From: an uncultured Candidatus Saccharibacteria bacterium
GTDB lineage: Bacteria; Patescibacteriota; Minisyncoccia; JACQLN01
NCBI GenBank assembly: GCA_964526375.1
Contig: CAZGLK010000002.1
Coordinates: forward strand, 1-52,938
DNA: 52,938 nt
Reading direction: 5' to 3'
This document shows positions 1 through 52,938 of this stretch, one piece after another. The translations under genes were made by a program, and so were the position numbers. Below the pieces are notes generated by a model. The model had not been told where the DNA came from, did not search any database, and saw only the letters and a program-made list of their open reading frames with translations. Each line of letters begins with the position of its first letter. The first letter of the stretch is position 1.

Positions 1-95
1 TGCTCCGAATATACGCACAAGTAATTGGGTAACTAGGTAATTAAGTAATTAGGAGCATTCGGATAAATTTGTAGTTTGGGATTATTTTATCAATG
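1..95. repeat. Family-A long imperfect palindromic intergenic element (cut by the window edge)
   Basis: Built from the words GCTCCGAAT / ATTCGGAT / CCTAAT. The outer arm GTAGTTTGGGATTATTTTATC is shared with copies at 9531, 15841, 21171, 37701 and 42582. Confidence 0.8.
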
Positions 96-187
96 TTTAT
101 CACTCTTTTATATCCTTTTTCTGTGGAAAAACCTTGCTAAAATTGCCAAACTAAAAAGCCGTCAAGTGGTATAATTATGAGAAGGGA

Positions 188-607
188 TTAGCTTACTAGC
201 TTCCTAGGCATTAGGAGAAATGATACACACCTACAAAGACCTGATAGTATGGCAGAGATCGATGGAATTAGTCGTGGCTGTTTACGAATTGACCGAACAA
301 TTTCCAAGGGAAGAAATATTTGGTTTGGTTTCTCAAATGAGACGAGCAGCCGTGTCTATACCATCAAACATCGCTGAAGGCAGGCTAAGAGGTTACCGCA
401 AGGAATATAAGCAGTTTTTGCTAAATGCTTTTGGGTCAGGCGGCGAGTTGGAAACACAAATGGAGATAGCTAAAAGATTGCCCAAAACAAGCAAATTGGA
501 TTACCGCAATGTCGATCAGCTACTGGACGAAACCATGCGCATGTTAAATTCAATTATCAATAAACTAAAGCTGCCTAGCGCCTAATATCCTAGTAAGCTA
601 GTAAGCT
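188..607. repeat. Inverted-repeat-flanked cassette carrying a four-helix-bundle gene (family E arms)
   Basis: The left arm AGCTTACTAGCTTCCTAGGCATTAGG (188-215) is the reverse complement of the right arm CCTAATATCCTAGTAAGCTAGTAAGCT (581-607). The same arms occur without a gene at 20523-20618. Confidence 0.75.
220..585 (+). CDS. Four-helix-bundle protein (23S rRNA intervening-sequence protein / Avd-like family)
   Basis: The 121-aa ORF shows the family hallmarks YKDLIVWQ..., RRAAVSIPSNIAEG and GSGGELETQ. The stop codon lies inside the right IR arm. Confidence 0.9.
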   Translation: MIHTYKDLIVWQRSMELVVAVYELTEQFPREEIFGLVSQMRRAAVSIPSNIAEGRLRGYRKEYKQFLLNAFGSGGELETQMEIAKRLPKTSKLDYRNVDQLLDETMRMLNSIINKLKLPSA

Positions 608-613
608 ATAAAT

Positions 614-1384
614 ATGCGTTCTAAAAAACACTTTCCTTGGCTCATCACTGCGGTTTTTTTGGTCGGCCTTATCGGCGGGGCTTATTTGGTTTTGCGAAGC
701 AGTGTTAGCAAAGGCGAGCTGACCTACTCCACTCCGCTCTCGCAGGGCAAAAGCAGTGATGAGCTTTTGGACGAACTCTTAAAACTTAATCAAGCCGAGC
801 AAGACGGCGTCTACATTCCGCCCGAAGACAAAAACCTAACCGAAGGATTTCTTAAAGAAATCATTACAGAGGGCGGCCAAAGCCGGCTAAGCCCCGAAGT
901 GGTGGCCAGCGACGACTTTTTTGTGTCCACCATTCTGCCCTACTTAAAGTCCAACCAAATAGAACTCTTCCCGCCCATACCCGACTCGGTCTTAAAAATC
1001 GCGCTCGACAGCCGCGCCAACAACCAAAAGTATTTTAAGGATACTGAACCCGTTTTAAGCCGCGTGTTTAAGGTAATGCAGGCAGTACCCAAGCTGAATG
1101 TTGAAAACCTAAACGATTTTACCGTGCGAGGCGATCTGCAAGAAAACATCGCCGAGCTGGCCGACACCTTCCAAACGCTGTCGCGCGCGGCCGTGCCCAA
1201 AAAACTTTTGCCCCTGCACAAAAATGTTCTGTTAATGAATTACTCTCTGCAAAAATTCGCCGAAGCTTTGGCCAACAGCCAAGAAGATCCGTTAAAATCC
1301 CTGCTGATAATAAACGAACACGAAGCCCTGGGGGAGTTTTGGAGAGATACTTTGTTGGAATACGATCAAGCCTCAAAGCAATAA
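614..1384 (+). CDS. Hypothetical N-terminally membrane-anchored protein
   Basis: The 256-aa ORF has one N-terminal hydrophobic helix (WLITAVFLVGLIGGAYLVL). I recognise no family. Confidence 0.6.
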   Translation: MRSKKHFPWLITAVFLVGLIGGAYLVLRSSVSKGELTYSTPLSQGKSSDELLDELLKLNQAEQDGVYIPPEDKNLTEGFLKEIITEGGQSRLSPEVVASDDFFVSTILPYLKSNQIELFPPIPDSVLKIALDSRANNQKYFKDTEPVLSRVFKVMQAVPKLNVENLNDFTVRGDLQENIAELADTFQTLSRAAVPKKLLPLHKNVLLMNYSLQKFAEALANSQEDPLKSLLIINEHEALGEFWRDTLLEYDQASKQ

Positions 1385-1488
1385 CCAAGATACAAGGCGC
1401 AAGGTACAAGAAACAATAACCAGGCAAAAAATTTCTAATTCCTAATATCTAATTTCTAATCAATGCCTGATGACAAATTTGTTTAATT

Positions 1489-1934
1489 GAAATCCAAAAC
1501 TCAAAGTTCAAATGTCAAATCAAATCCAAAGCCCAAAGTCCAAGAAGGAATATGATCTTGCAGAAAGAACAGCAAAATTCGGGGAAGACATAATTGAATT
1601 TGCGGGCAGCCTGCCAAACACGCCAATCAACAAACCTCTTATAAGCCAGTTAGTCAGGGCAGGGACAAGCACCGGAGCAAATTACATGGAGGCTGATGCC
1701 GCAGAATCTAAAAAAGATTTCCAGCACAAAATAGCCCTGTGTAAAAAAGAATCCAAAGAAACAATGCACTGGCTAAGAATGACCGCCAAGGCTAATCCCT
1801 CAAAAATGGCAGCCTGCAGAAAACTGTGGAAGGAGGCCCACGAACTTGCCTTGATATTCTCTGCCATATTGCGTAAAAAGTAATTCTTTGAGCTTTGACA
1901 TTGGTTTGAGTTTTGGATTTTGAAATTTGATATT
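1489..1934. repeat. Inverted-repeat-flanked cassette carrying a four-helix-bundle gene (family B arms)
   Basis: The left arm GAAATCCAAAACTCAAAGTTCAAATGTCAAATC pairs with the right arm GAGCTTTGACATTGGTTTGAGTTTTGGATTTTGAAATTTGA. The first codons of the gene are encoded by the arm. Confidence 0.7.
1512..1883 (+). CDS. Four-helix-bundle protein (second subtype)
   Basis: The 123-aa ORF carries the motifs RAGTSTGANYMEA and KESKETMHWL, typical of the family. Confidence 0.85.
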   Translation: MSNQIQSPKSKKEYDLAERTAKFGEDIIEFAGSLPNTPINKPLISQLVRAGTSTGANYMEADAAESKKDFQHKIALCKKESKETMHWLRMTAKANPSKMAACRKLWKEAHELALIFSAILRKK

Positions 1935-1953
1935 TTCTTCTTCGCCAAAGAAT

Positions 1954-4900
1954 ATGGTCAGCCGTCTTAAAAAACTCTTTTCTATTATAACTCTGCTAGC
2001 CATTTTGGGTTCGGTTTTGGTTTCTCCTTTTTCCGTAAAAAAAGCCGATGCTTTCCTTGGCATCCCTGATTTCAACATTACTCTTCAAGATATCCCGCGC
2101 GCCCTTAAATGGATATATGACAAATTTGGCAGAGTTTATATTGAACAGCTGCGCAAGCAGATGATCCGCCAGTTTCAAAACGACATGGTTAACTGGATTC
2201 AAAACGGCGGCCGGCCCAGGTTTGTAGAAAATTTTATGAGGAATTTAGGCCTCGCACACGAACGGGCCGCAGGCCAGGCTTTATCTGATTTGTTTAGCGC
2301 CGAAGGAGTGAATATCTGCTCGCCCTTTAGAGCCAGCTTGCAGGTTCTGATCGCCACCCCGCCAGCCCCAGAAGCAATTGACGTTGGCGTAAGTTGTACC
2401 TTGGGACAAATCAGAGGAAATTTAGATTTGGATAACGGACTTAGAAACTTCGGCGAGAGTTTTGCAGGTAGCATTACTGACAAAGAAAGCGGCTGGAGAA
2501 CCTGGTTCAAACTGCACGAAGCAAACAACACCCTACCCGGCACTTATTTAAGAAGCAAAAGCTTCGTCAGCTCCAATGTTGCCAAGCAGGTAGAGGGCAA
2601 CAAAGCAGAAATCGTCGCATCCGGAGGATTTTTAGATCAAAAATTCTGCCTCAAGGCAGTAAAGATGGCCGTGGTCGTTGATAACTCTACAGAACCCCCA
2701 AACGTTCCCAAAGTTTTTACAGTAGACCTCCGGCGCAATGACACGGCGCTTGAAAATATCGAGGTGATAAGGCTTCAAGAATTCCTCAATAAGTACATGC
2801 GTCTGGGCATTAAAGAAGACGGCATTTTTGGGCCGGAGACGGAAAAAGCGGTAAAATCATTCCAACGAAAACTGTTTCTGGAAGTAGACGGCGTGGTCGG
2901 GGCAGAAACAAGGCAAGCTTTGGATGACGTCAGTTATAGTTTGTCGCCGGCATCTCTCCAAGAAGCGGCCAAAGCCGTATCCTATGAATATGAAACGGTT
3001 GATTACAGCGGAGAAAACCAAGGCAGCGGTATTTCCATGAACGATTTGCCGCAAAACGAAAGGTGCACCGAGACAAGAACCGTCACTCCCGGATCTGTCA
3101 TTGGCCACGAAATTACCGGCAATCTTCAAAAAACCGGCATAGACAGCATTATTAACGCCAAGGAATTAACCCAATTTATCAGCGCGGTAATAGACGCAAT
3201 GATCAACCGGGTTGCCCGTGAAGGCTTGTCCTTAATAAAAACCGGCCGGGGTTCTTGGAGTAAGCCCAGAACCAGCGGGGGAACGCAGCAAGACAAAAGT
3301 AGAACCAGAACAGCGGAGGATATTCAGGGGTTAGAAGGTCCGCAAGCGGCTGAATTGCTAAACATGGTAATAGATTTTAATGTTAACACCCAAAAACTGC
3401 AAAATGACTTAGGAAAATTGATCGCTGGGGAAAACAAAACAGAAAGTTTCGCCACTCGGCTTGATCTTTTGTTTACGGACAAGGTGTCTGTTTACAACAC
3501 CACTGCAAATTCCTGGACCCCCCGTCTTTGCGCCGGAGGATTTAGAGGTTTTGTTGACGGCTGCATGTACGGCTCCGGAGCGGAAAAAAACCTTAACATA
3601 GAAACAAATAATCCTGGCCCATATCTGGCGAACAAAATATTTCACCAAAAACTAAAAGAAAAATGGGAGCTAGTGAGTAATCTGTTTAACGGCGTTAGCA
3701 CGGAGACTCTTATTACCGGCGCAACCATGAACGGTGAGCTGGCCAAGTCCAGTTGTAGAGTTCCGGATGTAAGAATCACTCTTACCCCTGAAGACGAAAA
3801 TCATCTGCCGTTTTACGACGGCGAGGGCACGACTTTTCAGTTGAAAGACAGCAAGGTTACCAACTATACGGGAGAGCTTGCCGCGGCCGTAAAAATCAAT
3901 GCCGCTACATTAGAAACAGAGACTGGTGCAGTGGCTGGTTGGGAAACTTATCTTCCTAGCGCCATTGGCATGGCTAATACTGAAATCAGCGCCAACGATA
4001 ATGCTGCTGCCGCTTACGACGGCCTTATAACCAAACTAAAAGAACAGAAGGATGCCATTAAAAAAGACCTTGATTACGCCCAAGACATTACTCCCAAGAT
4101 TGTGCTTTACGCCAGCATTCTTATGGACTACGACCGGGCCGGCAGAAGTAAGGGCCTTGGCGGCGAAAACATCAACCTTGTTGGTAAATTCAAAAACTAC
4201 GCCGATGCTTTGAACAACCGCTATAAAATCACGCCGGAAAAAGCGGCGGCAGTATTGAGTAGCCCCAGGTGGGTTGAGGCAAGACTCTCTGTAGGAACCG
4301 TAACCAGCGAAATCGCGCTTGATGTAGCTAAAGAGGAATTATTAAATGCCCAAACAGCCACCCGCAATGAATGGTTAAGAATTCAACGAATAATAAGCGC
4401 CGCCCCGGATGCCAATCCCACAATTGGCCCGACAAACGACCCCGCTACCGGTGATCCCCTCACTGTTGACCCTACCCAAAAAATCAGAGCCATAGAGAAA
4501 ATCCCCATAATTGAAGCCGCCGTTCAACTCATTGAACAATCTCTTTTGCCCGCTGAAGCCGATTCTACAGATAAACTGCGCGATCCCATAGAGATTGGCC
4601 TTAGCCCGTCGGAGGCAGTGGGGCAAGCCATGGCCAATCTGCCCGACGGCCATAAATACAAACTAAGCCAAAGCATTGAACAGCTAAGCAATGAGCTGGA
4701 ATTGCGGGATTCCCAGATCAGCCGCCAAAAATCGGAGGCGGGCAATGTTTTGGGCAAATTTGAGGGCGACCCTATTATAAGAGCCGAATTCGGCGTGGAG
4801 GGCGGCGACAGCGAATGGGAGAGATATTTTAAAAACCGCTACCAATATGCCTATGTAGCTTTTATTTATGACTACTATAAACATTACTTTAAATGTGAGG

Positions 4901-5232
4901 AGGGTGGCGGAACATCGAGGGTAACCCCCGGAGTGAGCGGCAATAGATCGCCGGCCCCCAAACCCTTAATAGAGTATAAAAGTTCGGGGTTTTCACCAAA
5001 CTCTCTCTCCATCTCCATAACAGCCGGCTCGACCGTAACTTTTAAAAACAGCTCCGCACAATCAATAACAATCAGTTCAATAGGTGACTTTGCGCCCAGC
5101 GGCTGGTCAAATATCTCCTTAGGTATTAGCAGCGCCGACAACACGCGAGATTTTACTTTTTCAAGTGCGGATCGTTACAGATTTAAAACCGATGCCAGCA
5201 ATTATAGTCTAGAAGTAAGTGTTAATAGATGA
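1954..5232 (+). CDS. Large secreted/anchored protein with a peptidoglycan-binding (PG_binding_1-like) repeat and a cupredoxin-like C-terminus; T4SS-associated
   Basis: The ORF track gives 1927-5232 with a TTG start; an ATG at 1954 is followed by a signal/TM segment. LQEFLNKYMRLGIKEDGIFGPETEKAVKSFQRKLFLEVDGVVGAETRQAL looks like a PG-binding domain. The C-terminus ITAGSTVTFKNSS is cupredoxin-like. Confidence 0.75.
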   Translation: MVSRLKKLFSIITLLAILGSVLVSPFSVKKADAFLGIPDFNITLQDIPRALKWIYDKFGRVYIEQLRKQMIRQFQNDMVNWIQNGGRPRFVENFMRNLGLAHERAAGQALSDLFSAEGVNICSPFRASLQVLIATPPAPEAIDVGVSCTLGQIRGNLDLDNGLRNFGESFAGSITDKESGWRTWFKLHEANNTLPGTYLRSKSFVSSNVAKQVEGNKAEIVASGGFLDQKFCLKAVKMAVVVDNSTEPPNVPKVFTVDLRRNDTALENIEVIRLQEFLNKYMRLGIKEDGIFGPETEKAVKSFQRKLFLEVDGVVGAETRQALDDVSYSLSPASLQEAAKAVSYEYETVDYSGENQGSGISMNDLPQNERCTETRTVTPGSVIGHEITGNLQKTGIDSIINAKELTQFISAVIDAMINRVAREGLSLIKTGRGSWSKPRTSGGTQQDKSRTRTAEDIQGLEGPQAAELLNMVIDFNVNTQKLQNDLGKLIAGENKTESFATRLDLLFTDKVSVYNTTANSWTPRLCAGGFRGFVDGCMYGSGAEKNLNIETNNPGPYLANKIFHQKLKEKWELVSNLFNGVSTETLITGATMNGELAKSSCRVPDVRITLTPEDENHLPFYDGEGTTFQLKDSKVTNYTGELAAAVKINAATLETETGAVAGWETYLPSAIGMANTEISANDNAAAAYDGLITKLKEQKDAIKKDLDYAQDITPKIVLYASILMDYDRAGRSKGLGGENINLVGKFKNYADALNNRYKITPEKAAAVLSSPRWVEARLSVGTVTSEIALDVAKEELLNAQTATRNEWLRIQRIISAAPDANPTIGPTNDPATGDPLTVDPTQKIRAIEKIPIIEAAVQLIEQSLLPAEADSTDKLRDPIEIGLSPSEAVGQAMANLPDGHKYKLSQSIEQLSNELELRDSQISRQKSEAGNVLGKFEGDPIIRAEFGVEGGDSEWERYFKNRYQYAYVAFIYDYYKHYFKCEEGGGTSRVTPGVSGNRSPAPKPLIEYKSSGFSPNSLSISITAGSTVTFKNSSAQSITISSIGDFAPSGWSNISLGISSADNTRDFTFSSADRYRFKTDASNYSLEVSVNR

Positions 5233-5271
5233 TTCGCCCACAAAGTCGGGGGCAAGGTCAAACATACATTA

Positions 5272-7272
5272 ATGACCACTAGATTATTCGAGCCACGAAA
5301 GGCAGTGTTGCTGTTGGTCCTAACAGCCTTGTTTTTGCTCGTCCCGCTAAAACCGGCTTGGGCGGTTTTTGATTGCATCACGGATCCGATTGATTGCTTC
5401 ACCGATATTGTTTTGGTGGTTATAAACCTGGTGGTTGATTTTGTTGGTCTGGTTTTAATCGGCATTGCGGCCTCCGTAGTTAATTTTGTTTTTAATTTTC
5501 AGGGCTTTATTAAGGTGCCGGCGGTGCAGATCGGCTGGACTATGACTCGGGATGTTGCGAATATGGCTTTTATTTTAATAATGCTGGCCATGGCTTTTGG
5601 CACTATTTTGCGATATGAAAGCTATGGCTGGAAAAAGCTTCTGCCAAGATTGGTTATTATGGCGCTTCTTTTAAACTTTAGCCTGCTTATTGCCGGTGCG
5701 GTTATTGATGTCGGAAACAGCTTGGCCAGGTTTTTTATTACCGGCGGAGGAGACAATGATGTGGGAGACTTAATAATGACCTCCATTAGGGCCGGCTCCA
5801 TTGCCCAGTTGCGAAATAATGTCAGCGCTGGCAGCACAGGCACCGCCGTCGGCTCCGCCCTTAACTCCTTAATTATGGCATCTGTAATCCAGCTTATTTT
5901 TTATGTGGTTATTGCTTTTTTGCTTTTTGCTTTAGGTTTTATGATGATCTATCGCATTGTTCACTTATGGGTTCAGATTATTATGGCCCCCTTAGCCTGG
6001 GTGGGCTGGGCAATTCCTTTTGCCAGCGGATCAGCCAAAAAATGGTGGACCAGTTTCTTGCAATGGGCGTTTTTTCCGGCTTATGTTGGCTTTTTTATTT
6101 TTTTAGGAGCCTTGGTCGGCTCTACTTTAGGAGCCACGGATTTTAACCTCTTTGCCAAAGATGTAGGTGGTTTTTGGGACTGGCTTATTCCCACCACGCT
6201 TTTTTCCACCATAATGCAATTTATTGTGGTAATTACCATTCTCTTTATGGGCCTGAACAAAGCCAATAGCTGGGGCATAAGCGGCGCCAAAATGATGGTG
6301 GCCGCGGCCGAAAAAGGGCAAAAGTGGGCCAAGGACCAAGCTAAAACTTATGGCAAACGAGCTGCCGGGCGTCTGGCGGAAAAAGCTTTATACAAAAAAG
6401 GTGAGGGTGGCAAGAGAACCGATTTAAGAGAAGGCTTGCAAAGATTAGCTGGCACCGGCTACGGCGTTGGCAGGGTTGTTGGCCAAGCTCTGCGTTTGCC
6501 CACGGCTTTGATTGAACAACGCCAAAAACTAGTCAAGGGGGCCGAAGACAAGCTAAAGGGCAACTCCACGGCCACATTAAAGACAATATTTGCCGGCTTG
6601 GATGACATGGCAAAAGCCGCAATTTTGCGAGTTCTGGCCGACCGAGGCGATCTGGAATTTGTCAGCGAGGAAACCCTTATTGACAGAAAATTTAAGAAGG
6701 CGGGGTCAGACAAGAAATTCAAAGACCTTTCTGACACAGAAAAAGAGGCCGAACGGGCCCAGCTTACCGAGGAAGAAAAGAGAGAGATCGGCAAAATCAA
6801 TGAGGACAAAATGGGCGGAATAACCCAAGCCCGCTTTGAAGCGGCTCTAAAATTTAACGGCACGGCGGGGCTGGATAAAGAAATACTGAACGCCGCCCCG
6901 CAGTTTGCCGAAATCGTCGGCAAGAAAATAAAGGATGTTATTGAAAAAATATCTCCTGCCAATGCCGCTAAGATACAAGCTGGTTCCTTACAATTGCCGG
7001 AAGTCCAACAGGCTATTAAGGAAGCCCTAATGAATAATAAGTGGGACGGGAGTCAATTAAGCAGTATCGGCCAGAAAAATCCCAAGGCCTTAACCGATCT
7101 TATGGAATTTTTGGACAAGATGAGCGATGAAGAAAAGAGCAAGATGGCTAAGAGAACCCAAAATTACATGAAGGCTGGCGGCTATATTACCTTTACGCCT
7201 ACGCCGGAACCTACGGCAGAACCTACGCCGGCACCAACACCTGCACCAGCTCCAGCTCGCGGCGAGATATAA
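5272..7272 (+). CDS. VirB6/TrbL-like polytopic membrane protein with a long charged, Pro-rich tail
   Basis: The 666-aa ORF has at least 6 hydrophobic helices in its first 330 aa. A K/E-rich tail ends in TPTPEPTAEPTPAPTPAPAPA. It sits upstream of PrgI and VirB4. Confidence 0.7.
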   Translation: MTTRLFEPRKAVLLLVLTALFLLVPLKPAWAVFDCITDPIDCFTDIVLVVINLVVDFVGLVLIGIAASVVNFVFNFQGFIKVPAVQIGWTMTRDVANMAFILIMLAMAFGTILRYESYGWKKLLPRLVIMALLLNFSLLIAGAVIDVGNSLARFFITGGGDNDVGDLIMTSIRAGSIAQLRNNVSAGSTGTAVGSALNSLIMASVIQLIFYVVIAFLLFALGFMMIYRIVHLWVQIIMAPLAWVGWAIPFASGSAKKWWTSFLQWAFFPAYVGFFIFLGALVGSTLGATDFNLFAKDVGGFWDWLIPTTLFSTIMQFIVVITILFMGLNKANSWGISGAKMMVAAAEKGQKWAKDQAKTYGKRAAGRLAEKALYKKGEGGKRTDLREGLQRLAGTGYGVGRVVGQALRLPTALIEQRQKLVKGAEDKLKGNSTATLKTIFAGLDDMAKAAILRVLADRGDLEFVSEETLIDRKFKKAGSDKKFKDLSDTEKEAERAQLTEEEKREIGKINEDKMGGITQARFEAALKFNGTAGLDKEILNAAPQFAEIVGKKIKDVIEKISPANAAKIQAGSLQLPEVQQAIKEALMNNKWDGSQLSSIGQKNPKALTDLMEFLDKMSDEEKSKMAKRTQNYMKAGGYITFTPTPEPTAEPTPAPTPAPAPARGEI

Positions 7273-7290
7273 CATCTAAACACACAAATC

Positions 7291-7980
7291 ATGGCACAAC
7301 TTACTCCATCATTAAAAGAAGAAATAATGAGCATAAAAAATCCAGTTATCAGGTCGCGCTGGCAGAGGTTTTTTGTTATTCCGCAAGACTTACAGCAAGC
7401 TTTGTTTGGCGAACCGTTTGCTGAAAATGTTTGGGGCATTACCAAAGAAAAGTACGATCTGCCCGACGCCAGCGTGAGCGCCGTGGCCAGAATCATCGGC
7501 CTGATATTTTTGGGCGAACTGCCCATTAAAAATTTTATTGTGGCTTTAAGGGACAACCTTAAAATAGACGCGGCCAAAGCCGCGGCCATCGCCCAAGATA
7601 TCAACGCCGCTATTTTCCAGCCGGTCAGAGAAAGTTTGATGGCGGTGCACAACATACCGCAGACTAACGCGGACTATACGCAGACCAACGCGGACAACAA
7701 TCAGCGCAATACCAATAATATCAACCAAGTTCCAAGTTCCAAGTTCCAAGTTCCAAACAACGCACCGCCTCCCGTATCGCTAGACGAGCTCGATAAGCAC
7801 AACCCCACCAACGATCCGCGATCCAAGATCCAAGATCCAAGATACAAGACACAAGCCCCCAAACCCTACCAAGCCAAACAAACCGTTTACCTCGTGCCTA
7901 AAAAGAATGTGGTGGATTTAAGAAACATCAAGAGAAAGAGGTATAATAAGAGCAGGTATGAGGGGTTTTTCAGCGCGTAA
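7291..7980 (+). CDS. Hypothetical protein whose C-terminal half is encoded by low-complexity word repeats
   Basis: The first 120 aa of this 229-aa ORF look like ordinary protein. The rest translates ACGCGGAC, CAAGTTC and CAAGATC type repeats. Confidence 0.5.
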   Translation: MAQLTPSLKEEIMSIKNPVIRSRWQRFFVIPQDLQQALFGEPFAENVWGITKEKYDLPDASVSAVARIIGLIFLGELPIKNFIVALRDNLKIDAAKAAAIAQDINAAIFQPVRESLMAVHNIPQTNADYTQTNADNNQRNTNNINQVPSSKFQVPNNAPPPVSLDELDKHNPTNDPRSKIQDPRYKTQAPKPYQAKQTVYLVPKKNVVDLRNIKRKRYNKSRYEGFFSA

Positions 7981-7985
7981 CTCGT

Positions 7986-8457
7986 GAATAAGGAATTAGG
8001 AATTATGAATTAGGATATGAATTAGGAATGGTGTAAATTATGAATGAATACGGAAATCCAAGCAAAATACAATCATTTACTGATTTAGACGCCTGGAAAG
8101 AAGGGCATAAACTGGTTTTAATGGTCTATGAGACAACCATGACTTTTCCCAGAGAAGAAACTTTTGGCTTAACAAGTCAAAAAAGACGCTGCGTGGTATC
8201 CATAACTTCTAATATAGCCGAGGGATTCAGCCGACAATCCTACAAAGAAAAGGTGCGGTTTTACTCCATGGCGCAGGGATCGGTAACGGAGCTACAAAAT
8301 CAGCTACTTATAGCCAGAGATGTTGGTTATGTACCAACCGACAAATTCCAAACAATCGCAGAACAGTCAGTAAAGGTTCATAAAATAATCAGTGGATTGA
8401 TCAAGAAAACAAAAACGCTGTCTTAATTCCTTATTCCTAATTCATTATTCATAATTC
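7986..8457. repeat. Inverted-repeat-flanked cassette carrying a four-helix-bundle gene (family D arms)
   Basis: The left arm is GAATAAGGAATTAGGAATTATGAATTAGG. The right arm CTTAATTCCTTATTCCTAATTCATTATTCATAATTC is its approximate reverse complement. Confidence 0.7.
8040..8426 (+). CDS. Four-helix-bundle protein (23S IVS / Avd-like)
   Basis: The 128-aa ORF carries FTDLDAWKEGHKL, SITSNIAEGFSR and GSVTELQNQL. Confidence 0.9.
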   Translation: MNEYGNPSKIQSFTDLDAWKEGHKLVLMVYETTMTFPREETFGLTSQKRRCVVSITSNIAEGFSRQSYKEKVRFYSMAQGSVTELQNQLLIARDVGYVPTDKFQTIAEQSVKVHKIISGLIKKTKTLS

Positions 8458-8733
8458 ATGCAATATCAGGTTCCCCAATTCATAGAACTAGAAGACAAAA
8501 TCGTGGGGCCGCTCACCCTAAAGCAGTTTGGCTACATTGCCGGCGCGGGCGCGATTTGTTTTTTGTTCTTTTTTACGCTCAAGTTCGGATTCGCCCTGTC
8601 TTTGTCGGTGCCCGTGGGCAGTTTGGCTTTGGCTTTGGCTTTTGGCAAAGTAAAGGGTACCGCCATGCCGCGTTATTTGATGTCCATGATCGGATTCGCG
8701 CTTAAACCGCAGATGTACTTTTGGCGGAAATGA
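8458..8733 (+). CDS. PrgI-family (VirB3-like) small membrane protein
   Basis: The 91-aa ORF starts MQYQVPQFIELEDKIVGPLTLKQF and has two TM helices. This is the classic PrgI layout, and it lies upstream of VirB4. Confidence 0.75.
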   Translation: MQYQVPQFIELEDKIVGPLTLKQFGYIAGAGAICFLFFFTLKFGFALSLSVPVGSLALALAFGKVKGTAMPRYLMSMIGFALKPQMYFWRK

Positions 8734-8836
8734 CAAATTTCAAAGCTCAAATGACAAACCAAATCCAAAAAACTAAATACCGGCTTTGAGTTTTGGGTTT
8801 TGAGTTTTATTTGACATTTGGATTTTGACATTTGTA
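8731..8836. repeat. Family-B palindrome, empty form
   Basis: TGACAAATTTCAAAGCTCAAATGACAAA ... TTTGACATTTGGATTTTGACATTTG form a hairpin with no ORF inside. Confidence 0.75.
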
Positions 8837-8847
8837 ATTTCTATCTT

Positions 8848-9525
8848 ATGGAGTCTTCCACCCACCAACTTATAGATGTCCAAACCGTGCGCGATAATGT
8901 GGTCGTGCTTAAGAACAAAAACTTAAGGGCGGTGTTGGCCGTTTCCTCCATAAATTTCGGCCTAAAGTCGCAAGACGAACAGCAGGCCATTGTGGAACGC
9001 TTTCAAGACCTCACCAACTCGCTGGACTACAGCCTGCAGATACTAATCCAGTCGCGCACTCTGGACATATCCGAATATATGGCTTTTTTGAACGAGCGCG
9101 CCGAGGTCCAGACCAACGAGCTCCTAAAGATTCAAACGGCCGAGTATATCAGTTTTATCAATGAACTTATAAAACTTTCCAATGTAATGTCTAAAATGTT
9201 TTTTGTGGTGGTGCCGCTTAACAAGGCTTTGGCCGCGGTGGAAGGATCAAGCTGGTTTGGCAAAATTCCCTTCTTAAAAAAACAGGAGCCCGACGGAAAG
9301 ATCAGCGCCGCCGACTTAAACTTTGAGGCCTCCAAAAACGAACTTACGCAGAGGGTGGATCAAGTTACCAGCCTGCTCAGCGCCATGGGCCTGCGGGCAA
9401 TACCCCTGGAGCGCGAAGAATTGATTGAGCTTTTGTACACCAGTTACAACCCCGGCGCGGTGCTGAAGCAAAAGAATATGGAATTGCTGATTGCGACGGG
9501 GGAGGAAGCTAAGAAAGCAGAATAA
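8848..9525 (+). CDS. VirB4 N-terminal-domain-like protein without an NTPase domain
   Basis: An ATG at 8848 follows the repeat; the track start at 8818 is a TTG inside the repeat. The sequence LIDVQTVRDNVVVLKNKNLRAVLAVSSINFGLKSQDEQ resembles the N-terminal module of Gram-positive VirB4/PrgJ proteins. No Walker motifs are present. Confidence 0.55.
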   Translation: MESSTHQLIDVQTVRDNVVVLKNKNLRAVLAVSSINFGLKSQDEQQAIVERFQDLTNSLDYSLQILIQSRTLDISEYMAFLNERAEVQTNELLKIQTAEYISFINELIKLSNVMSKMFFVVVPLNKALAAVEGSSWFGKIPFLKKQEPDGKISAADLNFEASKNELTQRVDQVTSLLSAMGLRAIPLEREELIELLYTSYNPGAVLKQKNMELLIATGEEAKKAE

Positions 9526-9530
9526 TGAAT

Positions 9531-9658
9531 TTTGATAACATAATCCAAAAAATCCTAATGTATCCTAATGCTCCGAATGAACCAAAGTAATTGGATAACT
9601 AGGTAATTAAGTAGTTAGGAACATTCGGATGAATTAGTAGTTTGGGATTATTTTATCG
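9531..9658. repeat. Family-A long palindrome
   Basis: The outer arms are TTTGATAACATAATCCAAAAAATCCTAATG...GCTCCGAATGA and AACATTCGGATGAATTAGTAGTTTGGGATTATTTTATC. Confidence 0.85.
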
Positions 9659-9666
9659 ACCTGCAT

Positions 9667-11463
9667 ATGTCCTTATTCAAAAAAACCGAAAAGCCAAAAA
9701 CCACCCAGCCGAGTTCGGAAACGGCCAACCAAAACCTGGCCGATGTTCTGGCTCCGGCCGCGGTTAAGGTCAGCCCGAGTTTTTTGCAAGTGGGCGAAAA
9801 GTTTTCGCGCACCATTTTTGCCGCCACCTACCCGCGCTATTTGAGCGTCAGCTGGTTTTCGCCGGTAATAAACCTGGACCGGGTTTTGGATGTAACACTC
9901 TACATTCAACCGGCCGAAACTGGCCCGGTGCTAAAGCGGCTCACCAAAAAAACAGCCCAAATCGGCGCCCAAATATCCGAAAAAGAAGAAGGCGGCTTCA
10001 TTCGCGACCCCATGCTGGAAACGGCTTACCAAGATTTGGAAAGCCTGCGCGATCAGCTTCAGCAGGGCACCGAAAGGTTTTTCAAACTGGGCCTTTATAT
10101 TACTTTTTATGCCGATTCGGAAAAAGAACTGGGCGAGACGGAAAAGAAACTAAACACCTTAATGGAATCCAAACTTGTTTACACCAAGGTGGCCGTGTTT
10201 CAGCAACAACAGGGTTTTAATTCCACCCTGCCGCTAAATTTGGATCGCTTGGCCGTCTACAACAGCCTAAACACCGGGCCGCTCTCCACCTTTTTTCCGT
10301 TTGTTTCGGCCGATTTAACTTCCAACAAGGGCGTGCTTTACGGCCTTAACCGCCACAACAACGGCTTGATACTTTTTGACCGCTTCTCGCTGGAGAACGC
10401 CAATATGGTGGTCTTTGCCAAATCGGGCTCGGGCAAAAGCTACACCGTTAAGCTGGAGGTTCTGCGCTCGCTGATGCTGGGCGACGAGGTGGTTATTATT
10501 GACCCCGAAAGCGAATACAAGTATTTAAGCGATGTGGTCGGCGGCACATTCACCAGCATCTCTTTAACCTCGCCCCACCACATCAATCCTTTTGACTTAA
10601 CCGAACCCCGCGAAGATGAAAGCCCAGCCGAAGCTCTGCGGGCCAACATCATCCAATTATCCGGCCTGTTAAAAGTAATGCTGGGGCAGTTAACGCCCGA
10701 GGAAGACGCCATTATTGACCGGGCTTTAAGCGAAACTTACGCTACGCGCGACATCACCATGGAAAACGACTGGCGCGGCAAAACCGTTCCTTTAATGAGC
10801 GATTTATACACCGTGCTAAAGAATATGGCCGGGGCCGAAAAACTGGCCGTAAGATTGGAAAAATTCGTCAGCGGCTCTTTTTCGGGCTTTTTAAACCAGC
10901 CCACCAATGTGGCGCTTAACAATAGTTTAATGGTTTTTTCCATACGTGATCTGGAGCCGGAATTGCGACCCATAGCCATGTACATTCTGCTGCACTTTGT
11001 GTGGAACTTAATTCGCGCCCAAAGGAAAAAAAGGATCATGGTGGTGGACGAGGCCTGGTGGATGATGCAGCACCCCGAAGCCGCGGCCTTTTTGTTTAGC
11101 ATCGCCAAGCGCTGCCGCAAATACTACCTGGGGCTGACCACCATAACGCAGGATGTGGAGGATTTTATGAAATCGCCCTTCGGCAAACCCATTGTTACCA
11201 ATTCTTCCCTGCAAATTTTGCTTAAACAATCGCCGGCGGCCGTGGACATAGTGGCCCAGACTTTTAATTTAACCGATGCGGAAAAGTTTTTGCTTTTGGA
11301 ATCCAATGTGGGCGAGGGCATATTCATAGCCGGCCTAAAACGCGCCGCCATCAAGGTGGTGGCTTCCTACACCGAAGATCAGGTCATAACCTCCGACCCA
11401 GCCCAGCTTTTGGAAATAGAAGCGGCTAAGAAAGAATTGGCAAACACTACCAATTACCAATAG
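9667..11463 (+). CDS. virB4: VirB4/PrgJ/TraE-type T4SS ATPase
   Basis: The 598-aa ORF has Walker A AKSGSGKSYT and Walker B MVVDEAWWMM. Its N-terminal IFAATYPRYLSVSWF module is typical of VirB4. Confidence 0.88.
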   Translation: MSLFKKTEKPKTTQPSSETANQNLADVLAPAAVKVSPSFLQVGEKFSRTIFAATYPRYLSVSWFSPVINLDRVLDVTLYIQPAETGPVLKRLTKKTAQIGAQISEKEEGGFIRDPMLETAYQDLESLRDQLQQGTERFFKLGLYITFYADSEKELGETEKKLNTLMESKLVYTKVAVFQQQQGFNSTLPLNLDRLAVYNSLNTGPLSTFFPFVSADLTSNKGVLYGLNRHNNGLILFDRFSLENANMVVFAKSGSGKSYTVKLEVLRSLMLGDEVVIIDPESEYKYLSDVVGGTFTSISLTSPHHINPFDLTEPREDESPAEALRANIIQLSGLLKVMLGQLTPEEDAIIDRALSETYATRDITMENDWRGKTVPLMSDLYTVLKNMAGAEKLAVRLEKFVSGSFSGFLNQPTNVALNNSLMVFSIRDLEPELRPIAMYILLHFVWNLIRAQRKKRIMVVDEAWWMMQHPEAAAFLFSIAKRCRKYYLGLTTITQDVEDFMKSPFGKPIVTNSSLQILLKQSPAAVDIVAQTFNLTDAEKFLLLESNVGEGIFIAGLKRAAIKVVASYTEDQVITSDPAQLLEIEAAKKELANTTNYQ

Positions 11464-11533
11464 TTACGAATATACCAATGGATTAAAGTAATTATTAGTA
11501 GATTAGTAACTATTCGTAATTAGTAGGGAATAT

Positions 11534-11974
11534 GTGTCCTATCAAGACGAATTAGAGGAATTAAAACTAGAGGGTATTGAAGAAGAAGACATTGAGGCGG
11601 CCAAAAAAGGAAGTTTGGATGAGCCGGAGTTCCCTTTTTTAATATTTACACTCGCCGTAGCCAAAGATATTGTTGATTGGTTGAGCGTGGAAACGGTCGG
11701 GTTAATAGGCTCCCTTGTAACTCTTGTTGTCGCACCTATAATGTTCATTCACTATCGCGGTAAAGCCAGTCGGATTAAAAGAACAATATACAAGAGAATG
11801 GCCACAGCTGTTATTGCCAGCTTGATACCCGGCGTAAATGTTATCCTCCCAGAATGGTCTTTGTTTGTGATAATAGCCTACTCTAAAGATCGCTCTCAGG
11901 TTTTGAGGATTATAGACTTTGCCGCAAAGTTTGGGAGGTCGTCAAAATTATCCCCAAAAACAAGCTCAAAATGA
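11534..11974 (+). CDS. Small membrane protein (hypothetical, T4SS cluster)
   Basis: The 146-aa ORF has a GTG start, an acidic N-terminus and then 3 hydrophobic segments. Its end overlaps the next ORF by 4 nt. Confidence 0.55.
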   Translation: MSYQDELEELKLEGIEEEDIEAAKKGSLDEPEFPFLIFTLAVAKDIVDWLSVETVGLIGSLVTLVVAPIMFIHYRGKASRIKRTIYKRMATAVIASLIPGVNVILPEWSLFVIIAYSKDRSQVLRIIDFAAKFGRSSKLSPKTSSK

Positions 11975-12939
11975 TCAGGAAAACAATTTTTACAATTTCA
12001 ACACTGATCGGTTTAGCCCTTGTTGTTATTGTCGGACTTCCGATGTCCGATACGCGGGCAGTCAATGATTCTCTTGTACCAAATCTGAATGACCCGGAAT
12101 TGGAACAGGCCTTAAATACCGTCAGACAACGACAAACAACGCCAAACCCTCGACAAGAAGACCCGGCCGCATCGCCAGACGAAACAACCGCTGTCAGCGC
12201 CGAGGATTTTAGAAAACTTCAGGAACTTTTTCAGGCCCTTGATCAAAATTCTTTGCTTGGGCAAAACAGACAAGACGGCAATGATTTTGAGCTGGATTTA
12301 ATATGGAAAACCAATACCTTGGTACCTTATGACTATCCCGGCAAGGCTCTGCCGGGCGCTCTCTCTGCAATAAGTGTTTATGCCTTAGCCAATGTGCCTA
12401 ATCCGGAAAAGCTGGAATACAACTGGATCGTAGACGACGCTTCTTCTTATCGCGAAGGCCCAGACCAAGTTGGCATAGGACAGAGCGTTTTTAACTGGAT
12501 TACTTTTGTGGTGCCAAACTATACCCACAGAATTAAGGTATCAGCTAAAGACCCGTCCACGGAAAAAGTCTCCTCTGCCTCGCTTTCTTTTAAAACCCAG
12601 CGGCCCGAAGCATATGTTTATTTTAAGCAGAATAACAACTATAACAACTTGTCTCCGGCAAGAATGAGTTTTCTGCCGGACCAAGAGCAAATGTTTTTAA
12701 TCCGTCCGTTTTATTTTAACGCCGCAAATATCGCTGGACTTGATTTTAACTGGTATCTGGACGGCGAGAAAATTGATGAGTCTAGCGCCCAGCCGGATAT
12801 CTTGCCCATCCACATCAGTAAAAGAACAACCCTTGGCACCCAAACCAATATCCGTTTGGAGGTAATAAATAAAAGCAAAAGCCGCAGCGCCAACGAAAGG
12901 GTGAATGTAAGAAGAGACATTAGCGTGGCGGGGGAATAA
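11971..12939 (+). CDS. Hypothetical secreted/anchored protein (T4SS cluster)
   Basis: The 322-aa ORF has an N-terminal TM/signal segment and is translationally coupled to the upstream ORF. Confidence 0.6.
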   Translation: MIRKTIFTISTLIGLALVVIVGLPMSDTRAVNDSLVPNLNDPELEQALNTVRQRQTTPNPRQEDPAASPDETTAVSAEDFRKLQELFQALDQNSLLGQNRQDGNDFELDLIWKTNTLVPYDYPGKALPGALSAISVYALANVPNPEKLEYNWIVDDASSYREGPDQVGIGQSVFNWITFVVPNYTHRIKVSAKDPSTEKVSSASLSFKTQRPEAYVYFKQNNNYNNLSPARMSFLPDQEQMFLIRPFYFNAANIAGLDFNWYLDGEKIDESSAQPDILPIHISKRTTLGTQTNIRLEVINKSKSRSANERVNVRRDISVAGE

Positions 12940-13005
12940 AAAACAAAAAACAGCCGTGATATCAACCAGCAGGCCACGGCGAGAGTGGATATAAATGTTA
13001 CACAA

Positions 13006-13108
13006 TGACAAATTTCAAAGCTCAAATATCAAATCAAATCCAAATGACTAAATGACAAATTTGAATTTTGGGCTTTGGGTTTTATTTGACATTTGGATTT
13101 TGACATTA
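13006..13108. repeat. Family-B palindrome, empty form
   Basis: It uses the same CAAATTTCAAAGCTCAAAT / TTTGACATTTGGATTTTGACAT words as the copies at 8731 and 16656. Confidence 0.75.
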
Positions 13109-13128
13109 GACACTAAGAAAAAGTATTC

Positions 13129-14037
13129 ATGAAAAGATTTTTATTGATAGCTATCGGTGTCGCTACAACAATAATGCCGCTTGTATCTTTAGCTTTGGAG
13201 GTTGATTTTCCTTCCATTGCCGGCCAGGCGCCGACCGATTCCTTTGGCCCGGCTCAATGGATCAGTTACATTTTTGTTTTTAGCTTGGCTGTGGTGGGCC
13301 TGGCCATAATTTACGCTCTGGTGCGGGCCGGGTTTTTGTGGATGACCGCGGGCGACAACAGCGGCAAAATAACAGAGGCCAGAGACTGGATCAAGGGCGC
13401 GGTGATTGGTTTGGTGATTCTGGTGGGCTCGGTGACATTTTTAAGGATGATAAACCCGCAGCTTGTAACTCTAAAAAACCCGCAAATTAAAATCATCGGC
13501 ACGCTGGATTATTGGAAAGCGCTCTTTACCGGAGGCAGTTCTACAAAATTTTGTACCTACTTCTCCAAGTGCAAAGAGGGTGAGGGTGAGTGTGTTAATC
13601 AAGCAGGAGAGATAGTGAATGAACCCGGTGAATTCGGGATATGTGACGCCGAGGCTGTGGGTGTGCCACAATACCAATTAGTTCGTGAAACAAAAATAGG
13701 TTCAGCTTGTTTTGGCCACCTAGAGTGCGAATCTGGGTTTTGTTCTGGTTTTACAGCGGCACCACCACGAAGCGGTACTTGCCAAAACCCACCTTTTGAT
13801 CGACCGGCATTGAAACAAAATGGCGAGGTGTGCGAAAACCATAATGTGTGTCAATCTGGTGTTTGTAATGGCTATGTCGGCTATCCTTTTAAAACGGGCA
13901 TATGTGCTGATCGATCAGTATTGAAAGCGGATGGCGAGAATTGCACAAAAAATGATGTGTGCCAATCTGGTTTCTGCGCCGGTTTTAATGCCTATCCTTA
14001 TACTGTCGGTGCGTGTGCGGAACGACCGGCCACATAA
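13129..14037 (+). CDS. VirB2/TrbC-like pilin module fused to a triple Cys-rich repeat domain
   Basis: A signal peptide plus two TM helices (ISYIFVFSLAVVGLAII; AVIGLVILVGSV) give a pilin-like N-terminus. Three repeats follow with the pattern C-x5-C-x-SG-x-C-x-G ... G-x-C. Confidence 0.65.
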   Translation: MKRFLLIAIGVATTIMPLVSLALEVDFPSIAGQAPTDSFGPAQWISYIFVFSLAVVGLAIIYALVRAGFLWMTAGDNSGKITEARDWIKGAVIGLVILVGSVTFLRMINPQLVTLKNPQIKIIGTLDYWKALFTGGSSTKFCTYFSKCKEGEGECVNQAGEIVNEPGEFGICDAEAVGVPQYQLVRETKIGSACFGHLECESGFCSGFTAAPPRSGTCQNPPFDRPALKQNGEVCENHNVCQSGVCNGYVGYPFKTGICADRSVLKADGENCTKNDVCQSGFCAGFNAYPYTVGACAERPAT

Positions 14038-14068
14038 ATATAGAGTTATGTTTGTTTGTGTTTAAGTT

Positions 14069-15292
14069 TTGTTTTATATTTTCTGGCAGAATACCCCCGC
14101 GGCTTGCCTGCCTGCGGTAGGCAGGTTGCGGGGATTTCTATTGTTAGCTGTCGCCACTCAAACCGTGTCCCAAAAAACCAAAAAAATCCTAAAAATAACT
14201 GCTGTTGTTCTGGTAATAGTTTTTATCGGACTTTTGGTTTATTATTTCTTTTTTGAAGAAAAACCGCCCAAGATTGGCCCAGTAGGCGAGGGCGGGCTAC
14301 CTCCAGTAGTAGAAGAAGGAGCGCCCGGAGCCAAACCCAGGTTAATAGCTCTAACGGAAGAAGCGGTTTTAGGCGCTAGTTTAACCTCCGATAACAAGAT
14401 AAACTATGTGGCTTGGGATGGCGCAATTAAGCAGATAGATTTTAACGGCGAGAGCGACGAGAACCTTGGATCTATTGCGGTTGAGCGCATTGGCAAGGTT
14501 TTGTTTTCCAGCGACGGCCAAAAAATAGCTCTTAGTCACACCCTTCCCTCCGGCACCAAGAGAATCTTAATCTATGATCTCTCCAACCGCGTGCTTAAAG
14601 CCCTGCCGCAAAACTCCGTTTTTGCCGCTTTCAGCCCTAATGCCGGCGAAGATCGTTTAATTTATGGTTTGTTGGAAGGGGTTAATACCCGGCTGATTTC
14701 CTCTAACATCGCTGGCACCCAAACCCAGGCCATTACCAGTGTTAAAATTCCTGATCTAGCAACAGAATGGACCCACAAAGATTTTCTAACTCTTAAAACC
14801 AAACCGTCTGGTTTAGCTTATGGCCTTTTGTATACTCTGGATCTTAAGACCAAAAGGTTGCAAAGGGTTTTTGGCAACGTTTACGGCTTAACTTCTATTT
14901 TTTCACCCTCGCACACCAAAATTTTGTACTCCCAGACCTCTGACCGAGGTTTTGATTACAAGCTCGCTGTTTTAAATTTAACCCAAAAACAAAACCGCGA
15001 GCTTAGTATTTTTACCCTGCCCGAAAAATGCGTTTTTGCCAAAGACGACCGAACCATATTCTGTGCCGTTATTCTAAGCCAGGAAGACCATATTATGCCA
15101 GACGACTATTACAAAGGGTTGGTTGATTCGGAGGGAAATGACATCCTTAAACTCAACCTGGACACCCGCCAACAGGAAAAGGTCATTCACGCCAACATAG
15201 ACGCCGCTGACTTATTTTTATCACCCGACGAGACCTATCTCTTCTTTATAAACAAAATAGACGGCAGATTATATCGCTTGATGTTGGAATAG
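14069..15292 (+). CDS. Membrane-anchored protein with a TolB-like beta-propeller appearance
   Basis: The 407-aa ORF has an uncertain start: TTG at 14069, with an alternative GTG at 14165 just before the TM helix ITAVVLVIVFIGLLVYYFFF. It contains repeated beta-strand-rich segments. Confidence 0.6.
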   Translation: MFYIFWQNTPAACLPAVGRLRGFLLLAVATQTVSQKTKKILKITAVVLVIVFIGLLVYYFFFEEKPPKIGPVGEGGLPPVVEEGAPGAKPRLIALTEEAVLGASLTSDNKINYVAWDGAIKQIDFNGESDENLGSIAVERIGKVLFSSDGQKIALSHTLPSGTKRILIYDLSNRVLKALPQNSVFAAFSPNAGEDRLIYGLLEGVNTRLISSNIAGTQTQAITSVKIPDLATEWTHKDFLTLKTKPSGLAYGLLYTLDLKTKRLQRVFGNVYGLTSIFSPSHTKILYSQTSDRGFDYKLAVLNLTQKQNRELSIFTLPEKCVFAKDDRTIFCAVILSQEDHIMPDDYYKGLVDSEGNDILKLNLDTRQQEKVIHANIDAADLFLSPDETYLFFINKIDGRLYRLMLE

Positions 15293-15375
15293 GGTATAGG
15301 GTATAGGGTATAGGAAGAGATTCGGGGTATCTTCTGATTTTACCCTAGTGGCTAAACCCTAACCCCTATACCCCA

Positions 15376-15831
15376 TTAAACTGGTTTGATCACCACCCTC
15401 CTCTCCTCTCCCTCACCCACGCTTTGGCTGGCAACTCCTTCTATTTTCTCCACCGCCAAGTGCACAATCCGCCGCTCGGCGGCGCAAAGAGGCGGCAGTT
15501 CCGCTGTTTTTTTGCTCTCCAACACCTCAAGGGCGGTGTTTTTGGCCAAAGACGTTAAATAGTCCTCGCGCTCTTTTTGATAATTATTGATGTCCAAAAC
15601 AAAATTGCCCGGATAAAAAATATTTCCGGTTTTTTTTGAAACCATCAGCAAAAGTATGTGCTGAAGAGCCCGCAGGTTTTCGCCGCCGTGGCCTATTAAA
15701 AACCCGGCCTCGTCCACAGTGGTATTGACCTTCAAGCCAGCGGTATCGGCCTCAACGCTAATCCGGGCTTCTACGCCCATAAAGTCCAGCAGCTCTTTGG
15801 TTAAGTTTTCAGCTATTTGCGCCGTCTCCAT
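15376..15831 (-). CDS. jag: Jag/KhpB-type RNA-binding protein (KH + R3H)
   Basis: FLIGHGGENLRALQH matches a KH domain and ERRIVHLAV matches R3H. The ATG at 15831 is preferred because the track start at 15855 lies in the family-A repeat. The gene is downstream of yidC, as is usual. Confidence 0.85.
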   Translation of the reverse strand: METAQIAENLTKELLDFMGVEARISVEADTAGLKVNTTVDEAGFLIGHGGENLRALQHILLLMVSKKTGNIFYPGNFVLDINNYQKEREDYLTSLAKNTALEVLESKKTAELPPLCAAERRIVHLAVEKIEGVASQSVGEGEERRVVIKPV

Positions 15832-15840
15832 AAATACTAA

Positions 15841-15936
15841 GATAAAATAATCCAAAGCTACAAATTCATCCTAATTATCCGAATAGATTTTATTAGGAGC
15901 ATTGGGATATATTAGGATTTTTGGGATTATGTTATC
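15841..15936. repeat. Family-A long palindrome
   Basis: The sequence is GATAAAATAATCCAAAGCTACAAATTCATCCTAAT ... TTAGGATTTTTGGGATTATGTTATC. It overlaps the yidC stop codon. Confidence 0.8.
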
Positions 15937-16648
15937 AATTTTTATGTCTGGGGCGCATAATAGCATACTGCTGGATAATAGTAAACAAAGTGGTTACCAG
16001 CCAGTAAAGGGCCAGTCCCGAGGGCAACTTCCAAGAAATTATAATCGTCAGCACCGGCAAAAAATAAAGGGTCTGTTTGGAAATCGCTTGAGCCATGTAT
16101 TCGTCTGAACTTTTGGGCACAGAGGGCAGTTTCTTTTTGGGCAAGATCATTTTGGCCTGCCAAAACTGGGTTAGGCCCGCCAAAACAGCCAATATTTTAT
16201 TGGCCCGGGAAAGATCAACCCAATTTAGGGAAATGGGATTGATCGCTCCGGGGTTAGCCACAAAAGGGTACAGCATTTCCAGACTGCTGTTGTGCAAACC
16301 CTTCAAAAAAACCTGGTACAGGGCTATTAAAATGGGCAGTTGAATTATTAAGGGCAAACAGCCCGAGAACGGATTAACCTTGTTGCTTTTGTAAAGCGCC
16401 ATCAGCGCCCGAGCTTGTTCTTCTTTGTTGTCTTTGTGTTTTTCTTGAACGGCCTTAATTTGGGGCTGCAAATCCTGCAGGGCTTTTTGAGATTTTATGG
16501 CTTTTTGCGACAAGGGCAAAAAGACTAACTTAATCAGCAGAGTCAGCAAAACAATGGCCAGGCCAATGTCGGAAAAGGCGATGTTATAAAAAAAGACCAG
16601 CAGGTTGAACAGGGGACGGTAAAGAAGTTCGTTGAATAGGGAAACCAT
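15935..16648 (-). CDS. yidC: Membrane protein insertase YidC
   Basis: The sequence is of the short Gram-positive-type YidC family, with PLSQKAIKSQKALQDLQP and CLPLIIQLPILIALY. The ATG at 16648 is preferred over 16669, which lies in a family-B repeat. Confidence 0.9.
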   Translation of the reverse strand: MVSLFNELLYRPLFNLLVFFYNIAFSDIGLAIVLLTLLIKLVFLPLSQKAIKSQKALQDLQPQIKAVQEKHKDNKEEQARALMALYKSNKVNPFSGCLPLIIQLPILIALYQVFLKGLHNSSLEMLYPFVANPGAINPISLNWVDLSRANKILAVLAGLTQFWQAKMILPKKKLPSVPKSSDEYMAQAISKQTLYFLPVLTIIISWKLPSGLALYWLVTTLFTIIQQYAIMRPRHKN

Positions 16649-16655
16649 GTTAAAA

Positions 16656-16740
16656 ATATCAAATTTCAAAGCTCAAATGTCAAAAAGATTATTTTGGATT
16701 TTGAATTTTGTTTGATATTTGGATTTTGACATTTGGATTT
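16656..16740. repeat. Family-B palindrome, empty form
   Basis: The arms are ATATCAAATTTCAAAGCTCAAATGTC and GATATTTGGATTTTGACATTTGGATTT. Confidence 0.75.
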
Positions 16741-16746
16741 ATTTAC

Positions 16747-16977
16747 TCAAACACACCGGCTAATTCTCCTCAATGTTAACCATAATCCCCTAACCACACC
16801 GTATCGTCCAACAGACTGCACGCAGTATTCCGAACAAGTCGGCTGGAAACGGCAACCCGGCCGCGTGGCTCCATACAAATTAAAAATGGGCAAAAGATAG
16901 ATAAACTTAAACAGCCCCCGTCGGGGCGATAATGTTTTTTGGTACAGTTTGACTATGTTAATGACTATATCTCTCAT
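16747..16977 (-). CDS. yidD: Membrane protein insertion efficiency factor YidD
   Basis: The motif CRFQPTCSEYCVQSVGRYG...RRISRC is present, and the gene overlaps rnpA by 4 nt. Confidence 0.88.
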   Translation of the reverse strand: MRDIVINIVKLYQKTLSPRRGLFKFIYLLPIFNLYGATRPGCRFQPTCSEYCVQSVGRYGVVRGLWLTLRRISRCV

Positions 16978-17264
16978 GAGCCGATAATTCTTTTTCGGGC
17001 TGTTTGAAACATTGCCGCTAAATCAGATTTAATGTCACCAAACTTTTGACCGACACCGCCGGGTTTAACCGCAACTTTAATATGGCAAGCTTTAGCCAGA
17101 TCCGGAGCCAGCTCTCTTACTATAACCCTGACGCGGCGTCTAATTTTGTTGCGATCCACCGCCAGCTTGGCCATTTTCTTGCTTACGCTTACACCTAATT
17201 TACCGACTCGATCGGTTGGCTTACGACTTAAAACAACATCAAACCACAAACCATTCACCCTCAT
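16974..17264 (-). CDS. rnpA: RNase P protein component
   Basis: The 96-aa basic ORF carries [14 protein letters not shown] and lies between rpmH and yidD. Confidence 0.88.
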
Positions 17265-17398
17265 AGCGCTAATCTCTTTCTACCCTTAAGCCTGCGTCTT
17301 CTTATGGTATTACGGCCGGACTTGGTTGACATCCTTTTAAAGAACCCGTGGGTTCTAGCTCTTTTCTTTTTTTTGGGGCGATATTTTGTTGTCTTCAT
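17261..17398 (-). CDS. rpmH: 50S ribosomal protein L34
   Basis: This ORF is absent from the ORF track because it is shorter than 60 aa. My translation of the minus strand gives [45 protein letters not shown]. The stop overlaps the rnpA start (ATGA). Confidence 0.92.
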
Positions 17399-17579
17399 AA
17401 CAAACCACTTCCTACCAATTACGAATAGTTACTAATCTACCAATCAAGCTTACAAGATTTATTAGTATATTCGTACCGATTGGTAATTAGTAGGGGATAG
17501 ATTATTTTATCAACTAGTTCTAGTGTACCAACAACCGGCAAAAGATACAAACACAACGAGGATTGGTTGATGTAAAACA

Positions 17580-17610
17580 AAATCCACATTTCCTCAACAA
17601 CTTATCCACA
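17580..17610. promoter_or_regulatory. DnaA boxes upstream of dnaA
   Basis: A perfect TTATCCACA lies at 17602-17610 and AAATCCACA at 17580-17588. A TATAAT at 17655-17660 is a plausible dnaA -10 element. Confidence 0.7.
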
Positions 17611-17757
17611 TTAATAGGGTTGTGAGTCAAATTTTTCTTTACTTGGCCGTGTGATATAATGACCAGCGAACAAAAGTTCTCACCGCTACCGATCAAGTCT
17701 GCTTAAGAGGTGTTTGCGTTGGGTAATTAAATTAAAAACCTAAAAACAAAACAAGGC

Positions 17758-19137
17758 ATGGATAAAGACGAGCTTTGGCAAACCGCTTTGGCGGAAATAG
17801 AATTAACTCTGTCAAAAGCCAATTTTGTTACCTGGTTCCGCAACACCTCCATAGCCCACAAAAAAGAGGGTGTGGTTTTAATATCCACCCCCAGCGCTTT
17901 TAACAAGGAGTGGTTGGAAAGCAAATACAATCTTTTGATTCTTAAAACATTGCGGGGTCTGGCCGGAGATGTTAAAGAAATAAAGTTCGCCATAAAGCCG
18001 CAGATAGAATCTGAAAGAAAAATCGCGCCGGCCAGAAAAAGAGAGTTTGGCCTGCCGCTATTAGCCGACCATCAGCTTAACATGGCCGACTTGGTTACCC
18101 CAGACAAAGAAACCAATCTTAACCCCAAATACACTTTTGACTCTTTTGTGGTAGGCTCTTCCAACGAACTGGCCCATGCCGCGGCGGTGGCTGTGAGCAA
18201 ACAACTCGGCACCACCTACAACCCCTTGTTTATTTACGGCGGGGTGGGTTTGGGCAAAACCCACCTTCTGCAGGCCATTGGCAACGCGGCCGTAAAAGCC
18301 GATGGCAAAATAAAGGTGCGGTATGTGTCTTCGGAAAAGTTTTTGGGTGAGCTTATCAACTCCATCCGCGGCAAAACCGTTGATAAATTTAAAGAGGAAT
18401 ACAAAAAAATAAACCTGCTCATAGTTGACGACATTCAATTTCTGGCCGGCAAGGAAAAAACCCAGGAGGAGTTCTTTCACATTTTTAACGAGCTTTACCA
18501 AAAAAACAACCAAATAGTGCTTTCTTCCGACCGGCCGCCCAAAGCCATAAACACCCTGGAGGAGCGGCTGCGCTCCCGTTTTGAGGGCGGCATGATCGCC
18601 GACATTATTCCGCCCGATTATGAAACCCGCATTGCCATATTAAAAAACAAAATGGCGGAAAGGGGGTTGGGCGATTTGGGTGAAGATGTTTTGTCTTACG
18701 TGGCCAATATGGTAACTAAAAATATCAGGGAGTTGGAGGGCGCCTTAAACAGAATATCAATGCTGGGCCAAACAGCCAGCCTGCCGCCAAGCCTAGATAA
18801 AGTCAAAACCGCCCTGGCTAACATCAACCACGCCAATACCGCCGTAAAAACAACGGCTAAGGCCATAATAAAAGCAGTGTCGGAGTTTTACGACATTAAA
18901 GAAGAGGATTTGATCAACCAATCCAGAAAAAGAGAAATAGTTCTGCCGCGCCAAATTTGCATGTATTTGATGCGTGAGGAGTTAAAGAGCTCCTACCCCT
19001 TTATTGGCGAGAGATTCGGCGGCCGAGACCACACCACAGTTATGCATGCCTGTGATAAAATAAACAAAATCCTGCAAACCAGCGAGGGTTTGAGCGACGA
19101 AATCAGCACTATTAAAAACAAAGTCTACGAATCTTAA
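17758..19137 (+). CDS. dnaA: Chromosomal replication initiator DnaA
   Basis: The 459-aa ORF has Walker A GGVGLGKTHL, the segment LLIVDDIQFL, and the C-terminal DNA-binding motif GGRDHTTVMHA. Confidence 0.97.
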   Translation: MDKDELWQTALAEIELTLSKANFVTWFRNTSIAHKKEGVVLISTPSAFNKEWLESKYNLLILKTLRGLAGDVKEIKFAIKPQIESERKIAPARKREFGLPLLADHQLNMADLVTPDKETNLNPKYTFDSFVVGSSNELAHAAAVAVSKQLGTTYNPLFIYGGVGLGKTHLLQAIGNAAVKADGKIKVRYVSSEKFLGELINSIRGKTVDKFKEEYKKINLLIVDDIQFLAGKEKTQEEFFHIFNELYQKNNQIVLSSDRPPKAINTLEERLRSRFEGGMIADIIPPDYETRIAILKNKMAERGLGDLGEDVLSYVANMVTKNIRELEGALNRISMLGQTASLPPSLDKVKTALANINHANTAVKTTAKAIIKAVSEFYDIKEEDLINQSRKREIVLPRQICMYLMREELKSSYPFIGERFGGRDHTTVMHACDKINKILQTSEGLSDEISTIKNKVYES

Positions 19138-19234
19138 AAAGTATGGATATGGTGTGGAATTTGTGTTCCAAAAGCAGGGAATTGTTTTAATAACGCCACA
19201 ACATCGGAAAAACAAAAATACCCCGGTCAACCCC

Positions 19235-19402
19235 TTATCTACACAAAATACCATTGAAATAAAACCATTAGGCACATTATTTGCACACCCGAGAAAGCGA
19301 ATATTTATTTTGTTTAAACGGGTTTAACAACAATCAAAAACTCTTGTGGATTAATAACTAATAATCAATAATAAAGTTTAATTTAATTAATTTAATTATT
19401 AG
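19235..19402. promoter_or_regulatory. Candidate oriC segment: DnaA-box-like sites plus an AT-rich unwinding stretch
   Basis: TTATCTACA lies at 19235-19243 and TGTGGATTA (reverse complement TAATCCACA) at 19345-19353. A nearly pure A/T run follows at 19354-19402, just before dnaN. Confidence 0.6.
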
Positions 19403-19405
19403 CTT

Positions 19406-20521
19406 ATGAAAGTTGTCTGCGGCACCCAAAAACTTAAAACAGCTCTGGATAATTCCGAAAGAATTTTGACTCGCCATTTAACCCTGCCGATTCTTAACAA
19501 CGTTTTGATTCGGGTTATTAATAACGGTCTAAGAGTTGTTTCAACCAATTTGGAAATGGCGGTTAGTTCGTGGTTTCCGTGCAAAATTGTAAGCCCCGGT
19601 GAAACCACCGTACCCGCCAAGGTTTTTCACGCTATTATAGCCGGCTTAAATGCAGAAAAAATTGATTTGGAAACAAAAAAAGACAACTCTTTGAATATCC
19701 GCGCCGATAATTACACCGCCGATATAAAAAGCGAAGACGGCAAAAATTTTCCCATAATACCTCATCCCAAAAACGGCTTGGAAATTAAAATAAAAAGCGG
19801 TGAAATAATCAAAGCCATTGGGCAAACGATTGGTTTTGTTTCAAATTCCGAAACCAGACCGGAAATAACCGGCGTGTTGCTTGCCAAAGAAAAAGGCGAG
19901 CAGTTTTTAAGAGTGGTTGGCACCGACAGTTTCAGGCTTGGCGAGAAAAAGATCGCCGTTGGGGGCGATTTAAAGAATGTGGAGTTTTCGGTGATTGTTC
20001 CAGCCAGAACGGCCGCCGAAATTATTAGGATATACAGCAACGAAAACGAGGAGTTAAACATTGTTTTGGAAAAAAACCAGATATACTTTGAATCCGGCAA
20101 GGTGGAGGTTGTTTCGCGGGTGATTGAGGGCAATTTCCCCGATTATCGCCGCCTGATTCCCCAAGAATTTAAAACCCAAGCCGGTTTGAATAAGGATGAT
20201 TTTGTAAAAACTTTAAAGTTGGTAAGTTTATCGTCGGGGAGAATCAATGACATCAGCCTGTCTTTTTTACCCGGCAAAGATGCCCGGGTTAAGGTTTTCT
20301 CGGCCGACCCTGATTTGGGCGAAAGCAGTTCTTTTTTGCCGGTGGGTTTGTCTGGCGAAGGACTATCAGCCAAGTTTAACTGGCGATATTTGGTTGACGG
20401 TATTGGAGTGGTTGATTCCGACAAGGTGGTGCTAAGTTTTGTTGATGAAACCAAGCCCTGCTTGGTTAGACCGGCTTCTGATGACGGGTTTTTGTATTTA
20501 GTAATGCCGATAAGGTCTTGA
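19406..20521 (+). CDS. dnaN: DNA polymerase III beta sliding clamp
   Basis: The 371-aa ORF follows dnaA and contains TDSFRL and RVIEGNFPDY. Confidence 0.95.
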   Translation: MKVVCGTQKLKTALDNSERILTRHLTLPILNNVLIRVINNGLRVVSTNLEMAVSSWFPCKIVSPGETTVPAKVFHAIIAGLNAEKIDLETKKDNSLNIRADNYTADIKSEDGKNFPIIPHPKNGLEIKIKSGEIIKAIGQTIGFVSNSETRPEITGVLLAKEKGEQFLRVVGTDSFRLGEKKIAVGGDLKNVEFSVIVPARTAAEIIRIYSNENEELNIVLEKNQIYFESGKVEVVSRVIEGNFPDYRRLIPQEFKTQAGLNKDDFVKTLKLVSLSSGRINDISLSFLPGKDARVKVFSADPDLGESSSFLPVGLSGEGLSAKFNWRYLVDGIGVVDSDKVVLSFVDETKPCLVRPASDDGFLYLVMPIRS

Positions 20522-20522
20522 T

Positions 20523-20618
20523 GCTAGGGTTTTAGCTTATTAGCTTATTAGGACGCTAGGGAATTAATCTGTGGAAAAATTAATCCTAAAGCCTAATATC
20601 CTAGTAAGCTAGTAAGCT
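20523..20618. repeat. Family-E palindrome, empty form
   Basis: The arms are GCTAGGGTTTTAGCTTATTAGCTTATTAGGACGCTAGGG and CCTAAAGCCTAATATCCTAGTAAGCTAGTAAGC. The right arm is the same one that closes the 4HB cassette at 581-607. Confidence 0.75.
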
Positions 20619-20621
20619 GCC

Positions 20622-21164
20622 TTGAGTGGTCACAGCAAATGGGCTCAAATCAAAAGAAAAAAGGCCATAACCGATGCTCAAAGAAGCCGGCTGTTTTCTA
20701 AATTTTCAAAACTGATTGAGGTGGCGGCTAAAAACAACCCCGACCCTAAAACCAATTTTGCCCTGCGCTCTGCGGTGGAACAGGCCAGAAAAGTCAATAT
20801 GCCCGCGGCCAATATTGAGCGGGCCATAAAAAAAGCCTCTGCGGCAGGGGGCGAGGAGCTGGAGAATATAATCTACGAAGCTTACGGTCCGGGCGGCGCG
20901 GCCATAATAGTTGCGGCGGTAACTTCAAACAAAAACAGAACCGTGGCCGAAATAAAACATATCTTGTCGCAATACGGCGGCAGCTTGTCGGGCCCAGGCA
21001 GCGCCATGTGGCTGTTTGATAAAAAAAATAACGAGGCGGCGGTGAGGTGGGAGCCCAAAAACATTCTTAAAATTAACACCGAAGACGAGGCCAAACTGAA
21101 CGACCTTTTAGACGCACTGGATGAAAATGAGGATGTGGTGGGGGTGTATACCAACAGCGAATAA
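20622..21164 (+). CDS. YebC/PmpR-family protein, short form
   Basis: The ORF has a TTG start and MSGHSKWAQIKRKK is the family signature. At 180 aa it is shorter than the usual length of about 240 aa. Confidence 0.85.
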   Translation: MSGHSKWAQIKRKKAITDAQRSRLFSKFSKLIEVAAKNNPDPKTNFALRSAVEQARKVNMPAANIERAIKKASAAGGEELENIIYEAYGPGGAAIIVAAVTSNKNRTVAEIKHILSQYGGSLSGPGSAMWLFDKKNNEAAVRWEPKNILKINTEDEAKLNDLLDALDENEDVVGVYTNSE

Positions 21165-21170
21165 ATATGT

Positions 21171-21276
21171 TTTGATAAAATAATCCCAAACTACAAATTT
21201 ATCCGAATGCACCAAACGATGAGTTTCTGTTCGGAGCATTAGGATACATTCGGATTTTTTGGATTATGTTGTCAAT
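21171..21276. repeat. Family-A long palindrome
   Basis: The sequence is TTTGATAAAATAATCCCAAACTACAAATTTATCCGAATGC ... CGGAGCATTAGGATACATTCGGATTTTTTGGATTATGTTGTC. Confidence 0.85.
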
Positions 21277-21278
21277 CT

Positions 21279-21764
21279 GTGATTATACTTGGTATTGACC
21301 CCGGCACCAACAGAATTGGCTGGGGTGTGGTTGAAGAAAGCGATACCGCCATCCGTTTTGTTGATTGCGGCTGTGTTGAGTTTAAGACTAATACTGACAC
21401 ACATACCAATTTGGATCGTCTGCATACCTCGGTTCGCAAACTAATCAGCCAACACCAGCCCGACGCTGTGGCGGTGGAGAAGATATTTTTTTTTAAAAAT
21501 TCTAAAACAGTTATTGGGGTTAGCCAGGCTAGGGGTGTGATTTTGCTGGCCGCTGCCCAAACCAACACACCCATCCGCGAGTTTACTCCCTTGCAGGTAA
21601 AACAAGCGGTATCGGCTTACGGCCGAGCCCAAAAGAAAGAAGTTCAAAAAATGGTTCGCCTCATTTTGAATTTGGACTTTGACCCAGCTCCGGACGATGC
21701 CGCCGACGCCTTGGCTGTGGCCATTTGTGCCGCCCACTCTGTTGGAATAAGGAATAAGGAATAA
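21279..21764 (+). CDS. ruvC: Crossover junction endodeoxyribonuclease RuvC
   Basis: The ORF has a GTG start and contains ILGIDPGTNRIGWGV and the C-terminal DAADALAVAICAA. Confidence 0.92.
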   Translation: MIILGIDPGTNRIGWGVVEESDTAIRFVDCGCVEFKTNTDTHTNLDRLHTSVRKLISQHQPDAVAVEKIFFFKNSKTVIGVSQARGVILLAAAQTNTPIREFTPLQVKQAVSAYGRAQKKEVQKMVRLILNLDFDPAPDDAADALAVAICAAHSVGIRNKE

Positions 21765-22007
21765 TGAATTATGAATTAGGACGGGGGATTTACAAACCCG
21801 TGATTCATGATTCGGGATTCATGATTCGCTGTTTGGGTTGGGGATAAATCAGCATTGACCCGCAAGCCATAATAAGTAAAATTAAGCCAAGCTTAACAAT
21901 AGGCGGCTACACAACCAAATTAAAAGGTCGTTTTTAAGGCGGTAACCCCGCACTAGATCCGCCAGCTGGCGGATCAGTACAGGGTCTGACAATATAATAA
22001 ACATTAT

Positions 22008-22184
22008 ATGCTACACGCACCTTTAATAGATTTTGCCTACAAATCAGATTATAACGAAGACAACTCCGACGGTTTTGGCGGCAGCGACACAGATGCGGAC
22101 GTCAAAGATGACACAGAAGAAGAGGATGTGGATGAAGTTGATGAGGTTGACGACGACGAGGATGCCGAGGATGATTTGGAGTAA
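22008..22184 (+). CDS. Possible small, extremely acidic protein (58 aa)
   Basis: My translation gives MLHAPLIDFAYKSDYNEDNSDGFGGSDTDADVKDDTEEEDVDEVDEVDDDEDAEDDLE. TATAAT-like sequence lies just upstream and a strong hairpin terminator lies downstream. It is below the ORF-track cutoff. Confidence 0.35.
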   Translation: MLHAPLIDFAYKSDYNEDNSDGFGGSDTDADVKDDTEEEDVDEVDEVDDDEDAEDDLE

Positions 22185-22252
22185 TACGATAAAAAGTAAC
22201 TGAGTAATTGGTAACTAGGTAATTAAGCAAACTGGCAGTTACTTGATTACAA

Positions 22253-22287
22253 AAACCTCTCCCGATGTATATTGGGGAGAGGTTTTT
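22253..22287. terminator. Bidirectional intrinsic terminator
   Basis: The stem is AAACCTCTCCC-loop-GGGGAGAGGTTT, with an A-run before and a T-run after. It sits between the convergent small ORF and tyrS. Confidence 0.75.
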
Positions 22288-22314
22288 AATTACCCGATTA
22301 CCCAATTACTGAAT

Positions 22315-23523
22315 TTACCTAACTACTTTTACAAACTTATGCTTGCCCACTTTTAGAACTACACCCTCGGGCTTAATTTTAACAAGCTCGCCCGGAGATT
22401 TAATAGTGCTGCCGTCCACATCCACCGCGCCGTCTTCTATCAGCCGCCGGGCCTCGCTCTTGGACGCGGCCAAACCAGACTCAATTACCAAATCCAGTAA
22501 AGATAGTTCCTCTGGCCCGGTTTTTATTGTTTCCAAATCACTAGGCGTGCCTTTGTGGCTAAAGGTGTTTGTGAAACTCTGTTGGGCCGATACGGCTTCG
22601 GACGGCGAATGATAAAGTTTTACTATCTCTTCAGCCAGGCGCAGTTTAAGGTCGCGCGGGTTAACCCGCTTTTGCTCTAAATCCCGAGCCATCTCTTTGA
22701 CCTCGCTCCACCCAACTCGCGTGGCTAGCGTAAAGTAATCAATTATTAAACTATCGTTCAAAGACATAATCTTGCCAAACTGTTCCCGCGGCGGCTCGTT
22801 AAGGCCTATGTAGTTGTTTAAACTTTGACCCATTTTTTGCGAGCCGTCTAGTCCTACCAGCAACTCTATGGCCACAATGCTTTGCGGTTCCTGGCCAAAG
22901 TCTTTTTGCAGGTCGCGGCCAAAGTTTTCATTAAAAATCTGATCGGTGCCGATTACCGTAAGGTCGCTTTTTAGCATAACCGAGTCATAGCCCTGCAAAA
23001 CAGGATAGATGGTTTCGTGCAGTTGCGTGGCCAGACCCTTCTTTTTTCTTTCGCGGAACATGTCGCGCTCCAAAACTTGGTCTGTGGTGAAGTGAGACAT
23101 TAGTTTTAAAAGCTCCTCGGCCGACATATTGTCGTACCACTCGCTGTTGGTCCGCACCTCTAATTCTTTGATGTTGAGTATCTTGCTGATTTGGTCTAAA
23201 TAGTTTTTGGCCGCGGCTTCGGTTTCTTGTTTTGACCGCAAAGTCCTTGTTTTTAATTTTTCAGTGGGGTCGCCAAAACGGCCGGTAAAGCCGCCGATAA
23301 GAAAAACAATTTTGTGCCCCATTTCTTGCAAATCCCTAAGTTTTAGGTAGACTGAAGCGTGGCCGAGGTGCAGGTTTTGGCCGGAGGGGTCAACCCCATG
23401 TTTTACGCGCAAAACTTGGCCCGAGGCCAGTTGGCGGCGGACATCTTCTGGGGTGATAATCTCTTTTACGCCCCTTTCCAAAAAATCCTCTATTTTAGCT
23501 GGTGATGTGTCTGTTTGAGGCAT
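22315..23523 (-). CDS. tyrS: Tyrosine--tRNA ligase
   Basis: The class I motifs are HLGH and KMGQS, and the C-terminus is S4-like (SKSEARRLIEDGAV). The ATG at 23523 (MPQTD) is preferred; the upstream extension to 23604 reads repeat sequence. Confidence 0.9.
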   Translation of the reverse strand: MPQTDTSPAKIEDFLERGVKEIITPEDVRRQLASGQVLRVKHGVDPSGQNLHLGHASVYLKLRDLQEMGHKIVFLIGGFTGRFGDPTEKLKTRTLRSKQETEAAAKNYLDQISKILNIKELEVRTNSEWYDNMSAEELLKLMSHFTTDQVLERDMFRERKKKGLATQLHETIYPVLQGYDSVMLKSDLTVIGTDQIFNENFGRDLQKDFGQEPQSIVAIELLVGLDGSQKMGQSLNNYIGLNEPPREQFGKIMSLNDSLIIDYFTLATRVGWSEVKEMARDLEQKRVNPRDLKLRLAEEIVKLYHSPSEAVSAQQSFTNTFSHKGTPSDLETIKTGPEELSLLDLVIESGLAASKSEARRLIEDGAVDVDGSTIKSPGELVKIKPEGVVLKVGKHKFVKVVR

Positions 23524-23672
23524 ATAAACCGATCCGAACAACCCGAACTTTACCCGAATGACCCGAAGAGTTAAGCTCACTCCATTTGTGTCATTCGGAT
23601 GCATTCGTAGCTTCGCATCGCATTATACGCAGTATAAGATATGTGCTATAAATAATCAAAGAGATTTAGGAC

Positions 23673-25886
23673 ATGGGCAGTGATTTGATCAAAAATGCCA
23701 ACTCGGGACGGGGTCTGTTGAAGTTTATAATCGGCCTTGTTTTGGTGTTGGCGCTGGGGGGGCTGGCCGCCACCCTGGCGGTTTTTATTGTTTTTTCCAG
23801 AAACCTGCCCGACCCCTCCAATTTGGAGGATCGCAGTATTACCCAGTCAACTAAAATCTACGACCGCACTGGCAAAATAACTTTGTACGACATTCACGGC
23901 GAGGAAAAAAGAACCGTCATCCCTTTTAATGAAATTCCCCAAGTGGTTAAAGACGCTACTATTGTGGCCGAAGACCGAGACTTTTATAAGCATCACGGTG
24001 TTGACTTTAAGGCCATTGTTCGGGCGGCTTGGCAAAATATTATCAGTGATTCCCTGCAGGGCGGCTCTACCATTACCCAGCAGTTCGTAAAAAAATCCAT
24101 ATTGTCCGACGAGCGCACATTCACCCGAAAAATAAAAGAAGCCATTCTGGCGCTGGAGCTGGAGCGGCGATATTCCAAAGACGAGATACTTAATTTTTAC
24201 TTAAACCAGATTCCCTACGGTTCTAACGCTTACGGCATTGAGGCCGCGGCTCAAACCTATTTTTCCAAAAAAGCCCCCGATCTTAGCCTGGCCGAAGCGG
24301 CTTTGTTGGCCGCCTTGCCCAAAGCCCCCAGCTATTATTCGCCTTACGGTGAGCGCAAAGCCGAATTATTAAAGCGCCAGCAGACAATTTTGGACAAAAT
24401 GGCCCAGCTTAACTATATTTCCCCGGCCGATTTGGACAAAGCCAAGAAACTGGTTCTTGATTTTTCCAAACCGCAGGCTGGCCTTAAAGCGCCCCACTTT
24501 GTTTTTTACGTGCGCCAGCTGGTGGAAGAAAAATACGGCGAGGAATATGTAGAGCGGGCGGGACTTCGCATTATTACCACACTGGACGCGGATTTGCAGG
24601 ACGCGGCCGGAGAAGCTGTGGCTGAAAGCGCCGAAAGAAATGAGGCTTCGGGCGCGGGCAATTCCGCCTTAGTGGCACTGGATCCAAAGACCGGCCAGAT
24701 TTTGGCTATGGTCGGCTCGCGCGATTTTTTTGGAGACCCCAAGCCCGAGGGCTGCACCCCGGGGGTTGACTGCAAATTTGAAGGGCAGGTTAATGTAACT
24801 ATCCGTTCGCGCCAGCCCGGCTCGGCTTTTAAGCCCATCGTTTACGCCACTGCTTTCAAAAAAGGCTACACCGATAAAACCATTCTCTTTGATGTGCCCA
24901 CCGAGTTTAGTTCCGAGTGCAATTCGTCGGGCTATCCCTTGCGTTCGGGCGCGAAGTGTTATTCGCCCACTAACTACACCGGCAAATATACAGGTGCTCT
25001 GACCGCGCGCTCGGCTTTGGCCAACTCTTTGAACGTGCCTTCGGTTCAAATGCTCTACCTGGCCGGGGTGGACGATTCCATCAACACCGCCGAGGATATG
25101 GGTATAACCACGCTCAAAGACCGTTCCCGTTTCGGCTTGTCGCTGGTTTTGGGCGGCGGCGAAGTAAGATTACTGGAGTTGACTGCGGCCTACGGCGTTT
25201 TTGCTACCGAGGGCGTGCGCCACGCGCCCGAGGCCATATTAAGAATAGAAGACGGCAAAGGCAAAGTTCTGGAAGAGTTTAAGGACGAGCCCGTTCAGGT
25301 TTTAGACAGCGAAGTGACGCGACTAGTCTCCGATGTCTTGTCGGACAATGCCGCCCGCACGCCGGTTTTTGGCTCGCGCGGCGCTTTATATTTTCCCGAC
25401 CGCCCGGTGGCGGCCAAAACCGGAACCACTAACGAGTTTAGAGACGGCTGGGCTATCGGTTACACGCCCTCACTGGTGGCCGGGGTGTGGTCGGGCAACA
25501 ACGACAACACCCCCATGAGGCGCGACCCGGGCGCGGTTACGGCGGCGCCCATTTGGCATGACTTTATGGAAAAAGCTTTTGCCAAGCTGAACTTGCCGGC
25601 TGAAAGTTTTACTCCGCCCGAGCCGCGCGCGATCAGCAGGCCGATTTTGAATGGGGAGTGGTTTATCAACGGCGCCATCCACAGCACTCTCTATTACATT
25701 AACCGCGACGATCCCTTAGGCCCGCCGCCGGCTAATCCCGCCGCCGATCCCCAGTTTGCCAATTGGGAGGCTGGAGTAAGGGCTTGGTACGGTCCGGTGT
25801 TAAAACCGGCCCCGGTTCAGCAACCGCCGGCCGGCGAGGGCACTCCATCTCCCGCGCCCTCTGCACCAATTAACACCCCCGGTTGA
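23673..25886 (+). CDS. Bifunctional class A penicillin-binding protein (PBP1A type)
   Basis: The glycosyltransferase motifs are EDRDFYKHHG and GGSTITQQ. The transpeptidase motifs are SAFKP, SLN and KTGT. There is an N-terminal TM helix. Confidence 0.93.
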   Translation: MGSDLIKNANSGRGLLKFIIGLVLVLALGGLAATLAVFIVFSRNLPDPSNLEDRSITQSTKIYDRTGKITLYDIHGEEKRTVIPFNEIPQVVKDATIVAEDRDFYKHHGVDFKAIVRAAWQNIISDSLQGGSTITQQFVKKSILSDERTFTRKIKEAILALELERRYSKDEILNFYLNQIPYGSNAYGIEAAAQTYFSKKAPDLSLAEAALLAALPKAPSYYSPYGERKAELLKRQQTILDKMAQLNYISPADLDKAKKLVLDFSKPQAGLKAPHFVFYVRQLVEEKYGEEYVERAGLRIITTLDADLQDAAGEAVAESAERNEASGAGNSALVALDPKTGQILAMVGSRDFFGDPKPEGCTPGVDCKFEGQVNVTIRSRQPGSAFKPIVYATAFKKGYTDKTILFDVPTEFSSECNSSGYPLRSGAKCYSPTNYTGKYTGALTARSALANSLNVPSVQMLYLAGVDDSINTAEDMGITTLKDRSRFGLSLVLGGGEVRLLELTAAYGVFATEGVRHAPEAILRIEDGKGKVLEEFKDEPVQVLDSEVTRLVSDVLSDNAARTPVFGSRGALYFPDRPVAAKTGTTNEFRDGWAIGYTPSLVAGVWSGNNDNTPMRRDPGAVTAAPIWHDFMEKAFAKLNLPAESFTPPEPRAISRPILNGEWFINGAIHSTLYYINRDDPLGPPPANPAADPQFANWEAGVRAWYGPVLKPAPVQQPPAGEGTPSPAPSAPINTPG

Positions 25887-25893
25887 TGGAGAG

Positions 25894-25927
25894 GAGGCTT
25901 AGCCTCCAAAAGGAGGCTAAGCCTCCC
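25894..25927. terminator. Tandem self-complementary hairpins after the PBP gene
   Basis: GGAGGCTTAGCCTCC-AAAA-GGAGGCTAAGCCTCC lies immediately after the stop codon. Confidence 0.6.
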
Positions 25928-25970
25928 TGAGCGAAAGTTCTTTAATTTTAAAACAAAGGAGGCACGAATT

Positions 25971-26747
25971 ATGCCGACATTGAACCGCCGAGAGTTTTTA
26001 AGATGGCTGACCTTGGCCGGCGGCGCAGCCGCCTGCCTGCCGGTAGGCATGGCCTGTGGTGACAAATCAACCGGACCGTCTCAATCCGAACCAGACATTA
26101 TGCTGGGGGGGTCGGAGACGGAGCTTGTTGAAACGGCCGGCGGGCAGTTTAACCGCTTGTGGGCTATGGCCCAAAACCCCGGCCGCGAAGTTACCCTGGG
26201 TTTTTCTGAAGGCGGCATGCAAGAAGTTTTGCGAATGAGTTTTGTTAAAAACAAAAGCGCAGAGTATCATCATTTAAGAGTGGTGCGCCAATCAACCGGC
26301 GAGGCGGCCAATTTGCTCTGGGGCCTAGAAAATTTCCTGCCGGCCATTAAACTCGTTGATGACAGCGGCCGGGCGCTGGTTAAAAACGGGCGGGAGATCG
26401 CGGTTGATTTTGCCAGCACCAAAATTGCGGCCCAATCCCAGAGCATTGATCTTTTGGAGCTGGGAGCCAAAGTGGCAATTATTGCTTTGGCCATTTGGCT
26501 GGGCGCGGCCGTGGGCAAAGCCGTGCTGGCGGCCATTGGTTTTATTGCCTTTAACGCCATGGTCTTGGGTCTTGTGGTATTGGCTTTGGGAGCGCTGTCG
26601 CCCCTGCTTGAAAAGATCAGGGATGTTACCGGCTGGCAGGCGGGTGATGTTAAGGCCTTTATGGAGGCTGGTGTGGAGAGATTAAAAGAGTTCTTTGGCG
26701 AAGCCCGGCAGTTGCTGGATACCCTACTAATTACAAATAATTACTAA
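25971..26747 (+). CDS. Hypothetical Tat-signal lipoprotein-like protein with a C-terminal hydrophobic region
   Basis: The N-terminus has a twin-arginine motif NRREFLRWL followed by a lipobox-like GMACG. The C-terminal half is Ala/Gly/Leu-rich and hydrophobic, and the gene is G+C-rich. Confidence 0.65.
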   Translation: MPTLNRREFLRWLTLAGGAAACLPVGMACGDKSTGPSQSEPDIMLGGSETELVETAGGQFNRLWAMAQNPGREVTLGFSEGGMQEVLRMSFVKNKSAEYHHLRVVRQSTGEAANLLWGLENFLPAIKLVDDSGRALVKNGREIAVDFASTKIAAQSQSIDLLELGAKVAIIALAIWLGAAVGKAVLAAIGFIAFNAMVLGLVVLALGALSPLLEKIRDVTGWQAGDVKAFMEAGVERLKEFFGEARQLLDTLLITNNY

Positions 26748-26808
26748 TCTACCAATGAATCAGTAAATTTGTAACTATTAGTAATTGGTAGGGGGTCACC
26801 GTTCTTTC

Positions 26809-26841
26809 AAAACCGCCCCGAGCTTGTCGAGGGGCGGTTTT
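26809..26841. terminator. Hairpin at the left edge of the island, overlapping the fic stop
   Basis: The hairpin is AAAACCGCCCC-GAGCTTGTCGA-GGGGCGGTTTT. It is preceded by GGGGGTCACC and GTTCTTTC, and a near-identical hairpin lies at 34369-34403. Confidence 0.7.
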
Positions 26842-27943
26842 ATATCTTACGGTATCTTGTGGTTCGGCCAAGTCCGAGCCGCTCCACTTTTTTCAAGCGG
26901 AGGAGTTTGTCCAGCGCTTGATTAATGGTTCGACGAGCAACGCCCGTGGCTTTGGAAATCTCTCCGGGTGTGGCCGCGTCGGTTTTTTGTAGATAATTCC
27001 ACACGGCCAATTGTTTTGGCGACAAGAGTTTTTCTATGTTCTCCTTCGAGAGAAGGTCGACCGCCAGTTGCGCCTGTTTCAATAACACGCCGAAAAAGAA
27101 ATCCAACCAGGGCGCAATATCTTCGTGCCCCGATTTAAATGTCTTTTGACTTCTTCGTAAGGCCACATAGTAATCGGGCTTATTATCTTCAACCAACTTC
27201 TCGTGGGGTACATAAGGCACATACAGATATCCCTCTTTGAGTAAAAGAAGATTGGTGAGAACGCGGGACAGCCGGCCGTTGCCATCTTGGAATGGATGAA
27301 TGTTGAGAAATTCAACCAGGAAGTTCCCTATAACAAGGAGAGGGTGATATTTTTTCTCCGAGAGAGCTTCCTGGGTCCATTCCACCAGCTCCTGCATCTC
27401 TTTAGGAACAAGGTATGCCGGCGTGGTGTCAAAAAGAACGCCGACTGATTCTCCAAGCTCGTTAATCATCTGCACCCGGTTCTCTTGCTTCTTGTATTCG
27501 CCGCGGTGGATTTGGTCTTTCTCTACATATTTAAGAAGCTCGCCATGGAAATGTTTTATTGAGCTTTCCGAAAAGCTTAAACTTTTCCCCGCCGCCGCTA
27601 AAGCTTTGGCGGGCGGGCATGAATCAAACACATTCTCCAGAAGCTCGTAGTACCCCCGCACTTCCTGCTTATCGCGATCAGTGAACTTCTGTATGGCAAT
27701 GCCGCGCATCATTTTTTCAATATCTTCATCGGAAAGTTTGGCCCCCTCAATGCGGGTGGACGCCCCCGTAGAGGTAACCAAAGTTGACCGCTTGAGGCGG
27801 CCTAAAACTTGAGGGCTAAGCTGGGCTCCAGCGATCCACTGCCCCTTAAGCTCATCTATTTGTTTGAACTTTGACCAGACCTCGGAGGATAGCCCTTCGA
27901 GCCGTAGGTCAAAACGAGGTTTTTGAGTAACCGGCTCGTCCAT
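26840..27943 (-). CDS. fic: Fic/DOC family protein with a C-terminal winged-helix domain
   Basis: The 367-aa ORF has the Fic motif HPFQDGNGRLSR. Its C-terminus AVWNYLQK...TPGEISKATGVARRTINQALDKL is wHTH-like. Confidence 0.9.
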   Translation of the reverse strand: MDEPVTQKPRFDLRLEGLSSEVWSKFKQIDELKGQWIAGAQLSPQVLGRLKRSTLVTSTGASTRIEGAKLSDEDIEKMMRGIAIQKFTDRDKQEVRGYYELLENVFDSCPPAKALAAAGKSLSFSESSIKHFHGELLKYVEKDQIHRGEYKKQENRVQMINELGESVGVLFDTTPAYLVPKEMQELVEWTQEALSEKKYHPLLVIGNFLVEFLNIHPFQDGNGRLSRVLTNLLLLKEGYLYVPYVPHEKLVEDNKPDYYVALRRSQKTFKSGHEDIAPWLDFFFGVLLKQAQLAVDLLSKENIEKLLSPKQLAVWNYLQKTDAATPGEISKATGVARRTINQALDKLLRLKKVERLGLGRTTRYRKI

Positions 27944-28069
27944 ATGATCTTAATAATCTTACATTTCAAGTATAGAAGATTATGCAAGATTAATCAATGG
28001 CGTTCTGTGGGCAAAAGCCCTATCTTACATATATGCAGGAAAGCCCACAAATAAAGGACTTTTTTGTGC

Positions 28070-28098
28070 TTGACAAGCATACCATGATTTGCTATAAT
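28070..28098 (+). promoter_or_regulatory. Consensus sigma70-type promoter P1
   Basis: TTGACA lies at 28070-28075 and TATAAT at 28093-28098, with a spacer of exactly 17 nt. Confidence 0.7.
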
Positions 28099-28218
28099 GG
28101 AACCATACGATAGAAATGCTGGTTGGGGCTGTTTAGCAGGGGTGCCTGCACCGAGCTAGTCGAGATGCCGGACCCAAACCCCGAAAGCTGGCATAGTAAT
28201 CCTTCACAGGGCAGGGTC

Positions 28219-28247
28219 TTGACAAACAGATATGCTTGGTATATAAT
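28219..28247 (+). promoter_or_regulatory. Consensus sigma70-type promoter P2
   Basis: TTGACA lies at 28219-28224 and TATAAT at 28242-28247, with a 17-nt spacer. Confidence 0.7.
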
Positions 28248-28253
28248 GGAGGT

Positions 28254-28426
28254 GTAAGCTGAAAGTACCTAATAAAACATAATAAAGTCTAAGCTTCTAG
28301 AGGAGAGAGTCTGGGGCTGGGATATTAAGGTATATTAAGGTGCAGGTTATATATAGCCCCAAACAACAACCCAAAAAGCGGTTGAAAGATTCTTTCCTTT
28401 AAGAAGGCGTCTTTCAACCGCTTTTT
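28254..28426 (+). ncRNA. Candidate sRNA of about 170 nt, bounded by P2 and an intrinsic terminator
   Basis: There is no credible ORF. An internal hairpin GGGGCT...AGCCCC is present. The terminator stem is AGCGGTTGAAAG (28377-28388) with CTTTCAACCGCT (28411-28422), followed by TTTT. Confidence 0.5.
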
Positions 28427-28697
28427 AGATATCTGGCGAGGAGAAAGATGGAGGAGAGAATTAAGCCGTGGTGGCGAGGCTTCGGGTTTAGCCCAAGTCT
28501 GGCTACTAAACACGTTTTGAGAATATTGGCGGAAGCGGAAATGCAACCCGCAACCATAGGGCAAAATTCCGCGGCGCAAGTTCTCATCAATTCTTCTCTA
28601 TCTTTCTCCCCAACCACAAGCGAAGGGAGAGTTAAATTCCTGATGTTCTTTTCAAATCTTTTCCGCGGCACCGACGTATTCGGGCAGGGGAAAAATT

Positions 28698-29129
28698 ATG
28701 AAGGCCACAAGTTTCTTGTTTCTCGCGGCGCTCTTCGTCAGTGCAATAGGCTGCACCGACACCCGGCCTTTTTACAGGTCGGTTCTGCAGGATAAAGAAG
28801 TCGTTGTGAAGCTCACTGAGGCAATTTGGCTGCATGGCGATACTACGTGCGCCATCACCAAGCTGGCCCGTCAGCTGGATGCCGAAAGACGAGCAGACGT
28901 CCGGAGGCCGTATTCGCCCGTAAACGCGGATCGTATGCTTTGGGAGGAAATCCATAAGGTTGTCATAGACAATTGGTATTCTTCCACGGATACCATGCGT
29001 GCAGAAGTACGGCGGACCTTGGACCTTTGGCTTTCTCCCGAGAAATCAAGTAAGGCCGAGGTGTGGGTGATGCCTGTAACGGTCCATTACCGCTTTGACC
29101 CCGATCAGGTTTATCTGACAAAGAAGTAA
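28698..29129 (+). CDS. Hypothetical lipoprotein
   Basis: The 143-aa ORF has a signal peptide with the lipobox FVSAIGC. A GGGGAAAAATT ribosome-binding region precedes the ATG. Confidence 0.7.
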   Translation: MKATSFLFLAALFVSAIGCTDTRPFYRSVLQDKEVVVKLTEAIWLHGDTTCAITKLARQLDAERRADVRRPYSPVNADRMLWEEIHKVVIDNWYSSTDTMRAEVRRTLDLWLSPEKSSKAEVWVMPVTVHYRFDPDQVYLTKK

Positions 29130-29172
29130 AGGATTGGGAGGCTCTGCGAACAAAAAAATTCGCATTCCTCCC

Positions 29173-29235
29173 TCTGTCTCCCGATGTATGTCGGGACTGA
29201 TGAGCCCTTTGATAGTTACCGCAGGGCGAAACAGA
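29173..29235 (+). ncRNA. Type III hammerhead self-cleaving ribozyme
   Basis: Stem III pairs TCTGT (29173-29177) with ACAGA (29231-29235). The cleavage triplet is GUC, with C17 at 29178. Stem I is TCCCGA-TGTATG-TCGGGA (29179-29196). The core CTGATGA lies at 29197-29203. Stem II is GCCCT-14 nt-AGGGC (29204-29227), and GAAA lies at 29228-29231. Confidence 0.85.
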
Positions 29236-29279
29236 AAATTGCTTGCACCGAGCTAGCCGATATTCTTTGAAAATCAATA

Positions 29280-29537
29280 TTAGCGGTAAATGTCTTTGCG
29301 GTGGTCAATGTCAAAAAAGATCGCTGTTTCTGCGTGCTGCAAATAAAAAAGCACCCGGAAATTGCGAGTGACCCTGAAAGAAAGAGCATGAGGGAGGATT
29401 TTAACTTTTTTGATGTGCAGCCGCGGGTCGCACCAGTTCTTTTGAAACGAACTCTTTTGAGTAAAATAGAGCCGCTGAATTTCCTTAGGCAGTTTGTTTA
29501 GTGACCTTTCAAAATCATCGGTCTGGATTATCTCCAT
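29280..29537 (-). CDS. RelE/ParE-superfamily toxin
   Basis: The 85-aa basic ORF overlaps the upstream small ORF by 10 nt. Its C-terminus FRVLFYLQHAETAIFFDIDHRKDIY resembles the RelE/YafQ type. Confidence 0.7.
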   Translation of the reverse strand: MEIIQTDDFERSLNKLPKEIQRLYFTQKSSFQKNWCDPRLHIKKVKILPHALSFRVTRNFRVLFYLQHAETAIFFDIDHRKDIYR

Positions 29538-29737
29538 ACGGAAGACACCGGCGGATATTTCTTTATGGCTTTTTCATAGGATCGTTTGATCCGTTGCGGG
29601 TGAGCATAGCCGACCAGATCTTCTTGAGGGAAAAGAAATTCAACCTCGCTTCTTAGCAGGCGGAGTTCCTCAATGACCGTTCCCAAGAGCTCGTTAGTGG
29701 CCGCAGCAGAGGTCTTATCTTTTGTGAGTATTTCCAT
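29528..29737 (-). CDS. Cognate antitoxin (family not recognised)
   Basis: The 69-aa ORF lies immediately upstream of the toxin and overlaps it. Confidence 0.55.
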   Translation of the reverse strand: MEILTKDKTSAAATNELLGTVIEELRLLRSEVEFLFPQEDLVGYAHPQRIKRSYEKAIKKYPPVSSVWR

Positions 29738-29782
29738 TAACCATGATTATAGTTTATCACCAAAGGTATGTCAATTTTCTTT

Positions 29783-29861
29783 CTAACCCACCCCTCAACA
29801 ACACGCGGATACACGCGGATCAAAACGCGGATACACGCGGATAGATTGAAGGGTGAGTTAG
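29783..29861. repeat. Hairpin element with an ACGCGGAT word loop (unit A head)
   Basis: CTAACCCACCCCTCAA (29783-29798) pairs with TTGAAGGGTGAGTTAG (29846-29861). The loop holds four ACGCGGAT words. Confidence 0.75.
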
Positions 29862-29939
29862 GGAGAGAAGGACTCTTCCGAAGGCGACGCGTGCCTATAA
29901 AGTGCGAGCCATGTAAACACCTGAAAGGAGGTGAAAAGC

Positions 29940-30197
29940 ATGGCAAGTAAGGATCTTTGGGTGGAGATTAAACTCCACCCGGAGGCCGAGCCGGTTTGGG
30001 CTCGGAGAGAGGTCCCGCCCGCAGTTGTCCAGGAGTTCCAAAGGATCCTGGATACTGGGGGTGGTGAGCACATCTCCTTTCCCTATCCCGACGATTCTGA
30101 AAGAATCGTTTCGGAGGTGGGGGGGCGAGATGTGGTTCTCTCTGTGCCCTCTCGGGCACGGGGAGGGAACTACGTGATCCATTTTTTGGGTCACTGA
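29940..30197 (+). CDS. Small acidic hypothetical protein (unit A payload, 85 aa)
   Basis: The ATG lies 9 nt after AAAGGAGGTGA, a near-perfect SD. The leader is conserved with unit B. I recognise no family. Confidence 0.6.
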   Translation: MASKDLWVEIKLHPEAEPVWARREVPPAVVQEFQRILDTGGGEHISFPYPDDSERIVSEVGGRDVVLSVPSRARGGNYVIHFLGH

Positions 30198-30234
30198 TTC
30201 CCGTTCCCGAAACCCGCCCCCACCGCGGTAATGT

Positions 30235-30466
30235 GGGGAGATGGCGCAGGTTGACGCCATACTGAAGCGGTCTTGATTGACGCGATACTAACCCGTGCCT
30301 GATGGCAGGCAGCCCGTGGAAACACGACGGGTATACGGGGAATAAGTGTCAGTAGAGACCGCCAGTCCAGACGAACAGCAGGACAACACTCCTTGCTGTT
30401 CAGGATTCAACCACAGGGCCGCCAAAGAGCTCGGCCCTAATCCCGAAGCACTCGGGAAAGCTCAAG
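30235..30466 (+). repeat. 232-nt structured element, copy 1 (candidate unclassified ncRNA)
   Basis: By eye it is identical to 31722-31953. It contains a 3-way junction (ACCCGT/ACGGGT closing GCCTG-ATGG-CAGGC and CGTG-GAAA-CACG). Further hairpins are GAACAGCA../..TGCTGTTC, GGGCCG/CGGCCC and CCCGA/TCGGG. Confidence 0.7.
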
Positions 30467-30641
30467 ATTTTGGGAGAGTTGCCAGAGATGACAGCTCTCC
30501 CCCTTATCCGAGTTCATCGTCTCTTTCCGCGTAAATCAGCGTTCTAATCTGCGTTGATCCGCGTAAAGTAAGGGTGGATTCAGAGGAGGGAAAAACATTC
30601 TCATATTCTGCAGAATGTTAGAATGTTGGTTCTTTGAGAAA

Positions 30642-30869
30642 TTAAGCAGGAGTTAGAACAACTTCAACGGGAAGAGGAACGGCCGTATGTTTCGCCTTCA
30701 TTCGGTGGGCAAAATTAAGCACCGTAAAACCCTTAACCTTGCGAGTTTTGGGGTCAAGGCGAAGAATCACATCGTTGGCGGCCTCTTCGCTGCGATCTTT
30801 TGCGGATGGCTTGCCTTGAGAGATGTAGAGTATGTCGGCCTCTTGGTCGTAGTAATAATAGAGTTGCAT
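30642..30869 (-). CDS. DUF2283-type small protein (antitoxin-like)
   Basis: The 75-aa ORF contains YYYDQEADILYISQG ... VKGFTVLNF, typical of DUF2283. Confidence 0.7.
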   Translation of the reverse strand: MQLYYYYDQEADILYISQGKPSAKDRSEEAANDVILRLDPKTRKVKGFTVLNFAHRMKAKHTAVPLPVEVVLTPA

Positions 30870-30873
30870 AATT

Positions 30874-31146
30874 TTAATGTTTGATTTTAGAGGTTAAGTA
30901 TATGGTAAGTATAAAGTTGCGTTGATTGGTTTTCACTACTACCACAAGATGTTTCCTCTGGCTGATTGGACTATAGCATATTTGCACCCTTGGATCAAAT
31001 TTCGATTGGCTAATAATACTGGGTTTGGCAAGTACTTGCTTAATCCGTTTCAGATAGCGTCTAACTTCTGGGTGGAATTTAAGAACATGCTCAACCCTTT
31101 CGTTAGTCAGCTCAACTTCTCCAAACGGCGAATCAAACTTCTTCAT
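30874..31146 (-). CDS. Putative toxin partner of DUF2283 (DUF4258 / RelE-barnase-like)
   Basis: The ATG at 31146 (MKKFDSPFGEV) gives a 90-aa protein. It contains ERVEHVLKFHPEV and LVVVVKTNQRNFILTIY, and lies 4 nt upstream of the DUF2283 gene. Confidence 0.55.
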   Translation of the reverse strand: MKKFDSPFGEVELTNERVEHVLKFHPEVRRYLKRIKQVLAKPSIISQSKFDPRVQICYSPISQRKHLVVVVKTNQRNFILTIYLTSKIKH

Positions 31147-31190
31147 TTTGATATTATACCTCAACGCTAATCCGTAGCCAATTTTCTTCT

Positions 31191-31292
31191 CTAACCCACC
31201 CCTCAACAATACGCGGATTAACCCCTCGACTTCGCTCAGGGCAAGCGCGGACTAAACGCGGATCTACGCGGATAGATTGAAGGGTGAGTTAG
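31191..31292. repeat. Hairpin element with an ACGCGGAT word loop (unit B head)
   Basis: The arms are the same as at 29783-29861 (CTAACCCACCCCTCAA / TTGAAGGGTGAGTTAG), but the loop is longer. Confidence 0.75.
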
Positions 31293-31377
31293 GGAGAGAA
31301 ATGCTCTTCCTATCAAAGGCGACGCGTGCCTATATAAAGTGCGAGCCATGTAAAACACCTGAAAGGAGGTGAAAGAT

Positions 31378-31686
31378 ATGGCAAAGGCATTTTCTTTCGT
31401 CCTTTACACCCAAGCCGGCGGGTACGACGGCTATGTGGTGGTTCAGGATGAGAGGACGGCAGACGCCACAGACGATTTGATTCGATCTGTGGTGGATCCC
31501 GAAGGGGAAATTTCTTTCGTCGGGGGAGTCCATCTGACTCCTTTTGGCGAGGGAGAACCCCAATCCCTCTGGCAGACAATCTGTCAGGAAGAAGAGGGGT
31601 TCCTTTTCGGAGGTGATTTGGCCGCAATGCTCGCCCGGACGCCAGCAGAGAAGCTGGTGAACCGGGTGGAGTACTACGGTCATTAA
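31378..31686 (+). CDS. Small highly acidic hypothetical protein (unit B payload, 102 aa)
   Basis: The ATG follows the same AAAGGAGGTGA leader. The protein is unrelated to the unit A payload, and both end in GH. Confidence 0.6.
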   Translation: MAKAFSFVLYTQAGGYDGYVVVQDERTADATDDLIRSVVDPEGEISFVGGVHLTPFGEGEPQSLWQTICQEEEGFLFGGDLAAMLARTPAEKLVNRVEYYGH

Positions 31687-31721
31687 GCCGCCCCGCCCTA
31701 ACCCTCCCCCTAGGGTCACAA

Positions 31722-31953
31722 GGGGAGATGGCGCAGGTTGACGCCATACTGAAGCGGTCTTGATTGACGCGATACTAACCCGTGCCTGATGGCAGGCAGC
31801 CCGTGGAAACACGACGGGTATACGGGGAATAAGTGTCAGTAGAGACCGCCAGTCCAGACGAACAGCAGGACAACACTCCTTGCTGTTCAGGATTCAACCA
31901 CAGGGCCGCCAAAGAGCTCGGCCCTAATCCCGAAGCACTCGGGAAAGCTCAAG
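31722..31953 (+). repeat. 232-nt structured element, copy 2
   Basis: By eye it is identical to 30235-30466. Confidence 0.7.
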
Positions 31954-32094
31954 TTTTGGGGAGAGGGTCTCAAAAAAGAGAATCTCTCCCCACCTTATCC
32001 GAGTTCATCATCCGCGTTTATCCGTTTGCCAATCTGCGTATATCCGCGATGTGTATGGTGGATTCAGAGGAGGGAGGTGTTCTTTGAAAAAAAA

Positions 32095-32307
32095 TTACAA
32101 ATCTTCTTCTGAAACGCCAGCTTGTTTTAGGATTGAATGAAGCGTGCCCTTGGGCAGGTCTTTGGTGTGGTAGGGTACGGATGCTCGTTTCTTCTTTTGC
32201 GGGTGATAAAAAATATAATGGCTTCCAGTAGCATAGTCTAACTGAAAGCCAAGACGTTTGAGAATAACAATAACCTTTTTGGGTGTAAGAGACGGGATCT
32301 TAGGCAT
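32095..32307 (-). CDS. hicA: HicA toxin
   Basis: The 70-aa ORF contains KKVIVILKRLGFQLDYATGSHYIF and LPKGTLHSILKQAG. Confidence 0.88.
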   Translation of the reverse strand: MPKIPSLTPKKVIVILKRLGFQLDYATGSHYIFYHPQKKKRASVPYHTKDLPKGTLHSILKQAGVSEEDL

Positions 32308-32557
32308 GGGCGGAAGCCTTTTCGCGGACAGGTTCCTTTATCTGAATAGAAGCAATGAATGTTTCTTCGTCTGAAGGAATTAGTTCACGATGTTTTCTAA
32401 GGCTCGCGATATATCCTTCGACGGCATCCCGCGCCATATTTTTGGCTTCGGTAAGGTTTTTCCCGTAACTAACGCAACCTGGCAAGGCCGGAACAAAAAC
32501 CGTAAACCCGCCCTCCGGTTCCGGACGAAGAATGATATTGTAATTGAGTATTTTCAT
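32300..32557 (-). CDS. hicB: HicB antitoxin
   Basis: The ATG at 32557 gives MKILNYNIILRPEPEGGFTVFVPALPGCVSYG. The gene overlaps hicA by 8 nt, and the longer track ORF (to 32869) is a spurious extension. Confidence 0.85.
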   Translation of the reverse strand: MKILNYNIILRPEPEGGFTVFVPALPGCVSYGKNLTEAKNMARDAVEGYIASLRKHRELIPSDEETFIASIQIKEPVREKASAHA

Positions 32558-32762
32558 ACACCAATATGGTATCAAACAAAATCCAATGTTGCAAATTTTT
32601 CCCCTAACCCACCCCTCAACAACGCGCGCCTGCCTGCGGCAGGCAGGGATATACGCGGTGTGATCTCTCACAAGATAGTTTAGTAAGTTGTTTTGTGAGA
32701 GGTCGCACGGTGCGGCTTCTGTAAAGACTTGGGGCCAATCCCAAGCAGGAAAGGAGGGTGCT

Positions 32763-33350
32763 ATGAAAATAGTGCTCTGCGGGCCGCCAAGGTCCGGCAA
32801 GTCCTGCTTGAGGGAAGGCCTCAAGCAGGCGGTGCGGCGTATTCCTGGAGCGCCGTATCCGTATGTCATAACCGGGTGCCCTGACGGGGAGGGCGCCTGG
32901 TTCCAGGAGACTGTGAACTTGGATCCCGAATTGGCGGCGCGGTGTAAGGCCGCCTATAAATCCAAGTTCACAACGGAATTCGTGCGGAGGGTCGCGGATT
33001 CCGTAAAAAGTTGTAACCTTCCTTTGACGCTCGTGGACATTGGTGGCATCCCGAGCGCTGAGAACGAGGAGATTTGCTCCTCGGCCACCCACGCCATTTT
33101 GCTGGCGGGCGATCTTGATCGTCTGCCCGAGTGGCGCGAGTTCTGCGGGAAGCTGGGTCTCCGCATCATCGCGGAGATCCATAGCGATTACCGTGGAACT
33201 GAAGACACCGCTCCTTCGCTCGGCGAGGATGGTGTCTGGAGTGGATCGGTTCATTACCTCGAAAGAGGCGAGCCGGTCCACGAGCGCCCGACAGTCAAGG
33301 CGCTCGCCGAGACCCTCGCGCAGATGGCTACTGCAGCAGAGGAGAACTAA
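32763..33350 (+). CDS. P-loop NTPase (possible Csx3-associated ATPase module)
   Basis: The ATG at 32763 follows GGAAAGGAGGG. Walker A is GPPRSGKS, and LTLVDIGG is Walker B/DxxG-like. The protein is 195 aa. Confidence 0.6.
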   Translation: MKIVLCGPPRSGKSCLREGLKQAVRRIPGAPYPYVITGCPDGEGAWFQETVNLDPELAARCKAAYKSKFTTEFVRRVADSVKSCNLPLTLVDIGGIPSAENEEICSSATHAILLAGDLDRLPEWREFCGKLGLRIIAEIHSDYRGTEDTAPSLGEDGVWSGSVHYLERGEPVHERPTVKALAETLAQMATAAEEN

Positions 33351-33486
33351 AACAGCCGCTCGGCGCGTTCCTTGCCAGCGCGTCCGGGTTTCCAAAAAAC
33401 AAAGGCTCAAAAAAAAGAGCCGCCTCTCCCAAGCTTGCCATAGTTTGGGTGACAAGAGGGGTCTCCTTGAGAAGAAAGGAGGAGAT

Positions 33487-33795
33487 ATGGCGGCGTATAA
33501 AATTTTTTTGGAGGGCGGAGACGTCCTCCGGGTCGGGTTCGGCGACCCGGCCCAGAACGACGCGATCTGCCGGGACGCCGCCCGGCAGCTGGAGGAGCTT
33601 GTCTCCTCCGGAGCCCTGGCCGGTGGCTCAGTTATTAAAATAAACGGCCCCGCCTCCTTGCCCGTGGCGGTGGTGTTCGCTCACGCGATTGGCCACCTCT
33701 ACGAGGCGGTGGCGGTGTTCGACCCCAAGCTGGGGAAGTATGTCGTGGCGGTTAGCCACGGTGTCCAGCTCGGGGTCGGCGACCTGATCGACTAG
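33487..33795 (+). CDS. csx3: Csx3/Crn3-like protein (putative cyclic oligoadenylate ring nuclease)
   Basis: The ATG follows GAAAGGAGGAG and the protein is 102 aa. IKINGPASLPVAVVFAHAIGHLYEAVAVFDPKLGKYVVAVSHG...GDLI matches, from memory, the Csx3 pattern GRGPIWL..H..H..VAVYDPRLG..VVVQSH..GDVI. Confidence 0.55.
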   Translation: MAAYKIFLEGGDVLRVGFGDPAQNDAICRDAARQLEELVSSGALAGGSVIKINGPASLPVAVVFAHAIGHLYEAVAVFDPKLGKYVVAVSHGVQLGVGDLID

Positions 33796-33860
33796 CCATC
33801 GGTCAGGAAAAAACTCCCGAGTGGCGCTCGGGGCATTCACCTGAAAGGAGGTGAAAAAAC

Positions 33861-33995
33861 ATGGAGGAGTTCGGCCGCTTTGTCGCGGCCATCCCGCCAC
33901 GGGACGTTTTGGCCCTGTTGGTGGGGTGGGCGGGCCTGCTCCTTTGCGTCGCTGACGCAGTGGAGCGGCTCCTTAACGAGAAATTTCCTCGTTAA
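33861..33995 (+). CDS. Possible 44-aa hydrophobic peptide (third payload behind the shared SD)
   Basis: CACCTGAAAGGAGGTGAAAA lies at 33839-33858 and the ATG at 33861. My translation gives MEEFGRFVAAIPPRDVLALLVGWAGLLLCVADAVERLLNEKFPR. Confidence 0.4.
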   Translation: MEEFGRFVAAIPPRDVLALLVGWAGLLLCVADAVERLLNEKFPR

Positions 33996-34368
33996 AAGGT
34001 CCCCGCCCTCGTCAAATCCCCGGTCACGGAGCCGGGGTTGCCCGAAAGTCCACGGGCGTAAAAGTATGGGTAAAAGGCCAGGGGGTTGCCTGACGCGCAC
34101 TCGTCAAAAACCCTCTCTGTTCTCCGCCCAAGGCGGACTGACGAGCTCCCACTTTCGCCAAGAAGCTTCAGCGGGCAGGCAAAAGAGTGGAAACAGACCG
34201 CCGTGGTGGGCGGACGAGAATTGGGGAAATCTTTTATGCCCCCCTGATTCGCAAAAACACCAGTCCTTATAAAGCTGTGAGCTGGAAAAATCTCTCTCCT
34301 TGGTTTTGTTGAAGGTTCTTTGAGAATTTTTAACGAAACAATCCAGTTCGCAGCTTTATGGGGGCTAC

Positions 34369-34403
34369 CAAAACCGCCCCGATGTTATGTCGGGGCGGTT
34401 TTG
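34369..34403. terminator. Hairpin at the right edge of the island
   Basis: The hairpin is CAAAACCGCCCC-GATGTTATGTC-GGGGCGGTTTTG, preceded by GGGGGCTACC. It is nearly the same as 26791-26841. Confidence 0.7.
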
Positions 34404-34432
34404 TTGTATATTTGTTGTATAATGGGACTATT

Positions 34433-34702
34433 ATGGAAAAAGAAACAATCGGCTTGGAGTCCGAAGTGCATCCCCCGGAGCCAAACATCAGAGATACCAA
34501 TTTTATACAGAGGGACTTGATTACCCGTTCCGGCCAAAATCCGCTGGAATGGATAAAGGAAAAGTCCGATGAGATTCAGAAACTGGTTAATTCGCGGCCA
34601 GAGCTTTTTTACGGCTATGCCGAACTAAATGAAGAGGAAAAAGTCCTGCGGTTGAAATCGGTGGAAGCAGAATTAAACCAGTTTCTCAAAGAAGCTATCT
34701 AG
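34433..34702 (+). CDS. Hypothetical small protein
   Basis: The ATG at 34433 (MEKETIG) has a TATAAT at 34419-34424 upstream. The track start at 34358 lies within the hairpin. Confidence 0.55.
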   Translation: MEKETIGLESEVHPPEPNIRDTNFIQRDLITRSGQNPLEWIKEKSDEIQKLVNSRPELFYGYAELNEEEKVLRLKSVEAELNQFLKEAI

Positions 34703-34706
34703 TTCA

Positions 34707-35735
34707 TTATATCAATCTATTCTGCGGCGTTTTGATTCCCATGTGTTGGTACGCCGCCATGGTAACCTCCCGTCCCCGCGGGGTGCGGTTTATAAATCCA
34801 AGCTGCAGCAAATAAGGTTCGTAAACTTCCAAAATTGTGTTTTCTTCCTCGCCGGTGGAAGCGGCCAGGGCCTGCAGGCCCACCGGCCCGCCGTTAAACT
34901 TTTTTATTATCATCTCCAAAATTTTCCTGTCCACATTTTCCAAACCCAGCTCATCCACACTTAACATGCCCAAGCCCTTTTGGGCCGCGGCCAGAGAAAC
35001 GGCGCCGTCGGCTTTTACCTGGGCGTAGTCGCGCACTCTTTTTAGCAGGCGGTTAGCCACGCGCGGGGTTTGGCGGCTGCGGGAAGCGATCAGTTTAAGG
35101 CCAGCCCCGTCGGCTTTTACATTTAAGATTTTTGCCGAGCGCGTTAATATTTTTTCTATATCTGCGTTTTCGTAAAACTCAAGTTTGTAAGTGGCGCCGA
35201 AGCGGCTTCTAAAAGCCGAGCTCAAGCCGCCGATGTTGGTGGTGGCGCCTATTAGGGTGAAGCGGGAGAGTTTAAGCTGAATGGTGCGGGCCGAAGGCCC
35301 TTTGCCGATAACAATGTCAAAAACAAAATCCTCCATGGCCGGGTAGAGCATCTCCTCCACCGTTTTGTTTAGGCGGTGGACTTCGTCTATAAACAAGATG
35401 TCGCCGTCTTTAAGGTTAGTGAGAATGGCTCCCAGATCGCCGGTTTTTTCTATGGCTGGGCCGGAGGTTATTTTAATGTTTTTACCAAGCTCATGGGCAA
35501 TAATGTGGGCCAGAGTGGTTTTGCCCAAGCCGGCCGGGCCGTAAAGCAAAATATGCTCTATGGGCTCGTTTCGTTTTTGGGCCGCGCCCAAAAAAATCTT
35601 CAGATTTTCCTTTATCTGATTTTGGCCGATGTAATCCTCCAGGCGATTTGGTCGCAGGGTTTGGTCCAGGACTTCGTCTTCGGGTTGTCCCCGTAGAATT
35701 TCTTTACGGGGTTGGTTGTTTTTTGGGGTCGGCAT
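34707..35735 (-). CDS. ruvB: Holliday junction helicase RuvB
   Basis: The 342-aa ORF has Walker [10 protein letters not shown], the segment [10 protein letters not shown], and the C-terminal [10 protein letters not shown]. Confidence 0.96.
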
Positions 35736-35811
35736 GGCTTTTTGCTAATATTATCCACAATTTCTTCCACACTTTATTCACACCCGCTCTTTTTGGGGGT
35801 GCTTGTGGTGC

Positions 35812-35840
35812 TTGACATGGGTGTTTTTTAGGAATAAAAT
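35812..35840 (+). promoter_or_regulatory. Near-consensus promoter with no downstream plus-strand ORF
   Basis: TTGACA lies at 35812-35817 and TAAAAT at 35835-35840, with a 17-nt spacer. Confidence 0.55.
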
Positions 35841-35846
35841 GGAGGC

Positions 35847-36015
35847 ATAATAAGGCTGGTAGATCTGTGGGCAAAGGGAATCTTATTCAGTTTTAGGCTG
35901 GTTTGGTTGCCTGTCTAGGCGGGTGACTGGGCCAATCCTCGGTAAGTTTCTCTCCCTGTGTTTCCCAAGATTCGGGGGTTGCCCCGCTTCGGCGGGGCTT
36001 GCCCACAGATGTGCC
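35847..36015 (+). ncRNA. Candidate structured ncRNA (class unknown)
   Basis: A 12-bp closing helix pairs ATCTGTGGGCAA (35863-35874) with TTGCCCACAGAT (35999-36010). An inner helix pairs GAATCTT with AAGATTC. A hairpin GCCCCGC-TTCG-GCGGGGC carries a UUCG loop. Confidence 0.45.
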
Positions 36016-36028
36016 AGTCTGCGCGCCC

Positions 36029-37693
36029 TCACACCGCCGCACTGGTTACCCTCTCAATCTCCTCTAAAGTAGTTTCTCCTTCCAGCACTCTCATTAGGCC
36101 GTCTTGGTACATGGTTACAAAACCGGCTTTTTTAGCTTGGGCAAAAACCAGTTGGTGAGTGGGGCTTTGGCCAATCAATTTTTCCATTTCGCTGTCCACC
36201 GCCAACACCTCAAAAACGCCGATCCGTCCTTTGTAACCGGTGCCGCCGCAGCGCTCACAGCCGACGGCTTGATATGTTTTTGGCGGCTCGGGCCAGGGGA
36301 AAATATCTTCAACAAATTTTGAGTCGTACAATTCTTTTTTAATTTGTTCCATTTTGGCCGGATCCAAATTCGCCTCCTTTTTGCATTGCGGGCACAGCCG
36401 GCGCACCAATCTCTGGGCTATTACCAAATTCAGGGCCGAAGCCAAAATGGGCGGCTTGGCATTAAGGTCTAAAAAGCGCGGTATGGCGCCGACGGCATTG
36501 TTGGTATGCAGTGTTGAAAAAACCAAGTGCCCGGTTAAGGCGGCGTGCAGGGCTACATCGGCGGTTTCTTCGTCGCGAATCTCGCCCACCAGAATAATGT
36601 TGGGGTCTTGCCTCAAAACCGAGCGCAGGCCCTGGGCAAAGGTGTAGCCCTTTTCGGCCTCAATCTGCGACTGATTGATGCCGGTTAAGTGGTATTCTAT
36701 GGGATCCTCCAGGGTAACTATTTTAACCCCGGGCTGGTTGAGTGTTTTTAAGAAACCGTAAAGCGTGGTGGTTTTGCCAGAACCGGTTGGTCCGGTTACC
36801 AAAATTATGCCGGTGGGCTTTTTAATTTCACGCTCCAGAATCTGCCACAGCCAATCGCGCAAGCCCAAGTCTTTAACTTCCAGCTTTACGGCATTAGGGT
36901 TGAGAATGCGCAGAACAATATATTCGCCGTAAGCTCCGGGCAGAATTGAGGTTCTAACCTCAACCTCTAATCCGCCCTCCTTTATTGTGAACCTCCCGTC
37001 TTGGGGAACATCTTTTACATTTAACTGCAGTCCGGAAAGAAGTTTAACGCGCGAGAGTATCAAGTGGTAGGTGTTAGGCGCGATATTGCCGGTGTCTTGC
37101 AGAATGCCGTCCAGGCGAAAACGAATCTGGGTTTGATTTTGTTGAGGTTCAATGTGCACATCAGAGGCATCCAGGTTTAAGGCGGCGCTTAAAAAGACTT
37201 CCAGCAATAGGCTGGTGTCGCCGGCGCCAACAGCAGCGATTTTGTTTTTTAGAGCGGCAAAAGTGGTCAGTTCTTTTTTAAGAGCTTCAATTTGCTCCAG
37301 CGAAACTTCTCCCGAAACAGCGGCCCCTTTGCCTTGGACAGCGATAAACTTAAACTCGCCCAGAGCTTTTTTAAACGAGGAGCGCGAGATCATCAAAACT
37401 TCTACCTTAAAACTCTGCGACTTGAGCCGCTCCAAAACCTGCAATGTTTCCTGATTGGCTGGATCCAGCAGGCCCACTTTTAGGTTTTGGCCGCTTTTTT
37501 GAATTACCACCGCGCCCGATCTTTCGGCCTCGGCTTGGGGTATAATGGCCAAACTGTCGCGCTGTACTGGAATTAAAGTAAGGTCAACATAAGCCGCGCC
37601 GGCCTTTTGAGCCAGTCTTTCGGTTTGTTCCTCTTCTTCTTTGCGCTTAACCTCGGTTAGTTTTTGTTCGCGCTCTTGGTCTAGAGTGGACAT
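36029..37693 (-). CDS. pilB: GspE/PilB-family secretion/pilus assembly ATPase
   Basis: The 554-aa ORF has Walker A GPTGSGKTTT, the segments VGEIRD and TGHLVFSTLHTN, and the Cys motif CPQCK...CERCGGTGYKGR. Confidence 0.93.
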   Translation of the reverse strand: MSTLDQEREQKLTEVKRKEEEEQTERLAQKAGAAYVDLTLIPVQRDSLAIIPQAEAERSGAVVIQKSGQNLKVGLLDPANQETLQVLERLKSQSFKVEVLMISRSSFKKALGEFKFIAVQGKGAAVSGEVSLEQIEALKKELTTFAALKNKIAAVGAGDTSLLLEVFLSAALNLDASDVHIEPQQNQTQIRFRLDGILQDTGNIAPNTYHLILSRVKLLSGLQLNVKDVPQDGRFTIKEGGLEVEVRTSILPGAYGEYIVLRILNPNAVKLEVKDLGLRDWLWQILEREIKKPTGIILVTGPTGSGKTTTLYGFLKTLNQPGVKIVTLEDPIEYHLTGINQSQIEAEKGYTFAQGLRSVLRQDPNIILVGEIRDEETADVALHAALTGHLVFSTLHTNNAVGAIPRFLDLNAKPPILASALNLVIAQRLVRRLCPQCKKEANLDPAKMEQIKKELYDSKFVEDIFPWPEPPKTYQAVGCERCGGTGYKGRIGVFEVLAVDSEMEKLIGQSPTHQLVFAQAKKAGFVTMYQDGLMRVLEGETTLEEIERVTSAAV

Positions 37694-37700
37694 GGAATTG

Positions 37701-37816
37701 TTGATAACATAATCCCAAAAATCCTAATGTATCCTAATGCTCCGAATGAATTATGAATAAGGAATTAAGTATTGGGAGCATTCGGATAAATTCGTAGTTT
37801 GGGATTATTTTATCAG
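37701..37816. repeat. Family-A long palindrome
   Basis: The sequence is TTGATAACATAATCCCAAAAATCCTAATGTATCCTAATGCTCCGAATGA ... GGGAGCATTCGGATAAATTCGTAGTTTGGGATTATTTTATC. Confidence 0.85.
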
Positions 37817-37923
37817 CTGTTTCTATTTTATTACATTTCCTCTTTTTCTTACACTTGACACAGAATAGCTTATCTGGTATCCTTGAGGAAAAGTTTTGTT
37901 CTTTGACAGAAAGGAGCAAGTCT

Positions 37924-38214
37924 ATGACTCTTTTTGAGGAAAGTGCACTGGCTTGGTCGCAAATGACCTCGTCCGAGCGAGTTTTGTTTCTAAACGAGCT
38001 CAAGGCGGAGGTTGCCTCTGGCCAGCTTTGGATGCAGACCGCGGCCGAGGGCTGGGCGGCCATGGAAAGTTTTGACCGGTTGCCCCAAGACCTTAGGGGC
38101 CGCCTGATGATGGCAGTGACTTCGTCGGGCTTTTCGCTGGAGCGGTACAAGGTCTGCCGGCGGGTGCTTTTGGCCCGGAAAGAACAACTCAAAAACGGAG
38201 GTGCCGGAAAATGA
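37924..38214 (+). CDS. Hypothetical small helical protein (first gene of a G+C-rich trio)
   Basis: The ATG at 37924 follows GAAAGGAG. A TTGACA at 37855-37860 lies 17 nt before TATCCT. The gene overlaps the next ORF by 4 nt. Confidence 0.55.
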   Translation: MTLFEESALAWSQMTSSERVLFLNELKAEVASGQLWMQTAAEGWAAMESFDRLPQDLRGRLMMAVTSSGFSLERYKVCRRVLLARKEQLKNGGAGK

Positions 38215-38879
38215 TTACCAGATTAATGTTTTTGGCGCTGGCGCTGGCCGTTTTATTTCTGGCTTTTTTAGCCGGTTGCGCCACCACGCGAGTTGTGCTG
38301 ATTCGCGAGGAAGAGGGCATACGTTTGCCCATCCGCGCGCTTAAAGATGTGCCCGAGATTGCCCCCGGCACGGTTTTGTTCGTCAACCGCACACCCGGGG
38401 TATGGCGAACTTGTGTTGTTTACCCGGGTCAGTGGAATGCCGACCAGCTGATAGTCGGTGGGCTGGACGGCAATTACCATCTGCGCGTGGAACCTAACTT
38501 TCGGCCGGTTGGCTACTTTAAAGTGCCGCCGGCCTTGGGCGGCCCGCGTCATCCATTTTACAAAGAGCGATTGGCAGGATTTTTTGACCGCGGCACTGCC
38601 TATACGGTGATAGTAATAACCAAAAGCTTTACAGGCAGAGTGTTGCAGATGGATGTGTTTGGTTTCCAGATGAGCGACCGCTACGGGGAAAGGTATTATT
38701 ATTACCCCACCCTAGGCCCTGCGGCTGCCTTGGACATCCAGGTGTCGCGCTCGGTCAATCATGTGGAGCACTTACCTGACTACTATCCCGACAGGGTCGG
38801 AAATGATATCCGACTCTTGATCATTGTTGACCCCAACCAGCTTCTGCGGGATGCTCTGCAGGACTACCTAGATCCATGA
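38211..38879 (+). CDS. Hypothetical lipoprotein
   Basis: The 222-aa ORF has a signal peptide with the lipobox FLAGC. Confidence 0.65.
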   Translation: MITRLMFLALALAVLFLAFLAGCATTRVVLIREEEGIRLPIRALKDVPEIAPGTVLFVNRTPGVWRTCVVYPGQWNADQLIVGGLDGNYHLRVEPNFRPVGYFKVPPALGGPRHPFYKERLAGFFDRGTAYTVIVITKSFTGRVLQMDVFGFQMSDRYGERYYYYPTLGPAAALDIQVSRSVNHVEHLPDYYPDRVGNDIRLLIIVDPNQLLRDALQDYLDP

Positions 38880-38891
38880 GGAGGCGGTGTT

Positions 38892-39320
38892 ATGAAATTT
38901 TTATGCTTCTGCCTCTTTATGATTTTGGCGGGCTGTTATCGGGTGGAATATGTCTCCCTGCGCCGGCCGCAGTTTCCCGAACCGGTGCGGGCAGACACAG
39001 TGGAAGTCAAAGACTGCGAATATCAACCGCCGCCCGATATGGTCTATTCCAACCACGGCGATGATCCCAGCGCGGTGGGGTTTGTAAACGAAACACCCTA
39101 TCGCGCCAAGGTAGAGGTGGACGGCGGCCGCGGGCAGACGATTGTGGTTGGTCCGCACAAAGAGAGCCCGTGGATTCACTTTAACCAGGGCCGTCACAAA
39201 TTGAAAATCATTTTGGAGCGGCCGACCAAGCACTATGGCGTTTGGCAGGTGGTGCGCGACCAGGAGATAGAAATAACTCCTGCCGGCCACCCCCAGGTTG
39301 TCCGCATTGGTGATCCCTGA
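38892..39320 (+). CDS. Hypothetical lipoprotein
   Basis: The 142-aa ORF has a signal peptide with the lipobox ILAGC. Confidence 0.65.
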   Translation: MKFLCFCLFMILAGCYRVEYVSLRRPQFPEPVRADTVEVKDCEYQPPPDMVYSNHGDDPSAVGFVNETPYRAKVEVDGGRGQTIVVGPHKESPWIHFNQGRHKLKIILERPTKHYGVWQVVRDQEIEITPAGHPQVVRIGDP

Positions 39321-39521
39321 TCTTGTCCAACATTCGGTGTCCGACATCGGGTGTTGGACATCGGACATTGTGGTGTGCAAAACCCCTGCTTGTTGGATTG
39401 GCTGGGGTTTTGTACACTTATAACATATCATAGCAGGTCTCCTTAATGTTCTTTCGAAGGAGGTGATTTATCAAAGAAACAAAATCATCTTCATAATGAA
39501 GTTCTGTCTTGGCAGCAAGCC

Positions 39522-39567
39522 AGCCGCTCTTGCCCCCAGTTCTCCCCGGCAAGAGCGGCTTTTTTTA
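39522..39567 (+). terminator. Strong intrinsic terminator
   Basis: A 13-bp stem pairs AGCCGCTCTTGCC with GGCAAGAGCGGCT, followed by TTTTTTT. Confidence 0.75.
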
Positions 39568-39598
39568 TTCGTTTCTGTCTGCTACGATTCATTTAATT

Positions 39599-40075
39599 AT
39601 GCGGCTGGTTTTGAAAAATCTTAAAGATACCCAAAAACTGGCCAAAAGACTGGCCAAAGAGTGGCTGTGTCAAACCGGTCCCTTGACCATCGCCCTGTAC
39701 GGCGGTTTGGGCGCGGGCAAGACAACCTTTGTTCAATTTTTTGCCAGAGCGGTGGGGGCAAAGGATAAAGTGTTGAGCCCGACTTTTTTAATTATCAAGG
39801 CTCTCTGTCTTGATGCGCGGATTGACGCGGATCAAAGACGGATATACGCGGATATACTTAAGTATAAAAGATTGATCCATATTGATTGTTATCGTCTAAA
39901 GTCGGCCAAAGAGCTTGTTGCCTTGGGGCTCAAAGACATTTTAAGAGATAAAGAAAACATTGTGGTTATAGAATGGCCGGAGAAGATCGCCCGATATTTA
40001 CCGGGGAGCACGAAGAAGGTTTGGTTTGAAGTGGTGGGAGAGAAAGAAAGAAAAATCATTATTAAAAATATCTAA
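39599..40075 (+). CDS. tsaE: tRNA t6A biosynthesis protein TsaE, carrying a repeat-derived insertion
   Basis: The ATG at 39599 gives an ORF with P-loop GGLGAGKTTF, SPTF and HIDCYRL. About 15 extra aa between SPTF and HIDCYRL are encoded by GCGCGGAT/ACGCGGAT words. Confidence 0.85.
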   Translation: MRLVLKNLKDTQKLAKRLAKEWLCQTGPLTIALYGGLGAGKTTFVQFFARAVGAKDKVLSPTFLIIKALCLDARIDADQRRIYADILKYKRLIHIDCYRLKSAKELVALGLKDILRDKENIVVIEWPEKIARYLPGSTKKVWFEVVGEKERKIIIKNI

Positions 40076-40232
40076 TTTCTAATATCTAATTTCTAATAAA
40101 ATGACTAATTCCCAAACATCTAAAATCTTGGTTTGGTATTGGTCATTAGGCATTTGGAATTGATTGGAAATTAGAAATTGTCTCCCTTCGGGAGATCTCC
40201 CGTAGGGAGAGTAATTGGAAATTTTCCAACAC
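40076..40232. repeat. Family-C palindromic word repeats
   Basis: The arms are ATCTAATTTCTAATATCTAATTTCTAAT and TTGGAAATTAGAAATTG. TCTCCCTTCGGGAGA and TCTCCCGTAGGGAGA mini-hairpins are also present. A similar block lies at 52097-52220. Confidence 0.7.
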
Positions 40233-40233
40233 T

Positions 40234-42591
40234 ATGGCAAGCAACAGAGAATTGGTGATTATAGATTCCCACGCCTTGATCCACCGCGCTTACCACGCCC
40301 TGCCGCCCTTAAGTTCGCCCCAAGGCGAGCCGGTGCAGGCGGTCTATGGTTTTACCAGTATATTGATTAAGGTGCTAAAGGAATTAAAACCCGACTATGT
40401 GGCCGCGGCTTTTGACGTGGCCGGGCCGGTTTTTCGCCAAGCCGAGTTAAAAAGCTACAAAGCCCAGCGCCCTGAAACCGAAAGCGATCTGGCCAGCCAG
40501 TTTCCCTGGGTTAGGCAGGTGCTTGAGGCCGTGGGCATACCGGTACTGGAAAAGTTTGGTTTTGAGGCCGATGATGTCATCGGTACCATAGTTGAGAAAA
40601 CCAAAAACGAATCTGGTTTGGAAACCATTATCGTCACCGGTGACCTGGATGCTCTGCAGTTGGTTCGTGGCGAGCGGGTGAGGGTTTACACCCTGCGCAA
40701 GGGTATCACCGACACCGTTATCTACAATGAAAAGGCGGTTAAGGAACGTTTTGGCGGTTTGGGCCCGGAGCAAATGACCGATTACAAGGGCTTAAAGGGT
40801 GATCCTTCGGACAATATCCCCGGCGTACCGGGGGTGGGTGAAAAAACTGCTATTGAACTCTTGAAGGAATACGGTAGCTTAGAGAATATGTACGGCAAGG
40901 TGGAAAAATTCTCCGCCGAAGGCGGATCCGCCTCTGGCGGAAAAATCCAAAACCCCCCGAAGCAGAGCAGGCTCGCTACGGGGCAGGCAAAACTATTTGA
41001 TAAACTCCTGGCGCACAAAGAGCAGGCGTTTTTGAGCAAGCGAATGGCCGTGATTAGGCGGGATGTGCCGGTGGATTTTGATTTGTCTCAAGCCAAGTTC
41101 AGTCCGGTGGTTGATGACAATGCCAAAAACATATTTAATCGTTTGGGCTTTAAGAGTTTGCTGGGGCGGTGGGGTGAGCTGGCTGATAGTTGGAATGGGA
41201 AGGTTGGCACGAAGTCAGGAATCTCACAGAGTATCCTTCGGGATCGTGATAGTAACAATGACAATGACAATGACAATGACGATGACAATGACGATGACAA
41301 TGACGATGACAATAACGAATATGATGAATTGGAGGTCTACTACAAAAAAGGCATTTTTTCGGAACGAATTTATAAACTGGAAAAGGCCTTACGGCCGGTT
41401 TTGCGGCGCATGGAGGCGGTTGGTTTTTTGGTGGATGTTAAGGCGCTGAAAAGTTTGGAGATAAAAATAAACAGGGAATTGGAGCGGGTTAAAAAAGTAG
41501 TGGTGTCGTTGGCCGGTGAGGAGTTTAATTTAAACTCCACTCAAGAACTGGGCCGGATTCTTTTTGAGAAAATCGGTTTGGGCGGAGTCCGGGTTAAAAA
41601 AACCAAAACCGGGGCTTATTCCACCGCTTTTGATCAGTTGGAGAAAATAAAAACCAGCCACCCCATTGTGCCCCTAATGTTAAAATGGCGCGAGCTGTCT
41701 AAACTCCAGTCCACTTATGTGGAGGCCTTGCCCAAATTGGTCAGCCGCGCTGATGGTCGTATCCACACCACCTTTAAGCAGTTGGGCGCGGTTACCGGGC
41801 GGTTGGCTTCGGAGAATCCCAATGTGCAGAATATCCCCATTAGAGGAGAATATGGTCTGGAAATCCGCAAGGCCTTTGTGGCTCGGCCGGGTTTTGTTAT
41901 TCTTTCGGCTGATTATTCTCAAATAGAACTGCGGGTGGCCGCGGCTTTGTCGGGCGACGAGAAAATGATAGAAACATTTAAGCGCGGCGAGGATATTCAT
42001 GCCCGCACCGCCGCCGAAATTTTTAATGTATTGCCGAGCGAGGTTACCAAAGATATGCGCCAGGCGGCCAAGACTCTAAACTTTGGAGTGCTTTATGGTA
42101 TGGGTCCGCGGGCTTTTGCCCAGGCGGCCGGGGTGAGTTTTGAGGAGGCCAAAAAATTCATCCATGAATATGAAAATGGCTTTGCGGGCTTGGCTAGGTT
42201 TATTCGCGAGCTTAAAGACAAAGCCCGCGCGCAGGGTTTTGTGGAAACCTTGTGGGGCCGAAAACGGTTTGTTGATTTATCCTCGCCCAACCCCATGCTG
42301 CGCGCTGCCGCCGAGCGCGAGGCCGTTAACATGCCTATTCAAGGCACGGCCACGGGTGATATCATTAAAGCCGCCATGGTGGCTTTGGACAAAGCCCTCG
42401 GGCCAGCCGCGGACATTTACATGATTCTGCAGGTGCACGATGAGTTGGTGTTTGAGGTTAAAAAAGAGGTGCTAGAAAAGTACGCGCCGATCATTAAAAA
42501 AACAATGGAAAATGTAATCAAACTGGCAGTGCCGTTGGCGGTGGAGCTGGAGGCGGGGAGGAGTTGGGGGGAACTAAAAAAGATAACATAA
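40234..42591 (+). CDS. polA: DNA polymerase I (5'-nuclease + polymerase domains)
   Basis: The 785-aa ORF contains DSHALIHRAYHA and LTGDPSDNIPGVPGVGEKTA (5'-nuclease). The polymerase motifs are SADYSQIELR and QVHDELVFE. A (D/N)-only tract lies at the domain junction. Confidence 0.95.
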   Translation: MASNRELVIIDSHALIHRAYHALPPLSSPQGEPVQAVYGFTSILIKVLKELKPDYVAAAFDVAGPVFRQAELKSYKAQRPETESDLASQFPWVRQVLEAVGIPVLEKFGFEADDVIGTIVEKTKNESGLETIIVTGDLDALQLVRGERVRVYTLRKGITDTVIYNEKAVKERFGGLGPEQMTDYKGLKGDPSDNIPGVPGVGEKTAIELLKEYGSLENMYGKVEKFSAEGGSASGGKIQNPPKQSRLATGQAKLFDKLLAHKEQAFLSKRMAVIRRDVPVDFDLSQAKFSPVVDDNAKNIFNRLGFKSLLGRWGELADSWNGKVGTKSGISQSILRDRDSNNDNDNDNDDDNDDDNDDDNNEYDELEVYYKKGIFSERIYKLEKALRPVLRRMEAVGFLVDVKALKSLEIKINRELERVKKVVVSLAGEEFNLNSTQELGRILFEKIGLGGVRVKKTKTGAYSTAFDQLEKIKTSHPIVPLMLKWRELSKLQSTYVEALPKLVSRADGRIHTTFKQLGAVTGRLASENPNVQNIPIRGEYGLEIRKAFVARPGFVILSADYSQIELRVAAALSGDEKMIETFKRGEDIHARTAAEIFNVLPSEVTKDMRQAAKTLNFGVLYGMGPRAFAQAAGVSFEEAKKFIHEYENGFAGLARFIRELKDKARAQGFVETLWGRKRFVDLSSPNPMLRAAAEREAVNMPIQGTATGDIIKAAMVALDKALGPAADIYMILQVHDELVFEVKKEVLEKYAPIIKKTMENVIKLAVPLAVELEAGRSWGELKKIT

Positions 42592-42685
42592 TCCTAAAAA
42601 TCCTAATGTATCCTAATACTCCGAATATACGCGCAAGCAATTGGGAGCATTGGGATAAATTCGTAGTTTGGGATTATTTTATCAA
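42582..42685. repeat. Family-A long palindrome overlapping the polA stop
   Basis: The sequence is GATAACATAATCCTAAAAATCCTAATGTATCCTAATACTCCGAAT ... GGGAGCATTGGGATAAATTCGTAGTTTGGGATTATTTTATC. Confidence 0.85.
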
Positions 42686-42694
42686 ATTTGTGGC

Positions 42695-43261
42695 ATGGAT
42701 ATTTTCTCCCACGCCTTTTGGACGGCTGTGTCCGCCAGAGGGGCCAATTCTAAAATCCGCTATTTGCGGGAGTTTAAACCCCTAAAAGTCGTTTGGGCAA
42801 CAGTTTGGGGCGTGGCGCCCGATGTTTTTGCTTTTGCCCCGCTTTTTGTTTCGCTGATTCTGGGATTGTTTTTGGGCATTGGGGATCTGCGCTGGGATAA
42901 TCTGCCGCGACCGACCGATACCGAGCCGTTTGGCCCGCCGGACTCTTTAGCAATTTTTCGTTTGACCAACATTCTTTACAGCATCAGCCACAGTTTAGTG
43001 ACTTTTGCGATTGTTTTTGTTACGGTCTGGTTTTTGAGCCGCCGTGTTAAATGGGAAATGCTGGGCTGGCTGTTGCATATTCTTATAGACGTGCCCACCC
43101 ATTCTTACCGTTTTTACCCCACGCCGGTTTTTTGGCCCCTGGCTGCTTGGAAATTTGACGGTATATCTTGGGGAACGCCGTGGTTTTTTGTTTTGAATCT
43201 AGCCGCCGTGGCGTTGGTTAGTATCTGGTTGATGGTTAAGCATTATCGGTCTCGTAAATAA
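42695..43261 (+). CDS. Polytopic membrane protein, metal-dependent-hydrolase-like (DUF457-type)
   Basis: The ATG at 42695 gives MDIFSHAFWT, and HILIDVPTHS occurs later. The track start at 42668 lies in the repeat. Confidence 0.6.
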   Translation: MDIFSHAFWTAVSARGANSKIRYLREFKPLKVVWATVWGVAPDVFAFAPLFVSLILGLFLGIGDLRWDNLPRPTDTEPFGPPDSLAIFRLTNILYSISHSLVTFAIVFVTVWFLSRRVKWEMLGWLLHILIDVPTHSYRFYPTPVFWPLAAWKFDGISWGTPWFFVLNLAAVALVSIWLMVKHYRSRK

Positions 43262-43436
43262 ATCCGAAGCGCGAAAACAATATCGTTAAACGTTAATCGG
43301 CAACGAAACCTGTATCGTTAAGAGTGAGGCGTCTGACGTAACCGCTAGACGAAACGGGCATCGTAACCCTTCAACGTTAAACACGGTAGATTCTGTTTCG
43401 AATTTCGATATTCGAATTTCGTGTTTACCCAAAGTT

Positions 43437-44264
43437 GTGCCCGAACTGCCCGAGGTTGAAACTATAACCCAAGACCTTCGCCGCAAACTGATCGGCTGGA
43501 GGATTGTTGATTTGTGGAGTGATTGGCCCAAGTATTTTAAGTCCAGCGGCGGTTTTAATCGGGCTAAGCGAATTTTGATCGGCCGGAGGATCACTGGTTT
43601 GGAACGGCTGGGCAAGAACATCTTGTTTTATCTTTCGGGTGGCTATGCCTTGGCCGTGCACCTAAAAATGACAGGCCACTTTTTATTTTCTCCGCCCCCT
43701 CGCCCCCATTATACCCATTTGATTTTTGATTTGAAAAAAGGCGGCCAAAAATCAAAGCTTTATTTTTCGGATGTTAGAAAGTTTGCCAGAATTTTGATTG
43801 GCCGGAAAGATGTTGTGATGACCCGGCCGGAAATATCAAAACTTGGTCCGGATCCCTTGGGCCTGTCGCTTAGAGAGTTCATAGCTCGGATAGAAAAATG
43901 TCGTGGTAAGATAAAGGCGATCTTGTTGAATCAAGAGATATTGGCCGGCGTGGGCAACATCTATTCCGACGAGGCATTGTATTTGGCCAAGATCAATCCT
44001 TTGAGTCGGGTAGAAAAGATCCCCTTGGCCCAAAAGAAGCTTTTATTTAATAAACTGGTTTCTGTTCTGAAAAAGTCTTTAGCCCTGAAGGGTTCAAGCA
44101 GGAGAGATTATCGTCTACCCTCGGGCGGGAAGGGGGACTATTACGGTGCTCGTTTGGTCTACGCCCGAAAGGGAGAAAAGTGTGCCTGCGGCGGGGTTGT
44201 TGCGACTCTGAAGATTGGCTCGCGCACCGCCCACTTTTGCCCCAAATGCCAGAAGTTATACTAA
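43437..44264 (+). CDS. mutM: Formamidopyrimidine-DNA glycosylase
   Basis: The ORF has a GTG start and the N-terminus (M)PELPEVETI. The C-terminal zinc finger is C-x2-C...CPKCQ. Confidence 0.92.
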   Translation: MPELPEVETITQDLRRKLIGWRIVDLWSDWPKYFKSSGGFNRAKRILIGRRITGLERLGKNILFYLSGGYALAVHLKMTGHFLFSPPPRPHYTHLIFDLKKGGQKSKLYFSDVRKFARILIGRKDVVMTRPEISKLGPDPLGLSLREFIARIEKCRGKIKAILLNQEILAGVGNIYSDEALYLAKINPLSRVEKIPLAQKKLLFNKLVSVLKKSLALKGSSRRDYRLPSGGKGDYYGARLVYARKGEKCACGGVVATLKIGSRTAHFCPKCQKLY

Positions 44265-44347
44265 ATGACGATTGACGATAACTTTTGACCAAAAAATCAT
44301 TTGTCATTGTTATTGTCATCGTAATCGTCATAGTCATTGTCATTGTC

Positions 44348-45340
44348 ATGGTCTATTTGCTTTATGGCCCCAATTCGTTTTTGATTCAGGAAAAGCTCAA
44401 CAGCCTTAAAGACCGTTATCTGGCCAAATTTTCCAGCGGCTTGGATTTTTGGAAGTTTGATTTGGAAGAAGGCCTGGGTGATCTTAAGGCGATATTAGAC
44501 AGCCGGTCTTTGTTCGAAAGCAAGAAACTGGTTTTTTTGCGAGGCGCTTTGGGGATGCTTGAGGGCGAATGGTCTGAACTCGAAAAATTGATAAACCGGT
44601 CAAATTGGGTTGACTCCAAAGACGCCATTTTGATTTTTTATGATGCTACTTCTCCCGACGGCAAATTGGGCGAGCACGAAAAGAGCCGCTTGAATTTCTT
44701 TAAGAAAGCGGGCAAGGCAGAAGAATGCAAAGCCCTGGATCGCTCTAGCGCAATCAGGTGGGCGGCGGCCCAAGCCCAAAAACTGGAACTAAAAATCGGC
44801 CCGGCCGAGTTGGTCGCGCTGGTTGAGGCGGTGGGAGTAGATGGTTGGCGTTTGACCAACGAGCTGGCCAAGCTGAAAGCGTTCGCGGAGTCGGAACCAG
44901 TTTCCCGAAGTGATATAGAGCAGGTTGTGTCTAAAGAAATAACCGCCAATGTTTTTGAAACCGTAGCGGCCCTGGCCCGCAAGGACGCCGGTGCGGCTTT
45001 GGTCAGTTTAGCCAACCATTGGCATAACAACGAAGACCCGCTGATGGTTTTGAATATGCTGGCTTGGCAATTTCGCATTCTGTTAAAGCTGGCCGATCCA
45101 GCGGTGAAAAATCTATCGGTTGAAAGCGCGGCCTCAAAGTTAAAACTTAATCCTTGGGTAGCTAAAAAAAGTTTGGTTTGTCTTAAAAATTTTACTTTAG
45201 CTGAACTAAAAAACTTCCACCAAAACTTGATGGAAGCCGACATCGCCGTAAAAACGGGCATTAAAGACGGCCGCGAAGCCTTAGAGGATCTTGCCTACGA
45301 ATGTTGCAGACCCAAGGCTAAACCTCCAGTGGAGGTTTAG
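44348..45340 (+). CDS. holA: DNA polymerase III delta subunit
   Basis: The ATG at 44348 gives MVYLLYGPNSFLIQEKL. The track ORF from 44285 would add VIVIVIVIV encoded by GTCATTGTC repeats. Confidence 0.85.
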   Translation: MVYLLYGPNSFLIQEKLNSLKDRYLAKFSSGLDFWKFDLEEGLGDLKAILDSRSLFESKKLVFLRGALGMLEGEWSELEKLINRSNWVDSKDAILIFYDATSPDGKLGEHEKSRLNFFKKAGKAEECKALDRSSAIRWAAAQAQKLELKIGPAELVALVEAVGVDGWRLTNELAKLKAFAESEPVSRSDIEQVVSKEITANVFETVAALARKDAGAALVSLANHWHNNEDPLMVLNMLAWQFRILLKLADPAVKNLSVESAASKLKLNPWVAKKSLVCLKNFTLAELKNFHQNLMEADIAVKTGIKDGREALEDLAYECCRPKAKPPVEV

Positions 45341-45349
45341 CCTTAATTA

Positions 45350-45616
45350 TTACCCGCCGATTTTATTGATGGCTTTCTGCAGCCGTGACTTATACCTCGC
45401 GGCCGCGTTCTTTTTTATAACATTCACCTTGGCGGCTTTGTCTAAAACCTTGGCCACCTGGGGCATCAATTCCTGGGCGCCCTTTTTGTCTTTAGCTGCT
45501 ATTTTCTTTTTAAGTTCTTTTACAACTTTTTTAATACTTAACTTAACGGCTTTGTTTTTGGCCGTCCTTTTTTTGGTCTGCCGCAGAGCTTTTTTAGCTG
45601 ATTTTTTGATAGGCAT
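45350..45616 (-). CDS. rpsT: 30S ribosomal protein S20
   Basis: The 88-aa ORF contains MPIKKSAKKALRQTKKRTAKNK and AARYKSRL. Confidence 0.93.
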   Translation of the reverse strand: MPIKKSAKKALRQTKKRTAKNKAVKLSIKKVVKELKKKIAAKDKKGAQELMPQVAKVLDKAAKVNVIKKNAAARYKSRLQKAINKIGG

Positions 45617-45960
45617 GAAACTAAGTTAGCAGGTAATAATTATCAGGTCAAGATTTTGTATTGAGGCTTGGCCTCTTATTCGCCTGACGCCAACATGGCA
45701 GGCTATAAAGACTTCAGGAGTTCAGGGTTTATTATTTATTGTTAACAATCCGACGACGATCGTAGAAGAGTTGTTAACAATGAACCCGACCCCGCCCCAA
45801 GGGGCGGGGTATCGGGGCGGGTTCAGCTTGCAAGGTGTCGGCTCTGCCCCGTTAAAGCGAAGCTTCTACGGGGCTCCGCCGACAGCATTTTAAAAGCCCT
45901 CCATCCCCGCCCCAAGGGGCGGGGTATTACGGGCGGCAAAATAAAAATCCTTATAAAATC

Positions 45961-47970
45961 TTACAAAGTTTTCAAATAATCCCTCAATAAAATTGCTTTT
46001 TCAAAATCCCACTCGGCGATGGCGTGTTTTAGGTCGCGTTCCAGCTCTTTTTTGGTTTTGGTTTTTAGCCAGATTTTTTCGGGTTCGGGCGTGGCGGGCA
46101 GGGCTCTCACTTCTTTTTTAATGGGTTGGGGTTTAAGGTTGTTGTCTTTATTAAATTTTTCCTGGAAGGCCCGGCGGCGGTTGGTTTCTTTTATGGCCGC
46201 GCGCATGGAGGCGGTTGTTCTGTCGGCATACATTATAACTTGCCCCTGCAGATGCCGGGCCGCCCGGCCGATGGTTTGCACCAGAGTCGTCTCGTTTCTT
46301 AAAAAACCCTCTTTGTCGGCGTCAAAAATCAAAATCAAAGAAACCTCGGGCAGGTCCAGCCCTTCCCGCAGAAGGTTGACCCCCACCAGCGCGTCAACCT
46401 TGCCGCTGCGCAAGTCATTTAATATCTCGGGGCGGTTTAATGTTTTTATTTCGGAATGAAGATAAGCCGCCTTCACTCCAGCCCGGGCCAGGTGTTCGGC
46501 CAAATCCTCGGCCAGCCGCTTGGTGATTACGGTTATCAAAACCCGCTCACCCCTTTTGACGCGCTCGCCGATTTCTTTTAACGCGTCATCTATTTGTTTT
46601 TCCGTCGGCCGTACCTCAACTTGTGGGTCTAAAATATGGGTGGGGCGAATCAGCTGCTCGGCGACAAAAGTTTGATGGTGTTTCTTTGAGTTCAGTATCT
46701 CGTATTCCCCCGGTGTGGCCGAAGAAAATATCACTTGGTCTATTTTTTCTTCCCATTCGTTAAACTTGAGCGGCCGGTTGTCCAAGGCCGAGGGCAGGCG
46801 GAAGCCGTGTGTTACCAAAGTTTCTTTGCGGGCGCGGTCGCCGTTATACATGCCTTTTATTTGCGGCAGGCTCATGTGAGATTCGTCCACTATCATCAGC
46901 AAATCTTTGGCCCCGCCTTCGCCACCCACTTCGCTAAAGTTTCGAGGGTCGAGAAGGCTATGGCGGGCAAGGAAGAAGTCTATCAGCGAGAACGGCGGCG
47001 AGCCCGGCTCTCTAAAGGAAAGATGCCGCGAGTAGTTTTCTATGCCCGAACAATAGCCAGCCTCGGCCAGCATTTCCAAATCGTAATGAGTGCGCTGTTC
47101 CAGCCGTGCCGCCTCCAAAATCTTTTTTTCTTGGCGCAGTTTGTGAAGCTCGTCTTTAAGCTCGGCTTCAATGTTGGCCAGGGCAATTTTTAGTTTGGCT
47201 TCTTCGGTAATAAAATGTTTGGCCGGGAACAACGCGAAATTATCAACAACGGCTTTTTGCGAGTGCTGGATTTTTTCTATGCGCGAGCCGTCAAAGTAAA
47301 CACGAACACTGGCCTGGCCGGTGGGCAGGATTATTTCAACCGTTTCGCCCTTAAAGCTAAAAGTGCCCGGCTCGGCGGCAATGTTGTTGCGGTGAAACTG
47401 CATCAGCACCAGCCGCCGGGCTAAATCCCGCCGCGACATGGCCAGGCCGATTTTTAACTCAACGGCGATTTTTTGGTACTCGTTGGGGTCGCCGATGTTA
47501 TAGATGCACGATACCGAGGCGACTATAATCGTATCCGGCCGCGTTAACACCGCTTGCGTGGCGGCGTGGCGCAATTTATCAATCGTCTCGTTGATTTGGG
47601 CGTCTTTTTCTATGTAGGTGTCGGTTTGGGGAATGTAAGCCTCGGGTTGGTAGTAGTCGTAGTAGGACACAAAATAATGGACCTCGTTTTGAGGAAAGAA
47701 ATCTTTGAATTCCTGATACAGTTGCCAGGCCAAAGTTTTGTTGTGCGAAATTACCAAAGTCGGCTTTTGGATTTTTTCAATCACATTAGCCAAAGTAAAA
47801 GTTTTGCCCGAGCCGGTCACTCCCAGCAGAGTTTGGTATTTGGCGCCCGACATTAAACTAGCCGTCAGTTGTCGGATTGCTTCTGGTTGGTCTCCTGTAG
47901 GCTGGAACGGACTTTTGAGCTTAAATTTGGGCTGGGGTTGACAAGATTGCATATGGGGTTTATATTGCAT
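45961..47970 (-). CDS. uvrB: Excinuclease ABC subunit B
   Basis: The 669-aa ORF contains GDQPEAI, GVTGSGKTFT, DESH and the C-terminal UVR motif. Confidence 0.96.
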   Translation of the reverse strand: MQYKPHMQSCQPQPKFKLKSPFQPTGDQPEAIRQLTASLMSGAKYQTLLGVTGSGKTFTLANVIEKIQKPTLVISHNKTLAWQLYQEFKDFFPQNEVHYFVSYYDYYQPEAYIPQTDTYIEKDAQINETIDKLRHAATQAVLTRPDTIIVASVSCIYNIGDPNEYQKIAVELKIGLAMSRRDLARRLVLMQFHRNNIAAEPGTFSFKGETVEIILPTGQASVRVYFDGSRIEKIQHSQKAVVDNFALFPAKHFITEEAKLKIALANIEAELKDELHKLRQEKKILEAARLEQRTHYDLEMLAEAGYCSGIENYSRHLSFREPGSPPFSLIDFFLARHSLLDPRNFSEVGGEGGAKDLLMIVDESHMSLPQIKGMYNGDRARKETLVTHGFRLPSALDNRPLKFNEWEEKIDQVIFSSATPGEYEILNSKKHHQTFVAEQLIRPTHILDPQVEVRPTEKQIDDALKEIGERVKRGERVLITVITKRLAEDLAEHLARAGVKAAYLHSEIKTLNRPEILNDLRSGKVDALVGVNLLREGLDLPEVSLILIFDADKEGFLRNETTLVQTIGRAARHLQGQVIMYADRTTASMRAAIKETNRRRAFQEKFNKDNNLKPQPIKKEVRALPATPEPEKIWLKTKTKKELERDLKHAIAEWDFEKAILLRDYLKTL

Positions 47971-48092
47971 AACAAGCTCTTTACCTACATTGAACCCTCA
48001 AGCCGAGTGTTCGGCTTCAAAGGTCAATTTCAGGGTAAAAGATAGCATTTTGTTCTTTAAGTTCAAACCCTAAAAAATAGGAGAGTTGCAAA

Positions 48093-48440
48093 ATGGATGC
48101 CATGAATATTTATCAAAGAGGCCGCAGCGGGTTTATGGAACTGCGGACACTAACACAAGAGCTTCGTTCTGCTTGTTCAGTTCAAAGAGACGGTGGCGAA
48201 GCCATTGTTGTAACTGACGGTAAAATGGGCCCCGTCGATGATCATCAAGGGATCAAGACGTTGTTAAGGTTGGGTAGCCTTCCCACAGTTTTACTTGTGC
48301 CTATCGGGGCTATGCTTCGTGACTACGATTGCATGGCAGGCGCATATTGTTGGGAGTGGAACGGTAAGACATTTGCATCTAAAGGTCCTCTTTTAGCCGT
48401 CTTACTGGGACAGTGTGAGGGCCATCGGCTTTCTGCATAG
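48093..48440 (+). CDS. Hypothetical protein (orphan, G+C-richer than its neighbours)
   Basis: The 115-aa ORF has GGAGAG upstream and its own terminator downstream. I recognise no family. Confidence 0.5.
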   Translation: MDAMNIYQRGRSGFMELRTLTQELRSACSVQRDGGEAIVVTDGKMGPVDDHQGIKTLLRLGSLPTVLLVPIGAMLRDYDCMAGAYCWEWNGKTFASKGPLLAVLLGQCEGHRLSA

Positions 48441-48465
48441 CTCGCAAAAACGTAAGCTCGGTTTT

Positions 48466-48495
48466 ACCCCCCTAACGGATGGGGGGTTTCTTTTT
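48466..48495 (+). terminator. Intrinsic terminator
   Basis: The stem is ACCCCCC-TAACGGAT-GGGGGGT, followed by TTCTTTTT. Confidence 0.7.
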
Positions 48496-48520
48496 GTCCA
48501 AAATGTGTTAAGATATCTGC

Positions 48521-48814
48521 ATGGGTGACATAGAAAGAATAAAAGATAGTATTGTGCCGATATTAGAACGCAATGACATCGATTTTGCGGCGCTTTTTGG
48601 TTCTTATGCCAAAGGTAATGTTAATAGTGACAGCGATGTTGATTTGTTGGTTAGGTTTTCACGGCCGAAGAGCTTATTTGACATTGCCGGAATAGAAATA
48701 GATATTGAAGAAAGTTTGGGCAAAGAAGTGGATTTAGTTACTGAAGATTCACTTAGCCCTTATATTAAAGATAGTGTTATTAAAGAATCAAAAGTTATTT
48801 ATGGAAAGAGATGA
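48521..48814 (+). CDS. mntA: MntA-type nucleotidyltransferase antitoxin
   Basis: The 97-aa ORF contains LFGSYAKG...DSDVDLLV, a minimal NTase motif. Confidence 0.85.
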   Translation: MGDIERIKDSIVPILERNDIDFAALFGSYAKGNVNSDSDVDLLVRFSRPKSLFDIAGIEIDIEESLGKEVDLVTEDSLSPYIKDSVIKESKVIYGKR

Positions 48815-49130
48815 AGTTTATCTAAAGCACATCCTGGACGCGATTGTTATTATAGAGGATTATGTTAGAGATGTTAATTTTGGCGAGTTTTTGAACAACA
48901 AGTTGTTGCAAGATGGTGTTGTTCGTGAGCTTGAAATTGTTGGTGAGGCCGCTAAAAATTTGTCGCAAGATTTTAAAGAAAGGTATAACGATATTCCTTG
49001 GAGAAAAATAATGGGCATGCGAAATAGATTGATCCACGAATATTTCGGCGTCAGCTTAAAAGCCGTTTGGCAGACAGTATCGAAAGATTTACCCCAGTTG
49101 AAAAAATGGATAGAGGGCATCATGGTGTAA
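48801..49130 (+). CDS. hepT: HepT (DUF86/HEPN) toxin
   Basis: The ATG at 48801 overlaps the end of mntA. The HEPN motif R-x4-H is present in MRNRLIHEY. Confidence 0.85.
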   Translation: MERDEVYLKHILDAIVIIEDYVRDVNFGEFLNNKLLQDGVVRELEIVGEAAKNLSQDFKERYNDIPWRKIMGMRNRLIHEYFGVSLKAVWQTVSKDLPQLKKWIEGIMV

Positions 49131-49258
49131 CAATGCTATCTCAACAAAAGGTCTGTTTTTAACCGAGCCAGCAAGAGCATCTGCTCGGTTTTTGTTTTTG
49201 TGCTAGACTAAGATCAGTGATAGGATTTTACCTGTTTGGCGTATCTTGTTTCTAACCC

Positions 49259-49840
49259 ATGATCGGTTATCTGGAAGGCGAACTTATTAAAAAATACGAC
49301 CGGCGCTGTATTCTTAAATGCGGCTCTTTGGGCTACCGCGTTTTTATGGGCAACAACGCACTTAGCAAGATACAAGAAAATGGCGCTGTCGTCAAAATAT
49401 TTACCCACCCTCACCAACGCGAAGACGCCCAGGAATTATATGGCTTTTTGAACCCGGAGGAACTGGACCTTTTTGAGATGCTTATTACGGTTTCGGGCGT
49501 GGGGCCGCGCACGGCCCTGGTTTTAACCGACGAGGTGCCTTTTGACATGCTGGTGGGGGCAATCACCCACGGTGACGAAAATATTTTTAGGCGGGTGACC
49601 GGTATTGGTCAAAAAACGGCCCAGCGAATAATTATTGAACTAAAACAAAAAGCTGTGGTTCTGGCGGCCGGTTTGGAATCGGGCGGCGCCAGCATCAGCC
49701 AAGACGCCGATGTTTTGGAGGCCTTAAAGAGCTTGGGTTACTCGGCCTATCAAGCCCGCGAAGCCCTGAAGCAGGTACCGGCCGGGATCAAAGGGGTGGA
49801 GAAGAGGTTGGAGGAGGCTCTCAAAATCTTGGCGAAATAA
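49259..49840 (+). CDS. ruvA: Holliday junction DNA helicase RuvA
   Basis: The 193-aa ORF contains MIGYLEGEL and LITVSGVGPRTAL (HhH). Confidence 0.93.
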   Translation: MIGYLEGELIKKYDRRCILKCGSLGYRVFMGNNALSKIQENGAVVKIFTHPHQREDAQELYGFLNPEELDLFEMLITVSGVGPRTALVLTDEVPFDMLVGAITHGDENIFRRVTGIGQKTAQRIIIELKQKAVVLAAGLESGGASISQDADVLEALKSLGYSAYQAREALKQVPAGIKGVEKRLEEALKILAK

Positions 49841-49883
49841 ACTTTGTGATGCGGGGTGAATCATGAATTATGAATCATGAATT

Positions 49884-50792
49884 ATGAATAAGGAATTATG
49901 GGACAAGAAAGCGACTGATTTTGGCGGTGAATTTCTGCAAAGCTGGGAGTGGGGTGAGTTCCAGGAAAGTTTGGGCAAGAAGGTAATAAAGTTTTTTGAC
50001 GATGATTTGGGTTTGGCGCAGATTGTAATCACTTCCTTGCCGCTGGGGCTCTCGTGGGCCTATGTGCCTCGCGGGCCGGTGTTTTTTAACCCCGAACGAG
50101 CCCAAGATTTAGCGGACAAAATTGTCCGAGCGATGCCGGCTGGTTGTGTTTTTGTGGTTTTGGAGCCGGCTGATCGCGTCAGTCTGTCTTGGAAAAAATT
50201 CAAGCCCCGCCAGCCGGTTGAAACCGTGGCGCTGGATTTGTCCCAGAGCGAAGGGGAATTGTTGGATGCCATGAATCCTAAAACACGCTACTCCATTAGG
50301 CGATCATTAACCAGCGGCTTGGATTTTGCGGAGGTAGAAGATGTTTCGGAGTTTTATAAACTTTTAGTCTCAACCGCCCGCCGCCAATCTTTTAGAACTT
50401 ACCCCGAGATTTATTTTAAGCGCATGGTAGAGGCGATCGGTAAAAGCAATGTTAAAATTCTCGGCGCGCGTCACCAAGGCAAATTGCTCTCGGCCGGACT
50501 GTTTGTGATTTTTGGCTCCACGGCCTTTTACCTTCACAGCGGCTCGGATTACGAGTCGCACTCGCTGATGGCGCCGTATTTTATGCACTGGGAGGCGATT
50601 AAATATTTTCGAGCGCGCGGCTTAAAGAGTTATGATTTTTGGGGCATAGACGCCCAGCGCTGGCCGGGTATAACCCGTTTCAAAACCCGCTTCGGCGGCA
50701 CAGTAAAAACATACCCAGGCGCTTATGTTAAAGTATTAAAGCCGTTTTGGTTTGGAGTATATCAATTGGCTAAGAAGTTTAATGTTGGATGA
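49884..50792 (+). CDS. FemAB-family peptidoglycan interpeptide-bridge aminoacyltransferase
   Basis: The 302-aa ORF contains FLQSWEWGEFQ and YDFWGI, which resemble the FemX/FemAB family. Confidence 0.8.
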   Translation: MNKELWDKKATDFGGEFLQSWEWGEFQESLGKKVIKFFDDDLGLAQIVITSLPLGLSWAYVPRGPVFFNPERAQDLADKIVRAMPAGCVFVVLEPADRVSLSWKKFKPRQPVETVALDLSQSEGELLDAMNPKTRYSIRRSLTSGLDFAEVEDVSEFYKLLVSTARRQSFRTYPEIYFKRMVEAIGKSNVKILGARHQGKLLSAGLFVIFGSTAFYLHSGSDYESHSLMAPYFMHWEAIKYFRARGLKSYDFWGIDAQRWPGITRFKTRFGGTVKTYPGAYVKVLKPFWFGVYQLAKKFNVG

Positions 50793-52096
50793 GACGCATT
50801 CTTAAGAAAATTGCCCCGCATATTTTGATCTCGGCCTATCATTATTTGTGGGCTATTTTTGCGGCGGCGTATTACGGCTGGCCCAGCCGCAAAATGGCGG
50901 TGATCGGGGTAACGGGCACTAAGGGCAAAACCTCCACGGCTAACTTTATTTGGTCGTGTCTTAACTCATCGGGTTTGAAGACTGGTTTGATCGGCACGGC
51001 CAACATTAGAATCGGCCATCAGGAGTGGTTTAACAAATATCACATGACCATGCCCGGCCGTTTGATTTTGCAGGGCTTGCTGGCGCAAATGGTCAAGGCT
51101 GGCTGCAAATACTGCATTGTTGAAACCACTTCCGAGGGCATCAAACAATGGCGGCACAAAGGCATCAGTTACGACATGGCCGCTTTTACCAACCTTACGC
51201 CTGAACATCTGGAGGCCCACGGCAGTTTTGAGGCCTATAAAAAAACTAAGGGCAAGCTGTTTGCCTCTTTGGCCAAATCCAAGCATAAAATTATTAGCGG
51301 GCAAAAAATCAAGAAGCTGACTATAGTCAATAATGACAGCTCGCACGCAGACTATTTCTTAAGTTTTAAGGCCGACAAAAAAATAACTTTTGGTTTTGGC
51401 GCCGGTGCTGATTACACGGCCGAAAATATCAAAGCGGACGTTAGCGGGGTGGATTTTGAAGTTGGAAGCGAAGAATATCATCTCAATATCATGGGCATCT
51501 TTAATGTTTATAACGCTCTGCCGGCCATAGTTATTGGCCGGGAGATTGGTTTGTCGGCCGATGCGATACGAAGGGGCCTTGCTGATCTCAAACTTATCCC
51601 CGGCCGAATGGAACTGATAGACGAAGGCCAGGATTTTACGGTTATTGTGGATTATGCTCACGAGAAGGAAAGTATGATGGCACTTTTGGAAACGGCCGTG
51701 GCGATGAGATCTGCCTCGTCTAAGATAATTATTTTGCTGGGCGCCGAGGGCGGCGGGCGTGACAAGGCCAAGCGCCCCGTAATGGGTGAACTGGCGGCTA
51801 AAACGGTTGATGTCGTGATTGTCAGCAATGTGGATCCCTATGACGACGATCCGCGGCAGATTTTGGAAGATATTGCCGCGGCCGCCGAGCGGTCGGGCAA
51901 ATCAAGGGACACGAATCTTTTTGTAATAGAAGATCGCCGTTTGGGCATTGTTCGGGCTTTGGAGTTGGCGCGATCGGGTGATATTGTTTTAATAACCGGC
52001 AAAGGCGCGGAGCAGTCCATGATAATTAAAGGGCATCGGCTGGAGTGGGATGATAGAGAGGTGGTGAGGGAAGAAATACGGAGAGCAGAGAAGTAA
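50789..52096 (+). CDS. murE: Mur ligase family protein (MurE-like)
   Basis: The 435-aa ORF has the P-loop GVTGTKGKTST and contains NLTPEHLEAHGS and DYAHEKESM. It overlaps the fem gene by 4 nt. Confidence 0.85.
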   Translation: MRRILKKIAPHILISAYHYLWAIFAAAYYGWPSRKMAVIGVTGTKGKTSTANFIWSCLNSSGLKTGLIGTANIRIGHQEWFNKYHMTMPGRLILQGLLAQMVKAGCKYCIVETTSEGIKQWRHKGISYDMAAFTNLTPEHLEAHGSFEAYKKTKGKLFASLAKSKHKIISGQKIKKLTIVNNDSSHADYFLSFKADKKITFGFGAGADYTAENIKADVSGVDFEVGSEEYHLNIMGIFNVYNALPAIVIGREIGLSADAIRRGLADLKLIPGRMELIDEGQDFTVIVDYAHEKESMMALLETAVAMRSASSKIIILLGAEGGGRDKAKRPVMGELAAKTVDVVIVSNVDPYDDDPRQILEDIAAAAERSGKSRDTNLFVIEDRRLGIVRALELARSGDIVLITGKGAEQSMIIKGHRLEWDDREVVREEIRRAEK

Positions 52097-52239
52097 TTTC
52101 TAATTTCCAATATCTAATTTCTAATGAATGTTCAATGCTCAAGCCCCAATGTCAAAGATAATTGGACATTGGTTATTGGGATTTTATTGGAAATTGGGAA
52201 TTGGATATTGGAAATTATGGACTCTGAAAAACGACGATT

Positions 52240-52938
52240 ATGCGTTTATTGAAAGTGTTACTTAAAAAAGCAACTCCAGCCTCGCTATGGAATCTGGCTC
52301 ATTGGATGTTCGGTTTTGCGGCCGCGGCCGTGTGCCGTTTTCCTTCGCGCAAAATGGTTGTTATTGGAGTAACCGGCACCAACGGCAAGTCCACGGTGGT
52401 GGAATTGATTCACGCGACCTTAAGCAGTTTTGGTTGGAATGTGGCGGCGATGTAATCGGTGAGGTGGTGGCTTAAGGATGAAGTTCAAGACAATGCTTCC
52501 GGTTTGAGCATGGCCGGCGGTTGGCAGCTGCAGAGATTTTTGAAAAAGGCGGCCGCGGCTGGCTGCCAGTATTTTGTTTTGGAAACCACCTCGCAGGGTT
52601 TGGTTCAGCACCGCGCTGCCGCTGTTAATTTTGATGTTGCGGTTATAACCAACCTGCGGCCGGAGCACATTGAAAGCCACGGCTCTTTTGAGAAATACCG
52701 TTCGGCCAAGGCCAAGCTTTTTAAGAAACTCCGTTTGGGAAAGGGCGGTGTCCGAAAAATAAATGTAGTGAATTTGGATGACCCTTCAGCCTTTTTTTAC
52801 GCTCACTTCAAGTCAGATGAGCACTGGGGTTACGGTTTATTTGAAGTTAACAAACGCCCTGGCCTGGAGTGTCTGGTGCCAGAGAGCATTAAGTTTTCGG
52901 GCGACGGCATCAGTTTTGAGCTGGATAATGAAAAGTAT
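52240..52938 (+). pseudogene. Second Mur ligase paralogue interrupted by an in-frame TAA (runs off the window)
   Basis: GVTGTNGKST lies in the first 71 codons. A TAA lies at 52453-52455. The same frame then continues with homology (LETTSQGL, NLRPEHIESHGS) to the window end. Confidence 0.6.

Follow-up and report, generated by a model that had tools for sequence, protein, structure and literature searches.

The analysis of a 52,938-nucleotide stretch of DNA (hereafter the window) revealed two neighbouring genes, for a P-loop NTPase and for a stand-alone protein of the Csx3/Crn3 family, which on balance probably act as one functional module. This module would be a split, CRISPR-orphan form of the Csx3-NTPase system: it would cleave a signal of the cyclic oligoadenylate (cOA) type, with the NTPase coupled to it. 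The NTPase and the Csx3 domain are an obligate pair that can be fused either way round or split. The split pair is common in CPR bacteria without CRISPR genes nearby, and therefore its role there is probably not the textbook one. The Csx3-NTPase family and its fusions are already known: both orders were described by Shah et al. (PMC6546367) as type III accessory clusters 35 and 67. In the literature, including PMC7371418, Crn3/Csx3 is described as an accessory of type III CRISPR in euryarchaea and cyanobacteria, and no function is known for the fused 'AAA' or 'kinase' domain. The literature surveyed gave no description of the split form, of how abundant it is in Patescibacteria without CRISPR or of an NTPase that is not AAA+; PMC7498327 (Makarova 2020) and PMC7606696 (Brown 2020) may mention CRISPR-orphan pairs.

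Features of the region are listed in Table 1. The P-loop gene is directly preceded by GGAAAGGAGGG, a good ribosome-binding site, and its product begins with MKIVLCGPPRSGKS. A terminator scan of the spacer between the two genes found no convincing terminator on the + strand and a hairpin on the minus strand only; co-transcription of the pair is therefore likely. The first strong + strand terminator is an intrinsic one with a 16-bp stem at 34369-34403, which closes the GC-rich tail and at which transcription of the unit probably ends. The likely unit therefore comprises the P-loop gene, the Csx3-like gene, the 44-aa ORF and the GC-rich tail. It is uncertain that the 44-aa ORF and its hairpin belong to the pair. 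This ORF is called as a gene on two further small contigs of the same population, and it is not kept beside the Csx3-NTPase pair in other genomes. The 19-mer of the ribosome-binding-site hairpin occurs in three exact copies in the window (0.01 expected by chance), and comparison with viral contigs gave seven matches, which share 19-23 nt only.

Table 1. Features of the Csx3-NTPase region, in window coordinates
Feature	Position	Strand	Evidence or remark
Exact 19-mer CTAACCCACCCCTCAACAA	32604-32622	+	3 exact copies in the window; repeat family D2
P-loop NTPase gene, 195 aa	32763-33350	+	ATG start; stop codon 33348-33350
Intergenic spacer, 136 nt	33351-33486	+	ends in AAAGGAGGAG, the Shine-Dalgarno sequence of the Csx3-like gene
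Stand-alone Csx3/Crn3-family gene, 102 aa	33487-33795	+	PF09620, PADLOC, AF2 and Foldseek
Repeat-family ribosome-binding-site hairpin CACCTGAAAGGAGGTGAAA, then 44-aa ORF (33861-33995)	33838-33995	+	repeat copies
GC-rich untranslated tail	33996-34403	+	terminator scan, fold z-score -5.6, GC profile

A first, sequence-only reading of this DNA had recognised a Csx3 core motif in the 102-aa ORF, and profile and fold comparisons bore this out. The motif reads GP..AH66...H70...VAVFD79PK81LG..VV..SH91...GDLID. The protein matched Pfam PF09620 (Cas_csx3) with E 3.2e-5 and 24.1 bits, above the gathering cut-off of 21, and the PADLOC profile Csx3(CARF) with E 2.8e-14 over residues 12-91. The match to PADLOC Csx3-AAA (E 1.8e-24) was full-length and covered positions 1-99 of this 286-position profile. 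Comparison with profiles had been proposed in the same reading and gave a divided answer: in contrast to the Pfam model, the NCBIfam equivalog TIGR02579 returned 24.3 bits, below its cut-off of 55.4. Comparison of a model with the structure of AF1864, the Crn3/Csx3 protein of Archaeoglobus fulgidus (AfCsx3; PDB 3WZI, 6YUD), had also been suggested and was clearer. In a Foldseek search with the AF2 model (pLDDT 85.8), AfCsx3 (3wzi_A) was the best PDB match, with E 2.5e-4, TM (query) 0.59 and 104 aligned columns; the next matches were the cA4-binding CARF domain of Cat1, SAVED domains and STAS domains. Judged by profile and predicted fold, the 102-aa protein is a Csx3-family domain. More than 700 homologues of it were found, and more than 1000 of the P-loop protein (identities 65-88%, a range given for the two proteins jointly). 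With the profile matches and the low dN/dS given below, these numbers speak against a chance resemblance.

The two proteins AF1864 and window Csx3 are of the same size and predicted fold and share the DP(R/K)LG and GD.ID motifs, although their identity is only about 22% (phmmer E 0.09). Candidate catalytic residues of the window protein are H66, H70, D79, K81 and H91. They show no variation among 36 close homologues, and in 52 split copies from outside the cyanobacteria each is conserved to at least 94%. In the alignment to AF1864, H66, D79 and H91 are equivalent to H57, D69 and H80, respectively, and K81 occupies the position of R71. AfCsx3 H60 aligns with G69, a position that is Gly or Ala in the family, and H70 lies one position later, opposite H61. 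The loop S44-G45-R46, through which AfCsx3 contacts cA4, is replaced by K51-I52-N53, and I49 by Ala, so that SGRGPI in the archaeal protein reads KINGPA in the window one. The roles of AfCsx3 H57, H60, D69, R71 and H80 are described in PMC7371418. The differences at R71, H60, S44-G45-R46 and I49 count against cleavage of a cOA-like signal by the pair, since they affect residues reported as absolutely conserved in canonical Csx3; the score far under the TIGR02579 cut-off counts against it too. The same residue deviations from AfCsx3 are found in cyanobacterial members of type III loci, and they are a trait of the NTPase-linked clade and not of the window gene alone. Because several of the cA4-contact residues of AfCsx3 are replaced, we only infer the ring-nuclease activity of the window protein.

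These residues also bear on another reading, in which the main task of Csx3 is to sense a ligand, in the manner of a CARF domain; the ligand would turn on the NTPase as effector, and its cleavage would only reset the sensor. The NTPase might then deplete ATP or phosphorylate a target. Such a sensor-effector arrangement was proposed for the fused forms by Shah et al. (PMC6546367). Cyanobacterial fused Csx3 domains often have no histidines at the candidate sites (H70 is changed to Q in 7 of 14, as is H91 in 7 of 14) and the adjoining stand-alone Csx3 keeps them, which looks like a division into sensor and nuclease; the Foldseek matches to Cat1 and SAVED domains point the same way. However, only one Csx3 is encoded in the window, and it belongs to the type in which all candidate catalytic residues are retained. 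Moreover, the 195-aa NTPase has no recognisable toxic effector domain, and no source of a ligand was found nearby. We therefore consider it unlikely that sensing is the main task of the window protein.

For the Walker A protein directly upstream it had been suggested that it could be the other half of a split Csx3-AAA fusion, and this proved correct. It matched PADLOC Csx3-AAA with E 7.8e-58 at profile positions 109-285 of 286, that is, in the same profile to which its neighbour aligns; matches to PADLOC C3a67 AAA-Csx3 (E 9.7e-36) and to the 183-position PADLOC 'Csx3' profile (E 1.2e-56) were also obtained. Pfam and NCBIfam gave zero family matches, and searches of PDB sequences with the single sequence and with a profile gave no usable match. 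The Walker A motif is G7-PPRSGKS-14 (G7-K13-S14); further features are a P40-D41-G-E-G motif, a Walker B D92-x-G-G, W124, S141 and R168. Across 114 representatives (clusters at 50% identity) the core G7, G12, K13, D41, D92, G95, S141, W124 and R168 is kept, with D41 and D92 conserved in 100%; the PDGEG motif is invariant, and Walker A and Walker B are intact.

The usual fusion partner of Csx3 had been called an AAA ATPase. The upstream protein does correspond to the part known as 'AAA' in the described Csx3 fusions, but its fold points elsewhere. The nearest folds to its AF2 model (pLDDT 85.7) were the GPN-loop GTPase, SRP/FtsY, MinD/Soj and shikimate kinase or other small P-loop kinases, with TM 0.35-0.6. 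There was no Pfam AAA match, AAA+ proteins were not among the structural neighbours and the protein has only 195 aa. By predicted fold the NTPase is thus kinase/SIMIBI-like and not an AAA+ ATPase. In PMC7371418 the cyanobacterial domain is labelled 'kinase/transferase', and a paralogue encoded beside the pair in some Patescibacteria loci matches the kinase-type family AAA_18. A kinase role for the NTPase would rest on the weak fold similarity given above, which fits GTPase-type switches equally well.

To define how the two domains are paired, 80 NTPase loci from species-representative genomes were surveyed. A Csx3 domain was fused to the NTPase or encoded nearby in 73 of the 80 (21 fused, 52 nearby), and the remaining seven loci end at a contig edge. 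In 42 of the 52 split cases there was only a Csx3 gene within 600 bp. In cyanobacteria the fused protein has Csx3 first (Csx3-NTPase) and is often accompanied by a second Csx3 gene that stands alone; in Poribacteria and Thioploca the fusion is NTPase-Csx3. Patescibacteria have separate genes, and both orders occur. A rough neighbour-joining tree places the window Csx3 with Patescibacteria copies near P-loop-then-Csx3 forms, in agreement with its gene order.

The closest described systems are Csx3-AAA and AAA-Csx3 (PDLC01045, PDLC01059), which consist of the same two domains. Csx3-AAA (Shah cluster 35; PADLOC) is represented by CYB_0599, by a 311-aa protein of Synechocystis plasmid pSYSA and by the 'Csx3'' of Athukoralage et al.; AAA-Csx3 (Shah cluster 67, C3a67) is represented by Caur_2269, and its domain order matches the window gene order, NTPase then Csx3. 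The window pair differs from these in several respects. Its domains are separate ORFs 136 nt apart and not one polypeptide, whereas a single polypeptide defines both known forms. Its host is of the Patescibacteria type and not a cyanobacterium or Chloroflexus, and the genes are compositionally foreign to that host. Type III CRISPR-Cas, WYL/TIGR03985, HD and Card1 neighbours are absent. As for AF1864, it has no NTPase partner, in contrast to the window Csx3, whose NTPase partner is obligate. The window Csx3 is not beside csx1 or cmr genes.

The NTPase is 53-58% identical to the Nostoc and Calothrix copies. In a tblastn search of plasmids it matched the C-terminal half of the pSYSA 311-aa protein with 38% identity, the alignment covering 98% of the query. 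The pSYSA gene lies upstream of CRISPR3 and adjoins HD, TIGR03985 and RAMP genes; cyanobacterial loci in general have Cas10/Cmr2, RAMP, Card1, WYL and HD neighbours, and the Patescibacteria loci lack all of them. From its position the pSYSA gene is most likely slr7080. Deletion of slr7080 left plasmid interference unaffected, according to the statement citing this result in PMC9676260, and this counts against cOA cleavage as the function of the pair.

An association with type III CRISPR-Cas was seen among the homologues for the cyanobacterial ones only. The absence of cas genes, a CRISPR array and CARF/SAVED effectors from the window, as claimed in the sequence-only reading, was confirmed. Tandem Repeats Finder detected no CRISPR-like array in the 53 kb, and a PADLOC scan of 57 window ORFs at E < 1e-6 gave no cas, CARF, SAVED or CD-NTase match besides the Csx3 profiles themselves. 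Nor did the Patescibacteria neighbourhoods examined contain cas genes, an array or a cyclase nearby: when 116 proteins encoded around 14 of these loci were compared with PADLOC, the top matches included no cas families. Patescibacteria are largely devoid of CRISPR-Cas. This, together with the finding that no cyclase able to make the ligand is encoded in the 53-kb window, also counts against the signal-cleaving reading.

The recurrent neighbours in Patescibacteria are of other kinds: a TrmB-like regulator (31 loci), a GNAT/methyltransferase of about 830 aa (15 loci) and bpMoxR with VWA (10 loci). The paralogue mentioned above has 580-610 aa, with an AAA_18-type P-loop and a weak Csx3 domain in one protein. 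MoxR, VWA and 600-aa P-loop-Csx3 proteins expand the module in some genomes.

Cleavage of a cOA-like signal by a coupled module is nevertheless the reading we favour, and the mechanism could be envisaged as follows. The Csx3 protein would dimerise, and stacked dimers would sandwich a small adenylate-rich ligand, as AfCsx3 does; most likely this would be a cyclic oligoadenylate, for example cA4, which Csx3 would cut with Mn2+. The kinase-like or SIMIBI-like P-loop partner would bind Csx3 and could act in one of two ways. It may process the 5′-OH linear products in an ATP-driven reaction, in a nuclease-kinase pairing like that of Las1-Grc3 or HD-Pnk, or its nucleotide-dependent dimerisation may gate the stacking of Csx3. 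Las1-Grc3 and HD-Pnk couple a phosphodiesterase that leaves 5′-OH ends to a P-loop kinase-like enzyme and are an analogy only, there being no detectable homology of the NTPase to Clp1/Grc3 or Pnk. The module in the window would remove or process the signal independently of CRISPR, possibly to turn off a cyclase whose gene lies elsewhere or to give protection when carried on horizontally moving DNA. What the data establish are the identities of the two domains and their coupling; we infer the substrate, the catalysis and the NTPase role.

The same pairing could instead serve RNA end-processing or repair, with no relation to cyclic nucleotides: Csx3 would be a Mn2+-dependent 3′ deadenylating exoribonuclease, the activity originally reported for it, and the P-loop protein a 5′-OH polynucleotide kinase, joined in some relatives by HD phosphoesterases. 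AfCsx3 does trim 3′ adenylates in vitro, but it binds RNA about 100-fold more weakly than cA4 (PMC7371418). Relatives of the NTPase carry HD, HD_4 or Csx3 domains fused on either side, the HD and HD_4 fusions in both orders recalling HD-Pnk, and HD genes recur beside the Csx3-NTPase module. Such a function would also explain persistence in CRISPR-free lineages. On the other side, no RNA ligase (RtcB or similar) is among the recurrent neighbours, and the assignment of a polynucleotide kinase has no sequence match behind it. We regard this explanation as improbable.

Purifying selection on the two genes is strong (dN/dS 0.08-0.21), and this result, together with their conservation, led us to reject the idea of a decaying remnant. 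In nearly all Patescibacteria loci the pair is much richer in GC than its flanks: the two window genes have GC3 values of 0.70 and 0.82, compared with 47% GC, and other Patescibacteria copies reach up to 0.98, compared with 44%. The GC of cyanobacterial copies matches that of their hosts. The DNA shared between loci is limited to the two genes. Recent transfer from a single donor was rejected as the source of the high GC because dS between copies is 0.7-1.8. This distribution of GC points either to horizontal movement on more than one occasion or to a constraint on composition.

The surroundings of the pair in the window had been described as an island with toxin-antitoxin (TA) modules and small acidic proteins. 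The TA modules were found; the acidic-protein ORFs exist but may not be genes. Pfam identified HicA (2.5e-20), HicB (5.4e-9) and DUF2283/DUF4258-like proteins, and the match to a ParE-like protein was weak. Copies of CTAACCCACCCCTCAACAA start at 29783, 31191 and 32604 (none expected by chance), and each opens one of three + strand units, which alternate with AT-rich minus-strand TA modules (ParE-like, DUF4258/DUF2283, HicAB). The third unit is GC-rich, and the Csx3-NTPase pair is its cargo; here the divergent hicB has the 19-mer 44 nt upstream of its start codon, and the P-loop gene has it about 140 nt upstream. A Fic gene is present in the same repeat-bounded array. The first two units, A and B, have in common a leader of 165 nt and a 3′ element of 244 nt; the latter is 99% identical between them and folds very stably (z = -8.3). 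Their small ORFs are not similar to each other, and a homologue search with that of unit B in 5.8 billion proteins returned only itself.

Searches for relatives of these repeats outside the window gave nothing further. Neither IMG/VR nor the 142 loci collected contain CTAACCCACCCCTCAACAA. A 17-mer from the 244-nt element was found in 31 metagenome contigs, and these were dismissed as chance matches because there was no further similarity in the 31 contigs. Rfam gave nothing in the whole window at gathering thresholds and chance-level matches only in 29500-34500 at relaxed thresholds; there are no tRNAs in the window. The identical 19-mer at three unit starts and the interleaved TA modules were also considered as an integron array, and this was left unsupported because no integrase was found among the scanned ORFs. 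By ORF content and Pfam matches the window is chromosomal in character, with dnaA, dnaN, ruvABC, polA, uvrB, tyrS and mur genes.

These observations could be explained if the pair were anti-defence cargo of mobile DNA that destroys the cOA of a recipient's type III CRISPR or related system, as AcrIII-1 does. This would fit the high GC relative to the host in nearly all Patescibacteria loci, neighbourhoods that differ between genomes with the two genes alone in common, and the repeat-bounded array, shared with TA modules and a Fic gene, in which the window pair lies. Csx3 genes of the same clade (46-52% identity) stand alone on seven IMG/VR viral contigs, and on two of these DarB-like antirestriction genes adjoin them. 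However, these viral copies are without the NTPase, for which neither IMG/VR nor 50,697 phage records gave a match. Many Patescibacteria copies lie amid housekeeping genes and the recurrent TrmB-like regulator, which suggests domesticated chromosomal genes. Synonymous divergence between copies is near saturation and therefore there was no recent sweep, and the ORFs scanned, which for Pfam were part of those in the window, gave no sign of an integrase, a transposase or a phage gene in the island. AcrIII-1/Crn2 (DUF1874), a small stand-alone cA4-degrading protein that mobile elements can carry, would be a functional analogue at most: its fold is unrelated and its mechanism metal-independent, and the window proteins gave no sequence or structure match to it. 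An anti-defence role thus appears quite unlikely to us.

The Patescibacteria copies form a very large, highly conserved branch without cas genes nearby. The locus raises the question of what purpose a ring-nuclease-type module serves in bacteria that have no matching CRISPR system, and it offers a simple two-protein system for working out the function of the NTPase. If the pair destroys cOA, it could be a tool for, or a natural inhibitor of, type III signalling. More broadly, we tentatively propose, as a rather doubtful generalisation, that the split pair is the core of a CRISPR-independent system for processing nucleotide signals or RNA ends, widespread and strongly conserved in Patescibacteria. 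If this is true, Patescibacteria would use or face cOA-type signals whose source has escaped recognition, or the Csx3-kinase pair would originally have had a task other than switching off type III CRISPR.

Three occurrences of an exact 19-mer, CTAACCCACCCCTCAACAA, were found in the window, at positions 29783, 31191 and 32604. Every copy precedes a different divergent toxin-antitoxin (TA) operon, at a distance of 42-46 nt from its start codon, and also marks the start of one GC-rich unit on the + strand. The GC content of the island alternates between TA modules (38-46%) and cargo (53-63%). The TA-type pairs and the Fic gene upstream of the NTPase-Csx3 pair are listed in the table. This arrangement looks like a cassette array, but no integrase was found among the ORFs scanned.

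Features of the island, of other parts of the window and of loci from other genomes
Feature	Sequence	Positions	Strand	Remark
Fic-domain protein with C-terminal winged helix	window	26840-27943	-	PADLOC SoFic, 3e-40
TA-type pair, ParE-like and small partner	window	29280-29737	-	ParE-like match weak
Element copy, unit A	window	29772-30600	+	~0.9 kb
TA-type pair, DUF4258-like/DUF2283	window	30642-31149	-	
Element copy, unit B	window	31179-32090	+	~0.9 kb
TA-type pair, HicA/HicB	window	32095-32560	-	
CGCGGAT tandem cluster	window	39816-39857		period 10, ~4 copies
Intergenic heptamer repeats (among other sites)	window	7700-8460		
Intergenic heptamer repeats	window	21744-21830		
Intergenic heptamer repeats	window	40067-40098		
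Intergenic heptamer repeats	window	49857-49900		
Larger operon (example)	locus L094	9529-16246		
Larger operon (example)	locus L038	10001-17070		
Larger operon (example)	locus L037	13086-18114		

Units A and B have in common a 165-nt leader, which contains CGCGGAT repeats and an RBS hairpin, CACCTGAAAGGAGGTG. The small ORFs that follow the leader (85/88 aa and 102/105 aa) are unrelated between the two units; a family search gave no match for them, and one is an absolute orphan. After the ORFs comes a 244-nt 3′ element with 99% identity between its two copies and a very stable predicted fold on the + strand (z = -8.3). No match to the element was detected in Rfam, and a search for copies elsewhere found none. 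The duplicated stretch is possibly a structured RNA, or a cassette, of a kind not yet described.

By chance, 6.3 copies of the CGCGGAT motif would be expected in the window; the actual number is 22, and another tandem cluster of the motif is present beyond the island. Many intergenic spacers also hold short runs of heptamers repeated in tandem, among them CCAAGTT, GAATTAG, TAATTCA and TGAATTA.

In the Patescibacteria loci L001-L060, considered together with the window pair (32763-33795), GC3 of the pair is 0.5-0.98 versus 0.36-0.5 for GC of the surrounding genome. GC3 is far above host GC in nearly every one of these loci, despite near-saturation of synonymous sites between copies. In about ten Patescibacteria genomes a larger operon was found downstream of the pair. 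It encodes a 580-610-aa protein combining an AAA_18-type P-loop with a weak Csx3 domain, together with small unknown ORFs, a bpMoxR ATPase, a VWA protein and a ~650-690-aa protein, and may represent a bigger conflict system built on Csx3.

Stand-alone Csx3 proteins of the window clade (46-52% identity) are present on seven IMG/VR viral contigs of 22-155 kb (L136-L142), all of them without the NTPase. On L137 and L141 a few kb separate the gene from DarB-like antirestriction/methyltransferase-helicase genes. These viral proteins are candidate Csx3-type viral ring nucleases.

Stand-alone Csx3 and a Csx3-NTPase fusion lie side by side in the cyanobacterial loci L068, L073, L074, L079-L085 and L091. 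Where such a fusion adjoins it, the stand-alone protein retains the candidate catalytic His/His/Asp/Lys/His set; in the fused domain of cyanobacteria Gln occupies the H70 position in 7 of 14 cases and the H91 position likewise in 7 of 14. The retained set in the stand-alone copy and the frequent Gln in the fused domain suggest that one subunit is catalytic and the other a sensor.
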